Shown: one piece after another, positions 1 to 64,000 of the stretch
Layout of the letters: each line of letters opens with the position of its first letter
Position numbering within the stretch: position 1 is the first letter of the stretch
Position numbers and translations under genes: made by a program
Origin: a virus
Virus genome (UHGV): UHGV-1366990
Length of the DNA: 64,000 bases
Strand: one strand, 5' to 3'
The notes under the pieces: model-generated
Seen by the model: only the letters and a program-made list of their open reading frames with translations
What the model was told of the DNA's origin: nothing
Database searches by the model: none

Positions 1-228
1 AGTGTCTCGTTGTTTAAGTTTGGCAATCAGAGCCTTGGTGTCCGGCATCTGTTCTAACTCGTCACAGATGATCATGCGCTCACCAGGCTCATTCCGACGC
101 TTCGGGATATCATCGGGGGTGATGTGCACAACCTCAACTCCCGGCAGCTTCTCTTCCAGTAGAACTTTGATCAACCGAGAACCCAGTCCGGCTCCAACAA
201 TCACGATCTTTCTTGGCTTGTCTGTCAT
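1..228 (-). CDS. hypothetical protein, N-terminal 76 codons only (gene runs off the window start); begins MTDKPRKIVIVGAGLGS, possible dinucleotide-binding start
   Basis: Open minus-strand frame from ATG at 228..226 to position 1; AGGA upstream; not in ORF track because no stop inside window. Confidence 0.4.
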   Translation of the reverse strand, partial: MTDKPRKIVIVGAGLGSRLIKVLLEEKLPGVEVVHITPDDIPKRRNEPGERMIICDELEQMPDTKALIAKLKQRDT

Positions 229-243
229 GTTCCTGTCCACGAA

Positions 244-280
244 AAAGGGATAGAGCAATAATACCCTATCCCCTTTTATT
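244..280. terminator. GC hairpin (gggatag/ctatccc) followed by T-run; putative intrinsic terminator
   Basis: Inverted repeat 247-253/266-272 with ttttatt after; sits between two minus-strand genes. Confidence 0.35.
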
Positions 281-289
281 GAAGAACGA

Positions 290-703
290 TTAGTCTTCAG
301 ATTCTACTTTGCCGCCTCGTAGATCCCGAACTGGTTTACCGTCCGGTGTCATCACATAAATGGTGTTGATTGTCTCAAACCAAGACAGCTGGTCAACACC
401 CTCGGTGTATGGAGTCACCGGAACAGAAGTCTTGACCTCTTTGCCTTTCGTGTTCGGATGTTCAACCACATCCAAGAACGCACATTTCCCGCTCGGAAGG
501 ATCACACCATCAGTAAACAGCACGATCTTCTTGCGAGGGTTGCTGGCCTCACCCAGGCACACCACCAGATGATGGATCATCTCGGGGCGGTCAATCAACA
601 TGTCGTCTTTGATAATCCCTTGCTTGATAGCAGAGATCACCACCTCATCCAACAGAGCCTGCTGTTGGTCCAGTGTCAGGGATTCAGTGAGTTTCACGCT
701 CAT
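290..703 (-). CDS. hypothetical protein (137 aa from internal ATG; ORF track extends to GTG at 772)
   Basis: ORF 290..772; ATG at 703 has AAGG upstream and avoids overlap with LemA gene. Confidence 0.5.
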   Translation of the reverse strand: MSVKLTESLTLDQQQALLDEVVISAIKQGIIKDDMLIDRPEMIHHLVVCLGEASNPRKKIVLFTDGVILPSGKCAFLDVVEHPNTKGKEVKTSVPVTPYTEGVDQLSWFETINTIYVMTPDGKPVRDLRGGKVESED

Positions 704-707
704 GACA

Positions 708-1277
708 TCAGCCTTTGAAGTTAATCGGTTTCTGAATACCAGCGTCGAACGCGGCCTGGGTACGGGTATCACTCACCACCTGGCAGGTCTTGTCAAGGTC
801 GATACGCGGGTAGCCGAACATGCCAGCAATCAACGAACCAGGGAACTGAGCCAGCTTGGTTTCGTATATTGTGCAGATATCCAGCTTCTTGGTCTGGCTG
901 ATGCGGAATTCATCACGCCCAGAACTGATCACCACCTGGATCTCTTTGTACAGGCTGGAATCGAACTGAATATTCTGCTCCTGGATCCACTGCATGACGG
1001 CCTTGGAACCATCAGCGCCATAACGCCCTTCGAACGTGCCTTTGATCACTTCCTTCAGGCCGTCTTTATACATGTCAGGAATCTGCGCCGTCTCCTGAAC
1101 TTTGAGCGTGTAGTTGCTCAGGTAGTTCTCGGAGTCTTTGTTGAACTTCTTGACCTGCTGCTCAGTGCGGTTGAAGTCGTTGAAGTAGCTGATGACTGTG
1201 CCAATGCCGAGAATCACTACGCCCAGCAAAGCCAAACCAACTATCCAACCTGTTGCGATACCCTTAGATTGAGACAT
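708..1277 (-). CDS. lemA: LemA-family membrane protein
   Basis: 189 aa; N-terminal TM helix, C-terminal ...YETKLAQFPGSLIAGMFGYPRID resembling LemA signature; AGAGGAAG RBS. Confidence 0.6.
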   Translation of the reverse strand: MSQSKGIATGWIVGLALLGVVILGIGTVISYFNDFNRTEQQVKKFNKDSENYLSNYTLKVQETAQIPDMYKDGLKEVIKGTFEGRYGADGSKAVMQWIQEQNIQFDSSLYKEIQVVISSGRDEFRISQTKKLDICTIYETKLAQFPGSLIAGMFGYPRIDLDKTCQVVSDTRTQAAFDAGIQKPINFKG

Positions 1278-1295
1278 TCTTACTTCCTCTTTTGA

Positions 1296-2411
1296 TTAAA
1301 AATTAAACGGATAACGACGACGGCCACCATTGTACTCCATTCGCTGTAATATGAAAATTGCGGTGAACGGCAGACAGCCTAGCAGAACAACAATCACAAC
1401 TTCCCAGGTCTTGAGTTCCCGCCACTTCAGGTACTCCATTTCCTTCATCTCAACGCGGTTGTAGCCTTTGGTGATGTTAGCGACAACATCAGCCATGACA
1501 CCGACACCCATGTCGTGGCCTGTGAGAGCCATGCCATTGCGAGAATGGAGTTCACGGTTGTGCATACCATCAGCGAACGAAGTGCTCTTGCCCCAGTTGA
1601 TCTTCAGGTCTTTGTTGATGTCGGTCACGACGATAACGTCGTTCTTTTTACCACCATCCCAAGCATAGACCAAGCCCTGGAAGTATTCAACTGGCTGGCC
1701 GGAAGTCACAACCCAGACGATGTTCACCTGCTTGGCTGCGCCCAGCTTCTTCAGGGCATCGTTCAGATAGTCGTTCCAGTATGTGGTCGGTAACGCCAGA
1801 CCAGACACATTCAGTACACGAGTGACGCGATAGTAGTCATAGACTTCGGGATACTTCGGAATCTTGTCTTTGAAGCGCTCAGCAAACTGCTGGTCTGAAC
1901 GAGAGAACAGAGAGTCCTTGTTACCCAGCACATAGTTCATGTAGGAATGCTCACGGGCTGCGGGTTCGCCGATCTGAACCTGCGCCCAGCGCGGGGGCTG
2001 ACCAAGGCCGCGACGATCAATGCGGTCAATCGTCAGATTACCGACAGTCGTCAACACATCCCAGTCCACGTCATATGAATGCTCATAACAGGTGCTGCAA
2101 TGGCGGGTACGGGTGCAGGACTTACTACTGCCGGAGCCAGAGCACGATGTGGTGTAGTAGCAGTTGCATTCATATGAATGCTCACAGCTCACCTTATTCC
2201 GCTCCTTTGCAGTGACGTACCCGTTCAGGATCTCAACATCCCCTGAACTGCCAAGGGAGAACGCAGCATAAGTCCCCGCCTGAATCAGACAGGATAGCAA
2301 CACTACAATCGCGGTCGCTATCAGAGTCTCTTTCGGCTCATGGGTCTTGCGGTGGTAGGTCACAAACAGGATAGCCAGTACCAATGGCACACCAAACAGG
2401 AGGTAGATCAT
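1296..2411 (-). CDS. Cys-rich membrane protein with TM helices at both ends (possible LemA partner)
   Basis: 371 aa; N- and C-terminal hydrophobic helices; cluster CEHSYECNCYY..CSGSGSSKSCTRTRHCSTCYEHSY; start overlaps upstream gene (ATGA). Confidence 0.55.
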   Translation of the reverse strand: MIYLLFGVPLVLAILFVTYHRKTHEPKETLIATAIVVLLSCLIQAGTYAAFSLGSSGDVEILNGYVTAKERNKVSCEHSYECNCYYTTSCSGSGSSKSCTRTRHCSTCYEHSYDVDWDVLTTVGNLTIDRIDRRGLGQPPRWAQVQIGEPAAREHSYMNYVLGNKDSLFSRSDQQFAERFKDKIPKYPEVYDYYRVTRVLNVSGLALPTTYWNDYLNDALKKLGAAKQVNIVWVVTSGQPVEYFQGLVYAWDGGKKNDVIVVTDINKDLKINWGKSTSFADGMHNRELHSRNGMALTGHDMGVGVMADVVANITKGYNRVEMKEMEYLKWRELKTWEVVIVVLLGCLPFTAIFILQRMEYNGGRRRYPFNF

Positions 2412-2626
2412 TTGGATTCACCGACGAGCTGCGCCTTGGTCATCCCAAGGAGTTGATCTTTATGCTCAGGATTGGCACCGTTCTTTAACAACAAATCCCA
2501 ACGCTCTTCATGGTACTGTGGGTCCAGTGCTTCATCAAATGTGATGTGGTGGCGGAACATAATAGTTGCCACTGAATGGACACAGTGAGCGATTGCGCGC
2601 TTCATTGTTCGGGTATTCTTGATCAT
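2408..2626 (-). CDS. hypothetical protein (72 aa)
   Basis: ORF with GGGGGA RBS; stop overlaps start of downstream gene. Confidence 0.45.
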   Translation of the reverse strand: MIKNTRTMKRAIAHCVHSVATIMFRHHITFDEALDPQYHEERWDLLLKNGANPEHKDQLLGMTKAQLVGESK

Positions 2627-2723
2627 TTGGATTCCCCCATGACGATAACGGAAGCACCAAAAGCCGCTTCCATGTTGAGTAGGGACATATCTTCAATTCG
2701 TTGCATTGCCATGATATAGGACC

Positions 2724-2915
2724 TCAGTATAATTTCGTGTAAACTTGTTTAACGCCAATATCGGCAGGAGCTGTGCTCTGTTGCATATTATAGAATGCCA
2801 AATCTGCTTGTTCTTTGGTTTCAAAATCAACTACAACTGTGTGTACTGATATTGCTTCACCCTGTCCATAAGCATAACAACGGCTGGTGACCAATATTTT
2901 GTATTGAGGTGTCAT
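2724..2915 (-). CDS. hypothetical protein (63 aa)
   Basis: ORF with AAGGA RBS 8 nt upstream of ATG. Confidence 0.45.
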   Translation of the reverse strand: MTPQYKILVTSRCYAYGQGEAISVHTVVVDFETKEQADLAFYNMQQSTAPADIGVKQVYTKLY

Positions 2916-2940
2916 AAAATCGATCCTTGCAAAAAGAAAG

Positions 2941-2980
2941 GGGAACGGGCTAATAATAACCCATTCCCCTTTATTGAAGG
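2941..2980 (-). terminator. intrinsic terminator hairpin (ggggaa..attcccc) with T-runs on both sides
   Basis: Stem-loop followed by ttcttttt on minus strand, tttatt on plus. Confidence 0.4.
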
Positions 2981-2997
2981 AAGCAACCCCAGTCAGA

Positions 2998-3165
2998 TTA
3001 CTTTTTCTTCAGCTCTTCCAGTTTGGCTTCGATTTGTTCTAAGATATCTTTACCCTTCTGAACAATCACTTCACCATCTTGCGCGTGTTTACGGAAGACC
3101 AGAGCGCCAGCGATGAAGCCGACAACCGCGCCAGGAAGCGCATAAACCAGCAGATCTTGTAACAT
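2998..3165 (-). CDS. small membrane protein (55 aa; MLQDLLVYALPGAVVGFIAGALVF...)
   Basis: Below ORF-track length cutoff; ATG at 3165 with GAGGA 8 nt upstream; one predicted TM helix then charged helix. Confidence 0.4.
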   Translation of the reverse strand: MLQDLLVYALPGAVVGFIAGALVFRKHAQDGEVIVQKGKDILEQIEAKLEELKKK

Positions 3166-3201
3166 GATAATATCCTCGCTTTATAGGCGAGGATATTTAT
3201 A

Positions 3202-4437
3202 TCAGCGTTTCAAGAGTGTCATGAGGTTGACGCTGCTGGACTTCGGCTTGTCCTCAACCTTGCGCACAGGCATCTTCAGGTTTGTGTAGACCTCGGACGG
3301 TTCCCAGCGCGTACCCTTTTGCAGGTGCCAGATATGTAGAGGAACACCAGTCTCAAAGAACACAGGCATCTTCCACTTCTGGACGCCTGGAACGTGCCCT
3401 GTAGGAGCCTTTTCACATAACAGGGTATCTGGCAGCCAGAGCGAACGGGCTTCCCAGAGCGCTGCGCAGGAGTATTCAGGCCAGACGCGTTCCATGTAGT
3501 CTATCTCATCCCAGGTACGCTCTGCGTCCCACCCGATGTAACGGGTATTCTTCAGTCGGAAGAATTTCTTCAGCCAACAAGCACCGGAGGTTTCAAAGTT
3601 CAGGCGGTTGATGAACGTCAGGTGCCCGAACTCAGCCACACAATCCTGGAACGCCTGCTCAAGGTCGGCCTCAAGGATGTCACACTCTTCATCCGTGATA
3701 GGACAACCGTTGATCTTTTTCTTCCCGTGTTTAGTCACCCAATCGTCACGGTTGGACAAGAACGCCGCGCCATTACGGTTGGACTCGCTTCCATCACGAT
3801 CACGCAGCATGAAGCCAGGGACGTCAATGGTGTATTCGTTCCCGAAGACCATGTTCAGGGCTTCCAGGAAGTTCCAGGCGCTCAGGCGACCGAAGTATTT
3901 CCAGGACATCGCCGTGTCCCACAGCTGGGTGAATTGTTCTGTCTTATCGATGCACACCAACATCCCACGGAAAGCGTCATATTGAGTACGGCCAGCCAGC
4001 CAGTCAATATAGGACTGAACACACGGGATCATCTTGGACTTGCGGTAGCGACAGTCGGTATCGAATCGCATGCGATCAAAGTTCAGATTATACCAATCAG
4101 AGAAGCGCTGCATCTCTTCTTTGGACTGGGGTGGTACAGGGAACTCACTGTAGATCGTCCACGGCCCGACAGCGTTATAGCAACAACCCCACAGGAATGC
4201 CATCCAGATCTTGCGCTCGACTTTCTGTTCGAGACTGATGCCTTCAGTGACTTCGATCGCATAGTCCATCAGACGCATCTGCTGGTTGTGCTCTTCTGTG
4301 TAGGACAGCGCCTCCACCCAAGCCTTGAGCAGGTACATACGATTCTCAGGCTTGCGATAATCAACAGCCAGGTCAATCGGGTACTTCCATTCAGTCGGAG
4401 GCTTATAGCCCGTCGGCATTTTAGATAAATGATGCAT
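3202..4437 (-). CDS. hypothetical protein (411 aa); candidate nucleic-acid modification enzyme
   Basis: Long ORF with GAGGAAG RBS; Trp/Cys-rich; no motif I can name with certainty. Confidence 0.6.
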   Translation of the reverse strand: MHHLSKMPTGYKPPTEWKYPIDLAVDYRKPENRMYLLKAWVEALSYTEEHNQQMRLMDYAIEVTEGISLEQKVERKIWMAFLWGCCYNAVGPWTIYSEFPVPPQSKEEMQRFSDWYNLNFDRMRFDTDCRYRKSKMIPCVQSYIDWLAGRTQYDAFRGMLVCIDKTEQFTQLWDTAMSWKYFGRLSAWNFLEALNMVFGNEYTIDVPGFMLRDRDGSESNRNGAAFLSNRDDWVTKHGKKKINGCPITDEECDILEADLEQAFQDCVAEFGHLTFINRLNFETSGACWLKKFFRLKNTRYIGWDAERTWDEIDYMERVWPEYSCAALWEARSLWLPDTLLCEKAPTGHVPGVQKWKMPVFFETGVPLHIWHLQKGTRWEPSEVYTNLKMPVRKVEDKPKSSSVNLMTLLKR

Positions 4438-4798
4438 CTTTCGCTTCCTCTTCAGGAGCCACAGCTTCAGGCTCAGGAGCCAGCTGAATATCTTCCGGCT
4501 TCACGAACCCCATCGGACGTTCCCACATATCGACAAAGCGACGGTCAGCGGTCACGAACCACAGACGGGCTGCAGTGTGGGTCTTACCCGAGATGAACAT
4601 CTGAGCATTCGTCTGGGTACGGAACGGAGCAGCCTGCAACCACTTGCCGAAGTCTTTGGACGACGGATTGGCATTCAGCTGGAACTGAGGGATGACGCAG
4701 TTCTTTTCAGGAATCAGGCGCACGGCAGTAATGTGCTTGGCGTTTCCAGTGTAGTCAATCGCAACAGCCACAGCATCGCGAGGGATTTGAATTTTCAT
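4421..4798 (-). CDS. hypothetical protein (126 aa from MKIQIPRD)
   Basis: ORF 4421..4933; internal ATG at 4798 overlaps upstream stop (ATGA coupling). Confidence 0.5.
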   Translation of the reverse strand: MKIQIPRDAVAVAIDYTGNAKHITAVRLIPEKNCVIPQFQLNANPSSKDFGKWLQAAPFRTQTNAQMFISGKTHTAARLWFVTADRRFVDMWERPMGFVKPEDIQLAPEPEAVAPEEEAKDASFI

Positions 4799-4992
4799 TT
4801 TGGTTCCTTGAATATTTTGTAACCAGCAGCGCCGATAGACATCACCGCGCCAATACAGTACATCACAGTCACGTTCAACTTCTCTGAGGTTGTTAAGTCC
4901 AGAGGGGTGAAATGATAGGCTAGGGCAGTACACATTGAAACGGCTGCCATAACCAGACCAATGAACAACAGATAATTAGACAACCGTTTCAT
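4795..4992 (-). CDS. small membrane protein (65 aa)
   Basis: Two hydrophobic helices; ATG at 4992 with AAGGGG upstream (track start is GTG 4998). Confidence 0.45.
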   Translation of the reverse strand: MKRLSNYLLFIGLVMAAVSMCTALAYHFTPLDLTTSEKLNVTVMYCIGAVMSIGAAGYKIFKEPK

Positions 4993-4994
4993 GA

Positions 4995-6593
4995 TCACCC
5001 CTTCTTCATCAGGTCAAGGAGAGAGCGCGACGCTGCCTTCGTTGCTTCTGGCTGGGCGCTCGCCTTGGTTTTAGTTTTGGATGCCTTCTGCGGCTTCTCA
5101 GGCACTCTGTGCGCCAAAGGGTTGCTACCCTTAATCTTGCGCAACATTGGTGTGGTGTCGCAATATTTTTGAAACTCTTCTTTGGACAACCCTCTCAATC
5201 CAACAAAATCTATAATAAAACTACCAATAAAGTGGAGAGGGGCATCGAAGAATTTCAGTATATTCCAACCAACTGCCTTTACACCATTTTCATTCGCTGC
5301 CTTTGCAATGAACAACTCATTCTGAGAGTCTGGTTCAAGTTCGTATCCGATGGAAGCGTACTCACCCATGATCTTGACGTGATCCTTGGTGTATTGTTCA
5401 TTTCTTCCCCAGCCAGTGTCCTTCGCCGCCTTACCAGAACGACCGATGATACGTTTGTCGTAATCTTCCCGCGCTTGGTAAATAAAGGAGATGAATGCCA
5501 TGTTGTTGAACCCCAAGTCCTGGTGTACGAACTCGGGACGCCATCGATGACTCTGCATCATAGGTTCCCCCTCCAAGATGATAGTTGCATCTTTGAACTT
5601 TATTTTGAGATACTTCAACAACGAATTGGCCATCTCAGAAGACTTGAGAGTGGAGTGTATGAAATCCATGGAAGTCCATGATGCTAGACCTGATTTGTTG
5701 GACACTGTATACTTGCCGATGAACACCAGATTGATTTCCTTGAACCAAAACCCAACCTGGATCATCTTCTTGTCGAATTCGTATTCTATGAGTTCTGGCT
5801 CATATTTGGTTCTCAACCACTCAAGGAATTGAACGACACGAGTCCCCTTTCCCGTTCCACTTGTCCCGCGAATAACGACAATACCCGGCGTCACGCTAGA
5901 ATTTATCATAGTCATAAAACGTTTGTCCTCTTTGGGAATCCAACCATCTTTAAACATGGCGATCATATTACGAAAGACGCTCTCATCGCCCTTTAGATTA
6001 CGATACTCTGTGTCCAGTAGTTTAGAATACCACAATCCGATAGATTTGTAACCACATCCTCGTTTTGGCATACTGGTAGGATTCACAGTACCGCCGTTGT
6101 TCACCCATCTATCATAGATCCTACGGGCGTCCTTCCAAACCCACCAATAACCATTTGAAACCATGAATGGGTAGGGAGAATTACCCCTGTTCTCCTTTAT
6201 TGATTTTATTACACGTTCCCGGTATTCTGGATCATCCCAAGGATTTATACCAGATTTGTATTTCTTGCCAGTCCTAGCCAACGCCGCCTTAAATTGGTTT
6301 GGTATGATAGAATTGTCTCCTCCCAATTTCAGGTTCAGACATAACGGGTCCGACAGCAACTCATCCGTAACAATAATAGACTCCAGGTCGGATGCTTCCA
6401 ACCTGGTTTCAAACTTTTCTATTATCGTCTTTGAAAATTCAGAAGCGGGATGGGATTCCAACAACCTTTTGATGATCACACCAGAACCCATATAGGGGTC
6501 TTGTTCAGGAGCACATGAACAAGACCGAATCCCGACGTAGAATCTACCTGTGGGAACATGAGTTATCCTATAGGTGTAATGGTAACGAATCAC
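4995..6593 (-). CDS. GIY-YIG nuclease-like N-terminal domain fused to P-loop NMP-kinase-like domain
   Basis: 532 aa; N-term YTYRITHVPTGRFYVGIRS (GIY-YIG-like); later GTSGTGKGT (GxxGxGKGT P-loop); GTG start overlapping upstream stop. Confidence 0.6.
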   Translation of the reverse strand: MIRYHYTYRITHVPTGRFYVGIRSCSCAPEQDPYMGSGVIIKRLLESHPASEFSKTIIEKFETRLEASDLESIIVTDELLSDPLCLNLKLGGDNSIIPNQFKAALARTGKKYKSGINPWDDPEYRERVIKSIKENRGNSPYPFMVSNGYWWVWKDARRIYDRWVNNGGTVNPTSMPKRGCGYKSIGLWYSKLLDTEYRNLKGDESVFRNMIAMFKDGWIPKEDKRFMTMINSSVTPGIVVIRGTSGTGKGTRVVQFLEWLRTKYEPELIEYEFDKKMIQVGFWFKEINLVFIGKYTVSNKSGLASWTSMDFIHSTLKSSEMANSLLKYLKIKFKDATIILEGEPMMQSHRWRPEFVHQDLGFNNMAFISFIYQAREDYDKRIIGRSGKAAKDTGWGRNEQYTKDHVKIMGEYASIGYELEPDSQNELFIAKAANENGVKAVGWNILKFFDAPLHFIGSFIIDFVGLRGLSKEEFQKYCDTTPMLRKIKGSNPLAHRVPEKPQKASKTKTKASAQPEATKAASRSLLDLMKKG

Positions 6594-6895
6594 ACAGCAT
6601 CCTCAATACGCCAGCTCACGCCGCCCAGCCAAGGTGCCCAGAACACAGCAACCTGTGGGCGGCCATTCTCTTCAAACTTAACTTTATACTGGTCGTCGAA
6701 GTTATAGAAGATTTCATCTGCTTCAGAGCGCTGGCCGATCTTCACCAGTACATCATGAAGAGCCTTGGCTGCACCGATAGGAGTTGGAGTCTCCTGCTGA
6801 CGAATGAAGTTGTTCACATAGATAATCACACCATCCATGTCGCTATCACCGGAATGCTTGTCTGGGGTTTCCCCAAACTTGGATTGTTCTTGCAC
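6590..6895 (-). CDS. hypothetical protein (101 aa)
   Basis: ORF with AGGAGGA RBS before GTG start. Confidence 0.45.
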   Translation of the reverse strand: MQEQSKFGETPDKHSGDSDMDGVIIYVNNFIRQQETPTPIGAAKALHDVLVKIGQRSEADEIFYNFDDQYKVKFEENGRPQVAVFWAPWLGGVSWRIEDAV

Positions 6896-6904
6896 GATGT
6901 CCTC

Positions 6905-7684
6905 CTATCGGACGTATTGATAATGACTAATCAGGCGGTTAACCACTTCAACAATATTGTGGTTCAGGAAGTCGAAGTGATTCTGGCCTTCTACTGGTTT
7001 AATATAAAGCATGTCTTCCGAATTCGAAAGATCCAGTTTTTCATAATTGCCCTGAGGAACAAAGATGACAAAGATGTTGTTCAGGCCGCACGGCTCGACA
7101 TACTTCGGATTGTCATCAATCAGGACATCGCCAGCCAGCAGATGCTTTTCGTCGGTGCTGACAAACCCGTTGAAGATACCAGGGAACTTATCATAGACAA
7201 ACTGACGCTTGCTGCGCTCGTGTTCCGGCTCGCACTTCGACACCGCGATGAATTCAACATTGTCGAAATCTTCAAGCAAGATATCCTTCAGATTTACCAG
7301 GAACTCGTAAGCGCCGGGGAGCGGGTTCATCTTGGCGTACAAGTCAGGGCGACGCCACCAGTCCATAGGATCGTTACCGCTTGGCACACGTTGTTTGTGC
7401 ATCCCCAATTGGACTTCATGGTATAGCCACGCCGGATGCGCACGTTCACGCATCAGAATAGCCAGGTCGCCAGCATGGGACATATAACACTCTTTAGTGA
7501 TCGGCTGGAACTGGTATGACTTATGTTCCCCCGTAGCGATAGCAGCGGCGGCGATGTTCTCTTCGTTAAACCACTGCACCCAAGGGGAGAGGCTGTCGAC
7601 CAACGTCAGGTCAACATCCACGAGGACGCGATACAGGCCACCGACCTTTGATTTCATATCATAGATACAAACCAGGTTGTTCAT
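6905..7684 (-). CDS. HAD-superfamily hydrolase-like protein (putative nucleotidase/phosphatase)
   Basis: 259 aa; N-terminal VLVDVDLTLVD matches HAD motif I (DxDx[TV]L); GAGGA RBS. Confidence 0.5.
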   Translation of the reverse strand: MNNLVCIYDMKSKVGGLYRVLVDVDLTLVDSLSPWVQWFNEENIAAAAIATGEHKSYQFQPITKECYMSHAGDLAILMRERAHPAWLYHEVQLGMHKQRVPSGNDPMDWWRRPDLYAKMNPLPGAYEFLVNLKDILLEDFDNVEFIAVSKCEPEHERSKRQFVYDKFPGIFNGFVSTDEKHLLAGDVLIDDNPKYVEPCGLNNIFVIFVPQGNYEKLDLSNSEDMLYIKPVEGQNHFDFLNHNIVEVVNRLISHYQYVR

Positions 7685-8022
7685 TTGTCTTCCTCAACTT
7701 TATCGTAGCCTGTAGCAACACACTGTTCTTCGGTACAATCTGCATACAGAACGACGGAGGCCTGCTTCACGTAGGTGATGCAGTGGTAAGTTTCGTCTTC
7801 CTGGACGGAATCGTCATAGTTGCAGACAGTTTGGAGCGGACCTGGGGTAGTGTTGTCCAGTGCTGCATGCGCCTTGATGGTGTCTTCCATCTTGGACACG
7901 GCCTGTTCATTGGTGAACGTCGGCGCGTCAAGGTCTACAGTAGACGCAACGTCCAGAAGGGTGGAACACGCAGTGGTAGAGAAAGCCAGAGCGCACACCA
8001 GAAGAATCTTATTGAGTTTCAT
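7681..8022 (-). CDS. putative secreted lipoprotein
   Basis: Signal peptide MKLNKILLVCALAFSTTAC with lipobox-like Cys; AGGTGA RBS before ATG at 8022. Confidence 0.5.
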   Translation of the reverse strand: MKLNKILLVCALAFSTTACSTLLDVASTVDLDAPTFTNEQAVSKMEDTIKAHAALDNTTPGPLQTVCNYDDSVQEDETYHCITYVKQASVVLYADCTEEQCVATGYDKVEEDK

Positions 8023-8084
8023 TTCAATCACCTGTTTGTCAAAGGGTTAACAGGGGGAATTATATCCCCCTTTGGTTTATTGAA

Positions 8085-11084
8085 TCAACCTTTCTTCTTT
8101 TGCATCATGGCAAGAAGGTTCACACGGCGCTTGTGTGACCAGCCGACCACGTCGAGGATAGACTGAATCGGATCAATGAAGGACTTCTCAAAGGCCGCCT
8201 GATAATCCACCCATTTGCCCAGACCAAGCTCCTCAGGGAAGAACTCAGGATATGCAAAGTAGTTCTGCCCAAACGGGTTGCCCGGCTTCAACAACACCAT
8301 CTGTACCTTATCACCCGACTCGATCATCGGTAGACCCAGATCTTCGTTCTTCTCAACCAGACGGTTGTAGCCCACACACGCCTTGGCAGCAAAATGAGCA
8401 CCAGAGATGAACGATCCGTCAGCAGCCACACACTTCTCTATGTCGGACACGCCGGAAGCCTTGGCGATATCGTCTACAGAGAGTTTCATGTACTCCTCTT
8501 TGTACTGGGAGATGAGCGCCTGTACTTCCTCTTCGGTGCCGAGTAGGATCTTCTCATAACACTTGACAAGACGCTCACGACACCATTCCGGCGTGGTGGA
8601 CTTGCGGGCTTCCAGACCTTTGAACTTGATCTTCGGCTTCTCGTACTTGATACCCTCACTGTCGTACACGGCCATGGCATACATCTTCTTGGCTCGCCAT
8701 ACAGCGGCTGACGCAATGACCTCACGCTCCCATACCATACGCTGTTCAAATCCGTTCATGGTGTTACACAGAAGCTGTGCCCACTCATTGGTCTTCGGCT
8801 GGTAGTTGTCTTTGATCCATTGGTCGATATTATCAACCATAGCATGATGGTCAGTAACATCAGGCCACAACTGCTTGACAAGACGCTCAATGCAGATGTA
8901 GTTGGAGTCGGTATCCCCTGCGATGACGAAGTCCTGGCCTGTTGTACCACACAGCTTGTTCAGATAGTCATCAGTGTAACGCTTGTTCCACTTGTTGATC
9001 AGCTGACCGGATGTGGTGATGGCTTCGGCAATGTTGAGGTTGAAGTACTCTTTGAACCAGACGTTCGAGATAGCGCCATAACCTGCGTTCATCAAGATCT
9101 TCAGACCTTGCTGTAGGGTATCTTGAGCGACGCCCAGGTCTTCCCACTTCTTCATCACTTCGGTCAGGGCATCAAGATCAATGTTCTTGTGCTCTTCATA
9201 CCACTCTGGGTCATAATAGCGAGACTTCATGGCAGACTCAAGATGGAAGTCACCCTTCGACATCTCTTTACACCAGCCAGCCCACTGCTCATACTTCAGA
9301 CCCTTAGCTTTCTCTACTTTACGGTCGCTGTAGATACCACGCATGATTTCAGACAGGAACGACATCTTCTCGTTGCTGAAGAATTGAACGTTCGGCGTGA
9401 ACGACACGTTGTAGCGGCGCAGGGTTTCAAAGTGGAACTCACCCAGGGCAACCAACTCATCAACAACCTGCAGGCGTTCGTCAACCGCACGCAACAGCTT
9501 GTCGTGAAGGGCTTTCATCAACCGACGTTTGTGCATCGGCGTTGCCATGTTATTCATCTGAGCAGCCAGCTCTTCACACATAGCCTCAATAATCTCACGG
9601 CGCTGGTGTTTGTCGCCAACGATAGTCTCAGGACCGAGGTTGTATTGCTGAATGATGTGAGGATACAGGGAGTTCAAATCTTCCGAGAAGACCCAGAAGT
9701 AGATTCCTGGTGTCACATCCATGACGTATGCACCCTCAAAGTCGGTCGGACCATCGTATACACGCTGGATCTTAGGCACTATGCCCTTCTCATACAGACG
9801 ATAGTAGCACATGGCCAGCCACGGAGCCACAGTGCCCAGACCGTCTTCATAGTTGGACTTGGTGCGGTAGGCCAGGACGAACATCAGCTGGAGCAGGCGC
9901 AGCTTCTGTTCAAGTCGCCATACCAGCTTAACGTCTTTGATACCATATCGGGTGTGTTTACAGTAGTCGTTGAAGTACAGATCAAAGAGCGACTTTCTCT
10001 CACTGTAGTCCATCTTCTTCTCACCCAGCTCACAATACGCAATCCAGTCAAGAGAGTAGCGTTCACGGGTGGTGTACGTGTGTTTCTTGTAGATCTGCAT
10101 ATAATCGAGCATAGGGCAACCCACGAACTGATACGTCGTGATATCGCCCTTCTTATCGCGAATGATACGCTTCTTAATGATACCCCAAGGACTGAGGCGC
10201 GACGTTTCAGCCTCACCCAGAACCTGATTCATGCGCTCAACGAGATAAGGGCTATCGAACGTCTCAATGTTCCAGCCTGTCCAGCCATCAAACTGACGCT
10301 GTGACCAGAAGTCTAGGAAAGATCGCAGCAGATCTTGTTCGGTGGTGAACTCCTGATAAACAACCTCAAGACCGCCGATCTCTTTGTCTTCGGTGTCATA
10401 GGCGAATTTGTTACGATCTTTGGCACAGGGCATACCCCAGACCATGAACTTATTGGTCGCCATATCCTGAAGCTGGATCAGGGTAATGGGGAACGCCGCA
10501 TTCATGTCTTGGGTGATCTTGCCGTTGCTGTCAATGATAGGGAACTGATCAGTGACGTTGTTGCTGATGAAAGAACCAGGGAAGTGCTCACGGATGAAGT
10601 CATGGTTGGCCAGTACCTGCTGATGGAAGCGGCGAATGCGCGCCTCATTCCCTTTGAACGTCTGCTGCTCAATGGTTGGGTGAGGGAATGGACCTTTGGT
10701 CATCTTTCCATCTTTCCACCCGGCGGAGAACACTTCGATATCGAGGTTAGCAATATGGATGTTGGAATAATCCGGCTCAATCTTTCCAGGAAAGCTATGG
10801 GCGATGAACTGGTATGCATAATCGGTCTGCCCGTAAATGGCAGCACCCTGGACTTCCTTGTACTCTTCAAGATAGTTGTCAGCGTCACGCATGGAAGGGA
10901 ACTGCTTGGCTACCAGGGGTTCATTGAGAAGGCCGACCTTTTCAACATTTGAATAGTCAGCCGTGGGTAAATAGAGAGTGGGTTCGAATTTCTTTTTCAA
11001 CAGACGGCGATTACCCATGTCATCTGCAATTCGAATCAACAGGTCATTGCCCCTGCGGGCAACGTTCGTATAGAAAACGGTCAT
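8085..11084 (-). CDS. gp43: DNA polymerase, family B (T4 gp43-like)
   Basis: 999 aa; N-terminus and overall layout parallel T4 gp43 (exonuclease then polymerase region); GGAG RBS. Confidence 0.93.
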   Translation of the reverse strand: MTVFYTNVARRGNDLLIRIADDMGNRRLLKKKFEPTLYLPTADYSNVEKVGLLNEPLVAKQFPSMRDADNYLEEYKEVQGAAIYGQTDYAYQFIAHSFPGKIEPDYSNIHIANLDIEVFSAGWKDGKMTKGPFPHPTIEQQTFKGNEARIRRFHQQVLANHDFIREHFPGSFISNNVTDQFPIIDSNGKITQDMNAAFPITLIQLQDMATNKFMVWGMPCAKDRNKFAYDTEDKEIGGLEVVYQEFTTEQDLLRSFLDFWSQRQFDGWTGWNIETFDSPYLVERMNQVLGEAETSRLSPWGIIKKRIIRDKKGDITTYQFVGCPMLDYMQIYKKHTYTTRERYSLDWIAYCELGEKKMDYSERKSLFDLYFNDYCKHTRYGIKDVKLVWRLEQKLRLLQLMFVLAYRTKSNYEDGLGTVAPWLAMCYYRLYEKGIVPKIQRVYDGPTDFEGAYVMDVTPGIYFWVFSEDLNSLYPHIIQQYNLGPETIVGDKHQRREIIEAMCEELAAQMNNMATPMHKRRLMKALHDKLLRAVDERLQVVDELVALGEFHFETLRRYNVSFTPNVQFFSNEKMSFLSEIMRGIYSDRKVEKAKGLKYEQWAGWCKEMSKGDFHLESAMKSRYYDPEWYEEHKNIDLDALTEVMKKWEDLGVAQDTLQQGLKILMNAGYGAISNVWFKEYFNLNIAEAITTSGQLINKWNKRYTDDYLNKLCGTTGQDFVIAGDTDSNYICIERLVKQLWPDVTDHHAMVDNIDQWIKDNYQPKTNEWAQLLCNTMNGFEQRMVWEREVIASAAVWRAKKMYAMAVYDSEGIKYEKPKIKFKGLEARKSTTPEWCRERLVKCYEKILLGTEEEVQALISQYKEEYMKLSVDDIAKASGVSDIEKCVAADGSFISGAHFAAKACVGYNRLVEKNEDLGLPMIESGDKVQMVLLKPGNPFGQNYFAYPEFFPEELGLGKWVDYQAAFEKSFIDPIQSILDVVGWSHKRRVNLLAMMQKKKG

Positions 11085-11163
11085 GTAATTCTCCAGGTTA
11101 TCCGTGCCGTTAGCACGTGGGCATATTTAACCATAGAGCCATTCATTGACCAAGGAGTTTATT

Positions 11164-11736
11164 ATGGCAATCCCCCTCGTTGGTATGATCCCAGGGGTGC
11201 TCAAGCAACTCTGGAACCTCGGGACTGATTTGATCCAATATAAGCGGGAAGTTGTACAGGCCAAACACGACGTCAAGCTGGAGGCCATCAAGTCCTCCTC
11301 AGATTGGGAGCTGTCTAAGATTACCGAAGTCGGCGGGTCTTGGAAAGACGAATTTTGGACTATCGTGTTGGCCATACCCGCCATCCTCGTCATGACTGCT
11401 CCGGTTGTGGAACTGATTCTGTTCCCTGGTGAGTATCATAAAGGGGATTTCATCAAAGCAGTAATCGGTGGCCTTCAGGCACTAGATACCGCACCTGAAT
11501 GGTATACCTATTCGTTATTGACAGCAATTAGTGCATCATTCGGTATCAAAGGCTACAACCACTACAAAAGCAACAGGCGAAAAGCCCAAGCTATGGATGC
11601 TCTCAAGCAATTTGGGGTTCGGGTCGTACAGAAAGATCCCACTGTTGTTACTCAGTCGGGTTCTCCCGATCTTGAGTCTGCTCCCCCAGCTGGGTCTACT
11701 GCGACCTCTGGTGCGTGGCCTGATCTGAAGAAATAA
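11164..11736 (+). CDS. membrane protein, unknown function
   Basis: ORF 11146..11736; ATG at 11164 with AAGGAG RBS; central TM helix; divergent from polymerase gene. Confidence 0.5.
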   Translation: MAIPLVGMIPGVLKQLWNLGTDLIQYKREVVQAKHDVKLEAIKSSSDWELSKITEVGGSWKDEFWTIVLAIPAILVMTAPVVELILFPGEYHKGDFIKAVIGGLQALDTAPEWYTYSLLTAISASFGIKGYNHYKSNRRKAQAMDALKQFGVRVVQKDPTVVTQSGSPDLESAPPAGSTATSGAWPDLKK

Positions 11737-11778
11737 GTTCAAGGGGAGGAAACTCCCCTTTCTTTTGGTGTTTAGGGA

Positions 11779-11991
11779 ATGAATGTGGTAAACAAGAGAT
11801 TGCTCGTCACCCAGGGCGGGGCGACGATAGTACGCGGAAGGATCTATGAACAAACACAGCTGGGAGATCATAAGACGCGCCTGACTGTTAAGGCTCCAGA
11901 TGGTGGTTGGCCGACAAAGGTGATTGTCCCAGACGGTCTCATAGAACGAGGATCGGCAACGTACAAGGGAGCAGAGTTCAAAATTTATTAA
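11779..11991 (+). CDS. hypothetical protein (70 aa)
   Basis: ORF only; weak RBS. Confidence 0.35.
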   Translation: MNVVNKRLLVTQGGATIVRGRIYEQTQLGDHKTRLTVKAPDGGWPTKVIVPDGLIERGSATYKGAEFKIY

Positions 11992-12009
11992 AATATTTAT
12001 TGAATAAAG

Positions 12010-12038
12010 TTTACTTCTTCAATAACTGGTGTATACTT
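12010..12038 (+). promoter_or_regulatory. sigma70-type early promoter (-35 TTTACT, 17 nt, -10 TATACT) with conserved leader
   Basis: One of three near-identical ~90-nt elements (also ~47132 and ~56394) ending in GAAGGAnCTATATCATG. Confidence 0.4.
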
Positions 12039-12081
12039 CTAATTGTAGTACGAACAACAATCTGAAGAGAAGGACTATATC

Positions 12082-12633
12082 ATGACAATGCCAAAAACTG
12101 CTGTCCGTATCGCTGTTGAGCCTCTGTTGTCGCAGGCCGAAGAAGCTGCCGAGCAGTACGCGAACAAAATCATCAAGAACGTGATGGACGATCTAGCCGC
12201 CAACGGCTGGGATCTTCAGAAGTGCGCCCCTTGGCCATCAACTGTTGGCGTCAGAATGGGACATCACGATTACCATCGGATGAAGGCAAAGCAGTCTTTG
12301 TATATGAGCCTGACCGCCGACAATAACCCGCCGAACCGCTCTTATCAAGTGGGTGCGCCTAACATCGTCAAGGCCGATCCAGAGCGCCAGCGTCTGTTCA
12401 TCAAGGAAGCCCGTTGCAACGCTGCCCATCAGTATGAATCTTTCATTTGCAAACTGGAAGACAAGATTGGTAGCCACAGCGCGGCTGTGCTGGACGGTTC
12501 TCACATTTGGGGGCATTCAATCCTGACCGTGACTACCCCGGAAGGGATCCAGCGCTGGAAGACCCAGACGATCATCAACGTCTCTAAGCTGGGCAAACTC
12601 TTTAACCAATATCCAACTCGCAAGGTGAAATGA
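12082..12633 (+). CDS. hypothetical protein (183 aa)
   Basis: ORF downstream of conserved promoter/leader; GAAGGA RBS. Confidence 0.55.
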   Translation: MTMPKTAVRIAVEPLLSQAEEAAEQYANKIIKNVMDDLAANGWDLQKCAPWPSTVGVRMGHHDYHRMKAKQSLYMSLTADNNPPNRSYQVGAPNIVKADPERQRLFIKEARCNAAHQYESFICKLEDKIGSHSAAVLDGSHIWGHSILTVTTPEGIQRWKTQTIINVSKLGKLFNQYPTRKVK

Positions 12634-12658
12634 AGAAAGGGGCGTTAAGCCCCTTTTC
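12634..12658. terminator. bidirectional intrinsic terminator (aaaggggcgttaagcccctttt)
   Basis: Perfect GC stem flanked by A-run and T-run between convergent genes. Confidence 0.5.
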
Positions 12659-13117
12659 TTATTCTTCCCAGAAGTCTTCGTCGTCCCCGACAGCAGCCAG
12701 TTCCGTGTCCAGTTCTTCATCGGTAAACGGTGGCAGCACCCCGTTCTGAATCAGATAATCCATCTCATCGTCTTCCAGCTGCAGGTCGGTGGCAATATAC
12801 AGCGCTCCACTGCCTTCTTCGTCCGTCTCGATGCTGTATGAAGTGTATGGCACCCCATTCACTGTAATGATGATAGAGGTCGGATCCTTGGGATCTACGT
12901 GCGCCTCGAACGGCACACCATCAATCGGTGCATCTTCCAGGAAGGTGGCAAGAGCTACGGCGGCGCGGACAACATCAGTGCCTTCAACGCCCGCATAGAT
13001 CTCTTCCGCGCCTGTCTCTTCACGATCAAACAGCTCAATCGTGATACCGTCTTGAACACCAGTCCATACAGGGATGTCATTGGTGTATTCTGATTCAAAC
13101 AATTTGGAGGTTGGCAT
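12659..13117 (-). CDS. highly acidic protein (152 aa)
   Basis: ORF with GAGGAAC RBS; preceded on minus strand by two CTAAATACCCC late-promoter-like motifs. Confidence 0.55.
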   Translation of the reverse strand: MPTSKLFESEYTNDIPVWTGVQDGITIELFDREETGAEEIYAGVEGTDVVRAAVALATFLEDAPIDGVPFEAHVDPKDPTSIIITVNGVPYTSYSIETDEEGSGALYIATDLQLEDDEMDYLIQNGVLPPFTDEELDTELAAVGDDEDFWEE

Positions 13118-13145
13118 GTTAGGTTCCTCAGTGGGTTAGCCATAT

Positions 13146-13239
13146 GGGGTATTTAGGCAGGCCTGGTTTGTACAGGACGCCTCTAGGAAATATTGGAGGA
13201 AGGTTTCATAGATACCCCACACTGGTTGTATGGGGTATT
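13146..13239 (-). promoter_or_regulatory. two tandem late-promoter-like CTAAATACCCC motifs (minus strand), one with GGGGTAT inverted partner
   Basis: Reverse complement of ggggtatttag at 13146-13156 and 13229-13239; hairpin 13212-13238. Confidence 0.35.
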
Positions 13240-13248
13240 TAGGAGGGA

Positions 13249-14442
13249 TCAGGAAGGGGTGAATTCGTTTACAGGTATTGCTTCGGGGATAGCCAGTTCA
13301 GGGCATGCTGCCTTCATCGGATCGATGTATGGCTTGCTACCCACAATCCAGAACAGAGTGTTCTCGTTGAGCAACTCGGGCTTGTGTTGCTGAACCCAGG
13401 TCATGACCTTGCCTTCATAGCGAGGATGCAACTCAATATCGCCCCACTGATATTCCATCAGGTCATTGTAACGAACCCAATTAGTAGTATGAAGATCCCA
13501 ATGGTGTACCTCAAAGCGAGGAAGCACGACCTCTGGCTCTTCCTTCTGCCTGATACCACTTAGGAGGCCAGCCAGCGAAACGCTCTTAGAGGCATGCTGA
13601 AGCTCCTTCTTGCCGTGTACATAGTCTGGGTTGTCGTGATAGCGACGGGTGAAGTCGACAATGTGCGGCAGATTGGCATGTTTGCCGATGATGCGCAGAC
13701 GGCTCTCGATAAAGTCAAGGCGGTTAGGACCGATGCCGATCAGATACACGCGCTTCAGATTAGGCTTCGGGTGCATTGCCAGCCCGGTCAGGATGCTTGT
13801 GCAAGAGTTGCACGATCCGGCTGGGATGATCAGGTCGGTAATGTGATCAGGAATGTTGGCAACCTGCTCGCCACCCAGCATATGGAAGCCAGCGATGCGC
13901 TCAGGAGAATGCGCTGTATGGTCGAGGGTGATACCATACTCCAGATAATACGCCTTTGGATTCTGTTGTTCGATCAACTTCTTACAGCGCGGCTGGATCG
14001 TGCTGTTGTAACCCGATCCGACGAAGTTGAACTCACTACCAAACCAGGCTGACATTGCCACCATTTCATGGTTCATACAGGTGGTGGGTTTGGTCGCTCC
14101 GAGTACAGTGGTTGTCTTACCACCGAAGTGTCGAGAGACTGCTGTCGCCATAGGGGACTGCGGACTACCAACGACAGTACCATGGATGATGTCAGGGGAG
14201 CCTCCGGCCTTGAGGTGCTCAACCATCAACCAGATGGCCTGGCGGAGTTTGCTGCCGTTGATGCCCTGCTGTCCATTTGCATAATTGGACAGCGGCGCAA
14301 AATAATCTTCACGCTTGAACCAGACCTGCTGATTGGTTTCGGGGTTGACGACAAGTTCGCACGGGGTGTGCTTGTAGAGATAATCTTCCCAATGGACCAG
14401 GTTGCGGTCGAGGGAAAGGGTATCGAAGATGGTCATGTTCAT
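13249..14442 (-). CDS. PLP-dependent enzyme, fold-type II (ACC deaminase / D-cysteine desulfhydrase-like)
   Basis: 397 aa; KREDYFAPLSNYANGQQGINGSKLRQ resembles KREDL..GGNKxRKLE PLP-lysine motif; AGGAGA RBS. Confidence 0.6.
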   Translation of the reverse strand: MNMTIFDTLSLDRNLVHWEDYLYKHTPCELVVNPETNQQVWFKREDYFAPLSNYANGQQGINGSKLRQAIWLMVEHLKAGGSPDIIHGTVVGSPQSPMATAVSRHFGGKTTTVLGATKPTTCMNHEMVAMSAWFGSEFNFVGSGYNSTIQPRCKKLIEQQNPKAYYLEYGITLDHTAHSPERIAGFHMLGGEQVANIPDHITDLIIPAGSCNSCTSILTGLAMHPKPNLKRVYLIGIGPNRLDFIESRLRIIGKHANLPHIVDFTRRYHDNPDYVHGKKELQHASKSVSLAGLLSGIRQKEEPEVVLPRFEVHHWDLHTTNWVRYNDLMEYQWGDIELHPRYEGKVMTWVQQHKPELLNENTLFWIVGSKPYIDPMKAACPELAIPEAIPVNEFTPS

Positions 14443-14511
14443 TCTATTTCTCCTGTAGACATTGGCTTATCATAGCGTATCTACAGGAATATAGAAAAGG
14501 AGAATCTCGGA

Positions 14512-15168
14512 TTACTTCTTGAACAGACGAAGGAACTTCATCATGTTTTCCATGAAAGTCGGCTTCTTGACCTTTTGTTTTACCGGAGCGCCCTGATCAT
14601 TCAGAACACGACTGACCGGAGGAGTAGGTGGTGTCGGCGCTTTCGTTTCACAGGCCGGAACGATGTTCACGTCATGATGAGAAGACTCAGATGTAGTGTT
14701 AACAACATTGTTCTCCTGGGCGACAGGCTTGACGAGATTCTTTTCATACTCGCGAGCCATGGCCTGGTACATCAGATTCAAATCCATCAGATCAACAGAC
14801 TTGACCTTGCGACGACGCCAATTGGCGCTTTCTTCGCCATAGAAATCATATCCGTTTCTGATCAGCCAGTGCACGGCTTGTTCAAACGAACCGAAGACCA
14901 TAAGTGGAGCGCCCTGGCCTTTCTCAGATTGTTCCAGGCTACCATAACCCATCAGCACAACCTGGCCTTTGATACTCAAATCAAACGTCATACCAAGGTT
15001 CGGGATGTTTTTATCGCGGCGGAAGAACCCGCCATCACGGTAGACGTAAACAGGCGACAGGAACTCATTCAGAGTGCGCTTGACACCCTTGTATTGGAAG
15101 AGTCTGGCAATTGGAGGGGTGTCATGGGAAATCACTTCGTTCAATTCCCAGATAGAAACATTACGCAT
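14512..15168 (-). CDS. hypothetical protein (218 aa)
   Basis: ORF with GAGGA RBS; first gene after tRNA-cluster terminator. Confidence 0.5.
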   Translation of the reverse strand: MRNVSIWELNEVISHDTPPIARLFQYKGVKRTLNEFLSPVYVYRDGGFFRRDKNIPNLGMTFDLSIKGQVVLMGYGSLEQSEKGQGAPLMVFGSFEQAVHWLIRNGYDFYGEESANWRRRKVKSVDLMDLNLMYQAMAREYEKNLVKPVAQENNVVNTTSESSHHDVNIVPACETKAPTPPTPPVSRVLNDQGAPVKQKVKKPTFMENMMKFLRLFKK

Positions 15169-15290
15169 TAGTGTATCCTCAAATCTATGATAGGGGGTTA
15201 ACGGTTAAATTTTAAACCCCCTTTGTATCATTGAACAAACTACGATAAAGGAGGACATGCTTGGGTCGATAAGAAGATAATAAGACAGGG

Positions 15291-15322
15291 ATAAAAAGAA
15301 AGCCGGATAGGATATCCGGCTA
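15291..15322 (-). terminator. intrinsic terminator closing the minus-strand tRNA cluster
   Basis: Hairpin agccggatag/gatatccggct followed on minus strand by ttcttttt. Confidence 0.5.
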
Positions 15323-15377
15323 TACCACATCGATGGGATGGGTTGAAAGACTACACGCTTGCACTGGTACTACCCTA

Positions 15378-15406
15378 TGGGAGAGCGCGTCAGGAGTCGA
15401 ACCTGA
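15378..15406 (-). other. tRNA-like T-arm hairpin (perfect TCAGG-TTCGACT-CCTGA) without a foldable cloverleaf; possible degenerate tRNA
   Basis: Canonical T-loop on minus strand but no matching acceptor 5' strand found by hand. Confidence 0.25.
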
Positions 15407-15537
15407 AGTCGTCGACGTAGAGAAAGCTATTTGCATTTCACTATCCTCGTCGCGATTTTCTTAACTTCCTAAACACCCGATTACGAGAGAGTCGACATGC
15501 ACATCTTCTAACTCTTCAGGAAGTCACGCCCGTAATT

Positions 15538-15626
15538 TGGCGGAAGGTGAAGGATTCGAACCTTCGGGGGCTAAAAGCCCCACTCGATTAGCAGTCGAGT
15601 CCCTTAAACCTCTCGGGCAACCTTCC
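15538..15626 (-). tRNA. tRNA-Ser (anticodon GCU), type II with long variable arm, CCA encoded
   Basis: Hand-folded: acceptor GGAAGGT/ACCTTCC, anticodon stem CTCGA/TCGAG, loop CTGCTAA, variable stem GGGGC/GCCCC, T-arm GAAGG-TTCGAAT-CCTTC. Confidence 0.85.
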
Positions 15627-15847
15627 AATTTGGACGGGCTTCACACCCGATTGAGCATTTGATCTGCCGTAGCCCAACTCCCCGCGCTTCTCAGCGCCGA
15701 TTGGTTAACTGGCGACCAGTGCCTTCTGGTTCGATCTCCTGGAACTTTACAGGCTTTGCGCCCGACCATTTCTGGAAGTTGGGGCATCGTTTCCGATGCG
15801 GAGTCATCCCCATTTTATACACAGCTGGCTGCAACGCTTACTGTGTT

Positions 15848-15891
15848 TGGTGTGAGTGGATGGATTCGAACCACCGCGCTGTTACACTCAC
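15848..15891 (-). other. tRNA-like minihelix: acceptor-like stem plus canonical T-arm and encoded CCA, no D or anticodon arm
   Basis: GTGAGTG...GGTGG-TTCGAAT-CCATC-CACTCAC-A-CCA on minus strand. Confidence 0.25.
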
Positions 15892-16148
15892 ATTTGGTCT
15901 GCCGCTGTGTGCTGGGCCACGCTCGAGGACATCGGCCATCCTTCCTCAGCTAATCCACGCAGCGGTAGATTTGTATCAGAGTGTCCGGTGTAGCAACCCG
16001 TGAGGTGCGCACTACTGTAGCCTCTACACTCTGAATTTGGTGGGCGCTACTATCGTCGTCTTCGGATTCCGTTCGGCTATTGGACAGAGGCTTGGAGCTT
16101 GTCGGTCGCGTACTTTATGCCTATTCACTTTCGTTCACACCCATTGTC

Positions 16149-16224
16149 TGGCGACGATGGCAGGACTTGAACCTGCGACATACGGTTTAACAGACCGCCG
16201 TTCTACCGACTGAACTACATCGTC
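16149..16224 (-). tRNA. tRNA-Asn (anticodon GUU), CCA encoded
   Basis: Hand-folded: acceptor GACGATG/CATCGTC, D-arm GTTC-AGTCGGTA-GAAC, anticodon loop CTGTTAA, T-arm GCAGG-TTCAAGT-CCTGC. Confidence 0.85.
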
Positions 16225-16395
16225 TTGCAAATCACTATACCATATAAAGTTTATTGAACAAACATTTATTTTACAACAAACTGTATTGGCGGGGTCTGAG
16301 GCTTTTCACCTCACCTGCTGGGTTTGGCCGCCCAGCCGTTCTCTATGAGGATTCACTGTCCGGACAGCTATCCATTAAACTATCGCCCCTCAATA

Positions 16396-16472
16396 TGGTG
16401 ATCCTGATTGGGTTTGAACCAATGACCAATGAATTATGAGTTCACTGCTCTAACCGACTGAGCTACAGGACC
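16396..16472 (-). tRNA. tRNA-Met (anticodon CAU; initiator/elongator/Ile-lysidine not distinguished), CCA encoded
   Basis: Hand-folded: acceptor GGTCCTG/CAGGATC, D-arm GCTC-AGTCGGTTA-GAGC, anticodon loop CTCATAA, T-arm ATTGG-TTCAAAC-CCAAT. Confidence 0.85.
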
Positions 16473-16684
16473 AAATTATTGTGTACCAACCAAGGACTGT
16501 CAACCCTTTATCCCGTTTGTGTATGATCAGTTCATGCATGCCTCTTTGTGCTGCCTCACGGCATGCGCTTCTGTGGGTCTTTGGCTTGCACCATAGCCTC
16601 GCCACAGGCGTTTATTTTTCCAGGGCTTTCCACTTACAAGTCTTAACCAGACCGGGATACGGGCTTGTAAGATCGGGTTGGACA

Positions 16685-16762
16685 CAACTTTGATAGCTCT
16701 GGTACTAAAGATCCCGCGTCACCCATAGACATGGTTTATAAAATCCAGAGCTATCAAAGTTG
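16685..16762. repeat. perfect 18-bp inverted repeat (caactttgatagctctgg / ccagagctatcaaagttg) around a 42-nt loop
   Basis: Read directly from sequence: 16685-16702 pairs with 16745-16762. Confidence 0.6.
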
Positions 16763-16783
16763 CACCCAATGCTCTCTCAAGTT

Positions 16784-16909
16784 CACAAATCGAAGTGCCC
16801 TGACTCAACAGTATGGCCCAATATGCTGTTATCGTCCACCGGATTGGCCGCCCAATTTGTAGATCAACCTTTGGGTTTAAGATAAATTGTCAAGACACTT
16901 CGATTTGTG
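16784..16909. repeat. perfect 14-bp inverted repeat (cacaaatcgaagtg / cacttcgatttgtg) spanning ~100 nt
   Basis: 16784-16797 pairs with 16896-16909; both arms followed by CCC. Confidence 0.5.
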
Positions 16910-16994
16910 TGCCCTTCACCTGCCAGGGATCAGGGCTGATGGCAAGACTTCGCTCACATCTTTCAAGATACTCGTGAGAATATCCTCAAAGATG

Positions 16995-17022
16995 TGGAGC
17001 CGTTTTTAGGAGTCGAACCCAA
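16995..17022 (-). other. tRNA-like 3' end (CCA, acceptor-like strand, T-arm TTGGG-TTCGACT-CCTAA) without complete cloverleaf
   Basis: T-loop consensus on minus strand; no 5' acceptor partner found. Confidence 0.2.
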
Positions 17023-17905
17023 ATGCTTGGCCAGCGCTGACCTTACATCCCATCTGACTTAGGCAACCCACCTCTGCTTACTCAGGAGCTTATCCCCTTT
17101 GGACAGTCAGATATAACGGCATTGTCGACGGGAGATTATTAATCACACCCTCCCGTCTATTTTAGTGCGCCGAATTTGGTGATGAGGAATCGGAAGACCT
17201 CACTGACTTATAGGCTGTTACGCCGCCATCAGAACTTCGGAATCATTAGCAGTTATTTGCTTGGTCAGTTTCTAAAAACCCGCAAAGTCACTCACAACGA
17301 AAACGAAAACCTGTTTGAGCACAAGACGCCATGTCCTGGGTTCACATCGAAGTGTTTGTCTAATGCCCAAACAGCTTTTCGCTTCAGTGGGTTAACTATA
17401 CTTTGTAACCCGTTATTGATAAAACCTTTTATTTTTGTTGGCGAGGGTATCACCATCGATTTACCGGAACTTACGCATCCGGCCTCGCCTGTTGGTGATC
17501 CTTCGAATCCGGGAAGATCAGTAGGAACTATGAATCAAGTTAATTCAACCAACAGGAACCTTGTTGCCCTTTGACGCAACATTATGAACCCTCTATGGAA
17601 GACTCATAATGTTGTCGGCGTGATGGAGATTAGCGCCCCCGACCTCCCCTTGTGTTGGTGTCGACTTGCCAACGGGGTGCTCTCTATTTCTGAGCTAATC
17701 ACGCTACAACAGGGAGTTTCGTTCTCCGACGGTCAAGTGCGTCCACTGACACCATGCAAGGTGGATATTGACTTATGAAGCCGGAGTCCTCGTCCTAGGA
17801 CTGTGCTTGGCCTCAGCCTTTACACCGCTGGTCGCCCGACTCTTTACACCATAAAATTTACTATACTACAGCCAAGCTAATTTGAAAAGTCCTCTCCTCT
17901 TTGTG

Positions 17906-18052
17906 CTACACTGCCCACAGCAGTGCGGACGAACCTTCACACAAAACCGGATGCGCCGAAGTGGGCGACTGTTTACCGGACTGATCGGGTAGACCCAGGA
18001 GAGAGCAGGTAATCCCGATCAGGAGGATGAGGAGTAACATCATGTAAAACAT
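17906..18052 (-). CDS. small ORF (48 aa) with signal-peptide-like N-terminus MFYMMLLLILLIGITCSLLG
   Basis: Below ORF-track cutoff; GGAGGG RBS 6 nt upstream of ATG; coordinates from manual reading. Confidence 0.25.
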   Translation of the reverse strand: MFYMMLLLILLIGITCSLLGLPDQSGKQSPTSAHPVLCEGSSALLWAV

Positions 18053-18108
18053 AGTGTTCCCTCCTTCCATGCAACTAACTTTACTGCAATTATTTATTGA
18101 ATAAAGCG

Positions 18109-18678
18109 TTATTTTAACACTTCTAACTTCACAACACGACGCAGAAGGTAAACATATTCGCCAGCAGCTTCATGCGTCATATAATGGGTAGAAGGTGTGG
18201 AATGAGTGTTCTGGGTTTCTTTTAATCCAACGCGTTCAGCCCAACCATTAATAGAGTTCCCATAGAAACCGATAATCGCGCCAAAATAAATGCGCCCGCT
18301 TTCTGGCTCTAAAACGTAGTTGACAGTGAAGCAAATGTCAGAACGAATAGACTCCAGTTTCATACCAACACGACCTTCAGAGAATTCGTTACGAACATAT
18401 AAATGACGGAAGCGATCGCGCCGTGCTTGTGATGATTCTTCCAATTCTTGTCGAAGTGAAGAAGTTATGTCAATATTAAATGAAAATGTTGGATTTCGTA
18501 AATCAGAACGGGCCAACTCTAACGCAGATTCAATAACGCGACGGAAATTGATACTTTTACCTGTCAGGCGTTTCACTTCATCGGTGATTGTTTCAAAAGG
18601 GATTTTCGGGGCGCGTTCCCCTTCGTATTTTGCTAACAAAGGAATAATGTGTTTCATGATTGCTGTGTTAATGTGCAT
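18109..18678 (-). CDS. hypothetical protein (189 aa), isolated gene between tRNA region and late module
   Basis: ORF with GAGG RBS; flanked by ~1 kb and ~0.3 kb ORF-poor DNA. Confidence 0.55.
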   Translation of the reverse strand: MHINTAIMKHIIPLLAKYEGERAPKIPFETITDEVKRLTGKSINFRRVIESALELARSDLRNPTFSFNIDITSSLRQELEESSQARRDRFRHLYVRNEFSEGRVGMKLESIRSDICFTVNYVLEPESGRIYFGAIIGFYGNSINGWAERVGLKETQNTHSTPSTHYMTHEAAGEYVYLLRRVVKLEVLK

Positions 18679-18996
18679 TCCGGAGCCTCACTGGATTGAT
18701 TAAATGTCTCCGTTATTATATTGGGAGTATGTTTATTGAATATAAACACAGGAATGACCAATAAAATAATGACAGTGATTATTAATAGGTAAAAACTACT
18801 TTTCTACAACATCAAGAAACTGTATCCTAACGCAGTGCCCTTCGAGTTGTGAGTGTCAACGAACAACGAGAAGCAGCCTCCATGGCTGTGGAATGGTGCT
18901 GCCCGCATAGGGCGGTGTTACGAGCGAGGGCGTCAGCCCCCTCGCGAGTTATATTCGAATAAATTAAACGCGCGCGAGCGTTTTGATTCCCGTTGG

Positions 18997-19004
18997 CTAA
19001 ATAT
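18997..19004 (+). promoter_or_regulatory. late-promoter-like motif CTAAATAT (T4 TATAAATA analogue) upstream of baseplate gene
   Basis: Motif 40 nt upstream of ATG 19044; same core recurs before other virion genes. Confidence 0.4.
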
Positions 19005-19043
19005 CTTCAACACCATATTCAAACTCAGGTGATGGAGATTATC

Positions 19044-20822
19044 ATGGCCACGCAAACAGTCCCTTCACTCGATGTCAGGGCTTTCGAGTATCTTATCAAG
19101 AAGCGCATGAAAGCTGATCCAACTTTCAAGGATTATGACTTTGAAGGTTCTGGTCTCAGTGCAATCGTGCGTATCTTGGCCTCGGATGCCAACTCTATCG
19201 GGTTTATGCAGAACATGCTGAATGGCGAAAGCCATCTTCACTCTGCTCAACAGCGTTCTAATGTCGGTCTGGCGGCGGGGTTCTTATCTTACACCCCTCA
19301 CAACTACCAGGCAGCGTACCTGTACGCAAACGTCACAGTCACTCCATATGACGCCAGCACGGCTCCAGACACGATTGTAATGGATCGCCGCGCGATGTTC
19401 ATTGGGGTGAAGGATGGCAAATCTTATAACTTCACGGTTGACCAACCTGTGAGCGCCTCTCTTGTAGACGGCTCTTACAAGTTCGAGAACATCAAACTCA
19501 TACAGGGTAACTGGCTGTACAAGTCCTATGATGTGGAAGGCAGCGCGATCTCTACCTATGTGATCCCATCTTCTTCCGTGGACATCGACCATATGGTGGT
19601 ACAGGTACAGGAATCTGAGACATCTGACGTGCGATCTACCTTCTCACGATATGTCAGCCCGTTCGATTTGAGCCAGTATGCGCAACTTTACTTCGTTGAG
19701 CTGGGGTTGGACGGGATGTACACGTTCGAATTCGGTGATGGGTATATCTGTAAGCGAGTAGAAGACGGGAACGTCGTGTACCTCCAGTATCTGGAGACAG
19801 CTGGTGCAGACGGCAATGACATCACTACCTTGTCCTCCGCGTCTTCCATCGGGGGATTCAACCTTGTAGATGTTGAGCTGGTGTCAGAACGTTCTTCCGG
19901 TGGTAAGGACCCAGAGAGCATTGAGGACATCAAGCGCCTTGCTCCGCTGGCTTATCAGGCTGAGGGTGCGGCGGTAGCCGAAGTCGATTATGCTGTGTTG
20001 ACCGAGCGTCTGTTCTCTAACGTCTCCCGCGCCAAAGCATATGGTGGCGACACGCTCTCTCCGCCCGACTCCGGATACGTTTACATTGCTGTGATACCTT
20101 CTGTTGGTGAGGCGCTCTCGGACGCTGAGAAGGCAGATATCGTGGCGACGTTAGACAAGTACAATGTGGGCACGATCACACCCAAGATTGTCGACGCTGA
20201 ACTGACTTATGTTGATGTCACCACCCGCGTGTTCTGGGATCCGACTTCCACGTCCTATACCGAAGAGCAGTTGAAGACAGTCGTGAAGAACGGTGTTGTC
20301 AACTGGGGCTTGGGGAACCTAGAAGGATTCGACGAACTGTTCGATAAAGAGCAGTTACAGTCGGCCATCACCGACATGGACAGATCGATAGTGTCAAACA
20401 TCACTTCTGTGAAGTATAAGCGCCATTTCAAGCCAGACTATGGGGTACTGGACAGCTTCACATTCGATTTTGGGCGCTCGATTGCGTCTGGTTCTGTGCG
20501 TATCAGTGGGTTTAAGCCGCTTCCGGCCGAGGTCGAATTCACTTACTACATACGCGACGTCAGTGGTGTCCTGAATATGTACAAGGTGAGTACAACAGAC
20601 ACGACCAAGGAATATCTGGTACAATCTGTTGGAACGGTTGATTATATGACTGGCGTTGTTGAACTCCAGCGTATCATAGTATCCAACTACAACACTGAGG
20701 GTGTGACAATAATTGTGTCTCCAGACGGTCTTGACCAGAACATTCAGGCCACACAGAATCAGGTGCTCCGCATCGGTGCTGTAACTGTGGAGCCGGAGGT
20801 GCGTTATGTCCAAAGATCTTAA
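19044..20822 (+). CDS. baseplate wedge protein (gp6-like)
   Basis: 592 aa from ATG with GGAG RBS (track start 18993 is TTG); first gene of late module, size and position fit T4 gp6. Confidence 0.6.
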   Translation: MATQTVPSLDVRAFEYLIKKRMKADPTFKDYDFEGSGLSAIVRILASDANSIGFMQNMLNGESHLHSAQQRSNVGLAAGFLSYTPHNYQAAYLYANVTVTPYDASTAPDTIVMDRRAMFIGVKDGKSYNFTVDQPVSASLVDGSYKFENIKLIQGNWLYKSYDVEGSAISTYVIPSSSVDIDHMVVQVQESETSDVRSTFSRYVSPFDLSQYAQLYFVELGLDGMYTFEFGDGYICKRVEDGNVVYLQYLETAGADGNDITTLSSASSIGGFNLVDVELVSERSSGGKDPESIEDIKRLAPLAYQAEGAAVAEVDYAVLTERLFSNVSRAKAYGGDTLSPPDSGYVYIAVIPSVGEALSDAEKADIVATLDKYNVGTITPKIVDAELTYVDVTTRVFWDPTSTSYTEEQLKTVVKNGVVNWGLGNLEGFDELFDKEQLQSAITDMDRSIVSNITSVKYKRHFKPDYGVLDSFTFDFGRSIASGSVRISGFKPLPAEVEFTYYIRDVSGVLNMYKVSTTDTTKEYLVQSVGTVDYMTGVVELQRIIVSNYNTEGVTIIVSPDGLDQNIQATQNQVLRIGAVTVEPEVRYVQRS

Positions 20823-21660
20823 TAACGGACACAATGGGGTGAAATATGAAACCCCATTGTTTTACCAGAATGAATTCCCAGTATTCATCGAGTTTATGGA
20901 TACGTTCTTCAACTGGTTGTATCGCCAGCAGGGATTCACCGAAGAGGAGATCTTGGCGTATCTGGCAGACACTGGTGGTTGGGTGAACCCAAATACGGAT
21001 CAGTCTCCTATTGAGCAGTTGATTGACATCAAGAAGCGCAAGACGCCAGGTGCTGAGGCCAAAGACTTCTTGGAAGACAAGTTCCTGACGCGCACGTTTG
21101 AGAACATGATGGCGCTAGACTTCGAAGATTTGCTGGACGTGGACGGTCGGCCATTAATCTCAATGGAAGACAAGAACGAACGCATCGACGATTGGTATGC
21201 TGATTTTGGATTCCAGAGAACGGTTGATAAGTCCTTCCTAGAGTTCGGGAAGTTTGTGCCAGTTGGTTCGGACAGTTTGGTGACTTCAGACGGAGACACT
21301 CTCTCTGTGTATGTCGAGGGAACTGAACGCCGGACACTGGACCATGTACGCTGGTTGAAGTTACTTAAACACATTTATCGCATTCGCGGGACGAAGAAAG
21401 CGATTGAATTGTTCTTCTGGATTTACTTTGGTTGCCCAGTGAGTGTGTATTATCCCAAGGAAGAAATTGGTGGCCTGGATGACAACTTTGAATGTGACGG
21501 CGCGACAGGAATGCGTGACGATTACTACTATGATGAATTCACGTATGTGATAAGAGTTCCTGGCAACGTATCTGATTTTGAAGGTGTGTTTGATCGCGTC
21601 TTCCGTCAGCATTTCCATCCTGCTGGGTTTACTGTATTCCTAGAAAGTTCAAGGAGTTAA
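20806..21660 (+). CDS. putative baseplate protein
   Basis: 284 aa; GGAGG RBS; overlaps upstream gene, inside baseplate/tail-fibre block. Confidence 0.5.
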   Translation: MSKDLNNGHNGVKYETPLFYQNEFPVFIEFMDTFFNWLYRQQGFTEEEILAYLADTGGWVNPNTDQSPIEQLIDIKKRKTPGAEAKDFLEDKFLTRTFENMMALDFEDLLDVDGRPLISMEDKNERIDDWYADFGFQRTVDKSFLEFGKFVPVGSDSLVTSDGDTLSVYVEGTERRTLDHVRWLKLLKHIYRIRGTKKAIELFFWIYFGCPVSVYYPKEEIGGLDDNFECDGATGMRDDYYYDEFTYVIRVPGNVSDFEGVFDRVFRQHFHPAGFTVFLESSRS

Positions 21661-21662
21661 AA

Positions 21663-22874
21663 ATGGCCGATTTTCTGAGTCGATACACAGGTCAGCAGAT
21701 TGATGCAATCCTTTCTTCTGTTGACGATAAAATAAGCAAGACTGATGTTGTCAACGATTTCTCTGTTGATGATCCGTTGTTCCCTCCGTCAGCTCATTTG
21801 ACATACGAGCTGAAGCGTTCTGTGGATAATATCTACGACACACTGGAAAACAAAGTGATCCGCACCGACGGTGGTGAACAAACGATCAACGGGCGGAAGA
21901 CTTTTGCCGCAGAAATCCGAGCCAATGCTGGTGTCAGTATCCCTACGGGGAAGAAACTTACCATCGCAGATGAGCCAGTTGATTCCACTGATGGCGTCAA
22001 TCTGTCTATGCTGCGCAAGCACGGCGTGAGTGAAGACACTGCCGGGGTTAACTCTGGTCTGAAAATCGAGTTGTTACCTGGCGGCTACAACAAACTCACT
22101 TTCGATGGCACAAATCTGGCCAATTACTCTGGTACTGGTGTGCCAACTACCATGTTACTGGTGAGTGGAACCGACACTGTCAAGTACGACACATCTGCGT
22201 TTGTGACTTCTATCTTCAATGATACGCGTTTCAACGCTTATCTGAAGGTTGTTGATTATGATGCCGATATGTTGGATATCCAGTCTCAGTTCAACACTGT
22301 CAACACCACTCTGGCTGCGAAGGTCAACACGTCGACTTACAACTCCAAGATGTCTAGCCTGGACACCAGTATACTGGATCTGACGAACAACAAAGTGAAC
22401 GTCAGTACGTATAACACGAAGATGGCGGCGTTGGACGGTTCCATCAGCGGCATTCAGAGTGATATCGGCACGATCAATACCACGTTGTCTGGAAAGGTCA
22501 ACACATCGACCTACAACGCCAAAATGACAAGCCTGGACGCCGACATTGCTGCCCGTGTGAAGATCGGGAAGACCAACCCAAGCGGTATCACTGTCTCTGC
22601 TTCTGGGAACTCTGCGTTGCCCGACTTCGATTTGGTGAACCTTTGCCAGGTGTTGATCAGTGCACAATGGGGTACAGGCAACGTCGTGGATACGTACCGC
22701 GTGACGATCACCCGTGACGGGACTATCAAGTCTGAGCTGTTGGTACAGAAGTCCACTTCCGGTACGGTGACATTCGCGGGTTCTGTAGTGTCTTCAAAAC
22801 TTCGTTTGACGATAACAAATGCGAACACGACGACTGCTTGCTCCGTTGACTACAATCTAGTCGCTTCTTTCTAA
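21663..22874 (+). CDS. tail fibre protein with internal tandem repeats
   Basis: 403 aa; three copies of KVNTSTYN.KM.SLD units; AAGGAG RBS. Confidence 0.6.
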   Translation: MADFLSRYTGQQIDAILSSVDDKISKTDVVNDFSVDDPLFPPSAHLTYELKRSVDNIYDTLENKVIRTDGGEQTINGRKTFAAEIRANAGVSIPTGKKLTIADEPVDSTDGVNLSMLRKHGVSEDTAGVNSGLKIELLPGGYNKLTFDGTNLANYSGTGVPTTMLLVSGTDTVKYDTSAFVTSIFNDTRFNAYLKVVDYDADMLDIQSQFNTVNTTLAAKVNTSTYNSKMSSLDTSILDLTNNKVNVSTYNTKMAALDGSISGIQSDIGTINTTLSGKVNTSTYNAKMTSLDADIAARVKIGKTNPSGITVSASGNSALPDFDLVNLCQVLISAQWGTGNVVDTYRVTITRDGTIKSELLVQKSTSGTVTFAGSVVSSKLRLTITNANTTTACSVDYNLVASF

Positions 22875-22882
22875 AGTGAAAA

Positions 22883-22925
22883 CTAAATACCCCTAGATGA
22901 AACGAACACATTTAGGGGTATTTGA
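22883..22925 (+). promoter_or_regulatory. late promoter CTAAATACCCC plus inverted partner GGGGTATTT just before start codon
   Basis: aactaaatacccctag...tttaggggtatttgaaATG; GGGG lies 9 nt before ATG. Confidence 0.45.
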
Positions 22926-22926
22926 A

Positions 22927-25900
22927 ATGGCTAATAAACCAACACAGCCTGTTTTCCCTCTCGGTCTGGCGGCTGAAGAGCAGTCTACTTTGGCTGGTGT
23001 CCTCAACACGGGTACGATTGAGCATGGACCAGATGCTGTCCTGACTTTACCCGAGGGTAATGCCAGCGCAGGACTCCCGTCTTCCGTTCGCTACAATGCC
23101 GACTCCGACGAATTTGAGGGCTTCTATGAAAATGGTGGATGGTTGCCGCTGGGTGGCGGTGGTATCCGCTGGGAAGTCCTTCCGCATGCCTCTACGACAA
23201 CACTCACTGAAGGGCGAGGCTATCTCATTAATAATACCACAGGGGCGTCTACAGTGGTTCTCCCGCTCCCTACGCGCATTGGTGATTCTGTTACTGTCTG
23301 TGACATGTATGGGAAGTTCTCTGTCTATCCACTGACCATTGACCCGAATGGAAAGGCTATGTATGGGAATGTGGAGGCCATGACGATCTCCACAGACAGC
23401 GCGACCGCAACGTTCACCTGGACTGGAGATGCTCGTGGCTGGATTATCACAGCAGGCGTCGGCCTGGGCCAGGGGCGTGTCTACAGCCGAAACATCTATA
23501 CCGATACTCTGGGCTTCCCAACCTCCGAAGTCACCCTGACAACCCAGCCACTTATCGTTGATGTCTATGTTGATGGTAAGCGCCTGGTGGAGTCCAAATA
23601 CTCCCTGAGTGGTTATGAAGTTCGCTTCAGCCCATCTCTTCCGGCTGGTGTTGAATTGCAGGTTGTTCAGTACGTTCCGATCCAATTGGGTCTCGGGTCT
23701 GGCGGGTCTGACAGCGGTATCACTCCTTGGGTCTACAACGGCGGTGCTGCAGTTGGCGGCGAAACCACTATCTCTGTTCCAGACTTGGCGCTGGGTGTTC
23801 CGTTCATCACCATCAACGGATATGCCAACTACCCTGGATTTGCGTACAGCTATGATGCAGGTGCCCACGTCCTCACCTTTGGTACTCCACTGGAAGCAGG
23901 CGACATGGTTGTCCTTATGCTGTCTGGTGAAGTTGCTGGGAATATCCCGGTCAACACCAGCGCAGGCTTCCTGGCGATAGAGGCACTGCGTCGCACCTAT
24001 GCCGAAGCGGGTTACAACCTGGTCGGAGGGAGTTTCGGTCGTGGTGGCACTGTCAACACAGCAACTGATGTTCTGCTCAATGAAGTGGATGGAAAGGCTT
24101 ATTCCTGGGGTGGAACTTTGCCTAAGACTGTGCCAGCTGATAGTACTCCCATCAGTAGTGGCGGGCTTGGAATTAGTGCGTGGGTGGATAGATCTGCTGC
24201 ACCTAATAGCTTTACTCAGACCGGAGCAGGAGCGGTTACAAGACCCGCTCAAGACAAAATGCGTGAAGAGTATAGCGTTCAGGACTTTGGGGCCAAAGTG
24301 AATAGTGGAGTGGATGAGACAGACAATATTAAGAAATGCCTTGCTCATGTAAAAGCGAAAGGCGGGAGAGCTAAAATTAACTTCCAGCCTGGGGAGTATA
24401 TGGTTCGTGGAACGGAGCTAATTGTCGATTTTTCTAATGTCATGTTGGAAGGTTATGGGGCCATACTTAAGCTTGTTGATAGCCCGACGGCGATTCAAGG
24501 CCCTGTGCTCAAGATTGCCCAGTACGGTGATCCAACTGTAAGGGGGACAGTTGAGAACGTCATAGTCAAAGGGTTCACGATTTATGGTAATAAGCTGAAT
24601 CAAATTCAAACCATGAACGCAGGTGGGGATGCGAACAATCCCGGATTTGTGTCTGAGGATGTCGTTAATTTGCATGTAGAGGACGTTATTGTCTATGATT
24701 GTGACGGTTATGGATTCCTCTTTGCTGGTTCAAACCTCCCCCATCGCAAGGGTGCGTACTTCAAGAACTGCTGGGCATTCGGTAACAACGTTGACGGATT
24801 TGATATCAAGGCAGGGTTTAACCATGTCACTCTCGACAGTTGCAGGTCGTGGGGTAACGGCTACGCGCCCATAGTTGCCCTACGCTCCGGAATGGGGTTC
24901 GATACCCGTGGCAAAGACGTTACCTTGATTAACTGCGTAGGTGGGGATGAGGGTAGCAACTATGCTGGCAACTTCCGCGTGCGCGAAAACGCAGAGGCGG
25001 GAATCTCATTCCTGGGGTGCCATAGCTATAACTCGCCTAATGGTACTTACGGCTTTATGTGCATAGGTGGTGGAAATACCAACGTGTCACTGATAGGCTG
25101 TACGTCTTCCAATGACGGAACCTCTATTAAGCATGAGCGAGGACACCTTACAGTAGTAGGGTTCAGGTCATGGAAGCCGAAGCTTCTGAGTATCCTGCAA
25201 TACCCGTCACAGTTTGTGTTGAGCACACTGACAGAAGCAGCTACATTCAGTTCCTATGGCGAATCGGTTACTATTTATCCTAGTGATTATCTCAGCGCTA
25301 CCGTAGGTTCTGAAATCAAGATCCCAACCGATGCTGGGACGATTTACCTCCTGGTTACACAGGCAGTTGCATCTACGCTGGTGTGTACGGTTCTGCGTGG
25401 AAATCTGGGGACGGCTGCGGCAGGAGCGAGTATCACTACTGTATCGACGGGAAGCCTGACGGTACATGGCGGAATATCTTATCAGTCTGCTGGTGATGCT
25501 GTTCAGTTTGCGTCTACCTTACAAACCCTTACTGATAGTTCAATGCCTGCAACTTTTAACGGGTTCGTTATAGAGGCACCAACCCGTTACGGAGTGAATT
25601 TTCAGGGTGGCGATGTGAGTTTTTATGGTGGCGCAATTCGAAACTGTGGCAAAGGGTCATCCTCCCCTGGATTTTTCGTCGGCAATGCAGCTACTGCTGA
25701 ATCGACATTCCGGTTGGACAGTGTATTCATGGGTAATGACGACAAATCTTTCACGCAGTCAGCTGGCATTCAGTTCCAGTCAACAAGCCTGGCGAAAGGG
25801 AGCGTTAGAGCGTGTAAATTCGCCGATAATGCCAACTCGCCAGTCATTGGCTCGCCATCTTCTGGTGTGCGGTTTGCAGACAATATCGGCTACACCAACG

Positions 25901-26166
25901 AGGGCACATTCTCTACAACAATTGATGTGACAACTGTTGGGGTGAAAACATTCTCAATTCCGCATGGGCTAAGCAAAGCACCTTCTGGTAAAGATGTGCA
26001 ACTGACCATCCAGCGGTCTGGGGCGGCGAATGACTACGTTCTCTCCACTCCGATGATTACCGGAGCAAGTTCTACAATTATTTCTGGGAGGGTGTCCGTA
26101 CTCACGGCTAGCGCAACCGCAGGTGAAGTCGCAACAGTAAACGCATTCATCAGCGCCAACCCATAG
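22927..26166 (+). CDS. tailspike protein 1 (beta-helix depolymerase-like)
   Basis: 1080 aa; Gly/Asn/Thr-rich repeats typical of right-handed beta-helix; internal YSWGGTLPKTV..STPISSGG module shared with tailspikes 2 and 4. Confidence 0.8.
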   Translation: MANKPTQPVFPLGLAAEEQSTLAGVLNTGTIEHGPDAVLTLPEGNASAGLPSSVRYNADSDEFEGFYENGGWLPLGGGGIRWEVLPHASTTTLTEGRGYLINNTTGASTVVLPLPTRIGDSVTVCDMYGKFSVYPLTIDPNGKAMYGNVEAMTISTDSATATFTWTGDARGWIITAGVGLGQGRVYSRNIYTDTLGFPTSEVTLTTQPLIVDVYVDGKRLVESKYSLSGYEVRFSPSLPAGVELQVVQYVPIQLGLGSGGSDSGITPWVYNGGAAVGGETTISVPDLALGVPFITINGYANYPGFAYSYDAGAHVLTFGTPLEAGDMVVLMLSGEVAGNIPVNTSAGFLAIEALRRTYAEAGYNLVGGSFGRGGTVNTATDVLLNEVDGKAYSWGGTLPKTVPADSTPISSGGLGISAWVDRSAAPNSFTQTGAGAVTRPAQDKMREEYSVQDFGAKVNSGVDETDNIKKCLAHVKAKGGRAKINFQPGEYMVRGTELIVDFSNVMLEGYGAILKLVDSPTAIQGPVLKIAQYGDPTVRGTVENVIVKGFTIYGNKLNQIQTMNAGGDANNPGFVSEDVVNLHVEDVIVYDCDGYGFLFAGSNLPHRKGAYFKNCWAFGNNVDGFDIKAGFNHVTLDSCRSWGNGYAPIVALRSGMGFDTRGKDVTLINCVGGDEGSNYAGNFRVRENAEAGISFLGCHSYNSPNGTYGFMCIGGGNTNVSLIGCTSSNDGTSIKHERGHLTVVGFRSWKPKLLSILQYPSQFVLSTLTEAATFSSYGESVTIYPSDYLSATVGSEIKIPTDAGTIYLLVTQAVASTLVCTVLRGNLGTAAAGASITTVSTGSLTVHGGISYQSAGDAVQFASTLQTLTDSSMPATFNGFVIEAPTRYGVNFQGGDVSFYGGAIRNCGKGSSSPGFFVGNAATAESTFRLDSVFMGNDDKSFTQSAGIQFQSTSLAKGSVRACKFADNANSPVIGSPSSGVRFADNIGYTNEGTFSTTIDVTTVGVKTFSIPHGLSKAPSGKDVQLTIQRSGAANDYVLSTPMITGASSTIISGRVSVLTASATAGEVATVNAFISANP

Positions 26167-26346
26167 GGCGCAGGAGGAAGTGGAACGGGATCGAACCAGC
26201 GCATGAAAAGCTGGTAGCTGAGTCATATGTTATTGGTGAGAAATATGGCATCCGGTATGAAGAAGCGTTGGTGATGGAAGCCGCTCTTCAGAGACGCAAT
26301 TACCAACGCCTTCTGAATCGTATTGAAGCGCTGGAGAATAAGTAAC

Positions 26347-26375
26347 AAACACCCCCATCTACGGATGGGGTTATT
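26347..26375 (+). terminator. intrinsic terminator after tailspike 1 (cccccatctacggatgggg + T-rich)
   Basis: 7-bp GC stem followed by ttattact. Confidence 0.45.
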
Positions 26376-26398
26376 ACTAGAATAATCAGAGGTAAATC

Positions 26399-28480
26399 AT
26401 GAGAACTCAATTTGATCAGGGTGGCGGTTCTACCGGGATCCTCACCAACAAAATGGCGATTGCTCGCCAGTTCGGCGTCAAACAGTCTGAAGTCATCTAT
26501 TTCTCTGCTGGAGTTGATTTATATGGGTACAAGGTCATCTACGACAAAACCACGCAGAGAGCTTACTCCTTACCTTCTGACATTACTGCTGGTACTACTG
26601 CCGTCAGTCTTAGTGTGGCTGCTGTACTCGTCCATTCAAAAGGCTCTGTAGACCTGGGGGCATTGGCCGTAACCCGTGGGGAATTTGTGACAGTTCCTGG
26701 TTCGTTTGCTCTGGGTGCGACGATCAATGTGAAGAACGAACTCCTCGAACGCAACGGTGTTCTCTATTATTGGGGAGGAGCGTTACCGAAGGTTGTTGCT
26801 CCTGGTTCCACTCCGGAAAGTGCGGGTGGTGTCGGGTCGGGCAAGTGGGTGGGTGTCGGGGATGCATCATTAAGGCAGCAGTTAGAGAGTGTCGCCATTT
26901 ATGACAAAGATTACCCAACTATTGCTGAGGCTTTCGGTCGTGCATATTACCTAGGGGCTGCTCTGGTTCTTACTTCGTCTAGAACCATCCGCATTCCAAG
27001 TGATGCACCTAGCCTGCAGTCGGTAGTCGATATCTGCGCAAGAATTAAATCTGACGTTTATCTTACTATTATTCTTGATGCTGGTTTTATCTTTACCGAG
27101 GAAACTTTAGTTGAAAAGCGTGATTGCTCATGGATGACTATTCAGTCAGATGATTCAGTGGTTAAGGTGTCTCCATCATTCTCTGGCATTAACTTAATTC
27201 ATGTTGTTAATTCGTTTGGACCCATCTGGGATATTCTTGCTGATATGGCGGGATCATCAGCAGGTAATGGCATTTATGTAAGACGAAACTCCGACATTGA
27301 AGTGCGCCCGGGAAAGGGAGTTATAAATGCCGTTAACACAGCAGTGGTATCTCTTCCATGCGGTATAGCTATTGTGGAAAGCTCCCGAGGGCATATTCCT
27401 TCCTCAAATTTTTCAGGAAATTACCGAAACCTTTGGGTATCGAAGTCCTCTCAGTGTAATGCGGAGGGGGGTAATTTTGATAATGCAACTGGGGACTTTG
27501 CAACCTATATTGTGCGAAACTCGCTGTGTCATCTCTCTTTGGCTACGGTAAACAACGCCGCACATAATGCTGTCTATGCAAACAACAGTCGCATTACCTT
27601 CCTGGAAGGGGAGGCAATTAATGCTGATACTGCACTTTATGCTGAATTTGCAGGTGTAATTTATACAAGGCCGCGTGATGGCAACATAACCAATATCTCA
27701 GGCTCTCGAATCAATGCAATTTCCGCCTCTAATGGTGGTGTTATTATTGCTGAGGGAATGACAATCTCTACAGCTTCTGGGTTTGGAATTACTGCCCGCG
27801 ACGGTGGGAAGGTCAGTGCGGTAGGGACGTCTGTTTTAGCTACCGGCACGGCGCTGAATGTTTATAACGAAGGGGAGGTAAATATAGCGGGGGATGGTAA
27901 CGTGATTTCCTCTTCTTCTACCGGGGTTAATGTAGTCAAGGCATACCAGGGAGGGAGAATTAACCTTGACGGAGCCGTAGTGACAGGTGGAACTAATGGC
28001 TTGCTCGCCGAGTCTGGTGGAACAATCCACGCGCGAGGTGTTAATATGTCTGGGCAGGCAGCAAACACAATACAAGCAACTGGTGGATACGTTAACGCTG
28101 ATAATTCCGTGCTTTCAAAATCTTCCTTTAATGTCGATGTTGTTTATGCTCGTCGCGGAGGCATTATTGATGCCAACTTTTCAACAATCACCGGAGGGAG
28201 AATCGGGGTGCATGCAGACGTTGGTGGAAGAGTATGTGTAAATAATTCCACTATTAATGGTGCATCAACTGGTGGTGTGCGGGCTACTGGCGGTGAGGTA
28301 TACGCGCAGTCAGCAATAATTCAAAACAACACCGGTAAGGATCTGACAGTTCTATCAGGGGGAGCACTACGCGCAGGCGGTGTAACGACAACTAATTCAT
28401 CTCCAGCCGGAACACCGAACCCCTCAGATGCAAATGCTGCTTTTAATACATTTGCTTCAGTGGGTTTTATTTTTGCATAA
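26399..28480 (+). CDS. tailspike protein 2
   Basis: 693 aa; N-terminal ~150 aa homologous to tailspike 4 N-terminus; beta-helix-like repeats; GAGG RBS. Confidence 0.8.
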   Translation: MRTQFDQGGGSTGILTNKMAIARQFGVKQSEVIYFSAGVDLYGYKVIYDKTTQRAYSLPSDITAGTTAVSLSVAAVLVHSKGSVDLGALAVTRGEFVTVPGSFALGATINVKNELLERNGVLYYWGGALPKVVAPGSTPESAGGVGSGKWVGVGDASLRQQLESVAIYDKDYPTIAEAFGRAYYLGAALVLTSSRTIRIPSDAPSLQSVVDICARIKSDVYLTIILDAGFIFTEETLVEKRDCSWMTIQSDDSVVKVSPSFSGINLIHVVNSFGPIWDILADMAGSSAGNGIYVRRNSDIEVRPGKGVINAVNTAVVSLPCGIAIVESSRGHIPSSNFSGNYRNLWVSKSSQCNAEGGNFDNATGDFATYIVRNSLCHLSLATVNNAAHNAVYANNSRITFLEGEAINADTALYAEFAGVIYTRPRDGNITNISGSRINAISASNGGVIIAEGMTISTASGFGITARDGGKVSAVGTSVLATGTALNVYNEGEVNIAGDGNVISSSSTGVNVVKAYQGGRINLDGAVVTGGTNGLLAESGGTIHARGVNMSGQAANTIQATGGYVNADNSVLSKSSFNVDVVYARRGGIIDANFSTITGGRIGVHADVGGRVCVNNSTINGASTGGVRATGGEVYAQSAIIQNNTGKDLTVLSGGALRAGGVTTTNSSPAGTPNPSDANAAFNTFASVGFIFA

Positions 28481-28494
28481 ATGGAATATTGAAT

Positions 28495-28788
28495 ATGAAA
28501 GATTTATCCCCTTTATCTCATGCAGTTTCAGTTATTACATTGCAGTGTTTATTCGGCATGCTTGCGGGGAAATGGCTTGAAGGAGGCGTAATGGGTTGCA
28601 TGTGGTTTATCGCCCGTGAGCACACCCAGGCTGAGTATCGCTGGCTCGCTCAGTTCGGCGCAGGGAAGCGCGCCAATATGCCGTGGTGGGGAGGGTTCTC
28701 CTGGCGCGCATGGAATGTGCCCAGTCTGCTCGACTGGCTTGTGCCGGTGCTGGCGTGCACTGTCGTTTATTTCGTAGCCACACTTTAA
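28495..28788 (+). CDS. small 3-TM membrane protein, paralog A (conserved AREHTQAEYRW..MPWxGGF..LLDWLVPV)
   Basis: 97 aa from ATG (track start 28489 is TTG); about 60% identical to 31525..31818. Confidence 0.55.
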   Translation: MKDLSPLSHAVSVITLQCLFGMLAGKWLEGGVMGCMWFIAREHTQAEYRWLAQFGAGKRANMPWWGGFSWRAWNVPSLLDWLVPVLACTVVYFVATL

Positions 28789-29040
28789 CTCCTGGCGGGA
28801 TTATTGATAGGTATCACCGCATTGATCTGCACTGCCTTTAAAACTACTGTGTATAAAACAGTAAAAGGAGTGCAGATCATGCCCCGCCGTCACGACATTC
28901 ACGCCGCATTTGTGGCCGCAATACAGCTAAACACAAAGGGCTGCCGATGCTTACGCACAGAAGACTTTATCCGCGAACTGGCAAAGGTCCACTGGTATTT
29001 CAAATAAATGACGAACCTTGATAGGAACAGAAGCCCTTCA

Positions 29041-29080
29041 CTAAATACCCCATATTGGCAAATCCTTTATGGGGTATTTT
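29041..29080 (+). promoter_or_regulatory. late promoter CTAAATACCCC with inverted partner GGGGTATTT
   Basis: cactaaataccccatattggcaaatcctttatggggtattttcatATG. Confidence 0.45.
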
Positions 29081-29083
29081 CAT

Positions 29084-31513
29084 ATGTCCAGACCAGTCGA
29101 AAGCATCTTTGGAGCCGTGGTCACCGCTCCTCACCAGATTCCATACACATACACAGCCGTAGGTGGCGAAACGTCCATCTCTCTCCCCGTATTCCCTGTC
29201 ACAGGCCTGGTCACTATCGGTGGCGGCGTACAAGTCCCACTCGACAACTATGAGATAGAAGGGAACGTCCTTCATCTTGGTGGACCTCTTGAACCGGGCG
29301 ACGTTGTGTACTGTCTGTTTGACAAGGTACTGTCTCCAGAAGGTCAGAACTCTACCACTCGCATCTACAAATTCAAATCAGTGGGTGGAGAAACTTCATT
29401 CACTCCAGACTTCACTTCCTATGGCGTGCAGTCGCTGTACATTGATGGGAAATACCAGACGCCGATTGATGACTACACCTACAACAAAGAGACTGGCGTT
29501 GTCAGCCTGAAGACCGCAATTGTCGGGGCTGGGAAATGGGTTGTGGCTGAACTGTATGTACAACAGAATTACCCGGCGCTGGCAGCTCCTGATGGTGCCG
29601 ATATGATCGGGGTTCCAACAACAGAAACTTCTTTGGGGGAATTGCTTTCATCTGATGATATGGCCATCAAATATGGTTATGTCAACCCAACAATCAGTGA
29701 AAGGCTTGGGCGTGAAGGGGCGAAGGTTGTTTTGGTCGGCGACAGTCTGAGCAGTTTCTTCAACATAGATTCTGTGAACACAGCGTCTATCTTTGAGTCT
29801 TACCTGCGCCGCAAGATCAGAGAATTCAATGGTACGGCGAAGTTCTACAACAGAGCCATCGGTGGCAAGCGTTACTATGACTTGGGTAGAAATGAACCGC
29901 CTCTTGATACTCTGACGAGCGGATACCCTTGGTATACAGACACGTCCAAGCGTTGGATGACTTACTTGGACGATCTTAAACCAGATGTGATCTTCTTAGC
30001 CTTTGGTATGAACGATGGTCCGGGATGGGACGTAGGTAACTTTCAGCAAGATAACTTCTTCAAGATGATGGAAGAACTTAAGTCCATCAGTTCAAGCCCT
30101 GAGTTGGTGTTCTGTACCAATATTCTTCCTTCTACAACACATGTTGATACCGCAGCAGAAGACCAGCAGCAGGGGCGTGATGCGATGGCTGGCTGGACAA
30201 GAAGTTTTGCCAGAAAGGCGGGATATAGCTTCCTTGATCTTCATAGACGTTTCAAATGCTTACGTGATGGTGTAGACCCGTGCATGGCTAGTTATGCCCG
30301 TAAAACCATTCAGAAAGTGGTGTCGCTTCCGTATGTACACACCGCCCAGTGTGATATGTATTCGGCTCGGGTAATTTTGATCGATCCAGCCGTCGCGACC
30401 ACAGGTATTAGATTCCAGTTGTCGAAGTATTCTAACAACTTCATGACCTTGAAATACGATACCACGACATCTCGCTGGATAACGACCGCATATACAGCTT
30501 CTTCGTCTTCCGTTGGCGTCGCTGACCAGAGTTCTATGCCTGGCCCAGCCCCGGCTGAGGGAACAGAGATATACTTCACCATGAACGGTGACGTTGTCGT
30601 AATAACCATCGGCATCAACACATATCCGGTGTTCAGCCGTAATATTGTGCGCTTCGGTGGTAAATTCTTCCCTGAAATCGGCGGAACTGGTGATATTCGG
30701 ATTGACATGATTGAGGGTACGCCCATCCCTGTTAAATCAGAGCTGACGGATTATGATTGCTACAACACCGACGGCGATGGCGGGAATGGCATCAACCACC
30801 CAACAGCCAAAGCGAGTTCCCGAATTTATACTCGCGTTGTTGACGACTGGTTCAGTATGCTTGCTGGGTCTGTGAGTTCCAGAAAGCAGGTGCTGGACAT
30901 TGACTTTGTCAACGGCACTGTTGTGGTGAGAAACCCGTATAGCCCAGAACTATCTTGTGAAGCCAAAATCAGCGCCGCCCTGACTTTTATCAACGGATCA
31001 CTCGCATACCAACGCGACGCTCAGGGACGTGTCATTGGAGCGGTATTTGGGGCTACGAACAGAGCATATGTTGACCAGGCGTTCTTCAATGCTTATGCGG
31101 GGAATTACAGCCAGCTCACATTTGAAGTAGAGTTCGTTGCCCCGGGCGCCCAGGCATACATCTGCACGTTCGGGGAAAACACCACAAGTGACCGAATCAT
31201 GGCTCAGGTCACAAGTGATTTACGCCCAAGAATCACGGCAGCCGTGGCATCACAAGCCAGTGACCTTTTCGGTTCGGCTTCGTTCCCATTTGTTGCTGGC
31301 CGGAAATACGCTTTGAAATTCTCTTTAGATTGTGAGAATTCGGTCGCGCGAATGTGGGGGCAGGACAACTCCGCGCGAGGTAACATCAACGTTACCCCTA
31401 TAACCGCCATATCTCCGGCGACATTATCCAAGCTGAAGTTGGGTTATGCGTCAACTGGAACATTTGGTGTTGATGTCGTGGTTTCAAGAATCAGAGTCTG
31501 GTTCTCCAACTGA
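29084..31513 (+). CDS. tailspike protein 3 with SGNH/GDSL-hydrolase-like motifs (putative glycan esterase)
   Basis: 810 aa; VVLVGDSLSSFFN (GDSL block I) and FLAFGMNDG (GxND block III) in central region. Confidence 0.8.
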   Translation: MSRPVESIFGAVVTAPHQIPYTYTAVGGETSISLPVFPVTGLVTIGGGVQVPLDNYEIEGNVLHLGGPLEPGDVVYCLFDKVLSPEGQNSTTRIYKFKSVGGETSFTPDFTSYGVQSLYIDGKYQTPIDDYTYNKETGVVSLKTAIVGAGKWVVAELYVQQNYPALAAPDGADMIGVPTTETSLGELLSSDDMAIKYGYVNPTISERLGREGAKVVLVGDSLSSFFNIDSVNTASIFESYLRRKIREFNGTAKFYNRAIGGKRYYDLGRNEPPLDTLTSGYPWYTDTSKRWMTYLDDLKPDVIFLAFGMNDGPGWDVGNFQQDNFFKMMEELKSISSSPELVFCTNILPSTTHVDTAAEDQQQGRDAMAGWTRSFARKAGYSFLDLHRRFKCLRDGVDPCMASYARKTIQKVVSLPYVHTAQCDMYSARVILIDPAVATTGIRFQLSKYSNNFMTLKYDTTTSRWITTAYTASSSSVGVADQSSMPGPAPAEGTEIYFTMNGDVVVITIGINTYPVFSRNIVRFGGKFFPEIGGTGDIRIDMIEGTPIPVKSELTDYDCYNTDGDGGNGINHPTAKASSRIYTRVVDDWFSMLAGSVSSRKQVLDIDFVNGTVVVRNPYSPELSCEAKISAALTFINGSLAYQRDAQGRVIGAVFGATNRAYVDQAFFNAYAGNYSQLTFEVEFVAPGAQAYICTFGENTTSDRIMAQVTSDLRPRITAAVASQASDLFGSASFPFVAGRKYALKFSLDCENSVARMWGQDNSARGNINVTPITAISPATLSKLKLGYASTGTFGVDVVVSRIRVWFSN

Positions 31514-31524
31514 CGGAGTCTTTA

Positions 31525-31818
31525 ATGAACATTGACATATCTCCTATTCTTCACGCCCTGGTCGCTACCGCCCTGCAAGCAATTGCGGGGTTACTCTTGG
31601 GGGACTGGGTAATCGGAGCAGTAATGGGCTGCACGTTCTTCGCCGCCCGTGAGCACACTCAGGCTGAATACAGATGGATCTCCCAGTCCGGTAAGGGTAA
31701 GCGATCCAACATGCCTTGGTATGGCGGGTTTGACTACCGGGCGTGGGATATCCCGAGCCTCCTGGACTGGTTGGTTCCTGTAGTTGGATGTACAGCGTTG
31801 TATTTCATAGCAGCATAA
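31525..31818 (+). CDS. small 3-TM membrane protein, paralog B
   Basis: 97 aa; GGAG RBS; same conserved core as 28495..28788. Confidence 0.55.
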   Translation: MNIDISPILHALVATALQAIAGLLLGDWVIGAVMGCTFFAAREHTQAEYRWISQSGKGKRSNMPWYGGFDYRAWDIPSLLDWLVPVVGCTALYFIAA

Positions 31819-31855
31819 GGCATTTGCCTGATTTATAAGAATATCAGAGGTGATT

Positions 31856-33541
31856 ATGAAACAGTTATTCAATCAAGGCGGGCAGGGTTCTACGGGAATC
31901 ATGTCCAACAAACAGGCGATTGCTCGGCGCTTCGGTGTCAAGCAATCAGAGGTCGTATACTTCTCCAGCGGTCAGGCGCTGACCGGGTTTAAGGTTATCT
32001 ACGATAAGCCATCTCAACGTGCCTATGCGCTGCCCTCTAACCTGGGGTCTGTAACTGCCACCACTTTGGTGGACGGCCTGCTCACGCACTCTGGAGGCAC
32101 TGTTGACCTGGGTGCACTGGCGGTACTGCGAGAAGAATTCGTTACTCTGGTGGAGAACTTCACGTCTGGGTTCACTATCCGTGTTAAGAATGAACTGGTG
32201 AGCGACGGTCAGTCTCTGTACCGCTGGGATGGGGCGTTACCAAAGACAGTGAATGCGGGTGGTTCGGTTTCTGCGGATGGGGTTGGCAAGGGTAAATGGG
32301 TTGAAACGAGCACAAGTAATCTCAGTTATTTTCCTAAACCGATAACTTGGGCCGGGTTTGCTGGAGGCGCAGCCTGGGATGGAGTAACTAATGACAGCAT
32401 CCCCTATCAGGCCGCCGCGCAATCTGGGCGAAAGTTTTTAATGCCTTATGGTGTGGGGAACATACCGGATTATTCTGTAGGCTTGTATTCTCCCAACTTC
32501 TCCGTTCTGGGTGAGGCTGAGCAGTTGGGTTCGTTACAAAATCCAGTTGACGATTTTCGACCGTCACACACAGACACAAAATATTCAAAGTATCACGAAA
32601 CGGATCCAGCATCTAATCGGTGGGATTCCTGTTCTATACATACAATTGTTAAATGTCCTCAGGGCGATGCTAATCCAAAAGGAAATGCGGCAGCTGTAAC
32701 TGGGTATGTAAGAGCAATTAGCAGCGAGGGTGGTGATCATGTTGGCGTACATGGTAGAGCAGAAGGTGATACCAGTTACGACTTCGGTACTGGGATGGGG
32801 TTGTGGGGTGGATGGCTGTCAGCCGTTTACAGACCTAATACAGGCTCAGCTGGGAAGCTAATAAAGTCTATTATTGGTTGTGAGATTGACGTGCAAAATG
32901 ATGGACCACATGCACAAAACCCCAATCCGGCTGGTGTTGGTGAGCTGCGTGGTCTCGCGGTAGGGAATACTGGCACCGGCCATCTTAATCAAGGCGTTGA
33001 TGTATTCTCTAGCAATAGCGGTGCGCGTGGAAGGTGGTGGATGGGCGTTCACGTGCGTGCTAATTCCATTGTAGGAAGACATCTGGTATCATCAGAGGAG
33101 GAAGTTGGTAATGCAATGGTGATTGCTGGAGCGGCATCGTCAGGGACGCGTTACGGCGGATTAAAATTTAGTAAATATCCCTACACAGCGGTAGGACAAG
33201 GAGGTCATCTTTCTTATGGAATTGATTTCAGGGAGGCAACAATTCGCTTACAAAACGCGATTGTAATGGGTCCTCAGCACCGGATTACATGGGATCCTGA
33301 CACTGCAAAGGGTGTTGCGGTAGAGACAGAGGGAGGGGATGTAATTACTTTCCGGGGATATAATATAGCCATAAATAACTCCAAAGTTTTGGGGGCTAGA
33401 CAAACTGGTATCTTTAATATGTCGGGGATAGCAGATGGAACCTCATACAATACAGAAACCGTTACACTTGTAAATCTTGCCAGATACCTAAAGAAGGTAA
33501 CTGATGCATTAATATTTCATGGCCTTATTGGCCCAACTTGA
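31856..33541 (+). CDS. tailspike protein 4
   Basis: 562 aa; N-terminus MKQLFNQGGQGSTGIMSNKQAIARRFGVKQSEV parallels tailspike 2; AGAGG RBS. Confidence 0.75.
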   Translation: MKQLFNQGGQGSTGIMSNKQAIARRFGVKQSEVVYFSSGQALTGFKVIYDKPSQRAYALPSNLGSVTATTLVDGLLTHSGGTVDLGALAVLREEFVTLVENFTSGFTIRVKNELVSDGQSLYRWDGALPKTVNAGGSVSADGVGKGKWVETSTSNLSYFPKPITWAGFAGGAAWDGVTNDSIPYQAAAQSGRKFLMPYGVGNIPDYSVGLYSPNFSVLGEAEQLGSLQNPVDDFRPSHTDTKYSKYHETDPASNRWDSCSIHTIVKCPQGDANPKGNAAAVTGYVRAISSEGGDHVGVHGRAEGDTSYDFGTGMGLWGGWLSAVYRPNTGSAGKLIKSIIGCEIDVQNDGPHAQNPNPAGVGELRGLAVGNTGTGHLNQGVDVFSSNSGARGRWWMGVHVRANSIVGRHLVSSEEEVGNAMVIAGAASSGTRYGGLKFSKYPYTAVGQGGHLSYGIDFREATIRLQNAIVMGPQHRITWDPDTAKGVAVETEGGDVITFRGYNIAINNSKVLGARQTGIFNMSGIADGTSYNTETVTLVNLARYLKKVTDALIFHGLIGPT

Positions 33542-33552
33542 TAGAGGTATCT

Positions 33553-33708
33553 ATGAATCAACAAACAATTCGCAACATCATGGAGTTCATGATGCGTGTT
33601 CAGTTAACTGGGCAAGAGGTTCCTGCATTCAACGTTGCAATGAACGCCTTGCAAGCCGAATTAGATAGCCAAGACAAATCCATTACTGAGGTAGAAGATG
33701 GCTCTAAA
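33553..33708 (+). CDS. small ORF (51 aa)
   Basis: Below ORF-track cutoff; AGAGG RBS before ATG; manual coordinates. Confidence 0.3.
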
Positions 33709-33942
33709 AAATGAGAATACTGGTGGGCTATATATCCGAGTAGAACTTCCGCGAGCACATGGTAAGTACCGCGTGCAGTTCGATCTAATTCAGTATGTAG
33801 GCCATCCCATTACTGGAGAAAGGTAGAGGTGGGTCGCGAAACCATGGAATGCGACTACGACCTTGATGGTCCTAACGTGTTCGAGCAATGCTACAATTAC
33901 ACCAAGACCCAAGTCCCGTATCAAACTGTTGACTGTTAACAG

Positions 33943-33970
33943 AATGCCTCCACGGAGGCATTTTTATTTC
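33943..33970 (+). terminator. intrinsic terminator (gcctccacggaggc + tttttattt)
   Basis: Perfect hairpin followed by T-run. Confidence 0.5.
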
Positions 33971-33991
33971 TATCTGCCCACCAGTCGTATA

Positions 33992-33999
33992 CTAAATAT
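33992..33999 (+). promoter_or_regulatory. late-promoter-like motif CTAAATAT
   Basis: 35 nt upstream of ATG 34034; shows the 33863 ORF-track start is not the real start. Confidence 0.4.
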
Positions 34000-34033
34000 C
34001 TCTATAAACGGCACCTTATCGTGGAGCACTAAA

Positions 34034-37000
34034 ATGCAAGAAATGAACCTCAACCGCCGCCCATATTGGGATGACTGGAATCCAGAGAAGCGTTTTTCGC
34101 GCATCCTATTCCGTCCGGCACCTATCAAAGTTCAGACGCGTGAACTGAACCAGATACAGACCATCTTCCAGGATCAACTGGAGAAACTTGGCAACCATCT
34201 GTTCAAAGACGGTTCAATGGTTATCCCCGGCGGTCTAACGATCACCAACACTGCTGTGTCCATGAAGTTCACTCTGGCTGGTGGTAGTGAGTTCACTGAT
34301 CTGGAAGGTATCTCCGAACTCTATGTTCTGGGCAAGGACAACAATGCGAAAGCACGCGTCCTGTCCTTGGAACGTTATCCAGCTGAGCCGGATACAATGT
34401 ATGCCATCTTAGAGATTACTGAAAGTGGTAGTTCAGACGGTTTCGAAGCTGGTGACAATCTATATTTCAACACCTATGACGTGAACGATAACTTCATCCG
34501 TGTCGGCTATGGTGTGGCCGATACTGTTGGCGGTTCGATTGTCGCTCGCATGACAAAGGGTGTTTATTTCGTTCGTGGTATGTTCCTGGATGTTGAACCA
34601 ACCACTTTGATCGTAGACAACGCATCGAACTCTACATCTCACCGCATTGGCTTCAAAGTTACAGAAACAATCGTGACCGAAGCAGAAGATGAAAGTCTGT
34701 TCTCCAATGCTCAGGGTACTCCGAACTCTAAAGCCCCTGGTGCGCATCGCCTGCGCGTCGACCTCGTGTTGTCTCGCTACGGTTATGATGAAGAAGTGGC
34801 CGACTTCGTTGAACTGGCGAAGGTGAAAGACGGTCGTGTTCAGTCCATGGTCACCCAGTCAACGTACAACATCCTCGAAGACGCCATGGCTCAGCGTACC
34901 TATGAGACCAACGGGGATTACAACGTCTCTACTCACCAGATCGACCTACGCGAACATCTGAAACAGAACAACAACGGTGGCGTATACACTCCGGCCGAAG
35001 GTGGCGACGAAAGCAAATTCGTGGCGGTTATGAAGCCAGGCATTTCCTACGTTCGTGGTCGTCGTATCGAAAACCTCGGCGAAGAGCTGGTCATAATTGA
35101 CAAAGCCCGTGACACTGATATCCTGAACAACAACCCTGTGGCTGTTTCGACTGGCAACTATCTGGTGTCCAAGAACTCCAAAGGGGTTCCGGTTGTCTCC
35201 CGCACAATCCGCTACAAGTTCCTGAACGCATCCAGCGATGTGCAGGCCACCGCCCTGCTGATTTCGGCAGAGCGCTCTGGTACTGAATTCCGTCTGTATA
35301 TGCGCGACCTGGTTGTGACTGGGGACATGGGTACGGTGACCAAAGTCGCTTATGAAGAAAGCGGTACAACGATGTTCTCTTGCGAACTGGAGTCCAATCA
35401 GTTCAGCCAGAGTTCAGCAATTGACCTGATCTTCCCTCTGCCTGTATTTGGTGTGAAGACTCTAGCACCTACAGGCACCATCGACATCAACTACACCGTC
35501 CTGCGGTCAAACAAGATCACGTTGAACGCCGCTGGTGCAGGCTCAATCTCTGCTCCTCTGGGTTACAGCTTCAGCCCTGAGTTTTCACTGTACTCCGCAG
35601 CGAAGGCAGATGGCACTGCAGCTCAGTTTGATATCTCTTCGGGACTGTCCCTGGCTGGTACTCCGGTTGGTTCAGCACTACAGATTTCCCTGGGCGCGGG
35701 GTACGCCAACCAGTCTATCAACCTGTTGACATTGATGGTCCGCACCACAGCGACGATCAAGACCAAGACTGTTACCGAAGCCACCGAGACTGTGACGTTT
35801 ACTGCGGCGGCCAGCGCACAACTTGGGAACCATGATGGTTACAAGCTGATCAGCGTGAAGAACGCAAATGGCGCTGATGTCACCTCTAACTTCACTCTGG
35901 ACGGCGGCCAGCGTGATGCTGCATACTACCTTTCTAACCTCATATCGTCCGCTGGAGCCATTTCAGGGACGTTCACAGTGGTGTACCAGTACTTCGCTCA
36001 CAGTTCTGGTGATTTCTTCACAGCGGACTCCTATTCGTCCATCAACTACCCAGACATCCCGAACTATGTTTCATCCAGTTCTGGTACTGTGTATGGGTTG
36101 GCCGACAGTCTGGACTTCCGTCCCAAGATCACCAGCGGAGCGTCTGACACGGACATGGTTCGCCCGAACACCGCGATCATCCTAGATGCAGAGTACTATC
36201 TGCCTCGTATTGATGCTGTGTATCTGGCAGACAACGGTGTGTTCAACGTTGCTCGTGGTGTGAGTTCCAACAACCTGGCTTCCCCTGCGATTCCAGACAA
36301 CGGTATGCGTCTGTATGAATTGATGATCCCACCATACACGGCCAACATTGACGACATCCAGATTCGTACTATCGACAACCGCCGCTACACGATGCGCGAT
36401 ATCGGTAAACTGGAGACCCGTATCTCCAATGTCGAATATTACACCTCACTGTCTCAGCTGGAATCCTCGGCGATGTCACAACAGGTATTCGATCCAATTA
36501 CTGGCAACCCGCGCTTCAAGAACGGTATCGCAGCAGACCCGTTCAAAGACTTCCGTCTGATCGACGATTTGTCTGCAGACTGGGTGGGTTCAATCGACAC
36601 TGACAATGGTCGCCTACGCCCGTTTGTTCAGCAGAACGCGATTGACCTGACGCCAGTCGGTTGGAACAACGTTCAGGATGGCATGGTTGTATGCAACTAC
36701 ACCCGTGAGATCTCTGTCCGCCAGGACTATGCAACCACGACCATCAACGTGAACCCGTATGCAGTATTCAACTGGGAAGGTTTCCTGAAACTGAACCCGA
36801 CTACTGATTACTGGTTTGAGAACTACTATGTTACTCCACGTGTGATCAACGAAACGATCAACACCCGTGGTGCGATCAAAGAAGGTTCTGTGTATGGCAC
36901 ATGGCGTACTGTGTCCGTGTCTGAGCGTGTGTGGGAACCACATGGCGCAGGTGGTGTATGGTGGGGCTATCGCTACCGCACGACTGTGTCCACCCGTGAC

Positions 37001-38872
37001 ATTACCACGTACACGTACACCGACAGGACGACCACCACCATGACTGGTGAGCAGATCGTTGAAACGCAGGTAATCCCATACATGCGCAAAACGAACATCA
37101 ACTTCGAAGCCACAGGTCTGCGTCCGTTCACTCGTGTGTATCCGTTCTTCTCTGGACGTGATGTGAGCGCGTACTGTACCCCAAACGGTGGTGTACTGGG
37201 TGGTGCGTTGAACACTGACGCCAACGGTAACATCAAAGGTGTGTTTGCGGTTCCTCAGAACGAGACTATCAAGTTTAACACGGGTGACAACGTTTTCCGT
37301 CTGACTGACAGTCCTGTGGATAGCAAGTCTGCTGATGATACCCTGACCAATGCTGAGGCTGTTCATAAGTCCTTCGGCAAGAAACAGGGCATCCAGAAGA
37401 CTTATGTCAATACTCGCGTCCTGGGATACACTGCGACCAAGTCTACGGAAAACAAAACAGAGACGGTTGAAGTCGCGAAGTGGAAAGATCCTATCGCCCA
37501 GTCCTTCATGGTTGCCACCAATATCGGCGGCGAATACATCGAAGGGATTGAAGTCTTCTTCTCCACCAAGTCCCGTGATATCCCGATCACTCTGGAAATC
37601 CGTGAGATGAGCAATGGTCTGCCAGCGACGACTGTCGTCACTCGTAAGACTCTGAATCCATCAGAAGTTTCCACCTCCACAGACTCTTCTGTGCCGACGA
37701 TGTTCAAGTTTGATTATCCTGTGTATCTGCAGGCGCAGACTGAGTTCGCGATCGTACTCCTGGCCAACACTCAGGACTACAACGCATACATCGCAGAGAT
37801 GGGCAAGAAGAACTTGCTGACCAACGAGTTCATTGCCAAACAGCCGTACACTGGCGTGTTCTTCACATCTTCAAATGGTACGACCTGGACTCCAAACCAG
37901 ACTGCCGATATGAAGTTCCGTGTATATCGCTGTAACTTCTCCGCTGGTTCAAACATCGTGACCTTCGATGCTAAAGTCGGTCCGAAGATCCGCCCTCTGG
38001 GTCTGAATACCGTGAAATGTGTCAACGGTTCTTCAACTGTTACTGTGTACGCTCCGGGGCATGGCCTGACTGCGGGTGAAAGTGTTACTCTGTCTGGGTT
38101 GACAGGTGGTTGCGGTTTCACTCCTGAGCAACTGAACGCTCAACACACTGTGACTGATGCGACGTTCACGACATTCAAATTCGTTCTGAGTTCCAACGCC
38201 GACTCCGACGGTCAGATTGGTGGTGAGGCGGCTTCTTTCCTAGGCAACTACTTGGTAGACATGTTCTACGCAAGCGTCACCAATTCAGCCCTGGAAGGAT
38301 CTGTGTTGAAACTGGAATACCGCTATCGCGATGCGACCTCCAACTCATTCTCTGATTGGGTTGAGTTCGAATCCGATACGGACGTGTCTCTGCCGACGGA
38401 AGGTATCTATCGTCAGGTGGGCGACTTCCAGGTTCGTGCAACCATGACTCGCAACGAGAGTAATGTCTACACGGCTCCAATGATCGACGGTGATGATTTC
38501 ACTATCATCTTCAACACCTACGGTGTGGATCCGTTTGAAGATGTGTTCAGCTATGTGACCAAGGATATCGGATTCGATAACCCTTGCACCACTCTGAAGC
38601 AATACTTCGGCGCGATGCTACCTTCTCAGTCTTCAATGACTGTGCAGGTTAAACTGCTACGCGCAGGTCAGGAGATGGATAACGTGGCATGGGAAACTGT
38701 GACACCGACATCCCCTCTGGTCAATGACGGTTCTGCATTCTTCGAATATGAGTATGACAAGACTGTAGACAGCACCAATCCTTTCGTTGGCCTGAAGATC
38801 CGCCTGCTGGTCAGAGGCAACCGCATAGCACCGCCGTCATTCAAAGATTTCCGTTTGATTGCTCTGGCATAA
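34034..38872 (+). CDS. large virion structural protein (1612 aa; tail fibre / baseplate-associated)
   Basis: Very long ORF under late-type promoter; Thr/Ser/Gly/Asn/Val-rich, beta-rich composition. Confidence 0.7.
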   Translation: MQEMNLNRRPYWDDWNPEKRFSRILFRPAPIKVQTRELNQIQTIFQDQLEKLGNHLFKDGSMVIPGGLTITNTAVSMKFTLAGGSEFTDLEGISELYVLGKDNNAKARVLSLERYPAEPDTMYAILEITESGSSDGFEAGDNLYFNTYDVNDNFIRVGYGVADTVGGSIVARMTKGVYFVRGMFLDVEPTTLIVDNASNSTSHRIGFKVTETIVTEAEDESLFSNAQGTPNSKAPGAHRLRVDLVLSRYGYDEEVADFVELAKVKDGRVQSMVTQSTYNILEDAMAQRTYETNGDYNVSTHQIDLREHLKQNNNGGVYTPAEGGDESKFVAVMKPGISYVRGRRIENLGEELVIIDKARDTDILNNNPVAVSTGNYLVSKNSKGVPVVSRTIRYKFLNASSDVQATALLISAERSGTEFRLYMRDLVVTGDMGTVTKVAYEESGTTMFSCELESNQFSQSSAIDLIFPLPVFGVKTLAPTGTIDINYTVLRSNKITLNAAGAGSISAPLGYSFSPEFSLYSAAKADGTAAQFDISSGLSLAGTPVGSALQISLGAGYANQSINLLTLMVRTTATIKTKTVTEATETVTFTAAASAQLGNHDGYKLISVKNANGADVTSNFTLDGGQRDAAYYLSNLISSAGAISGTFTVVYQYFAHSSGDFFTADSYSSINYPDIPNYVSSSSGTVYGLADSLDFRPKITSGASDTDMVRPNTAIILDAEYYLPRIDAVYLADNGVFNVARGVSSNNLASPAIPDNGMRLYELMIPPYTANIDDIQIRTIDNRRYTMRDIGKLETRISNVEYYTSLSQLESSAMSQQVFDPITGNPRFKNGIAADPFKDFRLIDDLSADWVGSIDTDNGRLRPFVQQNAIDLTPVGWNNVQDGMVVCNYTREISVRQDYATTTINVNPYAVFNWEGFLKLNPTTDYWFENYYVTPRVINETINTRGAIKEGSVYGTWRTVSVSERVWEPHGAGGVWWGYRYRTTVSTRDITTYTYTDRTTTTMTGEQIVETQVIPYMRKTNINFEATGLRPFTRVYPFFSGRDVSAYCTPNGGVLGGALNTDANGNIKGVFAVPQNETIKFNTGDNVFRLTDSPVDSKSADDTLTNAEAVHKSFGKKQGIQKTYVNTRVLGYTATKSTENKTETVEVAKWKDPIAQSFMVATNIGGEYIEGIEVFFSTKSRDIPITLEIREMSNGLPATTVVTRKTLNPSEVSTSTDSSVPTMFKFDYPVYLQAQTEFAIVLLANTQDYNAYIAEMGKKNLLTNEFIAKQPYTGVFFTSSNGTTWTPNQTADMKFRVYRCNFSAGSNIVTFDAKVGPKIRPLGLNTVKCVNGSSTVTVYAPGHGLTAGESVTLSGLTGGCGFTPEQLNAQHTVTDATFTTFKFVLSSNADSDGQIGGEAASFLGNYLVDMFYASVTNSALEGSVLKLEYRYRDATSNSFSDWVEFESDTDVSLPTEGIYRQVGDFQVRATMTRNESNVYTAPMIDGDDFTIIFNTYGVDPFEDVFSYVTKDIGFDNPCTTLKQYFGAMLPSQSSMTVQVKLLRAGQEMDNVAWETVTPTSPLVNDGSAFFEYEYDKTVDSTNPFVGLKIRLLVRGNRIAPPSFKDFRLIALA

Positions 38873-38921
38873 GTAGTATTAACAAGGCGGGGTTGCCCCG
38901 CCATTAACAGAGGATATTATC

Positions 38922-39170
38922 ATGCGTGGTGTAAAAGTACAAGGGCATGCATCGATGATGAGAAGTAGCTCTTGCCCTGGGGCTATCATCTGCACAGACA
39001 ATGCTGCCGGTTTGGCAGCACTGAACGCTCGTCGAAATCAGGAAGAAAAGGACAGAACTATTGCAGCGCAGGCAGCGCAAATAGATCAACTGACAGCGAT
39101 GGTACAACTCATGGCGGAACACCTCGGGATTGAACTCCCGTCAGGAGGCCAAGATGGCAACCCAAACTGA
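38922..39170 (+). CDS. hypothetical protein (82 aa)
   Basis: GAGGA RBS 8 nt upstream. Confidence 0.45.
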   Translation: MRGVKVQGHASMMRSSSCPGAIICTDNAAGLAALNARRNQEEKDRTIAAQAAQIDQLTAMVQLMAEHLGIELPSGGQDGNPN

Positions 39171-39492
39171 CACTGTGATCGATGTTAAAGCGATCCTCAC
39201 CGGGGTGCTGACGGCGACGATAGTCTCTGTTGGCTCGGTTGTTTGGATGATGGGTAAATTTGAGAATCGCCTTGATGTGGTTGAGCGTGACTCCAACAAG
39301 GTCGACCTGATCCTCACCAAGGTGAACGATATGAATGAGAAGATTGCTGTGTTAAACACAGACGTTAACTACGTCAAGCAGAACGTTGCTGAGTTGAAAC
39401 TCAATAGCAACAGTCTATCCGACGACGTTCGCACTTTACGTATCACCGTCGCTGATATCCAGAGCAACAAGGGGAATGGCAATGGCCGTTAA
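39154..39492 (+). CDS. single-pass membrane protein with coiled-coil C-terminus
   Basis: 112 aa from ATG with GGAGG RBS; TM ILTGVLTATIVSVGSVVWMMG. Confidence 0.5.
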   Translation: MATQTDTVIDVKAILTGVLTATIVSVGSVVWMMGKFENRLDVVERDSNKVDLILTKVNDMNEKIAVLNTDVNYVKQNVAELKLNSNSLSDDVRTLRITVADIQSNKGNGNGR

Positions 39493-40234
39493 TTCTATTG
39501 TTGATCGTAAAGGATTTATGAATTACATTCTCAAGAAATTGGGGGCACCTGTAATTCAGATCAACCTTGACCCAACGCAAGTTTCGGATGCTGTAGACGA
39601 TGCTCTACAGAAGTTTTGGGAGTATCATCGTGATGGCAGTCAGGACGCATTCTTTGTTCACCAGGTGACTGAAGAAACTATCACCAACGGTTACATCGAA
39701 TTCCCCAAAGACATCGACGACGTGGTTGAAGTCATCGTTGGCCCTCCGATTGAATCGATCGGTAACTGGGCAACCCCTCAATGGCAGATGGCCCAAGCCA
39801 TGTTGGTACCAAAGGCCGCCCTCGTTTCCATCCGCTTGGTCGACTATGTTTCAATGCAACAGCGTTTGTCTGACATCACCAGTGTGCTGAACGTGAAGCG
39901 CACCTTCGTTTACAAGAAATTCCAGCGCAAACTCTACCCACAATTCGCCCTGATAAAGGACGAGGTGTTGGCGTTCAAATGCTTCCAGAACATCGACCCA
40001 GAGGTTGAGGGTAATGAAGAAGCATGGAATGATATGTGGCTGAAGGCATATGCAACTGCGTTGGTCAAGCGCCGCTGGGCAGAAGTGCTCAAGAAGGCAA
40101 GAGGCATCCGTCTCCCTGGCGGTATCGAGCTGGATGGCGATAGTATGTTCAGTGAGGCTGAAGCGGAGATCGAGCGTTTAGAGGAAGAATTGCGTACTGG
40201 TCAGCAGTACCCTATCGACTTCTACATGGGATAA
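39476..40234 (+). CDS. gp13: neck protein (gp13-like)
   Basis: N-terminal ..LKKLGAPVIQINLDPTQVSDAVDDAL..YHRDG and C-terminal RLPGGIELDG parallel T4 gp13. Confidence 0.7.
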   Translation: MAMAVNSIVDRKGFMNYILKKLGAPVIQINLDPTQVSDAVDDALQKFWEYHRDGSQDAFFVHQVTEETITNGYIEFPKDIDDVVEVIVGPPIESIGNWATPQWQMAQAMLVPKAALVSIRLVDYVSMQQRLSDITSVLNVKRTFVYKKFQRKLYPQFALIKDEVLAFKCFQNIDPEVEGNEEAWNDMWLKAYATALVKRRWAEVLKKARGIRLPGGIELDGDSMFSEAEAEIERLEEELRTGQQYPIDFYMG

Positions 40235-40240
40235 GGAAAG

Positions 40241-40266
40241 GCGGGATTACCCGCCCTTCTTTTAGA
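40241..40266. terminator. intrinsic terminator hairpin (ggcgggattacccgcc + T-run) between convergent genes
   Basis: GC stem then cttcttttag. Confidence 0.45.
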
Positions 40267-40474
40267 TTTTCAAATCCAGGTTTCCGTCGCCACTACCACG
40301 CAGCAGACCGTCTTCTGTCTTGTCTTTGGAGTTCCACCACTCAATGAAGTCTGTGCCATCTACTTCTTTCACCAGACCGACGATGTCGTAATCACCACCT
40401 CCAATCTTGGCGTCCACACAGATGATTCGGACGCGACGACCGCTGCGAACTTCTTTGATGTCTTCCACTTGCAT
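40262..40474 (-). CDS. hypothetical protein (70 aa) in reverse orientation inside the neck module
   Basis: GAGGA RBS 7 nt upstream of ATG. Confidence 0.5.
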   Translation of the reverse strand: MQVEDIKEVRSGRRVRIICVDAKIGGGDYDIVGLVKEVDGTDFIEWWNSKDKTEDGLLRGSGDGNLDLKI

Positions 40475-40503
40475 GAGCTATTCCTCAAAAGAATAAACTT
40501 CGA

Positions 40504-40511
40504 CTAAATAC
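40504..40511 (+). promoter_or_regulatory. late-promoter-like motif CTAAATAC
   Basis: 23 nt upstream of ATG 40534. Confidence 0.4.
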
Positions 40512-40533
40512 CTTCAAAATTGAGGGTATCGAT

Positions 40534-41184
40534 ATGGCCACTTCTAAATATTTCAACGCCACCAATCACCAAGGCACACAGAAGCTGATTGAAGATTTGG
40601 TACAGGAAATGATTGAGTTGCGCGGGATAGACATCAAGTATATACCCCGTTCCATCGTTGAAAAATTTCCTATCACCAACGATGCCAACCACAGGTTCGA
40701 CCAGGCGTTCGACATCGAAGCGTACATGCAGGATTATCAGGGCTTCAACACCCAGATGTGGGAGAAGTTTGGGGGTATCCAATTGCAAGACGAAGTGACG
40801 TTCTCTATCTCGCGCCGCCGATTTGCCGAGGTGATAGGCAACGGTGTTGGGATTGAACAACAACCTCAGGAAGGTGACCTGATCTATCTACCACTGGCGA
40901 ACAAGATCTTCAAGGTCAACAACCCGAACAACGATGAAGACTTCATGCAATTTGGCAAATGGTATACGTTCTCTCTGCCGTGCACGTTGTTCCAGTACGG
41001 CAACGAAAACTTCGATACGGGCGTTCCGGAGATCGACGATATCGACAAACGTCTGTCCATCTTGGACGAAGAGAACGAACCGGACGTGTACAAGGATTCT
41101 TCTCTACAGACCGACAATGCTTTAGCAGATGATCTTGAGAAGGGGCTTGCAACAGACAAGATGAAGATCGACTTTGGAGAATAA
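40534..41184 (+). CDS. neck protein (gp14-like)
   Basis: 216 aa; GAGGG RBS; position between gp13-like and gp15-like genes. Confidence 0.55.
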   Translation: MATSKYFNATNHQGTQKLIEDLVQEMIELRGIDIKYIPRSIVEKFPITNDANHRFDQAFDIEAYMQDYQGFNTQMWEKFGGIQLQDEVTFSISRRRFAEVIGNGVGIEQQPQEGDLIYLPLANKIFKVNNPNNDEDFMQFGKWYTFSLPCTLFQYGNENFDTGVPEIDDIDKRLSILDEENEPDVYKDSSLQTDNALADDLEKGLATDKMKIDFGE

Positions 41185-41186
41185 TC

Positions 41187-41882
41187 ATGGCCAGACCATT
41201 TGAAAATTACTTCTACCATGATTCATTGATGAAATACATCAATCTGTTTGCCACCATTATGTCTGATCTGAAGGTGAACACAGAGCGTGGTCTTATGGAA
41301 GTCCCATTACACATGGCCATCGGGAGACGCAATGACCTCAACAGGAACGTGCCGTCCAACATGCTTCCATTTGCGACCTTCTCTTTTGGTCAGTTTGAGA
41401 TCAACAAACAGGTGACGAAGACGTACCACAATCGACAATCGACACCAACAGCAGGGGCGAAGCAGCGAATCCCCCTGATTATCGATTTTGAGTACAATAT
41501 CCGAACCAAGAAATTGGTTGAGATGTTACAGGTGCTAGAGCAGGTTTATTCGGTATTCACTCCCTCTCTAGACTGTGGTATCAAGGACAACGATACACTA
41601 CAGCAAGACCAGAAGATCAAGATCCAACTGGTCAGCCACCAGATGTCCGATAACTGGGAAGGGGATGCTTCTGATTCACCACACGTCGACTGCTCCTTCA
41701 TGTTCCAGCTGAGCGGCTTCATCTACGGATATGACTATTGGGTGGACAACGAGGGAGGCGGGGATCCTAACGGGATCAAAGAGATAATTATCGAAATGTC
41801 TAATGATTTGAAAACACCGTGGACGGAACTGCCGGAGTGGTTCCGTGTTGACAAAGACGGTGTACATCATCCTGGAGATTGA
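41187..41882 (+). CDS. gp15: tail completion / sheath stabiliser (gp15-like)
   Basis: N-terminus FYHDSLMKYINLFATIMSDL resembles T4 gp15 FYNSSFRRYATLMGDLFS; GGAGA RBS. Confidence 0.65.
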   Translation: MARPFENYFYHDSLMKYINLFATIMSDLKVNTERGLMEVPLHMAIGRRNDLNRNVPSNMLPFATFSFGQFEINKQVTKTYHNRQSTPTAGAKQRIPLIIDFEYNIRTKKLVEMLQVLEQVYSVFTPSLDCGIKDNDTLQQDQKIKIQLVSHQMSDNWEGDASDSPHVDCSFMFQLSGFIYGYDYWVDNEGGGDPNGIKEIIIEMSNDLKTPWTELPEWFRVDKDGVHHPGD

Positions 41883-41884
41883 TT

Positions 41885-42592
41885 ATGAGTGCTATGTCAG
41901 AACGCCTATTATCCACCCTCAGTGCTATCCAAGCGCGGGATGAGGTCGCTCAAGAAGTCATGGAGAAGACCTCGCCTATGGCCAGAAAAGATTACGATCC
42001 GGATACAGGCGAATGGTTGGGTGAAAAGCCTGCGGGGTATGAGCCTGTGGTGTTTCCTCCTTCATTGGACCCAGAAGAGCTGAAGCCCAAGGAGTCTAAG
42101 GTTCCAGACTTCGAAGACACTGATGCCACCACCGACTACAAACGCATCCGTGACACGACTTATGCCATGCAGGAAGCCACGATGTTCATGATGGGACAGG
42201 CAGCCAAACTTGCGACGACGACTGAAGCACCCCGTGCCTTCACAGTCTTCAAAGAGTTGGGTGAACTCATGCGCGGCCTGAACAAAGACCTGATGGAGAA
42301 CCAGAAAACTATCAAGGCGGTCACGGGCGACAGAGAGCCACCTCCTGGAGATGAAACAACCGTCGAGGTCACCACGTCCCCTGATGGCACAACCACGGTC
42401 AACGTCGGTAAACAGGCCAGGTCTTCCCGTGATCTACTGAAGACCATCGAAGACGCCCGTAAACGTGCTGAAGAACGTGCTGCAGCGAAAGCTGCGTCCA
42501 AAGGACCTGATCCCGAAGAAGATGTAATCGACGTTCAGGCCGAGCCGCAGCCGAAGGAAGAAGGTGAAGACAATGGCGTATCAGAAGCGTGA
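41885..42592 (+). CDS. terminase small subunit (gp16-like)
   Basis: 236 aa directly upstream of and overlapping terminase large subunit; charged C-terminus; GGAG RBS. Confidence 0.55.
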   Translation: MSAMSERLLSTLSAIQARDEVAQEVMEKTSPMARKDYDPDTGEWLGEKPAGYEPVVFPPSLDPEELKPKESKVPDFEDTDATTDYKRIRDTTYAMQEATMFMMGQAAKLATTTEAPRAFTVFKELGELMRGLNKDLMENQKTIKAVTGDREPPPGDETTVEVTTSPDGTTTVNVGKQARSSRDLLKTIEDARKRAEERAAAKAASKGPDPEEDVIDVQAEPQPKEEGEDNGVSEA

Positions 42593-44783
42593 TGTAGAAT
42601 ACGCCCCACTCAAGACGGGGTTTAAGACAGAAGACGTCAGACTGCGTATGGACCAAACGTTCATGCGCAAGCCGTCTGTGCGCGCTCCTCGTGTGGAGTT
42701 GATGCTAACAGATGAGCAGGAATCGGAGTTCGTCGAGTGCGCGATGGACGCCCATTACTTCGCCGCCAACTACTACAAGATCACGACCATCGATAAAGGC
42801 TTCATCCTCTTTGACATGCACGATTACCAGAAGCAGTTGTTCCATGACTTCCAGGACTATCGATTCAATGCGGTCGTCCAGGCTCGTCAGTCTGGGAAAT
42901 GTGTAAAAGGTGACACGCTTGTCACAGTTTACGATACTCTCAGCCAAGAGCAGTTGCTCCTGACCATAGGGGAGCTTCACAGCCGCTTCGAGGACGTCAA
43001 TCACGCTGTGCCGCTGAATACCATTGGCAACCATGACAAGTTCGTGGACAGCCGCTTCGGCAAACGTTACTTTGTGCAATCCGATAGTGGCTGGGTTCCG
43101 GTTATCGCAGCGCATAAGACGAAGAAATATGCGGAATTCGTTATTGTGACTGTTACTGGGCGGCGAATTAACGTGGCCGACGAACATATATTCTTCACTC
43201 CGGAAATGAAGGAGATATTTGCCAAAGACCTGAATGCTGGGTCATACATCATGACGTCAGAAGGTCCAGAAGAAATCCGTGAGGTTTGGCAGACTGGTGA
43301 GACGCATCACATGTATGACCTACAGGTGAAATCTAGTGATCAGCGCTACTACACCAACGGCTTCCTCAGCCACAACACGACAGTCGTGGCAGCGTTCCTG
43401 CTCTGGTATGCGATGTTCCACTCCGACAAAGAGATCGCAGTACTGGCGAACAAAGAGAAGCAGGCGATTGAAATCCTAGATCGTATTCGCAAAGCATATC
43501 AAGATTTGCCATTCTTCCTCCAACAGGGTTGTGAGAAGTTCGGTTCCACGCTGATAGAGTTCGAAAACGGATCAAAGATCTACGCCTATGCGACATCTTC
43601 CGACTCCATCCGTGGTCGATCTGTATCGCTCCTGTATGTGGACGAAGTGGCGTTCATTGAAAACGACTTTGAATTCTGGGAGTCTACATTCCCGGCGATT
43701 GCATCTGCAGAGACTTCACGTTGTATTCTGACCAGTACGCCGAAAGGTCAGCGCGGGTTGTTCTACGACATCGTCACCAAGGCGAACCCAGAACACCCAC
43801 AATACAACGACTTCAAACTCACCGAGGTCCCATGGTATCGTGTTCCAACGTACACCAAAGATCCAGACTGGGAATCCAAACAGAGGGCGAAGCTGGGTGA
43901 TGCACGTTTCGATCAAGAATTTGGCATTAAGTTCCGTGGTTCTGTGGGATCACTGATACCTGCCAAGTGTCTGGACAAGATGACCTCGAAGCTGTATCAG
44001 GAGCCGAACGAGTTCACCAAGATTTATCACGACTACGATCCCAAACGCATCTATATGGGTATCGCAGATACAGGCAAGGGTGTCGAAGGGGATTATTCTG
44101 TACTGACCATTATCGACATCACAGACTATCCTCACAAGATCGCAGCCAAGTATCGAAATAACACGATACCTCCAATGATGTACGCGTACACAATCGCCGA
44201 TATGGGCGAGAAGTATGGAACGTGCCCGATGCTAGTCGAGACTAACAACGACGTGGGTGGTCAGGTAATCACAATTCTATACCAGGAAATTGAATATCCA
44301 GAGATCATCTTCACTACAACAGATACCAAGGGTACAGGCAAAAGAATCGGTGGTCGCCGCCCTGAGCCTGGTATCAATACCAACAAGAAGGTGCGCACAA
44401 ACGGCTGTGCCAACCTGAAAGCCCTGATTGAACGTGAAATGCTGGTGATAGATGACCAGGACACGATAGATGAACTCAGTACATTCGTATGGACTGGAAC
44501 AAGGTATGAAGCCGATGATGGTTGTCATGATGACTGTGTAATGCCCCTCGTGTTGTATGCATGGGCGGTGAAACAAGAATGGTTTAGTGATCTCACCAAT
44601 TCAAATATCTCTGTGGACATGAGAGGACGGTTGTCTGCGATGGAAGAATCTCAGATGCTACCATTTGGGGGTATGATGTCGACGCCAGATCCTCACTCTG
44701 TGGAGAACATCCCAGGGTTCGGTGGAATTCAGGTTTATGATGAACGCTCTGGTGTGTCTATGGAAGAATGGCTGAGACGGTGA
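42573..44783 (+). CDS. gp17: terminase large subunit (gp17-like), interrupted by a mini-intein
   Basis: Walker A QARQSGK|..intein..|TTVVAAFLLWYAMF; ATPase then nuclease region; overlaps small subunit gene. Confidence 0.9.
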   Translation: MAYQKRDVEYAPLKTGFKTEDVRLRMDQTFMRKPSVRAPRVELMLTDEQESEFVECAMDAHYFAANYYKITTIDKGFILFDMHDYQKQLFHDFQDYRFNAVVQARQSGKCVKGDTLVTVYDTLSQEQLLLTIGELHSRFEDVNHAVPLNTIGNHDKFVDSRFGKRYFVQSDSGWVPVIAAHKTKKYAEFVIVTVTGRRINVADEHIFFTPEMKEIFAKDLNAGSYIMTSEGPEEIREVWQTGETHHMYDLQVKSSDQRYYTNGFLSHNTTVVAAFLLWYAMFHSDKEIAVLANKEKQAIEILDRIRKAYQDLPFFLQQGCEKFGSTLIEFENGSKIYAYATSSDSIRGRSVSLLYVDEVAFIENDFEFWESTFPAIASAETSRCILTSTPKGQRGLFYDIVTKANPEHPQYNDFKLTEVPWYRVPTYTKDPDWESKQRAKLGDARFDQEFGIKFRGSVGSLIPAKCLDKMTSKLYQEPNEFTKIYHDYDPKRIYMGIADTGKGVEGDYSVLTIIDITDYPHKIAAKYRNNTIPPMMYAYTIADMGEKYGTCPMLVETNNDVGGQVITILYQEIEYPEIIFTTTDTKGTGKRIGGRRPEPGINTNKKVRTNGCANLKALIEREMLVIDDQDTIDELSTFVWTGTRYEADDGCHDDCVMPLVLYAWAVKQEWFSDLTNSNISVDMRGRLSAMEESQMLPFGGMMSTPDPHSVENIPGFGGIQVYDERSGVSMEEWLRR
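42900..43376 (+). other. mini-intein (159 aa) inserted in terminase P-loop: starts Cys, ends His-Asn, +1 residue Thr
   Basis: CVKGDTLVTV...YYTNGFLSHN|T; excision restores GKT; coordinates from residue count (C113-N271). Confidence 0.75.
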
Positions 44784-44786
44784 TCA

Positions 44787-44794
44787 CTAAATAT
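44787..44794 (+). promoter_or_regulatory. late-promoter-like motif CTAAATAT
   Basis: Upstream of sheath gene start. Confidence 0.4.
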
Positions 44795-44835
44795 CTTTCA
44801 AATTGAGCGAAACTCTACAGAGAAGGAATAAGATT

Positions 44836-46731
44836 ATGGCAACTCAAAGCTTCAGCGTTGCGCCGTCCGTACAGTGGACTGAGCGTGATGCCACGCTTCA
44901 GACGTCTCCATCCGTTGTTGTTCAGGGTGCGACTGTCGGCAAATTCCAATGGGGTGAAGCAGAACTCCCTGTGTTGGTCACTGGTGGCGAAACTGGTCTG
45001 GTGAAGAAATTCTTCAAGCCAAACGATGCAACTGCCACCGACTTCTTGGTGATTGCTGACTTCCTGTCTTACAGCTCTGTTGCATGGGTGACCCGTGTGG
45101 TCGGTCCGGCGGCACGCAACGCTGTAACCAAAGGTCAGACTGCAATCCTTATCCGCAACAAACTAGACTTCGAAACTGCGTCCCCATCTGCGTCTATTAC
45201 TTGGACAGGCCGCTATGCTGGCTCTCTGGGTAACGACATTGCTGTGAACATCTGTGATGCTGCGCTGTTCCCGACCTGGGAATTTCGTAACAACTTCGCA
45301 TATGCTCCGCAGGCTGGCGAGTACCACATCGCCATCGTTGACAAAGTAGGTCGTATTACCGACTCTTCTGGCGCTGTTAGTCAGGTTGACCGTATCTCTG
45401 TATCCGGTACTGCCACCGCTGCTGGTTCCATCTCTGTTGCTGGTGAAGCCGTGGCGTACACTGACGCTGACACCCCGGCGACTCTGGCGACAAAGATCGG
45501 AACCGCGCTGACGTCTCTGTCTGACGTGTATTCTTCTGTTGTCGTGAAGTCCAACACCGTCACCGTCACCCACAAAGCAATCGGTCCTCAGGCTGCGACT
45601 GCGATTGTTCCAGACGCGAATGGTCTGACTGCTACCGCTGCCGTCACCACTGTTGGTGCTTCCGGTACGATCATCGAGAAGTATGAACTGGTGCAGACCG
45701 CTCAGGGTTCTAAGAAATCTGATGGATCCAATGCGTACTTCAAAGACGTGATCAACGGCACCTCAAATTGGGTGTACACCTTCGCCACTACCCTGGCTGC
45801 TGGTGTCATTGAACTCGAAGGTGGTGTAGACGATTACACTGGGAACCGTGTTGCGGCTATCCAGGCACTGAACAACGCCGAAGCGTATGATGCCAAGCCA
45901 GTGTTCGGTTTCTGTGAAGAACTGATTGAGCAGCAGGCACTGATCGACCTGTCCACCGAGCGTAAAGACACAGTGTCCTTTGTGTCTCCTCTTCGCGATA
46001 CGGTCGTCGGAAACCGTGGCCGTGAGATGGATGATGTTGTGGCCTGGCGTGAAAGCCTTGTTCGCGACTCCTCCTACTTCTTCATGGATGACAACTGGGC
46101 GTATGTGTACGACAAGTACAACGACAAAATGCGTTGGATTCCGGCTTGTGGCGGCACCGCAGGTGTTTGGGCGCGAAGCATTGAAATCGCGGGTATCTAC
46201 AAGTCTCCAGCGTTCCATAACCGTGGTAAATACAACAACTATAATCGAATGGCGTGGTCTGCGTCTTCTGATGAGCGTGCTGTGCTGTATCGCAACCAGA
46301 TCAACAGCATCGTCACCTTCTCCAACGAAGGCATCGTGTTGTACGGCGACAAGACTGGCCTGACCCGCCCATCGGCGTTCGACCGCATCAACGTTCGTGG
46401 TCTGTTCATTATGGCAGAGCAGAATATCGCAGCCATCGCCAAATACTACCTTGGTGAGAACAACGATGCATTCACTCGTGGGTTGTTCAGCAACGCTGTC
46501 CGCCCATATATCCGCCAGTTGGCCAACATGGGCGCGATCTATGACGGGATGGTGAAGTGTGACGAGGACAACAACACCGCTGATGTTATCGCTGCGAACC
46601 AGATGGTCGCGGGTATCTGGCTGAAACCAGAATACTCCATCAACTGGGTGTATCTGGACTTTGCTGCGGTACGTCCGGACATGGAGTTCAGCGAGATCGA
46701 AACTGGCGGTGGCATCGTAGCCGCTTCTTAA
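44836..46731 (+). CDS. gp18: tail sheath protein (gp18-like)
   Basis: 631 aa; N-terminus MATQSFSVAPSVQWTERDATLQTSP typical of contractile sheath; GAAGGA RBS; follows terminase as in T4. Confidence 0.9.
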   Translation: MATQSFSVAPSVQWTERDATLQTSPSVVVQGATVGKFQWGEAELPVLVTGGETGLVKKFFKPNDATATDFLVIADFLSYSSVAWVTRVVGPAARNAVTKGQTAILIRNKLDFETASPSASITWTGRYAGSLGNDIAVNICDAALFPTWEFRNNFAYAPQAGEYHIAIVDKVGRITDSSGAVSQVDRISVSGTATAAGSISVAGEAVAYTDADTPATLATKIGTALTSLSDVYSSVVVKSNTVTVTHKAIGPQAATAIVPDANGLTATAAVTTVGASGTIIEKYELVQTAQGSKKSDGSNAYFKDVINGTSNWVYTFATTLAAGVIELEGGVDDYTGNRVAAIQALNNAEAYDAKPVFGFCEELIEQQALIDLSTERKDTVSFVSPLRDTVVGNRGREMDDVVAWRESLVRDSSYFFMDDNWAYVYDKYNDKMRWIPACGGTAGVWARSIEIAGIYKSPAFHNRGKYNNYNRMAWSASSDERAVLYRNQINSIVTFSNEGIVLYGDKTGLTRPSAFDRINVRGLFIMAEQNIAAIAKYYLGENNDAFTRGLFSNAVRPYIRQLANMGAIYDGMVKCDEDNNTADVIAANQMVAGIWLKPEYSINWVYLDFAAVRPDMEFSEIETGGGIVAAS

Positions 46732-46773
46732 TTTACTCCATGCCCTCTTCGGAGGGCATATTGAGGTATTGTT

Positions 46774-47076
46774 ATGAAAAGTTTTTCTCAATTTTTAGCA
46801 GAAGCAGGTCTAAAAGGTGACCTTCAGAAAGTTAAAGACTCCGTGATTGAATGGTTGGAAGACCAAGATGTAAGGCTCAAAAAGGGTGATATCGAAAATG
46901 GAGTATTTGGAGATTTCTTCCGCATAACCATTGATGATTTTGAATATACATATAATGGCAAAGAGATTAAAGTATTCGACCTGAAGAAAGATAAACAGGT
47001 TGTTAGCAAGGCTGCTGGAACTCGAGAAGCCCCAGGTGAACTCGGTAAATTGTTTAAGAAATACAGCAAAGTGTAA
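46774..47076 (+). CDS. hypothetical protein (100 aa)
   Basis: GAGG RBS; followed by strong terminator. Confidence 0.5.
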   Translation: MKSFSQFLAEAGLKGDLQKVKDSVIEWLEDQDVRLKKGDIENGVFGDFFRITIDDFEYTYNGKEIKVFDLKKDKQVVSKAAGTREAPGELGKLFKKYSKV

Positions 47077-47080
47077 CAAG

Positions 47081-47110
47081 ACCCCGCTTCGGCGGGGTTT
47101 TAAATTTTTC
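47081..47110 (+). terminator. intrinsic terminator ACCCCGCTTCGGCGGGGTTTT
   Basis: Perfect GC hairpin with TTCG loop and T-run. Confidence 0.6.
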
Positions 47111-47131
47111 CAGATTATTTTATTGAATTAC

Positions 47132-47159
47132 TTTACTTCTTCAATAACTCACGTATAAT
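47132..47159 (+). promoter_or_regulatory. sigma70-type early promoter (-35 TTTACT, 16 nt, -10 TATAAT) with conserved leader
   Basis: Second copy of the conserved promoter/leader element. Confidence 0.4.
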
Positions 47160-47207
47160 TCTAAACATAAGCAGTACGACACCAACTTGAAACGAAGGAT
47201 CTATATC

Positions 47208-47564
47208 ATGACCAAGACCGAAATTAACGCTATCCTGAAAGAAATCGGCCTCTGTAACCTGAAACGCCGCATCAATCCTTACCAGCCTGCAAAGCCAGTA
47301 CGCGACAGCCAGGGAAAGATGATAAAAGGGATCTACTGTGCAGATGTTGGTCCAATGACGGTGACCAGTCCACACATTGACAGATTTAACGCTATTGTTG
47401 GGGAGTTTTGTGGTAAGGTTCTGGGTAAACTGTCTAATGATTTATGCTCCCCAGATACCAAAGTTGTAGCTTTCGGGAGCCACCTCGTCACCTTCCACCT
47501 CACCACCTTCCGTACCCACGGTGATTATCATGTGTATTATGCTCAGGTTAGCATTCGCAAATAG
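47208..47564 (+). CDS. hypothetical protein (118 aa)
   Basis: ATG inside conserved GAAGGATCTATATCATG context (track start 47187 is TTG). Confidence 0.5.
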   Translation: MTKTEINAILKEIGLCNLKRRINPYQPAKPVRDSQGKMIKGIYCADVGPMTVTSPHIDRFNAIVGEFCGKVLGKLSNDLCSPDTKVVAFGSHLVTFHLTTFRTHGDYHVYYAQVSIRK

Positions 47565-47570
47565 TAGTTT

Positions 47571-47598
47571 ACCCCGCTGAGGCGGGGTTTTAGTTTTC
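47571..47598 (+). terminator. intrinsic terminator ACCCCGCTGAGGCGGGGTTTT
   Basis: GC hairpin and T-run. Confidence 0.55.
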
Positions 47599-47602
47599 CA
47601 GT

Positions 47603-47878
47603 TCATACCGGATAAGACCACACCCCCCCCCAGATACACCCCAACCCGGTTTCTATCGCCAGTATATCCTCTGTTTTACCTTCTACATTGTATCCAAGTT
47701 TAAGGAATTTCTCTTTCCTGAGTTTACTATCAACCCAAGATCGGCATTCAGTTTCGGTCGTCGGGTTGTTATCCAACAAACCCGGATTGCGTTTCATCGT
47801 CCCCAGCATGAATGATTTACATTCGTCACTACAATACAACGCAGCCTTCCTGGTTGGGTGAACGGTTTGTGACAGCAT
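47603..47878 (-). pseudogene. internally deleted remnant of a homing-endonuclease-like gene (inverted paralog of 53901..55373)
   Basis: N-term RKAALYCSDECKSF and C-term GYNVEGKTEDILAIETGLGCIWG match both ends of the 490-aa protein; no RBS; contains G9 tract. Confidence 0.45.
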
Positions 47879-47952
47879 GAACAATTTTTATCGGGGAATG
47901 GCATAATAAATATCCTCACTTTGGAGTATTTTAACCCCCATTTATTTCAAAA

Positions 47953-47960
47953 CTAAATAT
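47953..47960 (+). promoter_or_regulatory. late-promoter-like motif CTAAATAT
   Basis: 26 nt upstream of tail tube ATG. Confidence 0.4.
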
Positions 47961-47985
47961 TTACACTATTCAGAGGAGAACGACC

Positions 47986-48519
47986 ATGGCTACAGTTAAT
48001 GAATTCAGAGCAGCTATGTCACGCGGGGGCGGCGTTCAGCGCCAACACCGTTGGCGTGTGACTGTTAACTTCCCTTCCTTCGTGGCTGGAAGCGATACTA
48101 TCCGTGATGTTTCGCTGTTGGCGGTGACCACAAATACCCCAACAGGCCAGCTCGGGGAAATACTCGTCCCATGGGGTGGTCGTGAACTTCCATTCCCAGG
48201 CGACCGTCGTTTCGAGGCTCTGCCTGTGACGTTCATCAACGTCGTGGACAACGCTCCGTACAACGCATTCGAAGTCTGGCAGCAGTATATCAACGGCAGC
48301 AACAACAACCGTGCGTCTGCTAACCCAGATGATTATTTCCGTGATGTAATCATGGAACTGCTGGATGCTAACGACAACGTCACCAAGACCTGGACCCTTC
48401 AGGGCACCTGGCCTCAGAACCTCGGTCAGCTGGAACTGGACATGTCTGCAATGGACTCTTATACTCAGTTCACTGTTGACCTGCGTTACTTCCAGGCCAT
48501 TTCAGACAAGTCTCTCTAA
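47986..48519 (+). CDS. gp19: tail tube protein (gp19-like)
   Basis: 177 aa; AGAGGAGAA RBS; follows sheath as in T4. Confidence 0.8.
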   Translation: MATVNEFRAAMSRGGGVQRQHRWRVTVNFPSFVAGSDTIRDVSLLAVTTNTPTGQLGEILVPWGGRELPFPGDRRFEALPVTFINVVDNAPYNAFEVWQQYINGSNNNRASANPDDYFRDVIMELLDANDNVTKTWTLQGTWPQNLGQLELDMSAMDSYTQFTVDLRYFQAISDKSL

Positions 48520-48585
48520 TGTCCTCAGTGCTGGGGGATCTTTATTCCCCCTCACTAATTACAAGAAAATGTTGAGGACTTAATC

Positions 48586-50280
48586 ATGGCATTCGGTAAT
48601 GGTGCATTCGGAAATGGGTTCTTCGGCTTGTTCGGCAGAGGCGGCAAAGTAGAAGCGCCGATTGATACCGACAAGATGGTCACGAACCAAGAAGAGAAGT
48701 TGCTTTCAAAAGCGACTGTTGTTGCGCTGGACGATTCTCAGGATGGTTCCATCATCCTCCAGGGCGGCGCGAACACATTCAATTTCGTTGGTGTTGAGAA
48801 TGAGTTGCTCAACGTCAAACAGCTGGTCGAAGAGTACCAGTCTATGGCTCAGCAGCCTGAGATTCGTAAGGCTGTGGATATCATTGTCAACGACATCGTC
48901 ACCTGTGAAGAGGAAGAGACTCCTGTAACCATCAACCTGGAAAAGGTGGATGGCGTCACAAACGAAGTCAAAGAGAAGATCACTGACGCATTCAAAGAGA
49001 TCATGCATCTCCTTGACTTTGACAACACGGCGTATCAGAAGATCCGCAAATGGTATATTGAAGGCCGTCAGGCATTCCACGTTGTGGTGGACCCGAAGAA
49101 CAAGAAAGCGGGTATCGCCAAACTCATCATGATGGACTCACGCTGTATCCGTCCTGTATACATCGTTCAAAAGGCGATGCGCGACGGTATCGAAGTCATC
49201 AATGACGTAAAACTTCAATACTACTACAACCCGAACTACAACCGCAACCAATTCACTGGCCAGTCCGGAACGTCTCAGAACTTCCAACCGTCACAGCAAG
49301 AGCTGGTGTTTGATGATGAGAGCATAGTGTATCTGGACAGTGGTGAAGAGCCTCTGGCGAATGGGGTTGTGCCAAGCCTGCTGAACCCAGCTATCCGTCC
49401 CCTGAACAACCTTGTTACAACTGAAGATGCAACGGTGATCTATGCGATCACACGTGCTCCTGAGAAGCGAGCGTTCTATCTCGACGTGGGTACGCTGGGT
49501 AAGAAGTCGGCCGAAGAATACATGCAAGCCATGATGGGCAAATTCAAGAACCGTCTGGCGTATGATCGCACCACTGGTAAGGTGGCTGGTAACACTCATT
49601 TGATGGGCATCGCTGAGGACTACTGGTTACCACGTCGCGAAGGGCAGAACGCAACCGAGATCTCCAACGTAGGCGGTGGCGATCAACTGGGTCAAATGGA
49701 TCATGTGGTATACTTCCGCGAGAAGCTCTACGAGGCTCTGATGATCCCTAAGAGCCGCCTGCAAGAGGAAGGTTCCATCAACATCGGTGGTTCCAATCTT
49801 GCTGAAATCACACAGGAAGAACTGCGCTTCAACAAGTTCTGTGCGAGCCTGCGCCGTCGTTATTCTTCTGGTATCTTCCTGGAACTTCTGCGCCGTCAAC
49901 TGATATTGAAAGGCATTACAGATCAGGCTGACTGGAATGAGAAGATCAAGCCGTTCGTCAAGTTCGAATTCACTTCTGACAGCTTCATCCGTGAACAACA
50001 AGAGAACGAAATCTTGTCACAGCGTATGGCGGCTCTCGGTCAGATCGAACCATATATCGGCACTCTCTTCTCTATCGATTTTGCTCAACGCAATTTGCTG
50101 CGTATGTCCGATGAAGACATCAAAGACCAGCAAGAGAAGATCGCGAAAGAGAAGAAAGAAGGCAAATACCCTGAAGTGCAGGCAGATGAGTCCGGCGGCT
50201 TCGGCAGCGGGGAAGTCAGTCCACTGAAATTCAGACCTAACGTCATCCCAGCGACTAACCCTCCTGGTGGTGAAGAATAA
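48586..50280 (+). CDS. gp20: portal vertex protein (gp20-like)
   Basis: 564 aa; GAGGA RBS; position between tube and prohead core genes as in T4. Confidence 0.9.
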   Translation: MAFGNGAFGNGFFGLFGRGGKVEAPIDTDKMVTNQEEKLLSKATVVALDDSQDGSIILQGGANTFNFVGVENELLNVKQLVEEYQSMAQQPEIRKAVDIIVNDIVTCEEEETPVTINLEKVDGVTNEVKEKITDAFKEIMHLLDFDNTAYQKIRKWYIEGRQAFHVVVDPKNKKAGIAKLIMMDSRCIRPVYIVQKAMRDGIEVINDVKLQYYYNPNYNRNQFTGQSGTSQNFQPSQQELVFDDESIVYLDSGEEPLANGVVPSLLNPAIRPLNNLVTTEDATVIYAITRAPEKRAFYLDVGTLGKKSAEEYMQAMMGKFKNRLAYDRTTGKVAGNTHLMGIAEDYWLPRREGQNATEISNVGGGDQLGQMDHVVYFREKLYEALMIPKSRLQEEGSINIGGSNLAEITQEELRFNKFCASLRRRYSSGIFLELLRRQLILKGITDQADWNEKIKPFVKFEFTSDSFIREQQENEILSQRMAALGQIEPYIGTLFSIDFAQRNLLRMSDEDIKDQQEKIAKEKKEGKYPEVQADESGGFGSGEVSPLKFRPNVIPATNPPGGEE

Positions 50281-50317
50281 TTCGACTAAGTATAGAAAAC
50301 ATTTAGAGGATATGAAC

Positions 50318-50488
50318 ATGGCTGCTATCGATCTGGTAAAAGCAATCATCGCTGGTGATACTGATGCCGCTGCTGCTGAATGCGAAATGGAGCTATCCGC
50401 TCGCGCCCAAGAACTGGTCCAGCAGGGTACTGAATATGTCTTGAACTCCCTGAGCCAAGACATGGGTCCTTTCGGCGACGACCAGTAA
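50318..50488 (+). CDS. small acidic prohead core protein (gp67-like)
   Basis: 56 aa from ATG with AGAGGA RBS; track start 50267 would overlap portal gene. Confidence 0.45.
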   Translation: MAAIDLVKAIIAGDTDAAAAECEMELSARAQELVQQGTEYVLNSLSQDMGPFGDDQ

Positions 50489-50500
50489 GAGGAATGTATC

Positions 50501-50806
50501 ATGGAAATCGAAGAAGTTGCAACGTTCGCTGATTTCCTGGCTTCCCGCATGGATGAGCAGAAAGTCATTGACAAGGTGAACGCAAAAGGCAAACGCCGTC
50601 GCCGTCTGCAGTGTGCTCCTGGTTTCAAACTGTCTGCGGATGGTTCCCGTTGTGAGGTGATGGTCGCCAGTGAGCGCCGTACTCGCAAGCTGGGCAACCG
50701 CAAGGCGATCCGAGCCAAGAAACGCATGGGTATGGGATACCAACGCAAAATCGAGCGTCGTAAGAAAAAAGCAATGAAGTTCCGTCGTATGATGGGACTG
50801 AGTTAA
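50501..50806 (+). CDS. basic prohead core / internal protein (gp68-like)
   Basis: 101 aa; Arg/Lys-rich C-terminal half; AAGAGGA RBS. Confidence 0.5.
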   Translation: MEIEEVATFADFLASRMDEQKVIDKVNAKGKRRRRLQCAPGFKLSADGSRCEVMVASERRTRKLGNRKAIRAKKRMGMGYQRKIERRKKKAMKFRRMMGLS

Positions 50807-50813
50807 GGAGCGA

Positions 50814-51482
50814 ATGATGAAACTGTTGCGTGAGATCACTGCGATAGGGAAAGACCTTCAGATTGGTGAAGCGGCCACGGCTACTGGCGGCAAAGCCATG
50901 TACATCGAAGGTCCATTCGTGATGTGTAACCAGGTGAACCGTAATGGTCGCAACTACGATCTCCAAAAGGTGGGTATCCCTGCTGTCGAAGCATACGACA
51001 AAGAGTATATCCAGGATCGTCGTGCAATCGGTGAACTCAAGCATCCGGATTATCCTTTCCCCGATATCGAACACGCTGCACTCAAAACCGAATCTTTGCG
51101 CTGGGAAGGCACCAACGCTATCGGTCGAGCGCGGATCCTGAATACACCGAAAGGTCAGATCATTCGTGCTCTGGCTGAAGCAGACTTCAACCTGGCCGTG
51201 TCTACACGTGGCCTTGGTGAGACCAAGTCAGTGAACGGCTATGATGACGTTCAACCCGGCTTTATGCTCACTGCTGTTGATGCAGTCGACCGTCCTTCTG
51301 GACAAGTTTGTTATGTAAAGGCTGTGAGCGAATCTGTGGAATGGCAGCTTGATGAATCTTCAGGAATTTGGGTTCCTAAGGACATTAAGGGGCATGTGGT
51401 CGATTCATTGGTGAAAACCAATATTCAGTTAGAAGACGACTTCCTGCGCCGCCTCGATATCGCATTGAAACATCTGGGCTGA
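50814..51482 (+). CDS. gp21: prohead core protease (gp21-like)
   Basis: YIEGPFVMCNQVNRNGRNY...AIGELKHPDYP parallels T4 gp21 YIEGIFMQAEVVNRNKRLY...ALGELNHPPR. Confidence 0.85.
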   Translation: MMKLLREITAIGKDLQIGEAATATGGKAMYIEGPFVMCNQVNRNGRNYDLQKVGIPAVEAYDKEYIQDRRAIGELKHPDYPFPDIEHAALKTESLRWEGTNAIGRARILNTPKGQIIRALAEADFNLAVSTRGLGETKSVNGYDDVQPGFMLTAVDAVDRPSGQVCYVKAVSESVEWQLDESSGIWVPKDIKGHVVDSLVKTNIQLEDDFLRRLDIALKHLG

Positions 51483-51493
51483 ATTCAGCCTCA

Positions 51494-51501
51494 CTAAATA
51501 C
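51494..51501 (+). promoter_or_regulatory. late-promoter-like motif CTAAATAC
   Basis: 27 nt upstream of scaffold gene ATG. Confidence 0.4.
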
Positions 51502-51527
51502 TGAAAATCGTTCAGAAGGAAACAATC

Positions 51528-52382
51528 ATGAAACCTGAATTGCAAAAACTGTTTGAGGGCGTTAACGGCCTCAGCACCGACTTCCTGGATAAAGTGTCTG
51601 GTCTGCTGGAATCTAAAGTAGAAGCCGCTCGCCTGACCGCTATTCAAGAAACCGAAAACGCTGCCAATATTGAGCGCCTGCGTCTGGTTGAAGCTCATCA
51701 GGCTGAGATTGCTCAGCTGAAAGAGTCTCACTTGATGGAAATCGCGACCAAAGTCGATGGCTTCCTGAATGCTGTTGTAGAAGAGTGGGCTAACAAGAAC
51801 GCTCCTGCAATCGATGCTCAGATCAAACGTGAAGCGGCTGAAAATCTGCTGACTGGCCTGACTGGTGTTCTGAAAGAAGCTGGTATCAACTTTGCCACCG
51901 ACGAAAACGGCCAGATCGCTGCGCTGACTGCCCGCCTGACCGAAGCAGAACGACGTGCTGCGATTGCCGAAAGCGAAAACCGTCAAATCAAAGAAGCCGC
52001 GAATGCGACTCTGCGTGACTCTGTGATCGCCCGTATCTGTGAAGGTATGGTCGACACCAAGAAAGCAACGGTTGTCAATCTGCTGGAAGCTGTGCAGTTC
52101 ACCACCGAAAGCGAATTCGCTTCCCGCGTACACACCTTCCGCAACCTGGTAGAAGGTAAGTCCGTGAAGAAAGAAGGCGATGACGATGACGATGACTTCC
52201 AGGACAAAGTCGGCGGAAAAGACGGCGATGACGACAACAAAGATGTTAAAGTCGAAGAAGGCAAAAAGTCTAAGAAAGAAGGCGATGAAGATGACGATGA
52301 AGATGAAACAGACAAAGAGCTGAAAGAATCTATCAAGCGTCAGTTAGCCGACTATAATCGTCGCTTCGGCATCAACGGCTAA
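51528..52382 (+). CDS. gp22: prohead scaffolding protein (gp22-like)
   Basis: 284 aa; helical Ala/Glu/Leu-rich with highly acidic C-terminal region; between protease and capsid genes. Confidence 0.8.
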   Translation: MKPELQKLFEGVNGLSTDFLDKVSGLLESKVEAARLTAIQETENAANIERLRLVEAHQAEIAQLKESHLMEIATKVDGFLNAVVEEWANKNAPAIDAQIKREAAENLLTGLTGVLKEAGINFATDENGQIAALTARLTEAERRAAIAESENRQIKEAANATLRDSVIARICEGMVDTKKATVVNLLEAVQFTTESEFASRVHTFRNLVEGKSVKKEGDDDDDDFQDKVGGKDGDDDNKDVKVEEGKKSKKEGDEDDDEDETDKELKESIKRQLADYNRRFGING

Positions 52383-52473
52383 TTTTAGCAGCCACAGCCC
52401 TCGAAAGGGGGCTTGATTTTGAACTACTAAGTAATTTCAACTTAACTGAATATCAATGTAAGGAATGACCATC

Positions 52474-53796
52474 ATGGCTAAGAAACTTGTTACCGAACAA
52501 ATGCGCGAGCAGTGGCTGCCAGTTCTTCAGAAAGAATCTGAAAGCATCCAGCCGCTTTCTGCCGAAAACGTTGCCGTCCGTCTGCTGCAAAACCAGGCTG
52601 AGTGGAACGCCAAAAACCTGGGCGAATCCGACGCTCCTGGCTCCGTGAACGCCTCTGTGGGCAAATGGCAGCCAGTCCTGATCGACATGGCCAAACGTCT
52701 GGCTCCGGTCAACATCGCGATGGACTTCTTCGGTGTTCAGCCGCTGTCTGGTCCTGACGGTCAGATCTTCGCACTGCGTGCTCGCCAGGGCGTTGCAGAC
52801 GGCTCCAACACTGCCCAGTCCCGCGCTGAGCTGTTCATGAACGAAGCCAACTCCGGTTACTCCGGTGACGACACTGCACAGGCTGGCGACCCATCTGGCT
52901 TCTCCCAGACTGAGATCGAAGGTTCCGGCGCTGCTACCACCACCATCGGTAAAGGTATGTCAACTGCCGACGCTGAACTGCTGGGCACCACCACCAACCC
53001 ATGGGCACGTGTTGGTATCACCGTTCAGAAAGCAACCGTGACTGCGAAGTCTCGCGGCCTGTACGCTGACTACAGCCACGAACTGCGCCAGGACATGATG
53101 GCGATCCACGGCGAAGACGTTGACAGCATCCTGTCCGACGTGATGGTAACTGAAATTCAGGCAGAGATGAACCGTGAGTTTATCCGCACCATGAACTTCA
53201 GCGCAGTACGCTTCAAAAAATTCGGCACCAACGGTATCGTAGACATCTCCACTGACATCTCCGGTCGTTGGGCGCTGGAAAAATGGAAGTACATGACTTT
53301 CATGCTGGAAGTTGAAGCGAACGGCATCGGTGTTGACACCCGTCGTGGTAAAGGCAACCGTGTTCTGTGTTCTCCGAACGTAGCGTCTGCCCTGGCGATG
53401 TCCGGCATGCTGGATTATGCTCCGGCACTGCAGGAAAACACCAAGCTGGCGATTGATCCGACTGGCCAGACCTTCGCTGGTGTGCTGTCTAACGGTATGC
53501 GTGTCTACATCGACCCGTATGCAGTAGCAGAATACATCACCCTGGCATACAAAGGCGCAACCGCGCTGGACGCTGGTATCTTCTTCGCACCGTATGTGCC
53601 GCTGGAAATGTACCGCACCCAGGGTGAAACCACCTTCGCACCACGTATGGCGTTCAAGACCCGCTACGGGATTTGTGCTAACCCATTCGTTCAGATCCCA
53701 GCGAACCAGGATCCACAGGTCTATGTGACTGCGGATGGTATCGCCAAGGACACCAACGTGTACTTCCGTAAAGGGCTGATCAAAGGCCTGTTCTAA
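52474..53796 (+). CDS. gp23: major capsid protein (gp23-like)
   Basis: PVNIAMDFFGVQPLSGPDGQIFALRARQG and C-terminal KTRYGICANPFV..YFRKGLIKGLF match T4 gp23; AGGA 9 nt before ATG 52474. Confidence 0.93.
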   Translation: MAKKLVTEQMREQWLPVLQKESESIQPLSAENVAVRLLQNQAEWNAKNLGESDAPGSVNASVGKWQPVLIDMAKRLAPVNIAMDFFGVQPLSGPDGQIFALRARQGVADGSNTAQSRAELFMNEANSGYSGDDTAQAGDPSGFSQTEIEGSGAATTTIGKGMSTADAELLGTTTNPWARVGITVQKATVTAKSRGLYADYSHELRQDMMAIHGEDVDSILSDVMVTEIQAEMNREFIRTMNFSAVRFKKFGTNGIVDISTDISGRWALEKWKYMTFMLEVEANGIGVDTRRGKGNRVLCSPNVASALAMSGMLDYAPALQENTKLAIDPTGQTFAGVLSNGMRVYIDPYAVAEYITLAYKGATALDAGIFFAPYVPLEMYRTQGETTFAPRMAFKTRYGICANPFVQIPANQDPQVYVTADGIAKDTNVYFRKGLIKGLF

Positions 53797-53822
53797 TCGA
53801 ACAGTTGTCCTTAACCCTGACA

Positions 53823-53848
53823 AACCCCGCTTCGGCGGGGTTTTTATT
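53823..53848 (+). terminator. intrinsic terminator AACCCCGCTTCGGCGGGGTTTTTATTT after capsid gene
   Basis: Perfect hairpin and T-run. Confidence 0.6.
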
Positions 53849-53900
53849 TGTTCATATTATCGAACAGGTTATACTAGATACCATATGGAGGAGAATAATT

Positions 53901-55373
53901 ATGTATCAGGTAATCTGTAGTGTCTGCCATGAACAGTTCAAAGCATCCAGGAAAGATAAGAAATTTTGTTCAGATGCTTGCAAGACCTTCGCATCGAACA
54001 CCCTAAAGAACCTCCCGGAAGGTTTCCTTGAAGCAGTGAATGAATTGTCTGACGAGGAATCATATCGCCAATTTTTCTACAAATATATGTTTACCAAGAA
54101 CAACAAATTGGATATCCAAAAATGCAAATCTGAACTGCTTATGAAGCACATCAATGTAGACCTTTTAGCGTTCGCCAATACCCACAACACCCTACAAGAT
54201 TTGGCTTGTAAAGTCACAGCTTGGCTGTACAATAGAACCGTGAAAATATGCCCGGTGTGTTCCAAGGAAACCAACTTTTATATCAATAATAAAGATTACA
54301 GAACATATTGTTCTGAAGAATGTTATCAGGTTTCTATGTGTAAAGGTGGGATTGGTCGGAAAGCCATAGAGACTTCGAATATATCCAAATACGGGAGCTG
54401 CTCCACACTACAATTACCTGGTGTGAGGGAGAAGGCGTTGGCAACGTTACAAGAACGTTATGGTGTTGACAACCCTATGAAAAACTCGAACATACTAAAA
54501 CGTGCGTTGTTCAGCAATGGTTCTATCAGGAACAAGAAATCTTCTTATGAAAAGGAAATATCCGAGTTTCTCACCTCAATGGGAGTTGTAAACACTGTTT
54601 CTGATTACAGTATATTATCCGGTAAACAACTGGATATCTATTGCCCTGAACACAAATTGGCGATTGAATTTAATGGTCTGTACTGGCATTCAGAAGTTTT
54701 TAAAGAGAAACATTATCACCTGGAAAAGACTGAAATATGTGAATCTCAGGGTATCCAGTTGGTCCACATCTGGGAAGATGAATGGGTTGAGAAACAGGAA
54801 GTGGTCAAATCTCTTCTGAAAGCTAAACTTGGCATTAAAACGCCTGCGTCATATGCTCGCCAACACAAAGTCGTTTGGGGGAATATAAGCGGCTTGAGGG
54901 AGTTTTTAGACAACCACCACATACAAGGTTCCGTTTCTTCCACCCACCATTTATCGTTAATTGACAAGAGTGGGGTCATACAAGCCGTGATGCTATTCAC
55001 TAAAAGGAAAGATGGCCTGGAATTAGTCAGATTTGCCTCTAATGATTGCCACGGAGCATTCAGTAAACTTCTTTCACACTTCAGAAGAAAATTTGCCGGC
55101 ACCAAAATCTATTCCTTTGGGGATAGGTGTGTTGTAAGCAGGTTGTCCAACATTTACCTATCCCACGGATTCGTAGAAGAGGAAGTACAGAAGCCAGACT
55201 ACAAATATCACAAGCCTGGCACATTTATGCGTGAGCACAAATTCGGTTTCAGAAAAGGTTCATTTGCTCGCATGGGGTATGACGTAGAAGGCAAAACAGA
55301 AAGCCAGTTAGCAACCGAAGCCGGGCTGGTCAGGATTTGGAATTGTGGACTGATCAAATATGTCTTGAACTAA
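53901..55373 (+). CDS. free-standing homing-endonuclease-like protein (Zn-ribbon N-terminus plus Vsr/DUF559-like nuclease core)
   Basis: 490 aa from ATG with GGAGGAG RBS; CxxC..C motifs; LAIEFNGLYWHSE resembles Vsr FVDGCFWH; inserted right after capsid gene. Confidence 0.6.
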   Translation: MYQVICSVCHEQFKASRKDKKFCSDACKTFASNTLKNLPEGFLEAVNELSDEESYRQFFYKYMFTKNNKLDIQKCKSELLMKHINVDLLAFANTHNTLQDLACKVTAWLYNRTVKICPVCSKETNFYINNKDYRTYCSEECYQVSMCKGGIGRKAIETSNISKYGSCSTLQLPGVREKALATLQERYGVDNPMKNSNILKRALFSNGSIRNKKSSYEKEISEFLTSMGVVNTVSDYSILSGKQLDIYCPEHKLAIEFNGLYWHSEVFKEKHYHLEKTEICESQGIQLVHIWEDEWVEKQEVVKSLLKAKLGIKTPASYARQHKVVWGNISGLREFLDNHHIQGSVSSTHHLSLIDKSGVIQAVMLFTKRKDGLELVRFASNDCHGAFSKLLSHFRRKFAGTKIYSFGDRCVVSRLSNIYLSHGFVEEEVQKPDYKYHKPGTFMREHKFGFRKGSFARMGYDVEGKTESQLATEAGLVRIWNCGLIKYVLN

Positions 55374-55436
55374 AAGAACATTTCAATAACGGGGCGAGAG
55401 GTATTATTGCCCCGTCTACTATCCGAGGGTTGTACC

Positions 55437-55661
55437 ATGTACCTGAAAAAGACTGTGAAGAAGCCGAAAGGTGATGTTGTCGAGGTGTGCCTTATTGAGG
55501 CTTATGTTGACTCCTGGAATAACGAGCAGCGCTACTTCATGGTCAACACATTGGTGTATGTGCCAGCCTCTCACTTGAACCGTGATTTCATCACAACCGA
55601 GAACATCGTCCGCTGGGAGATTGCAACGCAGTCCGATATCGACGAACACAACATTCTTTGA
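55437..55661 (+). CDS. hypothetical protein (74 aa)
   Basis: ATG with GAGGG RBS (track start is TTG). Confidence 0.4.
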   Translation: MYLKKTVKKPKGDVVEVCLIEAYVDSWNNEQRYFMVNTLVYVPASHLNRDFITTENIVRWEIATQSDIDEHNIL

Positions 55662-55678
55662 AAGGAAGAATCTATATC

Positions 55679-56122
55679 ATGTGTGATAAGAATTTCATTT
55701 TCATTAGTCCCGCCAAGAAACAGTTCTTCCATAGCTCCGTTGGGGACAAGGTGGAAGGTTTCCGTAAACTCAAAGATTATCGCCTGGCATGCGGTGATGT
55801 TGATTTTCAGAGCTTCGACAATGATCGCCAGGATTTGAACGATGAGGGTTGGACAGAAGTTCCATCCCCACAGTTTATCGACGTCAAGCTGTACTACATG
55901 AAGGACAGTGGGAAGTATTATTCAGAGGGTGTGATCAAAATCAACCGTGGGGAGGCCGAGGCCGAACCTGCTAAGTCCTGGATGGAGACTATGGATAAAA
56001 TCCGCTATCTGCTTGACTCAGGCAATTTGCCTGGTTTGGTTAAAGGTGCCCGGTATGAGGTCTTCGTGACCGGAGAAGGGCATCCAGGTGGGTATCCGGC
56101 GGTATTCCGCGTTAACAACTGA
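55679..56122 (+). CDS. hypothetical protein (147 aa)
   Basis: ATG in conserved GAAGGAAGAATCTATATCATG context. Confidence 0.5.
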   Translation: MCDKNFIFISPAKKQFFHSSVGDKVEGFRKLKDYRLACGDVDFQSFDNDRQDLNDEGWTEVPSPQFIDVKLYYMKDSGKYYSEGVIKINRGEAEAEPAKSWMETMDKIRYLLDSGNLPGLVKGARYEVFVTGEGHPGGYPAVFRVNN

Positions 56123-56130
56123 GGTCAAAC

Positions 56131-56367
56131 ATGATTATCAAAAAGATCGGCGCAAGTCCTCTCACTGGTACTATATTCCAGGGCAGGTTGAACACCAAAA
56201 CCAGCATGTGGGTTGGTGAGAAGACCGACGTGACAGATGACTGCGTGGCAGCTGTAGCTGAACACTTGCGTCACATCAAGAAAGACTATTGCTTCCCAAC
56301 AACGGATGGTAAGTTTCTGGTGCTGAGCGCCGAGGTTCACGACACCCTTCCTGATCGCTTCAAATAA
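56131..56367 (+). CDS. hypothetical protein (78 aa)
   Basis: GAGG RBS. Confidence 0.45.
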   Translation: MIIKKIGASPLTGTIFQGRLNTKTSMWVGEKTDVTDDCVAAVAEHLRHIKKDYCFPTTDGKFLVLSAEVHDTLPDRFK

Positions 56368-56393
56368 ATTTTAAATTTATTCAATAAACGGGG

Positions 56394-56421
56394 TTTACTT
56401 CTTCAATAAACCCCGTATACT
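56394..56421 (+). promoter_or_regulatory. sigma70-type early promoter (-35 TTTACT, 16 nt, -10 TATACT) with conserved leader
   Basis: Third copy of the conserved promoter/leader; -35 embedded in a GC hairpin. Confidence 0.4.
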
Positions 56422-56470
56422 TCATTCCATAAGCAGCACAACACTGACTCTGAAATGAAGGAACTATATC

Positions 56471-56788
56471 ATGAACACTCCAAAAATCTCTATCTGGGCT
56501 TTCGACGAATTCACCGCATTTGACGCTCTGATTGCTACTCTGGGTTGTGCTCCTCAGGAAGCGGAAGACGATTACTCCCGCACTAACAAAGTCAAGATGG
56601 TGAACACCACTCACGATTTCAAACACGACCTGAACTCCTTCTTGGACGTTTTGGCTACCACCCTGCCAGAAGCTGACATGGCAACTGTGCGCGGCTCTAT
56701 CTTTAAGAAGAACGGCGAAATGCGCAAGTTAGCGGGTAAAGAAGTGAAATTCGCCGCCGACGGTTTCTTCATCACCATTGAATTCTGA
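56471..56788 (+). CDS. hypothetical protein (105 aa)
   Basis: ATG in GAAGGAACTATATCATG context. Confidence 0.5.
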   Translation: MNTPKISIWAFDEFTAFDALIATLGCAPQEAEDDYSRTNKVKMVNTTHDFKHDLNSFLDVLATTLPEADMATVRGSIFKKNGEMRKLAGKEVKFAADGFFITIEF

Positions 56789-56802
56789 TTGAGGTGCACA
56801 CC

Positions 56803-57132
56803 ATGACTTTTAAAGGCTTTGTAGCATTCGACGCAACCAAAACCAACGTGCTGAGCAATCCGCAGCTGGAAACCATCTCTGAAATGCGCCAGTGGGTGAT
56901 GGGGATCACTGGCCATCAAACCCGCAAAGATCTTGAAGCGGAGTTCTATATCGAACCTGCTGAAGTCTTCTTCAATCGCCCTGAAGATGAACCGTTCATC
57001 CGTCAAGACTTGGATGACAATGATATCACTCTCGCGATCTTCTCTGAAGCAAAAGCGGCTATGATCGTGGACGGCCTGTGTGATGAGTCCTTCACATACG
57101 ATGAATACTGCGATCAGTGTCAGGATCTGTGA
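56803..57132 (+). CDS. hypothetical acidic protein (109 aa)
   Basis: ATG with GAGG RBS (track start is GTG). Confidence 0.5.
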   Translation: MTFKGFVAFDATKTNVLSNPQLETISEMRQWVMGITGHQTRKDLEAEFYIEPAEVFFNRPEDEPFIRQDLDDNDITLAIFSEAKAAMIVDGLCDESFTYDEYCDQCQDL

Positions 57133-57201
57133 TTTGTTCTAAACCTTTGAACAGGGTATGTTAACCGCATACCCTATCCCCTACAAATAGAGGACTTTAC
57201 C

Positions 57202-57546
57202 ATGGCAGCAGACACCAAACTGAACAAATCCGTGGAGATCCCCCACATCGTCAAATTCGAAAAGCCGAGTGAGCGCAAGCCACGCAAAACGCGCCGCCTG
57301 ACCACCAAACTGGATATTCTGAAACAGAAGTTCGGCGACCACAGCGTGTTCACTCGCATTCGCAATGCAATAAAGGAAGGGCGAACTGAGCTGGAGCTGT
57401 ACCGTCCGAACGGTTCGACACGTGCGTATCAGACCACCGACGGCTTACTGGAACTGATCCGCCTGAGCGGGATGACGATCGAACCTCGTTCGTCAGGCAC
57501 TCCTCTGTGCTCCCTGTACGTAATCGGCAATCTTGGGGCGCTGTGA
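57202..57546 (+). CDS. hypothetical basic protein (114 aa)
   Basis: AGAGGA RBS. Confidence 0.5.
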   Translation: MAADTKLNKSVEIPHIVKFEKPSERKPRKTRRLTTKLDILKQKFGDHSVFTRIRNAIKEGRTELELYRPNGSTRAYQTTDGLLELIRLSGMTIEPRSSGTPLCSLYVIGNLGAL

Positions 57547-57551
57547 GTTCT

Positions 57552-57974
57552 ATGAAGAAGTATATCGTTCTCATTACGGGTTCCCGCTCAATCACCGAGC
57601 GGGATAAGGTATTCGCCAAGCTGGACGAACTCCTCGATCCTCATGAAGTCTATACGTTGATCGAGGGTGAGGCCACGGGTGTCGACACGATTTGCCGTGA
57701 TTGGGCTGAAATCAATTATGTTCATATCACTCCTATGCCAATACCTCCGAGCTATTATGAAAAGTATGGGAAAGGGATGGGCAACAAACGCAATCAGGAC
57801 ATGTTAGACAAGGCATTGGATCTCGTCAGACAGACCAAGCTGGAAGTGTATCCGATTGCGATGTGGGATGGTTCGTCCACTGGCACCCTGGACATGATCA
57901 ACCGTTGCAAGAAAGCTGGCCTCCCTGTGGATATCACTCTAATGGGTAAGCCGAAGACCAAGCGCCTTTTGTAA
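57552..57974 (+). CDS. Rossmann-like protein (possible SLOG/DprA-like nucleotide-binding fold)
   Basis: 140 aa; IVLITGSRSITERD...GEATGVDTICRDWA pattern; assignment tentative. Confidence 0.4.
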   Translation: MKKYIVLITGSRSITERDKVFAKLDELLDPHEVYTLIEGEATGVDTICRDWAEINYVHITPMPIPPSYYEKYGKGMGNKRNQDMLDKALDLVRQTKLEVYPIAMWDGSSTGTLDMINRCKKAGLPVDITLMGKPKTKRLL

Positions 57975-58189
57975 CATATCATAAATAATTTGAGTACACA
58001 CAGCGGAGATACATCATGTTTGTCGTCATCAATCTGTTCTGTTACATCTTCACGGCGTACTTCTTGGGCGCGGTAGGGATCGAGACATACAATGATCTGA
58101 AGGATGGGGAATACGCCAACCGAATGGTTTATGTCAAGAAGTTTGTTCGTAAGTTCTGGTCCAACTTCGTTTACAAACTACCATGATCC

Positions 58190-58222
58190 CTAAATACCCC
58201 CATCATACATGGGGGTATTTTC
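58190..58222 (+). promoter_or_regulatory. late promoter CTAAATACCCCC with inverted partner GGGGGTATTT
   Basis: ccctaaatacccccatcatacatgggggtattttcttATG. Confidence 0.45.
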
Positions 58223-58224
58223 TT

Positions 58225-58953
58225 ATGAACGCACAGATCTATGACGCCCTATCACAGGGCAACGCCTTTACCAATCCTCTCCCGTCCCTCAGCAGCGCCT
58301 CACAGGGGTTAATCACCAGTGGTAAGGCGACTACAGCGTCACTGGCTAACACCGGAAATGCGCAGATTCAGGAAGCGCTGACGGCAGGTGGGTTGACTAC
58401 AGCCAAACTCAACGAATCTACAGCAATGTTCAACTCAGCCAACAACAGCATCACTACTTTGAACAACTATGGCGACCAGTCAGTGAACGAGGCATATTCC
58501 CGCATCGGTACATCTGTGTCGTATAAGTCCGCCCTGAAGTCTATAGGTCGAGAACCGAACAACTGTGATCTGATCAATAATGCATTTGGGATTATTCAGA
58601 ACCTCGGCAAACAGTGGATCAACACCATGCAAAGTGTTCTCACAACTATCACAAACAAGATGAATGAGCTGGCTGAGTTGGTAGCTCAGGGTGTCAGTGC
58701 TGGTCTTGATGCTATTCGGGCACTGGCTGCTGAAGTTACTCAGGCCATCGACACTGCTGTCGCATCAGTAGCCTCTATTGCTCAGGACATCACGAACGGT
58801 ATTGCAGCAGAGTTAGCCCATATCCAAGACATGGTTGGTAAGTGTCTTAACTTCTCTTTTGCCAACGTGATATCAGAGTGGGCGAAAGATATCTGCGCCG
58901 GAGGTGTCATCAACAGCATCGGTTCCGATAATCTGAAGAACGCACTGAAGTAA
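58225..58953 (+). CDS. putative virion-associated protein (243 aa)
   Basis: Late-type promoter; Ala/Ser/Asn/Thr-rich; track start 58183 lies inside the promoter. Confidence 0.55.
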   Translation: MNAQIYDALSQGNAFTNPLPSLSSASQGLITSGKATTASLANTGNAQIQEALTAGGLTTAKLNESTAMFNSANNSITTLNNYGDQSVNEAYSRIGTSVSYKSALKSIGREPNNCDLINNAFGIIQNLGKQWINTMQSVLTTITNKMNELAELVAQGVSAGLDAIRALAAEVTQAIDTAVASVASIAQDITNGIAAELAHIQDMVGKCLNFSFANVISEWAKDICAGGVINSIGSDNLKNALK

Positions 58954-59433
58954 TCAGTGCTCCCGCGCCGGAAGAACTCCCAATGGTTCGATGCCATCCA
59001 ACAGCAGGGAGTTCACACCCGCATTACTCAGTCTGATCAAGATTGTTCCCCCTGGGTTAACTTCAAAGATGCTCATCCCATTTCCAACCGCGTCGTTGTT
59101 AACGAACACACCCTGAGTTGCGATTCGTACTGGTTTATCTGTGTCATTCATGATCTTGAACGTCACGATTATATCCGATGTTGTACCCAGTCGTCCAACC
59201 ATGCGTTGCTTCAGCTTGGTATAGAATGATGGATTAAAAGTGATAATGATGCTGTTGTTCTGAGAGTAATAAATACTGGCTGAAAGGTATGGAATCTTCC
59301 CTTCATCGCCACGCCGCAGGAGAGGAATTGTGGTCCTCCAGTATGGCTTGAGGGTGCTCATGTTCTCATCAAAGCAACCTAAAGGTACGAGCTTCTGGAA
59401 GGGCTGGAACTCTTGCACGATGATGTCCAGCAT
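58954..59433 (-). CDS. hypothetical beta-rich protein (about 160 aa; start uncertain)
   Basis: C-terminal two-thirds of 271-aa minus ORF is protein-like, N-terminal third looks antisense-like. Confidence 0.35.
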   Translation of the reverse strand: MLDIIVQEFQPFQKLVPLGCFDENMSTLKPYWRTTIPLLRRGDEGKIPYLSASIYYSQNNSIIITFNPSFYTKLKQRMVGRLGTTSDIIVTFKIMNDTDKPVRIATQGVFVNNDAVGNGMSIFEVNPGGTILIRLSNAGVNSLLLDGIEPLGVLPAREH

Positions 59434-59632
59434 ACCCTTGTTACAAGTGGGAACGCTGGCCGACAACATCACAGGTACGGTGCGCACTTCTGGGGTCCAG
59501 AGTTCGGAAACAGAAATTATTGGCGTGACAAAGATGCGACAGCTCGTAAACAAGAGCATCGAGCATGCCAACAACAATCTACTGATCCCGCGCATCAGGG
59601 TCACAACATATCTCCACAGCAAAGGTGCTATT

Positions 59633-60145
59633 ATGTCCAACGTACAATTTAAGAACGAAAACCCTAATTTCGCGGCGTCCGATAAGTGGCGTCTGACTAT
59701 CGGAGACCTTGTACTCCTAACCCGTAACATCCACGACTTCAGTATACCAGGGGTGTACTCCGAAGGCATCGATGGTCCGTCTCCTGGTGACGTGTTGGTT
59801 TCTATACCTTCAGAGCGTTTAACCTATGATCCCGTCGTATTTACTTTCGTTATAGACGAGGACTGGAAATCATGGTTACAGATCCACCAATGGATTACCA
59901 GCAACGTCGGCAAGGATTTGCCTGTCAGCAAGGACATTACCATTGAATTGCTGGATAACCTCAACCGACCGATTGGCCTCACTCTCGTGCTGGAGGAAGC
60001 CCGCCCGACTGCTTTGGACAACGTACTGGTGGACGTAGACGCGGCTGTACCTCAGCTAGTGACGACAGTGACCTTCAAGTTCCAACAGCTGGTTCCACTA
60101 TCTGGTGGGAAGGCGATTGATTCTAATCCGCAAAATGTGGTATAA
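59633..60145 (+). CDS. hypothetical protein (170 aa)
   Basis: ATG with AAAGG RBS inside ORF 59330..60145; upstream part overlaps minus-strand ORF. Confidence 0.45.
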   Translation: MSNVQFKNENPNFAASDKWRLTIGDLVLLTRNIHDFSIPGVYSEGIDGPSPGDVLVSIPSERLTYDPVVFTFVIDEDWKSWLQIHQWITSNVGKDLPVSKDITIELLDNLNRPIGLTLVLEEARPTALDNVLVDVDAAVPQLVTTVTFKFQQLVPLSGGKAIDSNPQNVV

Positions 60146-60175
60146 TTTTATGACATTGACAAGCTGGGATATTTT

Positions 60176-60628
60176 ATGAAAGAACAACTACAGACAATGG
60201 CTACCGAGGACATCATGAACGAACTGGAGCCGCTGATCACAGTGGACCCAGAAGACATGAACCTTGACCAGATCTCACTGAAAATCGGGCGCTCTTGGAT
60301 GGCTGTACAGCGGCATTATCTGCGCGAGGGACGTTATCTTGAATTTCTCAACGGGCGCTTCCGCCAGATCGACCTCTATCTGCGCCGCTACTATGCAGGG
60401 GAGTTACCCCCTAACATCTACGCAGAGCGCCCCCTGAAGGTTCGCCCCCTGAAGTCTGACCTAGATACATGGGTCAAAGCAGACGATGACTATGTGGAGT
60501 TGTCTGTTCTGTTACAAGAACAAAAAGCAAAAGTCAAGTTCATAGAGACTTGTTTGGATCGCCTGAACAAACTGGGATACGAAGTGAAAAATGCTATTGA
60601 GTGGAGAAAATATATTGATGGTGTATAA
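60176..60628 (+). CDS. uvsY: UvsY-like recombination mediator (tentative)
   Basis: 150 aa; weak N- and C-terminal pattern similarity to T4 UvsY; lies next to UvsW-like gene as in T4. Confidence 0.45.
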   Translation: MKEQLQTMATEDIMNELEPLITVDPEDMNLDQISLKIGRSWMAVQRHYLREGRYLEFLNGRFRQIDLYLRRYYAGELPPNIYAERPLKVRPLKSDLDTWVKADDDYVELSVLLQEQKAKVKFIETCLDRLNKLGYEVKNAIEWRKYIDGV

Positions 60629-60643
60629 CGAGGATCACACATA

Positions 60644-61390
60644 ATGGCATCTCTCCAAGATCTACGCAAGCTGAATGACTTCGAAAACCGTCATTACACA
60701 TTCCAGCAATACGAACTTCCTCATAAGGAACTGGAGTGTGTTACGACGGAGAATGGTCGTCATTACGTTTCACCGTCTGGTGTAAAACTGACATCCGTCA
60801 CGACTATGCTGGGACGCACTGGAGATCATGAATGGCTTGAGTCTTGGAGGAAGAAGCTGGGCGCAGAGGCCGCTGATCTTGAGACCATGCGCTGTGCTGA
60901 CCGAGGGGAGAAGCTGCACCTTGCTTGTGAACTGTATCTAAAGAACCGCCCAATGAAAGAAGTGTTGGAAGCGGCTGGCGAATACATGTTCATGTTCAAG
61001 CAGCTGTTCCCTTACCTGAACAAGATGACAAAGATCTATGCTCAGGAGATCCCATTATATAGCGAGGTGCTTGGTCTTGCAGGTCGTGTAGACCTTATCG
61101 GGGTTTATGAGGGTAAACCTGCTGTCATCGACTTCAAGACATCGAACACCATGAAGACGCGGGGCATGATCGAGGATTACAGTATTCAGCTGTGCTTATA
61201 TTCGGTCATGTTCCAGCAGATGTTCGGCGTCAAGATCACCCGCCTCATCAACGTGATTGCCAACGAGTCTTCCCCTCTACCAACCGTCATTGAGTTCAAC
61301 CGTGATGACATTCTGACTAAGATGTTTGAGCGTGTTCGTCTGTATCATCGCATGGATAAAGAACAAAACGGAGTCTGGCCGGATCACTAA
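60644..61390 (+). CDS. PD-(D/E)xK nuclease, RecB/Cas4/lambda-exonuclease-like
   Basis: GRVDLIGVYEGKPAVIDFKTS matches RecB-type GxxD...(D/E)xKT motif. Confidence 0.6.
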   Translation: MASLQDLRKLNDFENRHYTFQQYELPHKELECVTTENGRHYVSPSGVKLTSVTTMLGRTGDHEWLESWRKKLGAEAADLETMRCADRGEKLHLACELYLKNRPMKEVLEAAGEYMFMFKQLFPYLNKMTKIYAQEIPLYSEVLGLAGRVDLIGVYEGKPAVIDFKTSNTMKTRGMIEDYSIQLCLYSVMFQQMFGVKITRLINVIANESSPLPTVIEFNRDDILTKMFERVRLYHRMDKEQNGVWPDH

Positions 61391-61394
61391 ATAC
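61387..61394 (+). promoter_or_regulatory. late-promoter-like motif CTAAATACCCC
   Basis: 25 nt upstream of UvsW ATG. Confidence 0.4.
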
Positions 61395-61418
61395 CCCATA
61401 ATCCTTGGGAGATTTTGT

Positions 61419-62927
61419 ATGGCAGACATTCAGATTGTTAAGGTTAACGAAGTCCGCATGCGTTGCATCGCAGATCTTTCTATCAGGGAAGAACTTAATG
61501 ACTACTTCAAATTCGAAGACCCGAACTTCGTTCCCAACCCCTTCTCTAAATGGGACGGGGTTGTCCGCCTATTTACCAAGTCATCTGGTCTAATCGATAT
61601 CGGTCTGCTGTTTGAGGTATTTAAGTTCTGTAAGAACAACGGATACACCATTGAACTGGATCCGGCACTGAAGTACATTCAGGACATCCCAGATGAAGAA
61701 ATCCGTGAATTCATCGACAGCCTGCATCCAAAGATCCGTACCGAAAATCACGAATATATCGATGCCGAGACTCGTGACTACCAGTACGACACCATCGCCA
61801 AGGCTATGCGTCAAACCAGATGCGTCTGTGAACTGGCTACGAGTGCCGGTAAGTCCTTTATTCTGTATGTCATGGCGCGGTACTACAGGCGGCGCAGAGA
61901 AGCTCTCGAAAGTCCTCTGAAGACGCTTATCGTGGTGCCGTCAATCCACCTAGTCACTCAGCTGTACGACAACTTCGAAGAGTATGCGCATGGCAGTGAT
62001 TGGAAGCCCGTTGTTAACACCCAGCTGATTTTTGAGGGCGCGACAAAGGAGATCAGTAAACCAATCGTCATCAGCACATGGCAGGGCATTCAAGACCAGT
62101 CGAAGGAATGGTTCCACCAGTTCGGCGATATCGTGGTGGATGAAGTGCACACCTCCAAGTCTGAGAAACTGTCTTACATCCTGAACAACTGCATCTATGC
62201 CGACCAGCGCCTGGGGGTTACAGGTACGCTGGCGAACACCAAAGTTGCCGGGCTTCAGGTGGTGGCTCACTTCGGGGCGTACCATAAGATCATCACGGCT
62301 CGCGATCTTATCAATCTCGGGTACGCCACTGACATCAAAGTGAAGATGATTCAGCTGAAGCACACTCCGGCGGATGCTGTTGGTCTAGACGGGGATTATT
62401 CCAAGGAAATAGAATACCTTATTACACACCAGTCCCGCAACGAACTGATCGCCAAGATGGCACTGAATCTGAAAGGGAACGTGGCCATCATGTTCGAGCG
62501 TATTGACGCCCACATGATGGTTGTGTACGATATGCTGAGCGCAGTCAAGCCCAACGTGTTTGTCATCAACGGGGAAGTGAAGATCGAAGACCGCCGCCGC
62601 ATACAGAAAGCGATGGAGGATGGAGAAGATATCACGTTGTTGGCTTCATACGGGACAATGCAACAGGGTGTGTCAATCAAGAAGCTACACCACCTTGTAC
62701 TGGCACACCCGAGCAAGTCATATATCCGTGTCATACAGACATTGGGTCGTCTGATGCGTCAGCACTCCTCTAAGGACGTCGCGTGGATATGGGACTTAGT
62801 GGATGATGCATCGTACAACGCCAGCACGAACCACGCTCTCAGGCACTCTCATGAACGTTACAAGTTTTACCTGGCAGAGCGCCACCCCGTGGAGTTCATG
62901 AAGGTGGCGCTGGGCAATCACGATTAA
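61419..62927 (+). CDS. uvsW: UvsW-like SF2 DNA helicase
   Basis: GVVRLFTKSSGLIDIGLLFEVFKFCKNNGYTIELDP parallels T4 UvsW N-domain; Walker A ATSAGKSF and DEVH box. Confidence 0.85.
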   Translation: MADIQIVKVNEVRMRCIADLSIREELNDYFKFEDPNFVPNPFSKWDGVVRLFTKSSGLIDIGLLFEVFKFCKNNGYTIELDPALKYIQDIPDEEIREFIDSLHPKIRTENHEYIDAETRDYQYDTIAKAMRQTRCVCELATSAGKSFILYVMARYYRRRREALESPLKTLIVVPSIHLVTQLYDNFEEYAHGSDWKPVVNTQLIFEGATKEISKPIVISTWQGIQDQSKEWFHQFGDIVVDEVHTSKSEKLSYILNNCIYADQRLGVTGTLANTKVAGLQVVAHFGAYHKIITARDLINLGYATDIKVKMIQLKHTPADAVGLDGDYSKEIEYLITHQSRNELIAKMALNLKGNVAIMFERIDAHMMVVYDMLSAVKPNVFVINGEVKIEDRRRIQKAMEDGEDITLLASYGTMQQGVSIKKLHHLVLAHPSKSYIRVIQTLGRLMRQHSSKDVAWIWDLVDDASYNASTNHALRHSHERYKFYLAERHPVEFMKVALGNHD

Positions 62928-63295
62928 TCTTGATTCACATAGGCGGGGGTGGCCTCGCCTTCATCAGTTACTACGCCGAACAATTTATCCAGAGAAGCCA
63001 GACATTGTGAGTTTAGGTGTTCACTGATCGTATCCTTCAGCATTTCTTCGCTGCCCAATTTGAATGGCAGAACTTTCGCTTCGATGCCGTTTTCAAACGT
63101 CACCACACCGACATACAGACCAACTTTCAGACCTGTCATCAAACCCAGAGGGACAAATCGCGGCTCCGATGGTAAGTTCTTGTCTGACGCCAGCTGTGTC
63201 AGATAAACCGGGGTGCCTGTGATAAATTGACCTGTGGTGAGGTTGGCGTCTGGCTTACTACACCCGACTGCGTATAATCCTACGAACTGTTTCAT
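62924..63295 (-). CDS. hypothetical protein (123 aa)
   Basis: GAGAG RBS 7 nt upstream; convergent with UvsW. Confidence 0.5.
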   Translation of the reverse strand: MKQFVGLYAVGCSKPDANLTTGQFITGTPVYLTQLASDKNLPSEPRFVPLGLMTGLKVGLYVGVVTFENGIEAKVLPFKLGSEEMLKDTISEHLNSQCLASLDKLFGVVTDEGEATPAYVNQD

Positions 63296-63299
63296 ATAT

Positions 63300-63656
63300 T
63301 ACTCTCGTGTGTTGGTTAACATGACATACATATTATTTCGCGTGCATGTTTAGACCAAATAAATTAATTTTGCTGTTGAATAAAAACTGCTTTCTTGTTG
63401 AACAACGGCGTGGTATTATACGAGTTGTGAGCGTTAGCGAACAACGAGTATTTGTTTTATGAGCGAAGCGAATAGGATTAATAAAGATTATTATCTTTAA
63501 TAAAGGTTATTATCTTTAATAAAGTCCATAAATGCCGAAGGCATTTATTAATAACGCGTAGCGCAATTTGCCACTTGTTCTATAAGCAAAACACAGCGAT
63601 ACTAGATTTCGTCAAACATGACTTGAACCCCCACTATATTTTGAGGATACATACAA
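63300..63656. promoter_or_regulatory. AT-rich divergent regulatory region upstream of gp45-like gene, with conserved 28-nt motif and tandem repeat
   Basis: cgagttgtgagcgttagcgaacaacgag at 63421-63448; two 18-nt direct repeats at 63488-63524; hairpin ccataaatgccgaaggcatttatt. Confidence 0.4.
63488..63524. repeat. tandem direct repeat, 2 x ttattatctttaataaag
   Basis: Copies at 63488-63505 and 63507-63524. Confidence 0.5.
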
Positions 63657-64000
63657 ATGCAAGAGATCACTCTCTCCGAACGTACACTTCAGTTGCTGGC
63701 CAACTTTGAGACCATCAACCCATCTATCGTTCTGACACCGGGCAAGATGCTGCGCAGTATTAATGATTCTTCTACTGTGATCGCCGTGGCGCAGATCGAA
63801 GAAGACTTCCCGTTTGAGTTCCCGATTCTGGACCTGACCAAACTTCTGGCCATCCAGCGCCTACCTTCCTTCAAAGGTGCCAAAGCCGAATTCCATCAGG
63901 ACTACATCCTGTTGAAAGGCGAAAGCTCTCAGCTGCAATTCTGGCGTTCTGCTAAAGAACTCACTGTTGTTCCGGCTGACACCATTGAACTGCCGTCTGT
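63657..64000 (+). CDS. gp45: sliding clamp (gp45-like), N-terminal part; gene continues past window end
   Basis: MQEITLSERTLQLLANFETINPSIVL parallels T4 gp45 MKLSKDTTALLKNFATINSGIML; GAGGA RBS. Confidence 0.75.
   Translation, partial: MQEITLSERTLQLLANFETINPSIVLTPGKMLRSINDSSTVIAVAQIEEDFPFEFPILDLTKLLAIQRLPSFKGAKAEFHQDYILLKGESSQLQFWRSAKELTVVPADTIELPS

Follow-up and report, generated by a model that had tools for sequence, protein, structure and literature searches.

MamQ, a LemA protein required for the formation of the magnetosome membrane (PMC4902198, PMC3905215), is the sole member of its family linked to a process, namely magnetosome membrane formation and membrane invagination, and its helical domain is predicted to lie on the non-cytoplasmic side (PMC3905215). 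Proteins with a TPM domain have been proposed to help assemble membrane complexes in a chaperone-like manner (PMC11237479, PMC12419801). The activity of cbb3 oxidase depends on CcoZ (PMC8267372), and membrane stress induces lemA and also a TPM gene in Flavobacterium (PMC13236525). The literature is divided on whether TPM domains have phosphatase or ATPase activity or bind metal (PMC13456599, PMC12419801).

In both bacteria that we sampled, Thermotoga and Neobacillus, a TPM_phosphatase gene comes directly after a genuine LemA gene and overlaps it. The original prediction that LemA pairs with a membrane partner in bacteria thus held (2/2), with a TPM-domain protein as the partner. Examples are the Thermotoga LemA TM0961, the protein of crystal structure 2ETD, with the TPM_phosphatase gene downstream, and the Neobacillus mesonae pair. 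Here, we show that two phage genes are a strongly diverged copy of this two-gene inner-membrane module, with the gene order reversed. The pair is a phage variant of a known, poorly understood bacterial module.

Locus and gene order

The genome that carries the pair belongs to a large lytic enterobacterial phage, which is Agtrevirus-like (Ackermannviridae), and the window analysed here is a stretch of 64,000 nucleotides. Both ORFs were confirmed at the coordinates given below. They lie on the minus strand, with the 371-aa gene upstream and the 189-aa gene downstream, so that the order implied by the original prediction had to be corrected: the TPM gene comes first. The operon contains the following features.

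2937..2972, minus strand: intrinsic terminator hairpin upstream of the operon (-26.5 kcal/mol, z -7.7, then a U run)
2408..2626, minus strand: 72-aa ORF of the same operon, its stop overlapping the TPM gene start (ATGA, 2408..2411); PHROG 16350, E 2e-54
1296..2411, minus strand: TPM-domain protein of 371 aa, predicted to reside in the inner membrane, first gene of the pair; phrog_2087 match, E 1e-162
1278..1295, minus strand: intergenic spacer of 18 nt with a Shine-Dalgarno GAGGA at 1285..1289, read directly from the sequence
708..1277, minus strand: LemA-like single-pass membrane protein of 189 aa, second gene of the pair; phrog_1383 match, E 5e-86
290..703, minus strand: 137-aa ORF, last in the operon, beginning 4 nt past the LemA-like stop; PHROG 4236, E 1e-74
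241..277, minus strand: intrinsic terminator hairpin closing the operon (-23 kcal/mol, z -6.0, U run)

Because the 371-aa and 189-aa ORFs have PHROG matches and annotated orthologues, which are found in 97%-identical phages and, as ORF194/ORF195, in LIMEstone1, we regard both as real genes. They had been described as translationally linked. With the 18-nt spacer and its Shine-Dalgarno sequence between them, the two genes are closely linked on one transcript but do not overlap each other. We found no sigma-70-like promoter inside the operon, a single TATAAATA at 3194..3201 was no more than expected by chance, and a literature search found no transcriptomes of Ackermannviridae. Both terminator hairpins share the 5' motif TTCAATAAA(A)GGGGA, and the PHROG 4236 match to the 137-aa ORF begins at an internal ATG. 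The genes around the pair are accessory and DNA-metabolism genes, and the structural block lies elsewhere. A tie to the neighboring thymidine-hypermodification genes was rejected, as the pair is also present in phages without those neighbors.

Sequence and predicted structure of the two proteins

Single-sequence searches of Pfam, NCBIfam, PADLOC, and PDB gave neither protein a match past threshold. These searches also returned a weak LemA match and chance matches; a weak PADLOC match to LeoBC (E 3e-4), covering the TM and the first helix, was taken as compositional. The 189-aa protein on its own scored 13.7 bits (E 0.056) against Pfam LemA (PF04011), below the gathering threshold of 26.2 bits, and only 8 of its 45 homologues matched the same model (best E 0.0016). 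The original prediction had named a failure of the 189-aa protein to match LemA profiles as its refutation; by this measure the single sequence failed, and only profile-level searches recovered the assignment. The family profile aligned with the LemA crystal structure 2ETD over nearly the full length (E 5e-4), pairing IYETKLAQFPGSLIAGMFGY of the phage protein with KYNTAIKKFPGVIFAKMFGF. Furthermore, hhalign of the phage family against 25 genuine LemA proteins (PF04011) gave a probability of 97% (E 1.2e-10) over 137 columns, with columns 24-161 of the phage family aligned to LemA 24-178. The homology extends over the whole domain and includes the C-terminal motif Y-x-x-x-I/L-x-x-F-P-x-x-x-x-A-x-x-F-G-F/Y. 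The AF2 model (pLDDT 83; helices 9-64, 68-82, 87-100, 108-143, and 147-154) has the LemA architecture of a short N terminus, one TM helix, and an all-helical domain of ~150 aa. Together, the profile comparisons support the view, advanced in the original prediction, that the 189-aa protein belongs to the LemA family, as a remote and divergent but significant homologue whose relationship is seen at the profile level only. Its family comprises 1558 representatives at 50% identity. The features of the protein are as follows.

1185..1253, minus strand: N-terminal TM anchor, residues 9-31 (the AF2 helix 9-64 starts with a hydrophobic stretch)
795..1208, minus strand: LemA-homologous region, residues 24-161, including the conserved motif IYETKLAQFPGSLIAGMFGY (hhalign; HMM alignment to 2ETD)
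783..875, minus strand: Cys135 (873..875) and Cys165 (783..785), predicted disulfide pair (family Cys covariation)

The annotation of this protein is at odds with its homology. PHROG 1383 is labelled "virion structural protein", a label repeated in the RefSeq records of LIMEstone1, Ea35-70, GAP32, and others; one record reads "major capsid protein", which points to label drift. Were the label correct, the 189-aa protein would be part of the virion. However, ORF195 is missing from the mass-spectrometry table of the LIMEstone1 virion (39 proteins), the original LIMEstone1 record had it as hypothetical, and the protein has a membrane anchor, a bacterial membrane homologue, and a three-TM partner. 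The CBA120 paper contained nothing that bears on this point. We consider a structural role highly improbable and, given the absence of ORF195 from the virion proteome, rejected this identity; the label should be corrected.

The 371-aa protein had been described as having TM helices at both ends and two in total. Helices are indeed present at both ends, but the AF2 model (pLDDT 89) contains three (residues 2-20, 26-54, and 335-357). Its features are as follows.

2352..2408, minus strand: TM helix 1, residues 2-20 (AF2; essentially no charge N-terminal of the helix)
2250..2336, minus strand: TM helix 2, residues 26-54 (AF2)
1932..2249, minus strand: Cys/His-rich beta domain, approximately residues 55-160, predicted periplasmic (long beta hairpins in AF2)
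1422..1829, minus strand: TPM-fold domain, approximately residues 195-330, including the W251-x-GGKKNDVIVV motif
1299..1409, minus strand: C-terminal TM helix (335-357) and Arg-rich tail NGGRRRYPFNF, predicted cytoplasmic (AF2; charge)

The original prediction proposed DUF2207 or TPM as families for this partner. At E <= 0.1, neither the 371-aa protein nor a single one of 42 homologues matched the Pfam DUF2207 model, and this identity was rejected; TPM was borne out through the TPM partner of genuine LemA in bacteria. The model shows the alpha/beta/alpha sandwich fold of TLP18.3, Psb32, and cg2496. The 371-aa protein itself has no Pfam TPM_phosphatase (PF04536) match at E <= 0.1, while weak matches occur in 8 of 42 homologues (best E 1.8e-4), and a PDB profile search with the family returned nothing useful. 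For the TPM core motif W-G-x-G...N-G-V-L-L, which comes after the first beta-alpha unit, a weak hhalign match of the phage family to four bacterial partners of LemA (probability 16%, E 0.0016) pairs W251-DGGKKNDVIVV with WGIGQKEKNNGVLLLV in those partners. The hitherto nameless PHROG 2087 can be named as a TPM-domain protein.

The dense Cys cluster noted before was confirmed. It consists of seven Cys within residues 76-108 (76, 82, 84, 90, 99, 105, and 108) of the beta domain, which also carries H78 and H111; two further Cys lie inside TM helices. No relatives of this domain were detected in Pfam or PDB sequence searches. All seven Cys and both His are retained in 90 of 120 homologues, and across these 120 the losses are coordinated, with C84+C105, C90+C99, and C108+H78+H111 each disappearing as a group. 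This pattern suggests three disulfides, predicted as C76-C82, C84-C105, and C90-C99, and a possible Cys-His2 metal site in the beta domain.

In one reading, the pair is a periplasmic enzyme: the TPM domain, maybe with the Cys-His2 site, would work on a substrate in the envelope or periplasm as a metal-dependent phosphatase or nucleotidase, with the LemA-like protein as its anchor or regulator. TLP18.3, Rv2345, and BA41 have been described as having weak phosphatase/ATPase activity (cited in PMC13456599 and PMC11237479), a metal site is suggested by the way in which C108, H78, and H111 covary, and both the GGKKND motif and D192/Y193 are invariant or nearly so. However, recent analyses argue that TPM domains as a rule lack phosphatase activity (PMC12419801, PMC11237479), AscF does not bind metal or nucleotide (PMC13456599), and the putative metal site lies outside the TPM domain and is absent in the GAP32-like subgroup. 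An enzymatic role thus appears quite unlikely.

Membrane topology was assessed from charge bias. In 120 homologues of the 371-aa protein, the TM1-TM2 loop (YHRKTHEPKE) has a mean of 2.1 K+R and a net charge of +0.6, as compared to -1.4 past TM2, and the C-terminal tail has a mean of 2.9 K+R and a net charge of +1.1. Both the loop and the tail are therefore predicted to be cytoplasmic. The anchor of the LemA-like protein is flanked by net charges of +1.3 on its N-side and -0.4 on its C-side. Among 230 members of its family, 94 have both Cys, 132 have none, and 4 have a single one, and the spacing is exactly 30 residues in 73 of the 94, which suggests a single disulfide in the LemA-like domain. 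Taken together, the charge bias and the covariation of the cysteines indicate that the soluble domains of both proteins probably face the periplasm. The analogy to known TPM proteins leaves the membrane side unfixed, because some of them, including AscF (PMC13456599), are cytoplasmic.

Spread of the pair among phages

In tblastn searches, one gene of the pair was present in 486 phage records and the other in 498, with near-identical genus counts. We examined 28 loci for adjacency and excluded two that were cut at a contig end. Of the 26 assessable loci, 22 have the genes side by side on one strand and 1 has them fused (23/26 together); the order is TPM then LemA-like in 20 of the 22 adjacent loci, and the genes overlap in GAP32, DU_PP_V, phiM7, and 121Q. 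A detectable LemA-like neighbor was missing at four TPM-like loci, on high-GC or other MAG contigs. The continuous 553-aa TPM+LemA fusion was present on one metagenomic contig only, and the order of its helices implies that both domains are on the same side of the membrane.

The carriers include Ackermannviridae, T4-like and T5-like phages, ICP1, RaK2-like and Ea35-70-like jumbo phages, Sinorhizobium phages, Bacillus phage G, and the Lak megaphages of Prevotella. In RaK2-like jumbo phages, the pair directly follows a TelA-like gene and a metallopeptidase gene. BLAST of all operon ORFs of the window against five distant phage loci revealed no third conserved gene; the 72-aa and 137-aa ORFs are not conserved beside the pair in distant phages. 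In bacterial isolates with the pair (Achromobacter and Variovorax), a scan of the context found one RecA/UvsX-like neighbor and otherwise no PHROG matches. Together, these data show that hundreds of large virulent phages carry the two genes as a unit. LemA with a TPM partner is a widespread bacterial membrane pair, of which a whole, diverged copy has thus become fixed in ~490 sequenced large lytic phages.

The distribution bears on two roles known from other phage membrane proteins. In the first, proposed in the original prediction, the pair would serve superinfection exclusion, blocking the entry of secondary phage DNA at the inner membrane like T4 Imm/Sp. The predicted inner-membrane placement with periplasmic ectodomains and the position among accessory and DNA-metabolism genes, away from the structural block, are consistent with such a block to injection. 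To our knowledge, however, exclusion proteins are usually lineage-specific. Because the pair is conserved across unrelated phage families, injection machines, and hosts, and because it descends from a housekeeping-type bacterial module, we regard exclusion as unlikely.

In the second, the pair would control the timing of lysis as an antiholin, a holin regulator, or a spanin-like factor in the breach of the envelope. The N-terminal anchor, helical periplasmic domain, and cysteines give the LemA-like protein an outline similar to that of i-spanins and antiholins, an endolysin gene lies ~2 kb from the pair in the T5-like phage DU_PP_V, and no holin was found among the 12 predicted membrane proteins of CBA120 (PMC3184105). 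Against this, the protein is homologous to LemA and not to Rz, its partner is not an outer-membrane lipoprotein, and more than half of the LemA-like family lacks the Cys pair. Moreover, lysis genes are not near the pair in the window, GAP32, 121Q, phiM7, or ICP1, and the same module occurs in bacteria without a link to lysis. A function in lysis is accordingly very unlikely.

Proposed function and comparison with known systems

On balance, we lean toward the explanation that the pair is a phage LemA-TPM module with periplasmic domains, which would form an inner-membrane complex for envelope homeostasis and is not part of the virion. That phages of enterobacteria, Bacillus, and Prevotella all conserve it points to a target at the level of the membrane that is universal. 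How the module might act we propose more tentatively, by analogy with TPM proteins that serve membrane complexes as auxiliary or assembly subunits, and with MamQ in membrane invagination. The 371-aa and 189-aa proteins may assemble into a heteromeric inner-membrane complex, in which the TPM ectodomain would dock on inner-membrane protein complexes or on the membrane itself, while the LemA-like scaffold would stabilize or reorganize them. The complex would support homeostasis of the envelope and its membrane complexes during infection, so that the envelope and the energy supply could stay functional until lysis. The role in envelope remodelling suggested in the original prediction is compatible with this mechanism.

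A more specific and rather unlikely version is that the pair is a general auxiliary module of large virulent phages that keeps the energy-transducing complexes of the host inner membrane (respiratory chain, ATP synthase, or translocases) working during infection. It would then be the heterotroph counterpart of the cyanophage psbA/PSII-repair genes, with a TPM ectodomain related to Psb32/TLP18.3, which are factors of PSII repair, and the added Cys-His2 beta domain might sense metal or redox state in the periplasm or serve in docking. In that case, phages would give a first genetic entry to the bacterial LemA-TPM module, which has long gone unexplained. Whichever role the LemA-TPM module plays, be it assembly of membrane complexes, envelope homeostasis, or another, the phage copies, dispensable by design and highly expressed, are test cases that could reveal it, and the topology, disulfides, and possible metal site are predictions open to direct test.

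The closest known system is the bacterial LemA-TPM operon. As in the phage pair, a single-pass LemA-type protein is encoded next to a membrane-anchored TPM protein with a TM helix and a basic tail at its C terminus, the two genes neighbor or overlap each other on a single strand, and the similarity is at the level of profile homology for LemA and of the fold for TPM. The bacterial TPM partner has a signal peptide, whereas the phage protein has an N-terminal TM hairpin; the latter has in addition a Cys/His-rich beta domain of ~100 aa and lacks the long Gly-rich tail of the bacterial partner, and both phage proteins fall below the Pfam thresholds for LemA and TPM. MamQ is by description alike in its N-terminal anchor and LemA-type helical domain, but has a long cytoplasmic N terminus and magnetosome-specific partners, with no TPM protein among them. 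From TLP18.3, Psb32, MOLO-1, CcoZ, and AscF, the phage protein differs by its three TM helices and added beta domain, with an identity of 11-16%. T4 Imm and Sp and the Rz-type i-spanins are small phage inner-membrane proteins with periplasmic domains. We found no sequence or fold relationship between them and the pair; they are functional analogues only, with a phylogenetic spread much narrower than that of the LemA-TPM pair.

Locus layout and expression

The window's first 6 kb were 97-98% identical to the Escherichia phages vB_EcoM-ZQ1 and YX22 and other Agtrevirus-like phages, and ~90% identical to Dickeya Limestonevirus phages; its source is therefore a ViI-like Ackermannviridae (Aglimvirinae) phage. 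Every gene of interest lies on the minus strand, in an operon bounded by two hairpins:

2937..2972, minus strand: hairpin with U run (-26.5 kcal/mol, z -7.7)
1296..2411, minus strand: TPM-like gene (371 aa), upstream member of the pair
708..1277, minus strand: LemA-like gene (189 aa), downstream member of the pair
241..277, minus strand: hairpin with U run (-23 kcal/mol, z -6.0)

The spacer between the two genes is 18 nt, with GAGGA 8 bases 5' of the ATG. A 72-aa ORF ends on the start codon of the 371-aa gene (overlap ATGA), and a 137-aa ORF begins 4 nt past the LemA-like gene. The stop of a 29-aa ORF (2623..2712, minus strand) overlaps the 72-aa ORF start (ATGA); it may be a truncated remnant, because a 74-aa ORF is annotated at the equivalent place in Salmonella phage vB_CECAV_050. 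On the plus strand, a 231-aa ORF at 600..1295 lies wholly in antisense orientation to the LemA-like gene; nothing indicates that this shadow ORF is a gene. In both hairpins the 5' context reads TTCAATAAA(A)GGGGA and the A/T-rich apical loops are alike; they may be repeats of a single terminator element.

We found no sigma-70-like promoter inside the operon. Because the upstream hairpin lies 21 nt before the first ORF, transcription of the operon must read through it. The T4-late-type TATAAATA has one exact copy in the 64-kb window (3194..3201, minus strand), no more than chance expectation; it sits 5' of a 55-aa ORF that precedes the operon, and a late promoter is annotated at the corresponding position in LIMEstone1. 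The 55-aa product (2998..3165, minus strand; one TM helix, charged coiled-coil tail, strong terminator after the gene) could be a small membrane effector, possibly holin- or antiholin-like.

In a 532-aa protein (4995..6593, minus strand), a homing-endonuclease-like N-terminal part (phrog_314, residues 3-227) is combined with a complete 5-hmdU DNA kinase domain at the C terminus (Pfam HMUD2, E 4e-156, residues 236-531); the kinase is concealed in related genomes, where the sole annotation is homing endonuclease (F-LimXI). A 411-aa protein (3202..4437, minus strand), "hypothetical" in relatives, carries an amino acid:DNA transferase domain (Pfam ADDT, E 7e-60). The kinase and transferase domains indicate that the region is part of a thymidine-hypermodification gene cluster.

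Identity of the two proteins

The original prediction assigned the 189-aa protein to the LemA family. As a single sequence it fell short of Pfam LemA (13.7 bits; cut-off 26.2), which counts as a failure under the refutation criterion set with that prediction, but homology was recovered at the profile level. A profile of 45 homologues, 8 of which gave sub-threshold Pfam LemA matches, found one meaningful match among PDB sequences, the Thermotoga LemA structure 2ETD (E 5e-4), pairing profile positions 32-160 with chain residues 10-155 and including the characteristic C-terminal motif (IYETKLAQFPGSLIAGMFGY versus KYNTAIKKFPGVIFAKMFGF). We then compared the family, profile against profile, with 25 aligned genuine PF04011 proteins, gathered with the 2ETD sequence as query, and obtained a probability of 97% (E 1.2e-10, 137 columns). 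The AF2 model (pLDDT 83) showed an N-terminal TM helix continuing into a helical bundle. We conclude that the protein is a true, though divergent, homologue of LemA, in a phage clade of 1558 representatives at 50% identity. A few GenBank records already use "LEMA protein" (121Q gp69, Turkey5, ph0011), and the Klebsiella phage May protein is "LemA family" in UniRef.

PHROG 1383, which matches the 189-aa protein (5e-86), and many RefSeq records carry the label "virion structural protein". We found no support for this label: the LIMEstone1 orthologue, ORF195 (189 aa), is missing from the 39 proteins detected in LIMEstone1 virions, and the protein is a LemA homologue with a membrane anchor. For ORF195 and ORF194 (371 aa), the sole remark in LIMEstone1 is putative transmembrane domains.

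The 371-aa protein, matched by phrog_2087 (1e-162), had no match in Pfam, NCBIfam, PADLOC, or PDB sequences, nor did its family profile in PDB. Its AF2 model was confident (pLDDT 89.2) and comprised:

residues 2-20 and 26-54: N-terminal helices
residues 57-158: beta-rich region
residues ~199-330: alpha/beta region
residues 335-357: C-terminal helices

Between the two families originally proposed for comparison, DUF2207 matched 0 of 42 homologues, whereas Pfam TPM_phosphatase matched 8 of 42 weakly (best 1.8e-4). Against the TPM partners of bacterial LemA, the hallmark segment aligned weakly (QVNIVWVV...YFQGLVYAWDGGKKNDVIVV in phage, AQVVVVVV...EYANRLFREWGIGQKEKNNGVLLLV in the partners; E 0.0016, probability 16%). 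The C-terminal half thus has a TPM fold; no relative of the ~100-residue beta domain was detected.

In Thermotoga and Neobacillus, a TPM_phosphatase gene lies directly 3' of the LemA gene and overlaps it. Thus, the phage pair is the same module; the original observation of a LemA-like protein paired with a membrane protein is confirmed, and the pair can be identified as a phage LemA-TPM module.

Distribution and linkage of the pair

With tblastn, 486 phage records matched the TPM-like gene and 498 matched the LemA-like gene, the carriers listed being phages >100 kb. Counts by genus were nearly equal (TPM-like/LemA-like): Salmonella 168/166, Escherichia 63/63, Klebsiella 55/54, Erwinia 29/29, Aeromonas 26/25, Acinetobacter 23/23, Serratia 22/22, Vibrio 22/22, and Dickeya 19/19. 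Both genes occur in Ackermannviridae, T4-like Aeromonas and Sinorhizobium phages, T5-like Pectobacterium phages, ICP1, Acinetobacter 104-kb phages, RaK2/GAP32/121Q-like and Ea35-70-like jumbo phages, and Bacillus phage G; Prevotella Lak megaphages matched the LemA-like gene alone. A pair this widespread among phages and hosts that are unrelated is unlikely to be a lineage-specific exclusion device. Among 185,579 species genomes we found only 22 loci, most on MAG contigs, with Achromobacter and Variovorax as the two isolate cases. Thus, the clade is essentially phage-borne.

We examined 28 loci, 26 of which had enough flanking DNA for judgement. In 22 of the 26 the two genes sat side by side on one strand, with TPM preceding LemA in 20 and following it in two, Bacillus phage G (gp142/gp144; L007 1207..3235) and a MAG contig (L015 356..1995). 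They overlap in GAP32, DU_PP_V, phiM7, and 121Q, and are fused into one continuous 553-aa ORF on one metagenomic contig (L012 1012..2673), where neighbors include Gad2-family and metallophosphatase genes. At four loci no LemA-like neighbor was detectable. None of the other window-operon genes was conserved with the pair in distant phages.

Topology, function and the bacterial counterpart

Across 120 TPM-like sequences, the TM1-TM2 loop (2.1 K+R, net +0.6) and C-terminal tail (2.9 K+R, net +1.1) were basic and the flanks of the large domain acidic (net -1.4 and -0.5), which suggests that the beta and TPM domains are periplasmic. The LemA-like domain is predicted to be periplasmic as well, given a net charge of +1.3 in the few residues before its anchor versus -0.4 in the 15 after, in agreement with a published LemA/MamQ prediction (PMC3905215). 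In the 553-aa fusion, too, the helix order places the two domains on the same side of the membrane.

Cys135 and Cys165 of the LemA-like protein were all-or-none (both in 94 sequences, neither in 132, one in 4), with a spacing of exactly 30 in 73 of the 94, implying a predicted disulfide. In the beta domain, seven cysteines, H78, and H111 were kept in 90 of 120 sequences. Joint losses of C84 and C105 (12 sequences), C90 and C99 (6), and C108, H78, and H111 (5) suggest disulfides C84-C105, C90-C99, and, by elimination, C76-C82, together with a putative Cys-His2 site (C108, H78, H111) that may bind metal.

A literature search on the function of the phage pair found nothing. The LemA protein MamQ is essential for magnetosome membrane formation and is described as the sole LemA member tied to a process (PMC4902198). 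TPM proteins serve membrane complexes as auxiliary or assembly subunits (Psb32/TLP18.3 for PSII, CcoZ for cbb3 oxidase, AscF in the CIII-CIV supercomplex), and comparative genomics argued that they are chaperone-like, not phosphatases (PMC11237479, PMC12419801, PMC8267372, PMC13456599). A Flavobacterium mutant under membrane stress showed induction of lemA and of a TPM gene (PMC13236525). In RaK2-like jumbo phages the pair comes after a TelA-like gene and a metallopeptidase gene, which fits an envelope-stress theme; in GAP32 (L004 217..2445) and 121Q (L036 1..1298), the TelA-like ("toxic ion resistance") and metallopeptidase genes lie directly upstream. These genes and the pair may form a larger envelope-related cassette. 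On the MamQ, TPM, Flavobacterium, and RaK2-like evidence, we tentatively favor a mechanism in which the two proteins would form a heteromeric inner-membrane complex with periplasmic domains, backing membrane-complex or envelope integrity during infection. The homology to the bacterial module speaks against a role in lysis timing, as does the finding that the pair is not consistently linked to lysis genes.

The main value of the finding lies in a corrected annotation and a tractable way into the LemA-TPM question. The TPM partner of bacterial LemA has a signal peptide, TPM domain, TM helix, and Gly/Arg-rich tail. In contrast, the phage TPM-like protein has a TM hairpin in place of the signal peptide and an inserted Cys/His-rich domain. 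The gene order is also reversed: bacteria have LemA then TPM, as do Bacillus phage G and the MAG contig L015, whereas TPM comes first at all other phage loci.

What the first reader, a model, noticed from the sequence alone, without database searches (positions are those of the whole stretch)
3202..14442. Candidate DNA-hypermodification enzyme set around the DNA polymerase
Within 11 kb on the minus strand are a P-loop NMP-kinase-like protein (4995..6593), a fold-type II PLP-dependent enzyme with a KRED...GSKLR lysine motif (13249..14442), a HAD-like phosphatase (6905..7684) and a 411-aa uncharacterised enzyme-sized protein (3202..4437). Kinase plus PLP enzyme plus unknown transferase next to replication genes is the combination reported for post-replicative thymidine hypermodification in some large phages. 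The specific chemistry cannot be inferred from sequence.
Basis: inference. Interest (0 to 1): 0.6.

Follow-up and report, generated by a model that had tools for sequence, protein, structure and literature searches.

The report
ViI-type thymidine hypermodification genes (known)

Summary
The four ORFs exist at the stated coordinates. The window is an Ackermannviridae phage, 97.5% identical in DNA to Escherichia phage YX22. Three ORFs are orthologues of the Salmonella phage ViI enzymes shown biochemically to make 5-NeOmdU. ORF 3202-4437 is the serine:DNA transferase (Pfam ADDT, 89% identical to ViI gp247, Glu/Cys motif kept). ORF 13249-14442 is the PLP-dependent decarboxylase (91% to gp226, Lys65 invariant, fold type II by predicted-structure search). 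The C-terminal 300 aa of ORF 4995-6593 is a 5-hmdU DNA kinase (Pfam HMUD2, E 4e-156). The HAD protein is an NT5C-type nucleotidase with no demonstrated role in the pathway. The pre-replicative genes (dUMP hydroxymethyltransferase, kinase 1, aGPT-Pplase1) lie outside the window but are present in YX22. The system is already known. One correction: the "kinase" ORF is composite. Its first ~225 aa are a Seg-like GIY-YIG nuclease fused in frame to a kinase allele only 47% identical to ViI gp243. This cassette sits in 29 phage records, has moved between subfamilies, and keeps its fused architecture down to 38% identity in metagenomic phages. I found no discussion of that fusion.

The parts
3202..4437 (-). 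Amino acid:DNA transferase (AADT, also called aGPT-Pplase clade 2). Orthologue of ViI gp247, the serine:DNA transferase that converts 5-phosphomethyl-dU in DNA to O-serinyl-thymidine.
   Evidence: Pfam ADDT PF18724, E 7e-60. 89% identity over all 411 aa to ViI gp247. The motif F-E282-T283-S-G-A-C287-W is at least 97% conserved in 60 homologues. hhalign places it on PaMx11 gp46 E243/T244/C247, with a weak score. Those PaMx11 residues come from PMC11472151.
4995..5918 (-). 5-hmdU DNA kinase 2 domain (HMUD2). This is the C-terminal ~307 aa of the 532-aa ORF, counted from the conserved internal Met226. Walker A is GTSGTGKGT. It is a divergent allele.
   Evidence: Pfam HMUD2 PF18747, E 3.8e-156, aa 236-531 against profile 2-298/298. 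Only 47% identical to ViI gp243. 49 invariant columns, including the P-loop, across 42 family members. The AF2 model is confident over ~235-500, with weak Foldseek matches to guanylate, thymidylate and adenylate kinases. A GAGG plus ATG is conserved at the junction.
5919..6593 (-). Seg-like GIY-YIG nuclease half (aa 1-225). It is fused in frame, with no stop codon, to the kinase. It starts at a GTG that overlaps the stop codon of the upstream gene (GTGA).
   Evidence: PHROG 314 'homing endonuclease', E 1e-23, aa 3-227. Pfam SegE_GIY-YIG is sub-threshold. tblastn hits Seg-type and other annotated homing endonucleases of T4-like phages. Conserved motifs are YxYR..GRxYVG, YxGSG and NLxxGGxN. Model pLDDT is 74-94 over aa 1-90. 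The start context was read.
5121..6588 (-). Mobile cassette: the nuclease half plus the first ~265 codons of the kinase. It replaces the ViI-type kinase allele as one block.
   Evidence: Homology to RPN242 and ViI is lost exactly between window 5120 and 6589. The cassette covers at least 80% of the query in 29 phage records of several genera. It is 92-97% identical to Kuttervirus UTK0004 while the flanks are 64-88%.
13249..14442 (-). PLP-dependent (fold type II) decarboxylase. Orthologue of ViI gp226, which converts O-serinyl-thymidine to 5-NeOmdU. It lacks 27 N-terminal residues that ViI has.
   Evidence: 91% identity to ViI gp226. Lys65 (GSKLR) aligns with ViI K92 and M6 gp52 K36 and is invariant in 56 homologues. 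The AF2 model has pLDDT 92. The top Foldseek PDB hits are D-cysteine desulfhydrase, ACC deaminase and 1j0a, E down to 2.5e-11. The Pfam PALP hit is sub-threshold at 31.4 bits against a cutoff of 35.
6905..7684 (-). NT5C-type HAD 5'(3')-deoxyribonucleotidase-like protein. It is a possible nucleotide-pool accessory and is not a demonstrated pathway member.
   Evidence: Pfam NT5C, E 9.7e-9, 35.8 bits against a cutoff of 24.8. 76% identical to ViI Vi01_194. The HAD motif I (D-V-D-L-T) and the 'LIDDNP' motif are visible in the sequence. An NT5C gene also lies near the fused kinase and ADDT in two distant metagenomic phage contigs.
8085..11084 (-). Family B DNA polymerase. This is context. It is uninterrupted here, whereas it is split by introns or homing endonucleases in relatives.
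   Evidence: Pfam DNA_pol_B_exo1 and DNA_pol_B. The RPN242 and LIMEstone1 annotations show split polymerase genes.
6590..6895 (-). DUF7254 protein, function unknown, in the same co-directional gene string.
   Evidence: Pfam DUF7254, E 4e-52. Syntenic with ViI Vi01_195.
7681..8031 (-). DUF7292 protein, function unknown, first gene of the string after the polymerase.
   Evidence: Pfam DUF7292, E 2e-53.
4421..4992 (-). Two small conserved ORFs (4795-4992, 65 aa, hydrophobic; 4421-4798, 125 aa) between the kinase and the AADT gene. Function unknown.
   Evidence: PHROG 4514 and 4163. Annotated as two CDS in YX22 and RPN242.
2937..2972 (-). Intrinsic-terminator-like hairpin (16-bp stem plus T tract) that closes the gene string running from DUF7292 to the AADT gene.
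   Evidence: Consensus scan. This is a pattern match only.

Best explanation
The window carries the post-replicative half of the ViI-type thymidine hypermodification pathway of Ackermannviridae phages. In the established scheme, 5-hmdUMP is made from dUMP by a phage thymidylate-synthase homologue and is incorporated into DNA in place of T. The genes for that stage lie outside the window. In the DNA, a fraction of the 5-hmdU is phosphorylated by a P-loop 5-hmdU DNA kinase (here the HMUD2 domain, 4995-5918). The amino acid:DNA transferase (3202-4437) then attacks C6 with its catalytic cysteine, expels phosphate and adds the side-chain oxygen of free L-serine, giving O-serinyl-thymidine. The fold-type II PLP enzyme (13249-14442) forms a Schiff base with the serine amine and removes CO2, giving 5-(2-aminoethoxy)methyl-2'-deoxyuridine (5-NeOmdU). 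That base protects the DNA from many restriction enzymes. What was shown here is family membership, orthology, retained catalytic residues and fold. The chemistry is inferred by orthology from ViI biochemistry. The presence of the base in this phage's virion DNA is also inferred. The NT5C-like protein may help shape the dNTP pool, which is inference only. The kinase is encoded as the C-terminal part of a mobile GIY-YIG nuclease-kinase cassette.
For: DNA identity is 90-97.5% to sequenced Ackermannviridae. Pfam gives ADDT at E 7e-60 and HMUD2 at E 3.8e-156. Identity to ViI gp247, gp226 and gp243 is 89%, 91% and 47%, in the same gene order as ViI. The ViI activities were reconstituted with purified proteins (PMC8989533; PMC5889632). 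The AADT Glu282/Thr283/Cys287 motif is conserved (residues from PMC11472151). PLP Lys65 is invariant, and the fold is type II. The kinase P-loop and 49 invariant residues are intact. The 97.5%-identical phage YX22 carries the remaining genes: a TS homologue 77% identical to ViI's, an HMUD1 kinase at 88% and an HMUDK_hel/gp160 homologue at 83%. 5-NeOmdU was measured by LC-MS in Kuttervirus phages and in a Taipeivirus (bioRxiv 10.64898/2026.05.19.726188).
Against: There is no chemical data for this phage, and none for any Aglimvirinae phage in the papers I read. The kinase allele is only 47% identical to the tested ViI gp243 and is fused to a nuclease, so its activity is inferred from family conservation. 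The dUMP hydroxymethyltransferase, kinase 1 and aGPT-Pplase1 are not in the window, so their presence in this genome rests on a close relative. The PLP enzyme lacks 27 N-terminal residues that ViI has, although most family members are similarly short.
Confidence: 0.9

Rival explanations
1. The enzyme families are the same but the final base is different. For example, the transferase could append another amino acid, the product could keep its carboxylate, or the modified fraction and sequence context could differ because of the divergent nuclease-fused kinase.
For: AADT family members use different nucleophiles: glycine in M6 and PaMx11, serine in ViI, putrescine in PhiW-14. The kinase allele is only 47% identical to ViI gp243. 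The modified fraction already varies between genera, about 40% in ViI against 16% in phiHS2.
Against: The transferase and the decarboxylase are 89% and 91% identical to the ViI enzymes, with all conserved residues kept. The kinase step creates the same 5-PmdU intermediate in every pathway studied.
Confidence: 0.06
2. The proteins are ordinary metabolic enzymes, as many GenBank records label them (threonine dehydratase or ammonia-lyase, guanylate kinase, hypothetical protein). On this view they act on free metabolites, not on DNA.
For: Database names such as 'threonine ammonia lyase' and 'guanylate kinase' appear for the orthologues. The closest solved folds are small-molecule enzymes.
Against: Those names are transferred from fold-level similarity at about 12-16% identity. 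The direct orthologues in ViI act on DNA substrates in vitro. The specific Pfam families ADDT and HMUD2 match at very strong E-values.
Confidence: 0.01
3. The nuclease-fused HMUD2 kinase in this phage is a non-functional passenger of a selfish homing endonuclease. On this view phosphorylation is done only by the other kinase (the HMUD1/gp67 type) encoded elsewhere in the genome.
For: ViI has two kinases, and both phosphorylate 5-hmdU DNA in vitro, so one could be redundant. The cassette behaves as a mobile element.
Against: The kinase part is the best conserved part of the fusion: 88% against 74% for the nuclease half between the window and KpS110. It keeps all 49 family-invariant residues. 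It stays intact down to 38-39% identity in distant phages, where it sits directly beside ADDT.
Confidence: 0.03

Closest known systems
Salmonella phage ViI (Kuttervirus) 5-NeOmdU pathway: gp243/gp67 kinases, gp247 serine:DNA transferase, gp226 PLP decarboxylase (Lee et al. 2018 PNAS, PMC5889632; Lee et al. 2021 NAR, PMC8989533)
   Same: The gene order around the DNA polymerase is the same. The transferase is 89% identical and the decarboxylase 91% identical. The kinase belongs to the same Pfam family (HMUD2). The NT5C-like, DUF7254 and DUF7292 neighbours are the same.
   Different: The kinase allele is 47% identical and is fused to a GIY-YIG nuclease half, whereas ViI gp243 is a stand-alone 304-aa protein. 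The decarboxylase lacks ViI's first 27 residues. The phage belongs to the Aglimvirinae-like group, not to Kuttervirus.
Dickeya phage LIMEstone1 ORF186 'F-LimXI' (Adriaenssens et al. 2012, PMC3296691)
   Same: It is the same fused 531-aa ORF, with the cassette 92% identical in DNA.
   Different: It was annotated there only as a free-standing SegB-like GIY-YIG homing endonuclease. Its C-terminal 5-hmdU DNA kinase domain was not mentioned.
Pseudomonas phage M6 and PaMx11 thymidine hypermodification clusters (gp54/gp49 kinase, gp51/gp46 glycine:DNA transferase, gp52 PLP decarboxylase; PaMx11 gp46 and gp47 structures, PMC11472151)
   Same: The logic is the same: kinase, then AADT, then a tailoring enzyme. 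The AADT has the same Glu-Thr-x-x(-x)-Cys catalytic motif. The M6 decarboxylase has the same fold-type II PLP fold, with the Lys aligned.
   Different: Those systems add glycine rather than serine, through an N-C rather than an O-C linkage. They carry extra radical-SAM, FAD or acetyltransferase steps. Pairwise sequence similarity is undetectable by BLASTP.
Free-standing Seg-type GIY-YIG homing endonucleases of T4-like phages (SegA-G)
   Same: The nuclease half has the N-terminal GIY-YIG motif set, is about 225 aa long, sits just upstream of a conserved gene, has a patchy distribution and shows evidence of lateral spread.
   Different: There is no stop codon. The nuclease ORF runs straight into the neighbouring kinase gene, and this fused state is conserved down to 38% identity.

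Membership tests
ViI-type 5-NeOmdU thymidine hypermodification pathway | A 5-hmdU DNA kinase (P-loop, HMUD1 or HMUD2 family) with an intact Walker A motif | tested here: met
   Pfam HMUD2, E 3.8e-156, full profile coverage. GTSGTGKGT and 49 invariant columns are kept. The P-loop kinase fold is supported, weakly.
ViI-type 5-NeOmdU thymidine hypermodification pathway | An amino acid:DNA transferase (aGPT-Pplase clade 2) with the essential Cys and the nearby Glu | tested here: met
   Pfam ADDT, E 7e-60. 89% identical to ViI gp247. E282, T283 and C287 are at least 97% conserved and align with PaMx11 E243, T244 and C247 (weak hhalign score).
ViI-type 5-NeOmdU thymidine hypermodification pathway | A PLP-dependent decarboxylase homologous to ViI gp226 with the Schiff-base lysine | tested here: met
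   91% identity. K65 corresponds to ViI K92 and is invariant in 56 homologues.
ViI-type 5-NeOmdU thymidine hypermodification pathway | A dUMP hydroxymethyltransferase (thymidylate synthase homologue) supplying 5-hmdUTP | tested here: inconclusive
   It is not in the 64-kb window (tblastn). A homologue is present in the 97.5%-identical phage YX22 (77% to the ViI thyA-like protein; Pfam Thymidylat_synt). The rest of this phage's own genome was not available.
ViI-type 5-NeOmdU thymidine hypermodification pathway | The 301-Da nucleoside 5-NeOmdU replacing part of dT in virion DNA | not testable with these tools
   This needs LC-MS of virion DNA. It has been shown for ViI, CBA120, CBA6 and 1.255.O and for phiHS2.
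Fold-type II (tryptophan synthase beta-like) PLP enzymes | The characteristic two-domain fold, with the PLP lysine at the N-terminus of a helix after the first beta-strands | tested here: met
   The AF2 model has pLDDT 92. Foldseek probability is 1.00, with E 2.5e-11 to 1e-7, to D-cysteine desulfhydrase, ACC deaminase, serine/threonine dehydratases and TrpB. In the model K65 sits at the start of helix 63-78. The Pfam PALP hit alone is below the cutoff.
GIY-YIG (Seg-like) homing endonucleases | A GIY-YIG catalytic motif set in an N-terminal domain of about 90 aa | tested here: met
   YxYR...GRFYVG, YMGSG, a conserved Glu and NLKLGGDN are conserved across 9 fused homologues. PHROG 314, E 1e-23. 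The Pfam SegE_GIY-YIG hit is only 15.6 bits against a cutoff of 25. The model is confident over aa 1-92.
GIY-YIG (Seg-like) homing endonucleases | Presence/absence polymorphism and lateral spread with co-conversion of flanking sequence | tested here: met
   The cassette boundaries are sharp at 5120 and 6589. It is found in 29 records scattered over several genera. It is 92-97% identical to a Kuttervirus against 64-88% in the flanks.
GIY-YIG (Seg-like) homing endonucleases | A free-standing gene with its own stop codon | tested here: not met
   The ORF is a continuous 532 codons with no internal stop in the window, LIMEstone1 and KpS110. The metagenomic homologues P0062-P0067 are also called as single fused products.
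GIY-YIG (Seg-like) homing endonucleases | Site-specific DNA cleavage of the endonuclease-lacking allele | not testable with these tools
   This needs an in vitro cleavage assay or co-infection crosses.
HAD superfamily, NT5C 5'(3')-deoxyribonucleotidases | HAD motif I (DxDxT) and the NT5C domain | tested here: met
   Pfam NT5C, 35.8 bits against a cutoff of 24.8. D23-V-D25-L-T27 and LIDDNP are visible in the sequence. The substrate, and any link to the hypermodification pathway, were not tested.

The most novel reading that the evidence does not exclude
The kinase step is carried out by a GIY-YIG nuclease-5-hmdU DNA kinase fusion that is made as one polypeptide. On this reading the fusion has been maintained by selection in unrelated phage lineages, and its nuclease half does more than selfish homing. 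It might, for example, cut the stand-alone kinase allele or incompletely modified DNA of co-infecting competitors. That would couple DNA hypermodification to inter-phage competition and make the nuclease impossible to lose without losing the kinase.
Probability: 0.15. Interest if true: 0.5.

Novelty: already known. Interest (0 to 1): 0.2.

Why it matters
The main finding adds nothing new. Thymidine hypermodification to 5-NeOmdU in ViI-like phages has been known since 2018, and its enzymology since 2021. Reviews already state that the genes are conserved across Ackermannviridae. Practically, it means DNA from this phage will resist many restriction enzymes and may behave oddly in sequencing or cloning. 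The side observation has modest value. A conserved, laterally mobile, in-frame fusion of a GIY-YIG nuclease to a DNA-modification kinase has been annotated so far only as a 'homing endonuclease' or 'hypothetical protein'. It is a neat case of a selfish element welded to a useful gene, and it explains why this phage group carries a kinase allele only 47% identical to ViI's in an otherwise 77-97% identical neighbourhood.

Tried and rejected
- Sequence searches of the transferase, the PLP enzyme and the kinase domain against PDB chains found nothing.
- BLASTP of the transferase against PaMx11 gp46 and M6 gp51 was uninformative.
- A four-sequence MAFFT alignment put the catalytic Cys at C341, which is wrong. 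Family conservation and local hhalign point to C287 instead. Global hhalign failed.
- The supplement that gives the mutated residues of gp247 is not held.
- Iyer et al. 2013, the original computational prediction, which may mention domain fusions, is not held. I therefore cannot exclude that the fusion was noted there.
- Foldseek of the full fusion model gave only weak P-loop kinase hits and nothing for the nuclease or middle region, whose model is poor (pLDDT below 50 for aa 93-218).
- I considered that the middle region (aa 145-232) is a new kinase-associated domain. I set this aside because PHROG 314 (homing endonuclease) covers aa 3-227.
- I looked for the dUMP hydroxymethyltransferase, kinase 1 and aGPT-Pplase1 in the window. 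They are absent.
- I searched the two distant contigs for a PLP enzyme. None lies within 10 kb.
Full report
**Observation.** A family B DNA polymerase gene lies between them at 8085-11084. The 'KRED...GSKLR' motif is present. The 11-kb block is 97.5% identical in DNA to Escherichia phage YX22 and 90-97% identical to many other Ackermannviridae. The closest matches are classified as Aglimvirinae, and 284 phage records match in total. These are real, conserved phage genes.

**Identity of the parts.** Pfam assigns 3202-4437 to ADDT (amino acid:DNA transferase, E 7e-60). It assigns aa 236-531 of 4995-6593 to HMUD2 (5-hmdU DNA kinase 2, E 3.8e-156) and 6905-7684 to NT5C (E 9.7e-9). For 13249-14442 it gives a sub-threshold hit to the PALP family of PLP enzymes. 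Gene order matches Salmonella phage ViI. Direct comparison gives these identities:
- 89% to ViI gp247
- 91% to ViI gp226
- 47% to ViI gp243, kinase part only
- 76% to ViI Vi01_194, the NT5C-like protein

**What is known about those ViI proteins.** Lee et al. showed that ViI and its relatives replace about 40% of thymidine with 5-(2-aminoethoxy)methyl-2'-deoxyuridine. Lysates containing gp67, gp160, gp226, gp243 and gp247 make this base on 5-hmdU DNA (PMC5889632). With purified proteins they then showed three steps (PMC8989533):
- gp67 and gp243 phosphorylate 5-hmdU in DNA.
- gp247 transfers free L-serine through its side-chain oxygen to give O-serinyl-thymidine. This step uses an essential Cys and a neighbouring Glu.
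- gp226 is a PLP-dependent decarboxylase that yields the final base.

A review states that the genes are conserved across the family (PMC11721090). The base has also been measured in a Taipeivirus (bioRxiv 10.64898/2026.05.19.726188).

**Catalytic residues and folds, tested here.**
- *Transferase.* The motif F-E282-T283-S-G-A-C287-W is at least 97% conserved in 60 homologues reaching down to 41% identity. Local profile alignment places it on E243/T244/C247 of PaMx11 gp46, the residues seen at the active site in its crystal structure. The hhalign score is weak because the template profile has only two sequences.
- *PLP enzyme.* Lys65 aligns with ViI K92 and M6 gp52 K36 and is invariant in 56 homologues. 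A confident AlphaFold model (pLDDT 92) matches fold-type II PLP enzymes: D-cysteine desulfhydrase, ACC deaminase including 1j0a, Ser/Thr dehydratases and TrpB, with E down to 2.5e-11. The enzyme lacks ViI's first 27 residues. Most family members are equally short, so this is unlikely to matter.
- *Kinase domain.* It keeps the Walker A motif and all 49 family-invariant positions. It is modelled confidently, with weak structural matches to NMP kinases.

**What is not in the window.** tblastn with the ViI thymidylate-synthase-like dUMP hydroxymethyltransferase, gp67 (kinase 1) and gp160 (aGPT-Pplase1) finds nothing in the 64 kb. By synteny they lie beyond the window's ends. The near-identical phage YX22 has all three, at 77%, 88% and 83% identity to ViI, with Pfam Thymidylat_synt, HMUDK_HMUD1 and HMUDK_hel hits. 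The pathway is therefore very probably complete in this phage. That is inference from a relative.

**The NT5C-like protein.** It has the HAD DxDxT motif and the NT5C domain, and it sits in the same tightly packed co-directional gene string as the kinase and the transferase. That string runs from 8031 down to a strong terminator-like hairpin at 2972-2937. An NT5C gene also lies near the fused kinase and ADDT in two distant, non-syntenic metagenomic phage contigs. No paper I read gives it a role; the word 'nucleotidase' does not occur in PMC8989533. A dNMP-pool function, such as removing dTMP or dUMP, is plausible but untested.

**Correction to the 'kinase' ORF.** The first ~225 aa of ORF 4995-6593 are a Seg-like GIY-YIG nuclease half (PHROG 314, E 1e-23, aa 3-227). 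tblastn also hits Seg-type and other annotated homing endonucleases of T4-like phages, and the conserved GIY-YIG motif set is present. This half starts at a GTG that overlaps the stop codon of the upstream gene, behind a GAGGA. It runs without a stop codon into the kinase.

Relative to RPN242 and ViI, homology is lost exactly between window 5120 and 6589. The nuclease plus the first ~265 codons of the kinase therefore form one replaced block. RPN242 has a different Seg-like gene plus a ViI-type kinase at this site. ViI has the kinase alone.

The same cassette covers at least 80% of the query in 29 phage records. These include most Limestonevirus isolates, Agtrevirus-like coliphages, two Kuttervirus and a Taipeivirus. 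In LIMEstone1 it was named F-LimXI and described only as a SegB-like homing endonuclease. In Kuttervirus UTK0004 the cassette is 92-97% identical to the window while the flanks are 64-88%. That is a clear sign of recent lateral transfer.

The fused ORF is intact in KpS110, at 78% aa identity. Metagenomic homologues at 80, 64, 39 and 38% identity are also intact. The most distant two sit in differently organised phage genomes, directly upstream of ADDT and HMUDK_hel genes. A conserved internal GAGG plus ATG (Met226/228) could also give a separate kinase. Whether the fusion, the kinase alone, or both are made cannot be decided from sequence.

**Interpretation.** This is the known ViI-type 5-NeOmdU system, so the finding is 'already known'. 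The fused, mobile nuclease-kinase allele is a small addition that I did not find discussed. A full-text search for GIY-YIG together with the pathway terms returned nothing relevant. Iyer et al. 2013 could not be read.

The most economical reading is a homing endonuclease that has become welded to the gene it travels with and spreads as a cassette. A functional role for the nuclease half beyond homing is possible but unsupported.

**Scores.** Interest is 0.2. Novelty is 'already known'. The most novel reading that the evidence does not exclude is a bifunctional nuclease-kinase with a role in inter-phage competition, at probability 0.15 and interest 0.5 if true.

Noticed in passing
window 4995-6593 (cassette 5121-6588): The kinase ORF is an in-frame fusion of a Seg-like GIY-YIG nuclease to a divergent HMUD2 kinase (47% identical to ViI gp243). 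The cassette covers at least 80% of the query in 29 phage records, has moved between subfamilies, and keeps the fused architecture down to 38% identity in metagenomic phages. In LIMEstone1 it is annotated only as homing endonuclease F-LimXI.
   Followed up: yes
L012 10001-14670 and L013 10001-14771 (Logan contigs SRR10527393_947, SRR33317134_5860): Two distant uncultivated phage contigs carry the gene order NT5C, ALC-like gene, fused GIY-YIG-HMUD2, ADDT (58% identical), one unassigned ORF, HMUDK_hel. No gp226-like PLP enzyme lies within 10 kb. They may make a different, non-decarboxylated thymidine modification.
   Followed up: partly
window 14361-14442 (N-terminus of the PLP enzyme): There is an in-frame 27-codon length polymorphism. 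The window and YX22 encode a 397-aa enzyme starting MNMTIF. ViI and RPN242 encode 424 aa, with an extra Pro-rich N-terminal stretch after the same 'MN' start.
   Followed up: partly
window 53805-55373 (+): A 522-aa ORF lies just after the major capsid gene in a low-GC patch (42.7% against ~49%). It has sub-threshold hits to the REase_MTES_1575 and DUF559 nuclease families and is 99% identical to an annotated homing endonuclease of RPN242. It is related to Hef-like homing endonucleases and is absent at this position in ViI.
   Followed up: partly
window 8085-11084 (-): The DNA polymerase B gene is uninterrupted here (999 aa). In close relatives (RPN242, PC3, LIMEstone1) it is split by intron or homing-endonuclease insertions.
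   Followed up: partly
window 15538-16472 (-): There are three tRNA genes: Ser-GCT, Asn-GTT and Met-CAT. YX22 and RPN242 annotate only Ser and Met in this region.
   Followed up: no
window 4795-4992 and 4421-4798 (-): Two small conserved ORFs of unknown function lie between the kinase and the transferase in all relatives. One is hydrophobic and annotated as a membrane protein in some records. They could be untested accessory parts of the modification module.
   Followed up: no

Follow-up and report, generated by a model that had tools for sequence, protein, structure and literature searches.

Results

Organization of the locus

The window, the whole 64,000-nucleotide stretch of viral DNA that was analyzed (UHGV virus genome UHGV-1366990), comes from a ViI-like phage of the Ackermannviridae and not from a T4-type phage, the group with which a preliminary description of the sequence had compared it. 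Within it a GIY-YIG endonuclease module is joined in frame to a P-loop kinase in one uninterrupted ORF of 532 residues (Table 1), and both the existence of this fusion and its unusual character, which the same description had claimed, are borne out. Its gene order, DNA polymerase, DUF7292, NT5C, DUF7254, kinase, two small genes and amino acid:DNA transferase, is common to the window and phage ViI, and the transferase gene, three genes downstream of the fused ORF, is syntenic with ViI orf243 to orf247. The transferase gene adjoins distant fusions as well. The fused ORF begins by overlapping the stop codon of the preceding gene as GTGA, and the start position is kept across orthologs as GTG or ATG. 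Orthologs in phages vB_CECAV_050 and fGh-Ecl02 are 98-99% identical, and the phrog_15209 profile matches residues 35-532. Sigma-70 promoter-like sites numbered 11 in positions 4400-8200, where 5.6 ± 2.6 were expected, the best in-gene sites reaching no more than 9/12, and a terminator scan of the same interval returned one poor terminator-like hairpin; neither scan is informative. Database annotations call the fused gene either "homing endonuclease" or "P-loop kinase", never with both labels.

Table 1. Features of the fused endonuclease-kinase gene and its surroundings, in positions of the window.
Feature	Position	Strand	Details
Amino acid:DNA transferase (ViI gp247 ortholog)	3202..4437	minus	Next pathway enzyme; Pfam ADDT, E 7e-60
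Fused ORF	4995..6593	minus	Single uninterrupted frame, 532 aa plus stop; ortholog of LIMEstone1 "F-LimXI"
Basic C-terminal tail (PLAHRVPEKPQKASK...LMKKG)	4995..5120	minus	~98% nucleotide identity with resident short-kinase allele; right-hand recombination junction
5-hmdU DNA kinase core	5121..5888	minus	Residues 236-491; P-loop GTSGTGKGT at 5841..5867
Foreign cassette (endonuclease plus divergent kinase core)	5121..6589	minus	~1.47 kb replacing ~790 bp of short kinase allele
Endonuclease C-terminal region	5889..6152	minus	Residues 148-235; presumed DNA-binding domain
Possible internal translation start	5907..5930	minus	GAGG 5927..5930; M227 ATG 5913..5915; invariant M229 5907..5909
Variable linker	6153..6308	minus	Residues 96-147; low pLDDT
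GIY-YIG catalytic domain	6309..6593	minus	Residues 1-95; Y8, Y19, G21, R23, D32-Y34-G36-S37-G38, E71, N87, G91-G92
Preceding gene, DUF7254 ("putative thioredoxin")	6590..6895	minus	Pfam DUF7254, E 3.7e-52; stop codon is left border of cassette
Shine-Dalgarno GAGGA	6600..6604	minus	6 nt 5' of GTG start (6591..6593); direct reading

The kinase half

Residues 236-531 match the Pfam family HMUD2 (PF18747) with 519 bits (cut-off 25; E 3.8e-156) over profile positions 2-298 of 298, all 49 of the columns that are invariant among 38 fused and unfused kinase homologs are kept in the window protein, and AF2 predicts a confident P-loop kinase fold. Salmonella phage ViI gp243 phosphorylates 5-hydroxymethyl-dU (5-hmdU) in DNA in vitro without any N-terminal module, the same activity has been demonstrated for ViI gp67, and gp247 is a serine:DNA transferase (PMC8989533). 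On its position and sequence, the kinase half is assigned as a gp243 ortholog, a nucleobase kinase that acts on 5-hmdU in DNA within the thymidine-hypermodification pathway, and not as a nucleotide kinase. The window kinase and gp243 share locus position, Pfam family and every invariant residue, but gp243 is a 304-residue protein without an N-terminal module, and its kinase domain, ~45% identical to that of the window, belongs to a different deep lineage. A gp67-type kinase is absent from the window and is present in phages carrying the fused allele. The "HMUDK_hel" gene (Pfam) of the genome L013 was considered as a second kinase and rejected, since it is an aGPT-Pplase1-type paralog.

The endonuclease module

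The first 95 residues have the beta-beta-alpha-beta-alpha core fold of the GIY-YIG nuclease superfamily. Y8 (in YTY) and Y19 (in YVG) are 11 residues apart and invariant both among the fused members and in an alignment with Seg proteins and I-TevI. E71 and N87 are likewise invariant among the fused members; N87 shares a column with N90 of I-TevI, and E71 is aligned with the glutamate of SegE, SegC, F1_0141 and the XF4 endonuclease, lying one column off I-TevI E75 in the MAFFT alignment. The helix that carries Arg27 and His31 in I-TevI is absent and a short DxYxGSG loop is found instead, as in all aligned SegE/SegC-type sequences. Alignment of the catalytic Arg and Glu, on which the preliminary description had made the assignment depend, thus gives a divided answer: the tyrosines, E71 and N87 are in place, and the I-TevI-type Arg helix is missing. 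The missing helix is a trait of the whole SegE-like subgroup and therefore not a loss specific to the fused protein, which retains all active-site positions common to SegE/SegC-type proteins. The basic R23 after the YVG strand (His in clade B, described below, and in SegE) could substitute for the catalytic Arg. Against Pfam SegE_GIY-YIG (PF19835) the window domain by itself reaches 18.8 bits (E 0.002), under the 25-bit gathering threshold, and 7 of 8 clade members match the model (best E 2.6e-8); GIY-YIG membership therefore rests on the whole family and the fold.

The catalytic domain corresponds to the ~90 residues first recognized as GIY-YIG, but the endonuclease part is larger, ~233 residues with linker and presumed DNA-binding domain. 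Between the two deep clades of fused proteins the linker is 5-16% identical, with 2 of 52 columns invariant. It had been described as NUMOD-like, a view that did not hold up: Pfam NUMOD1, NUMOD3 and NUMOD4 gave no match to the window protein (E≤10) or to seven N-terminal modules (E≤1), and no NUMOD was detected in any fused member. Residues 148-235, by contrast with the linker, are the most conserved part of the protein, at 49-55% identity between the clades; 38% of their columns are invariant (49% in residues 201-235), compared with 32% in the kinase and 23% in the GIY-YIG domain. The succession of a conserved, a variable and a conserved segment (1-95, 96-147 and 148-235) is the arrangement of catalytic domain, linker and DNA-binding domain known from GIY-YIG homing enzymes. 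Several "homing endonuclease" PHROGs match residues 119-233, and residues 148-235 are presumed from such sequence likeness to form the DNA-binding domain. Residues 99-232 of the AF2 model have pLDDT <50, and the model is unreliable for the fold of the DNA-binding region and for domain contacts.

An exhaustive profile search with the N-terminal module gave 9,191 matches at E≤1e-10, the best 150 of which are mostly free-standing proteins of ~120-350 aa. Two of the free-standing proteins, P0065 and P0106, cover the module as far as residue ~230 and stop at the fusion junction, and the fused N-terminus is therefore a whole endonuclease; the P0065 gene stands alone at a different locus of a 158.7-kb contig. 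Neither the whole protein nor the N-terminal profile had a meaningful match among PDB sequences. Both halves are under purifying selection, with dN/dS of 0.11-0.23 in the endonuclease part and ~0.04 in the kinase core. By comparison with homologs, the ORF is an end-to-start join of two complete proteins, a SegE-like GIY-YIG endonuclease followed by a gp243-type kinase.

Distribution and phylogeny

The fusion is present in 29 of ~270 Ackermannviridae records, in Limestonevirus, Agtrevirus, Kuttervirus and Taipeivirus, and also in metagenomes. The majority state among relatives is a kinase without an endonuclease module. In more than 20 records, and in Vibrio relatives, the same slot 5' of an unfused kinase is taken by a separate ORF, an unrelated SegD-like GIY-YIG gene, and in phage XF4 the stop codon of the SegD-like endonuclease overlaps the kinase start, out of frame. 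Comparison with related phages thus finds the kinase alone or two ORFs, one of them a different GIY-YIG gene, whereas every member found of the present endonuclease-kinase lineage is fused, with a junction that contains no stop codon. The fusion is accordingly genuine, an allele that has been conserved, and does not result from faulty annotation. Two deep clades (A and B), each with 100% support, retain the fusion down to 38-40% identity, and no clade-A or clade-B kinase lacking the endonuclease module was found. All fused kinases were monophyletic in 16 of 200 bootstraps; as the kinase tree does not resolve this node, a single origin of the fusion is deduced instead from the architecture and junction that the fused proteins have in common.

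The plain kinases of XF4 and of Vibrio phage GR28A carry a copied endonuclease label; the GR28A "GIY-YIG domain-containing protein" was considered as an independent fusion and rejected, being a plain 267-residue kinase.

A cassette with sharp borders

Compared with LHE287, the flanks of the window gene are 97.6-98% identical; homology breaks at 6589 and resumes at 5120, and the C-terminal tail is identical in LHE287. The kinase core of the cassette shares 45-50% identity with the resident allele. Pairs from Taipeivirus, Kuttervirus and Limestonevirus have a common left junction, and the right borders vary. The cassette of Kuttervirus UTK0004 and that of the window are 94-96% identical while the flanking genes are ~76% identical, a pattern that suggests recent transfer between subfamilies and is what a mobile element looks like at the sequence level. 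Presence and absence at this fixed site are patchy, a pattern expected of a homing endonuclease with co-conversion of flanks and also compatible with plain recombination. In KpS110, L015 and L013/L014 the divergence of the cassette approximates the genome background, which long vertical residence fits as well as transfer does.

Discussion

What might explain why a DNA kinase has been extended by a complete endonuclease? We favor, at a probability of about 0.6, a homing endonuclease that became fused to a divergent kinase allele and spreads with it by gene conversion, which agrees with the earlier suggestion that a homing endonuclease had joined a resident gene. The fusion would have originated from a free-standing endonuclease gene lying directly 5' of the kinase gene, its stop codon overlapping the kinase start as that of the unrelated endonuclease gene does in XF4, and a small frameshift or loss of the stop codon would then have joined the two. 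In a mixed infection the nuclease would cleave the allele without endonuclease, within or close to the kinase gene, and repair would copy the fused allele. The whole kinase core would be co-converted with the endonuclease because, we propose, the two cores are too diverged to recombine, so that the cassette takes the place of the short resident kinase between the stop codon of the preceding gene and the conserved stretch at the kinase 3' end. The divergent kinase allele is probably resistant to cleavage, and the fused allele would be immune to its own nuclease because its kinase sequence differs. A tie to a strongly selected enzyme would make the selfish gene hard to lose and supply it with expression signals. 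The kinase itself would phosphorylate 5-hmdU in replicated DNA, after which the neighboring amino acid:DNA transferase would displace the phosphate as a step towards the hypermodified thymine.

Several observations count against homing. The same cassette borders could have arisen by ordinary homologous recombination between coinfecting phages without an endonuclease. The junction-side DNA-binding region is better conserved than the nuclease domain, perhaps because it acts in the service of the kinase. The sub-threshold Pfam score of the window's own GIY-YIG domain and its lack of the canonical Arg27/His31 helix also weigh against homing, as does the second, gp67-type kinase paralog in the same phages, which puts the need for the fused kinase in doubt.

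Could the endonuclease have been domesticated instead, the N-terminal module now serving the kinase by tethering or targeting it to DNA, or by nicking or recognition, as a bifunctional DNA-processing enzyme? Retention of the fusion to 38% identity across two clades, neither of which has yielded a kinase without the module, purifying selection over the entire N-terminal part and the 38-49% invariant columns of residues 148-235 would all be expected of such an enzyme, and the substrate of the kinase is polymeric DNA (PMC8989533). We nevertheless consider domestication unlikely. Unfused orthologs such as ViI gp243, the majority state, act on DNA without the module; the catalytic GIY-YIG residues are invariant, when drift would be expected if DNA binding alone were needed; and conservation of the DNA-binding region is equally expected if both clades recognize one conserved target. 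The patchy spread, sharp borders and apparent recent inter-subfamily transfer give the cassette the look of a mobile element, and an unrelated free-standing endonuclease gene uses the same slot. A tighter cooperation, in which the kinase or local thymine phosphorylation or hypermodification gates the nuclease, or the DNA-binding domain directs the kinase to particular sites, seems doubtful, and more so than domestication; it would account for the high conservation of the junction-side region and for the lack of reversion to two genes. If true, base modification would tell self from competitor DNA, or new from mature DNA, and the protein could be a self/non-self weapon in competition between hypermodified phages.

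Somewhat less probable than domestication is a neutral read-through fusion, in which overlapping stop and start codons would have led to the join by chance, the kinase would be made mainly from an internal start at M227 or M229 and the full-length protein would be tolerated without a combined function. There is no frameshift in the single ORF, but an internal start, which the preliminary description had named as a feature that might separate two genes, is conceivable: all fused lineages have a GAGG 9-11 nt 5' of an in-frame ATG at the junction, M229 is invariant, and unfused kinases begin a few residues downstream of M227/M229. The kinase may act in the full-length protein or also as a shorter product. 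The XF4-type arrangement is one frameshift away from such a join. The evidence for the internal start is weak because the Shine-Dalgarno spacing is long and the GAGG is partly forced by conserved Asp/Glu codons. Neutral fusions would also be expected to split again in some lineages, yet the junction is free of stop codons in every member of the fused clades, at divergence reaching 38% identity, and because of this the endonuclease can be produced only as a fusion. That the N-terminal part is a decaying remnant, or that two separate genes have been merged by an assembly or annotation artefact, is highly improbable and refuted as far as sequence allows. Gene callers often start at M35 and thereby remove the GIY motif, as reflected in the phrog_15209 match and in P0003 (495 aa), and the window domain falls below the Pfam threshold. 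Against this, 29 independent genomes, and metagenomes too, contain the ORF intact, dN/dS is not ~1, all motif residues are invariant, and the upstream start has a good Shine-Dalgarno sequence and is maintained as GTG or ATG.

The fusion is unusual yet assembled from known parts. Free-standing homing endonuclease genes normally adjoin their target gene, and T4 SegE and SegC cleave DNA site-specifically and bring about marker-biased gene conversion. The catalytic domain of the SegE/SegC/SegD-like proteins (Pfam SegE_GIY-YIG) is collinear with that of the fused module and has the same positions conserved, the DxYxGSG loop among them, and the domain layout is shared as well; these proteins are encoded by separate genes of ~200-290 aa, whereas the window frame runs on into the neighboring enzyme. 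I-TevI, the endonuclease of the T4 td intron (PDB 1LN0), is more distant at 17-18% identity: unlike it, the window protein lacks the Arg27/His31 helix and is not intron-encoded, and no zinc finger or NUMOD-type element was detected in it. The SegD-like gene of Dickeya phage XF4, Shigella phage Ag3, Salmonella phage P46FS4 and others lies exactly between DUF7254 and a gp243-type kinase and is present or absent among close relatives. Its product differs from the fused module, with 26% identity, a canonical RxxxH motif, its own ORF and an ordinary short-type kinase as partner, and by analogy the XF4-type pair is a likely model of the state before fusion.

Fusion as such is not foreign to these kinases. 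Natural fusions of 5-HMUDK are to a PLP-dependent enzyme or to aGPT-Pplase, and SP10 gp186 has an extra C-terminal domain (PMC8989533). The kinase thus tolerates a multidomain setting, but the partners there are enzymes of the same pathway, and two primary papers on these kinases mention no nuclease or homing-endonuclease partner. The window arrangement is reminiscent of other selfish genes that share a frame with their host. In inteins, and in ORFs of fungal mitochondrial introns that continue the frame of the upstream exon, a selfish endonuclease borrows host expression through the shared frame; these elements interrupt the host gene, and splicing at the protein or RNA level, or proteolysis, removes them. 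The window endonuclease, in contrast, stands at the N-terminus of an intact enzyme, and no splicing element was detected.

An endonuclease merged into a neighboring enzyme and kept over deep divergence would represent a selfish element tied to a useful gene. The system raises the question of whether a GIY-YIG nuclease cleaves 5-hmdU-containing or hypermodified DNA, and what part the attached kinase might play in cleavage. The partner kinase opens thymidine hypermodification in the Ackermannviridae, phages in wide use for the biocontrol of Salmonella, E. coli O157, Klebsiella and Dickeya. The kinase locus of these phages has at least three interchangeable allelic states, which could affect modification chemistry, competition during coinfection and recombination in phage cocktails.

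Results

By sequence comparison, the architecture of the gene is settled: a complete predicted SegE-like GIY-YIG homing endonuclease is fused to a gp243-type 5-hmdU DNA kinase. The preliminary description had placed a GIY-YIG module in frame with a P-loop kinase, and this is borne out by one open reading frame without internal stop; both sequence strings that it cited are found in the protein. The GTG start codon overlaps the upstream gene's stop as GTGA, lies 6 nt from a 5' GAGGA, and keeps its position in orthologues as GTG or ATG. The junction of every fused lineage has an in-frame ATG (M227 in the window's group, M229 in the other fused lineages) with GAGG 9-11 nt upstream; M229 itself is invariant throughout. 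These might permit a kinase-only product from an internal start, but the evidence is weak: the spacing is long, and conserved Asp/Glu codons account for the GAGG. A scan for terminator-like structures gave a hairpin with a 10-bp stem and a poor T tail inside the GIY-YIG coding region, probably by chance.

Positions of features in the window and in related records
Feature	Record	Coordinates	Strand	Product or remark
Fused ORF	Window	4995..6593	-	532 aa
Start codon (GTG)	Window	6593	-
Residues 148-235	Window	5889-6152
Hairpin	Window	6383-6406	-
Left cassette border	Window	6589		Homology to LHE287 ends
Right cassette border	Window	5120		Homology to LHE287 restarts
Membrane protein gene	Window	4795-4998	-	67 aa
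Next downstream ORF	Window	4421-4933	-	170 aa
DNA polymerase	Window	8085-11084	-	999 aa
SegD-like gene and kinase	Dickeya phage XF4 (L001)	2313-3921
Kinase ASD51567	Dickeya phage XF4 (L001)	2992-3921		309 aa
Kinase QJT71442	Vibrio phage GR28A (L002)	2950-3753		267 aa
5' region of kinase with 1-nt deletion	Salmonella phage P46FS4 (L003)	~2870-3083
gp67-type kinase	ViI	8204-8866

Seven of eight clade members match Pfam SegE_GIY-YIG, with E 2.6e-8 for the best; the copy in the window reaches 18.8 bits, under the 25-bit cut-off. Aligned with annotated proteins of the SegE and SegC type, the domain is collinear and retains all positions common to them (Y8, Y19, G21, D32, Y34, G36, S37, G38, F53, E71, N87, G91 and G92). 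In I-TevI, whose sequence and residue roles served as reference, one helix bears Arg27 and His31. This helix is missing from the window protein and from the whole SegE-like subgroup in the alignment, and is therefore a subgroup trait rather than a loss in this protein. Of the catalytic Arg and Glu, the Glu is kept as E71, whereas the Arg27-type helix is absent. No NUMOD domain was detected in the module, which does not support the proposed NUMOD-like linker.

An exhaustive profile search with residues 1-235 against 1.84 billion representative proteins gave 22,345 matches at E≤0.001. Nearly all of the best 150 are free-standing proteins of ~120-350 aa, and only two representatives among them, P0004 and P0007, are kinase fusions. 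The free-standing P0065 (288 aa) and P0106 (281 aa) match from residue 4 to ~230 and end at the position aligning with the junction; the P0065 gene stands alone at an unrelated locus on a 158.7-kb contig. The fusion is therefore end-to-start, with the C-terminus of the predicted endonuclease joined to the kinase N-terminus by essentially no linker. The ~90-residue GIY-YIG module noted earlier is present, but as part of this whole endonuclease.

Residues 236-531 cover the whole Pfam HMUD2 profile ('5-hmdU DNA kinase 2', E 3.8e-156) and keep all 49 columns that do not vary when 38 homologues, fused and unfused, are aligned; a nucleotide kinase was therefore rejected. The window's gene order (DNA polymerase, DUF7292, NT5C, DUF7254, fused gene, small ORFs, amino acid:DNA transferase) is that of ViI orf236-orf247, which makes gp243 of ViI the positional orthologue of the kinase half. 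Both gp243 and the paralogous ViI gp67 add a single phosphate to 5-hmdU within DNA (PMC8989533); serine transfer by gp247 comes next, en route to 5-NeOmdU (PMC8989533, PMC5889632). The gp67-type paralogue, wrongly labelled 'terminase small subunit' or 'thymidylate kinase' in many records, is absent within the 64-kb window and present in phages with the fused allele.

The setting is not that of a T4-like phage, as had been supposed: this member of the Ackermannviridae has the ViI gene order and shares 98% identity here with Salmonella phage vB_CECAV_050 and 91% with Dickeya Limestonevirus phages. Among relatives the locus has three states. The majority, including ViI, Cba120, LHE287, Magnus and dinky, have a kinase alone (~300 aa). 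Others have a 228-aa SegD-like GIY-YIG gene, in an ORF of its own, lying between DUF7254 and a kinase of the short type. This endonuclease, unlike the window's, has the canonical RxxxH motif, and is unrelated to it (26% identical). It occupies the slot in >20 enterobacterial records of four genera (among them XF4, Ag3, P46FS4, allotria and PWKp5); Vibrio relatives such as phage D506 have it there at 61% identity. Endonuclease genes have therefore inserted repeatedly at the 5' flank of this kinase gene, and the site has three or more allelic states. In XF4 the stop codon of the SegD-like gene and the start codon of the kinase overlap in different frames (AAATGGCTAA), and a single frameshift would be enough to fuse the two genes. 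The third state, the fusion, occurs in 29 records (Limestonevirus, Agtrevirus, the Kuttervirus phages UTK0004 and PMBT18, the Taipeivirus KpS110, and Yersinia phage YEP3). The earlier possibility that relatives encode the two parts separately holds for a kinase alone or beside a different endonuclease gene, but the fused ORF (529-532 aa) is intact in every one of the 29. In P46FS4 the kinase beside the SegD-like gene has a 1-nt deletion in its P-loop codons (ACGGG-AAAGG), so that either the gene is a pseudogene or the record contains a sequencing error; the only annotated product has 230 aa and begins at an internal Met.

Among full-length fusions, P0004 and P0005 stand at 64% identity and P0006 and P0007 at 38-40%; in the phages of the second pair the local gene order is different and the fusion still adjoins the amino acid:DNA transferase. 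The kinase-domain tree has three deep lineages with 41-46% mutual identity: fused clades A and B (bootstrap 200/200 each) and the unfused kinases. Monophyly of all fused kinases received 16/200. In KpS110 and three metagenomic contigs (L013, L014, L015) the fused gene and the genes beside it have diverged to a similar extent, which marks the allele as old, too. The endonuclease part has a dN/dS of 0.11-0.23, the kinase core one of ~0.04.

Compared with LHE287, whose flanks are 97.6-98% identical, the window has a 1.47-kb cassette in place of ~790 bp. Homology ends at the DUF7254 stop codon, a left border identical in KpS110 versus Magnus, UTK0004 versus dinky and LIMEstone1 versus XF4, and restarts at codon 492 ('PLAHRVPEK...'). 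The cassette's kinase core has only 45-50% protein identity to the resident allele; the last 41 residues are identical. In UTK0004 the cassette and next small gene are 92-96% identical to the window's; for NT5C and DUF7254 in the flank the figure is ~76%, the same as for other phages of Kuttervirus. Judged by these identities, the UTK0004 cassette is a recent transfer between subfamilies. The small gene, for a membrane protein, is 92% identical in UTK0004 and only ~30% in other Kuttervirus phages, and by the same measure moved together with the cassette. It is overlapped by the following ORF, whose 170 aa as mechanically called exceed its annotated length in relatives. The window's DNA polymerase gene is one unbroken ORF; that of LIMEstone1 is reported to have two introns containing endonucleases (PMC3296691), so mobile-element content differs between close relatives.

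Discussion

Each part of this gene was known already; the novelty lies in their union, conserved and in frame, and in its behaviour as a cassette. The 2012 LIMEstone1 paper listed ORF186 (F-LimXI) as a free-standing, SegB-like GIY-YIG endonuclease, the kinase going unrecognised (PMC3296691), and other records name the fused gene 'P-loop nucleotide kinase2'. In the two primary papers on hypermodification the kinase is described as fused to enzymes of the pathway, with no mention of a GIY-YIG or homing endonuclease (PMC8989533, PMC5889632); a recent Ackermannviridae review mentions neither homing endonucleases nor the kinase, and a targeted search yielded nothing more. Two plain kinases, neither with a nuclease domain, bear the labels 'putative homing endonuclease F-LimXI' (XF4) and 'GIY-YIG domain-containing protein' (GR28A), which appear to be copied from a fused orthologue.

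What might explain the union? The main rival reading is domestication, in which the endonuclease module serves the kinase. No reversion to two genes was found in the fused clades, and the putative DNA-binding region is unusually conserved. Between clades A and B, residues 148-235 are the most conserved segment (49-55% identity, 38% invariant columns, 49% in 201-235), ahead of the kinase (38-41%, 32% invariant), the GIY-YIG domain (33-40%, 23% invariant) and the linker (5-16%); the segment has no Pfam match and its structure prediction is of low reliability. Against domestication stand the invariant catalytic residues, the active unfused orthologues and the element-like distribution, and the fused gene most likely behaves as a homing endonuclease gene that has been joined to a copy of its neighbour, the kinase gene beside which such endonucleases repeatedly insert. 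The attached copy is divergent and hence probably resistant to cleavage. The predicted nuclease would cut the endonuclease-free allele of a co-infecting phage, which would then be repaired with the fused allele as template. Usable homology lies no nearer than the upstream gene on one side and the conserved 3' tail, or sequence beyond it, on the other, so that the diverged kinase core would be transferred as well. The observed cassette borders fit this account.
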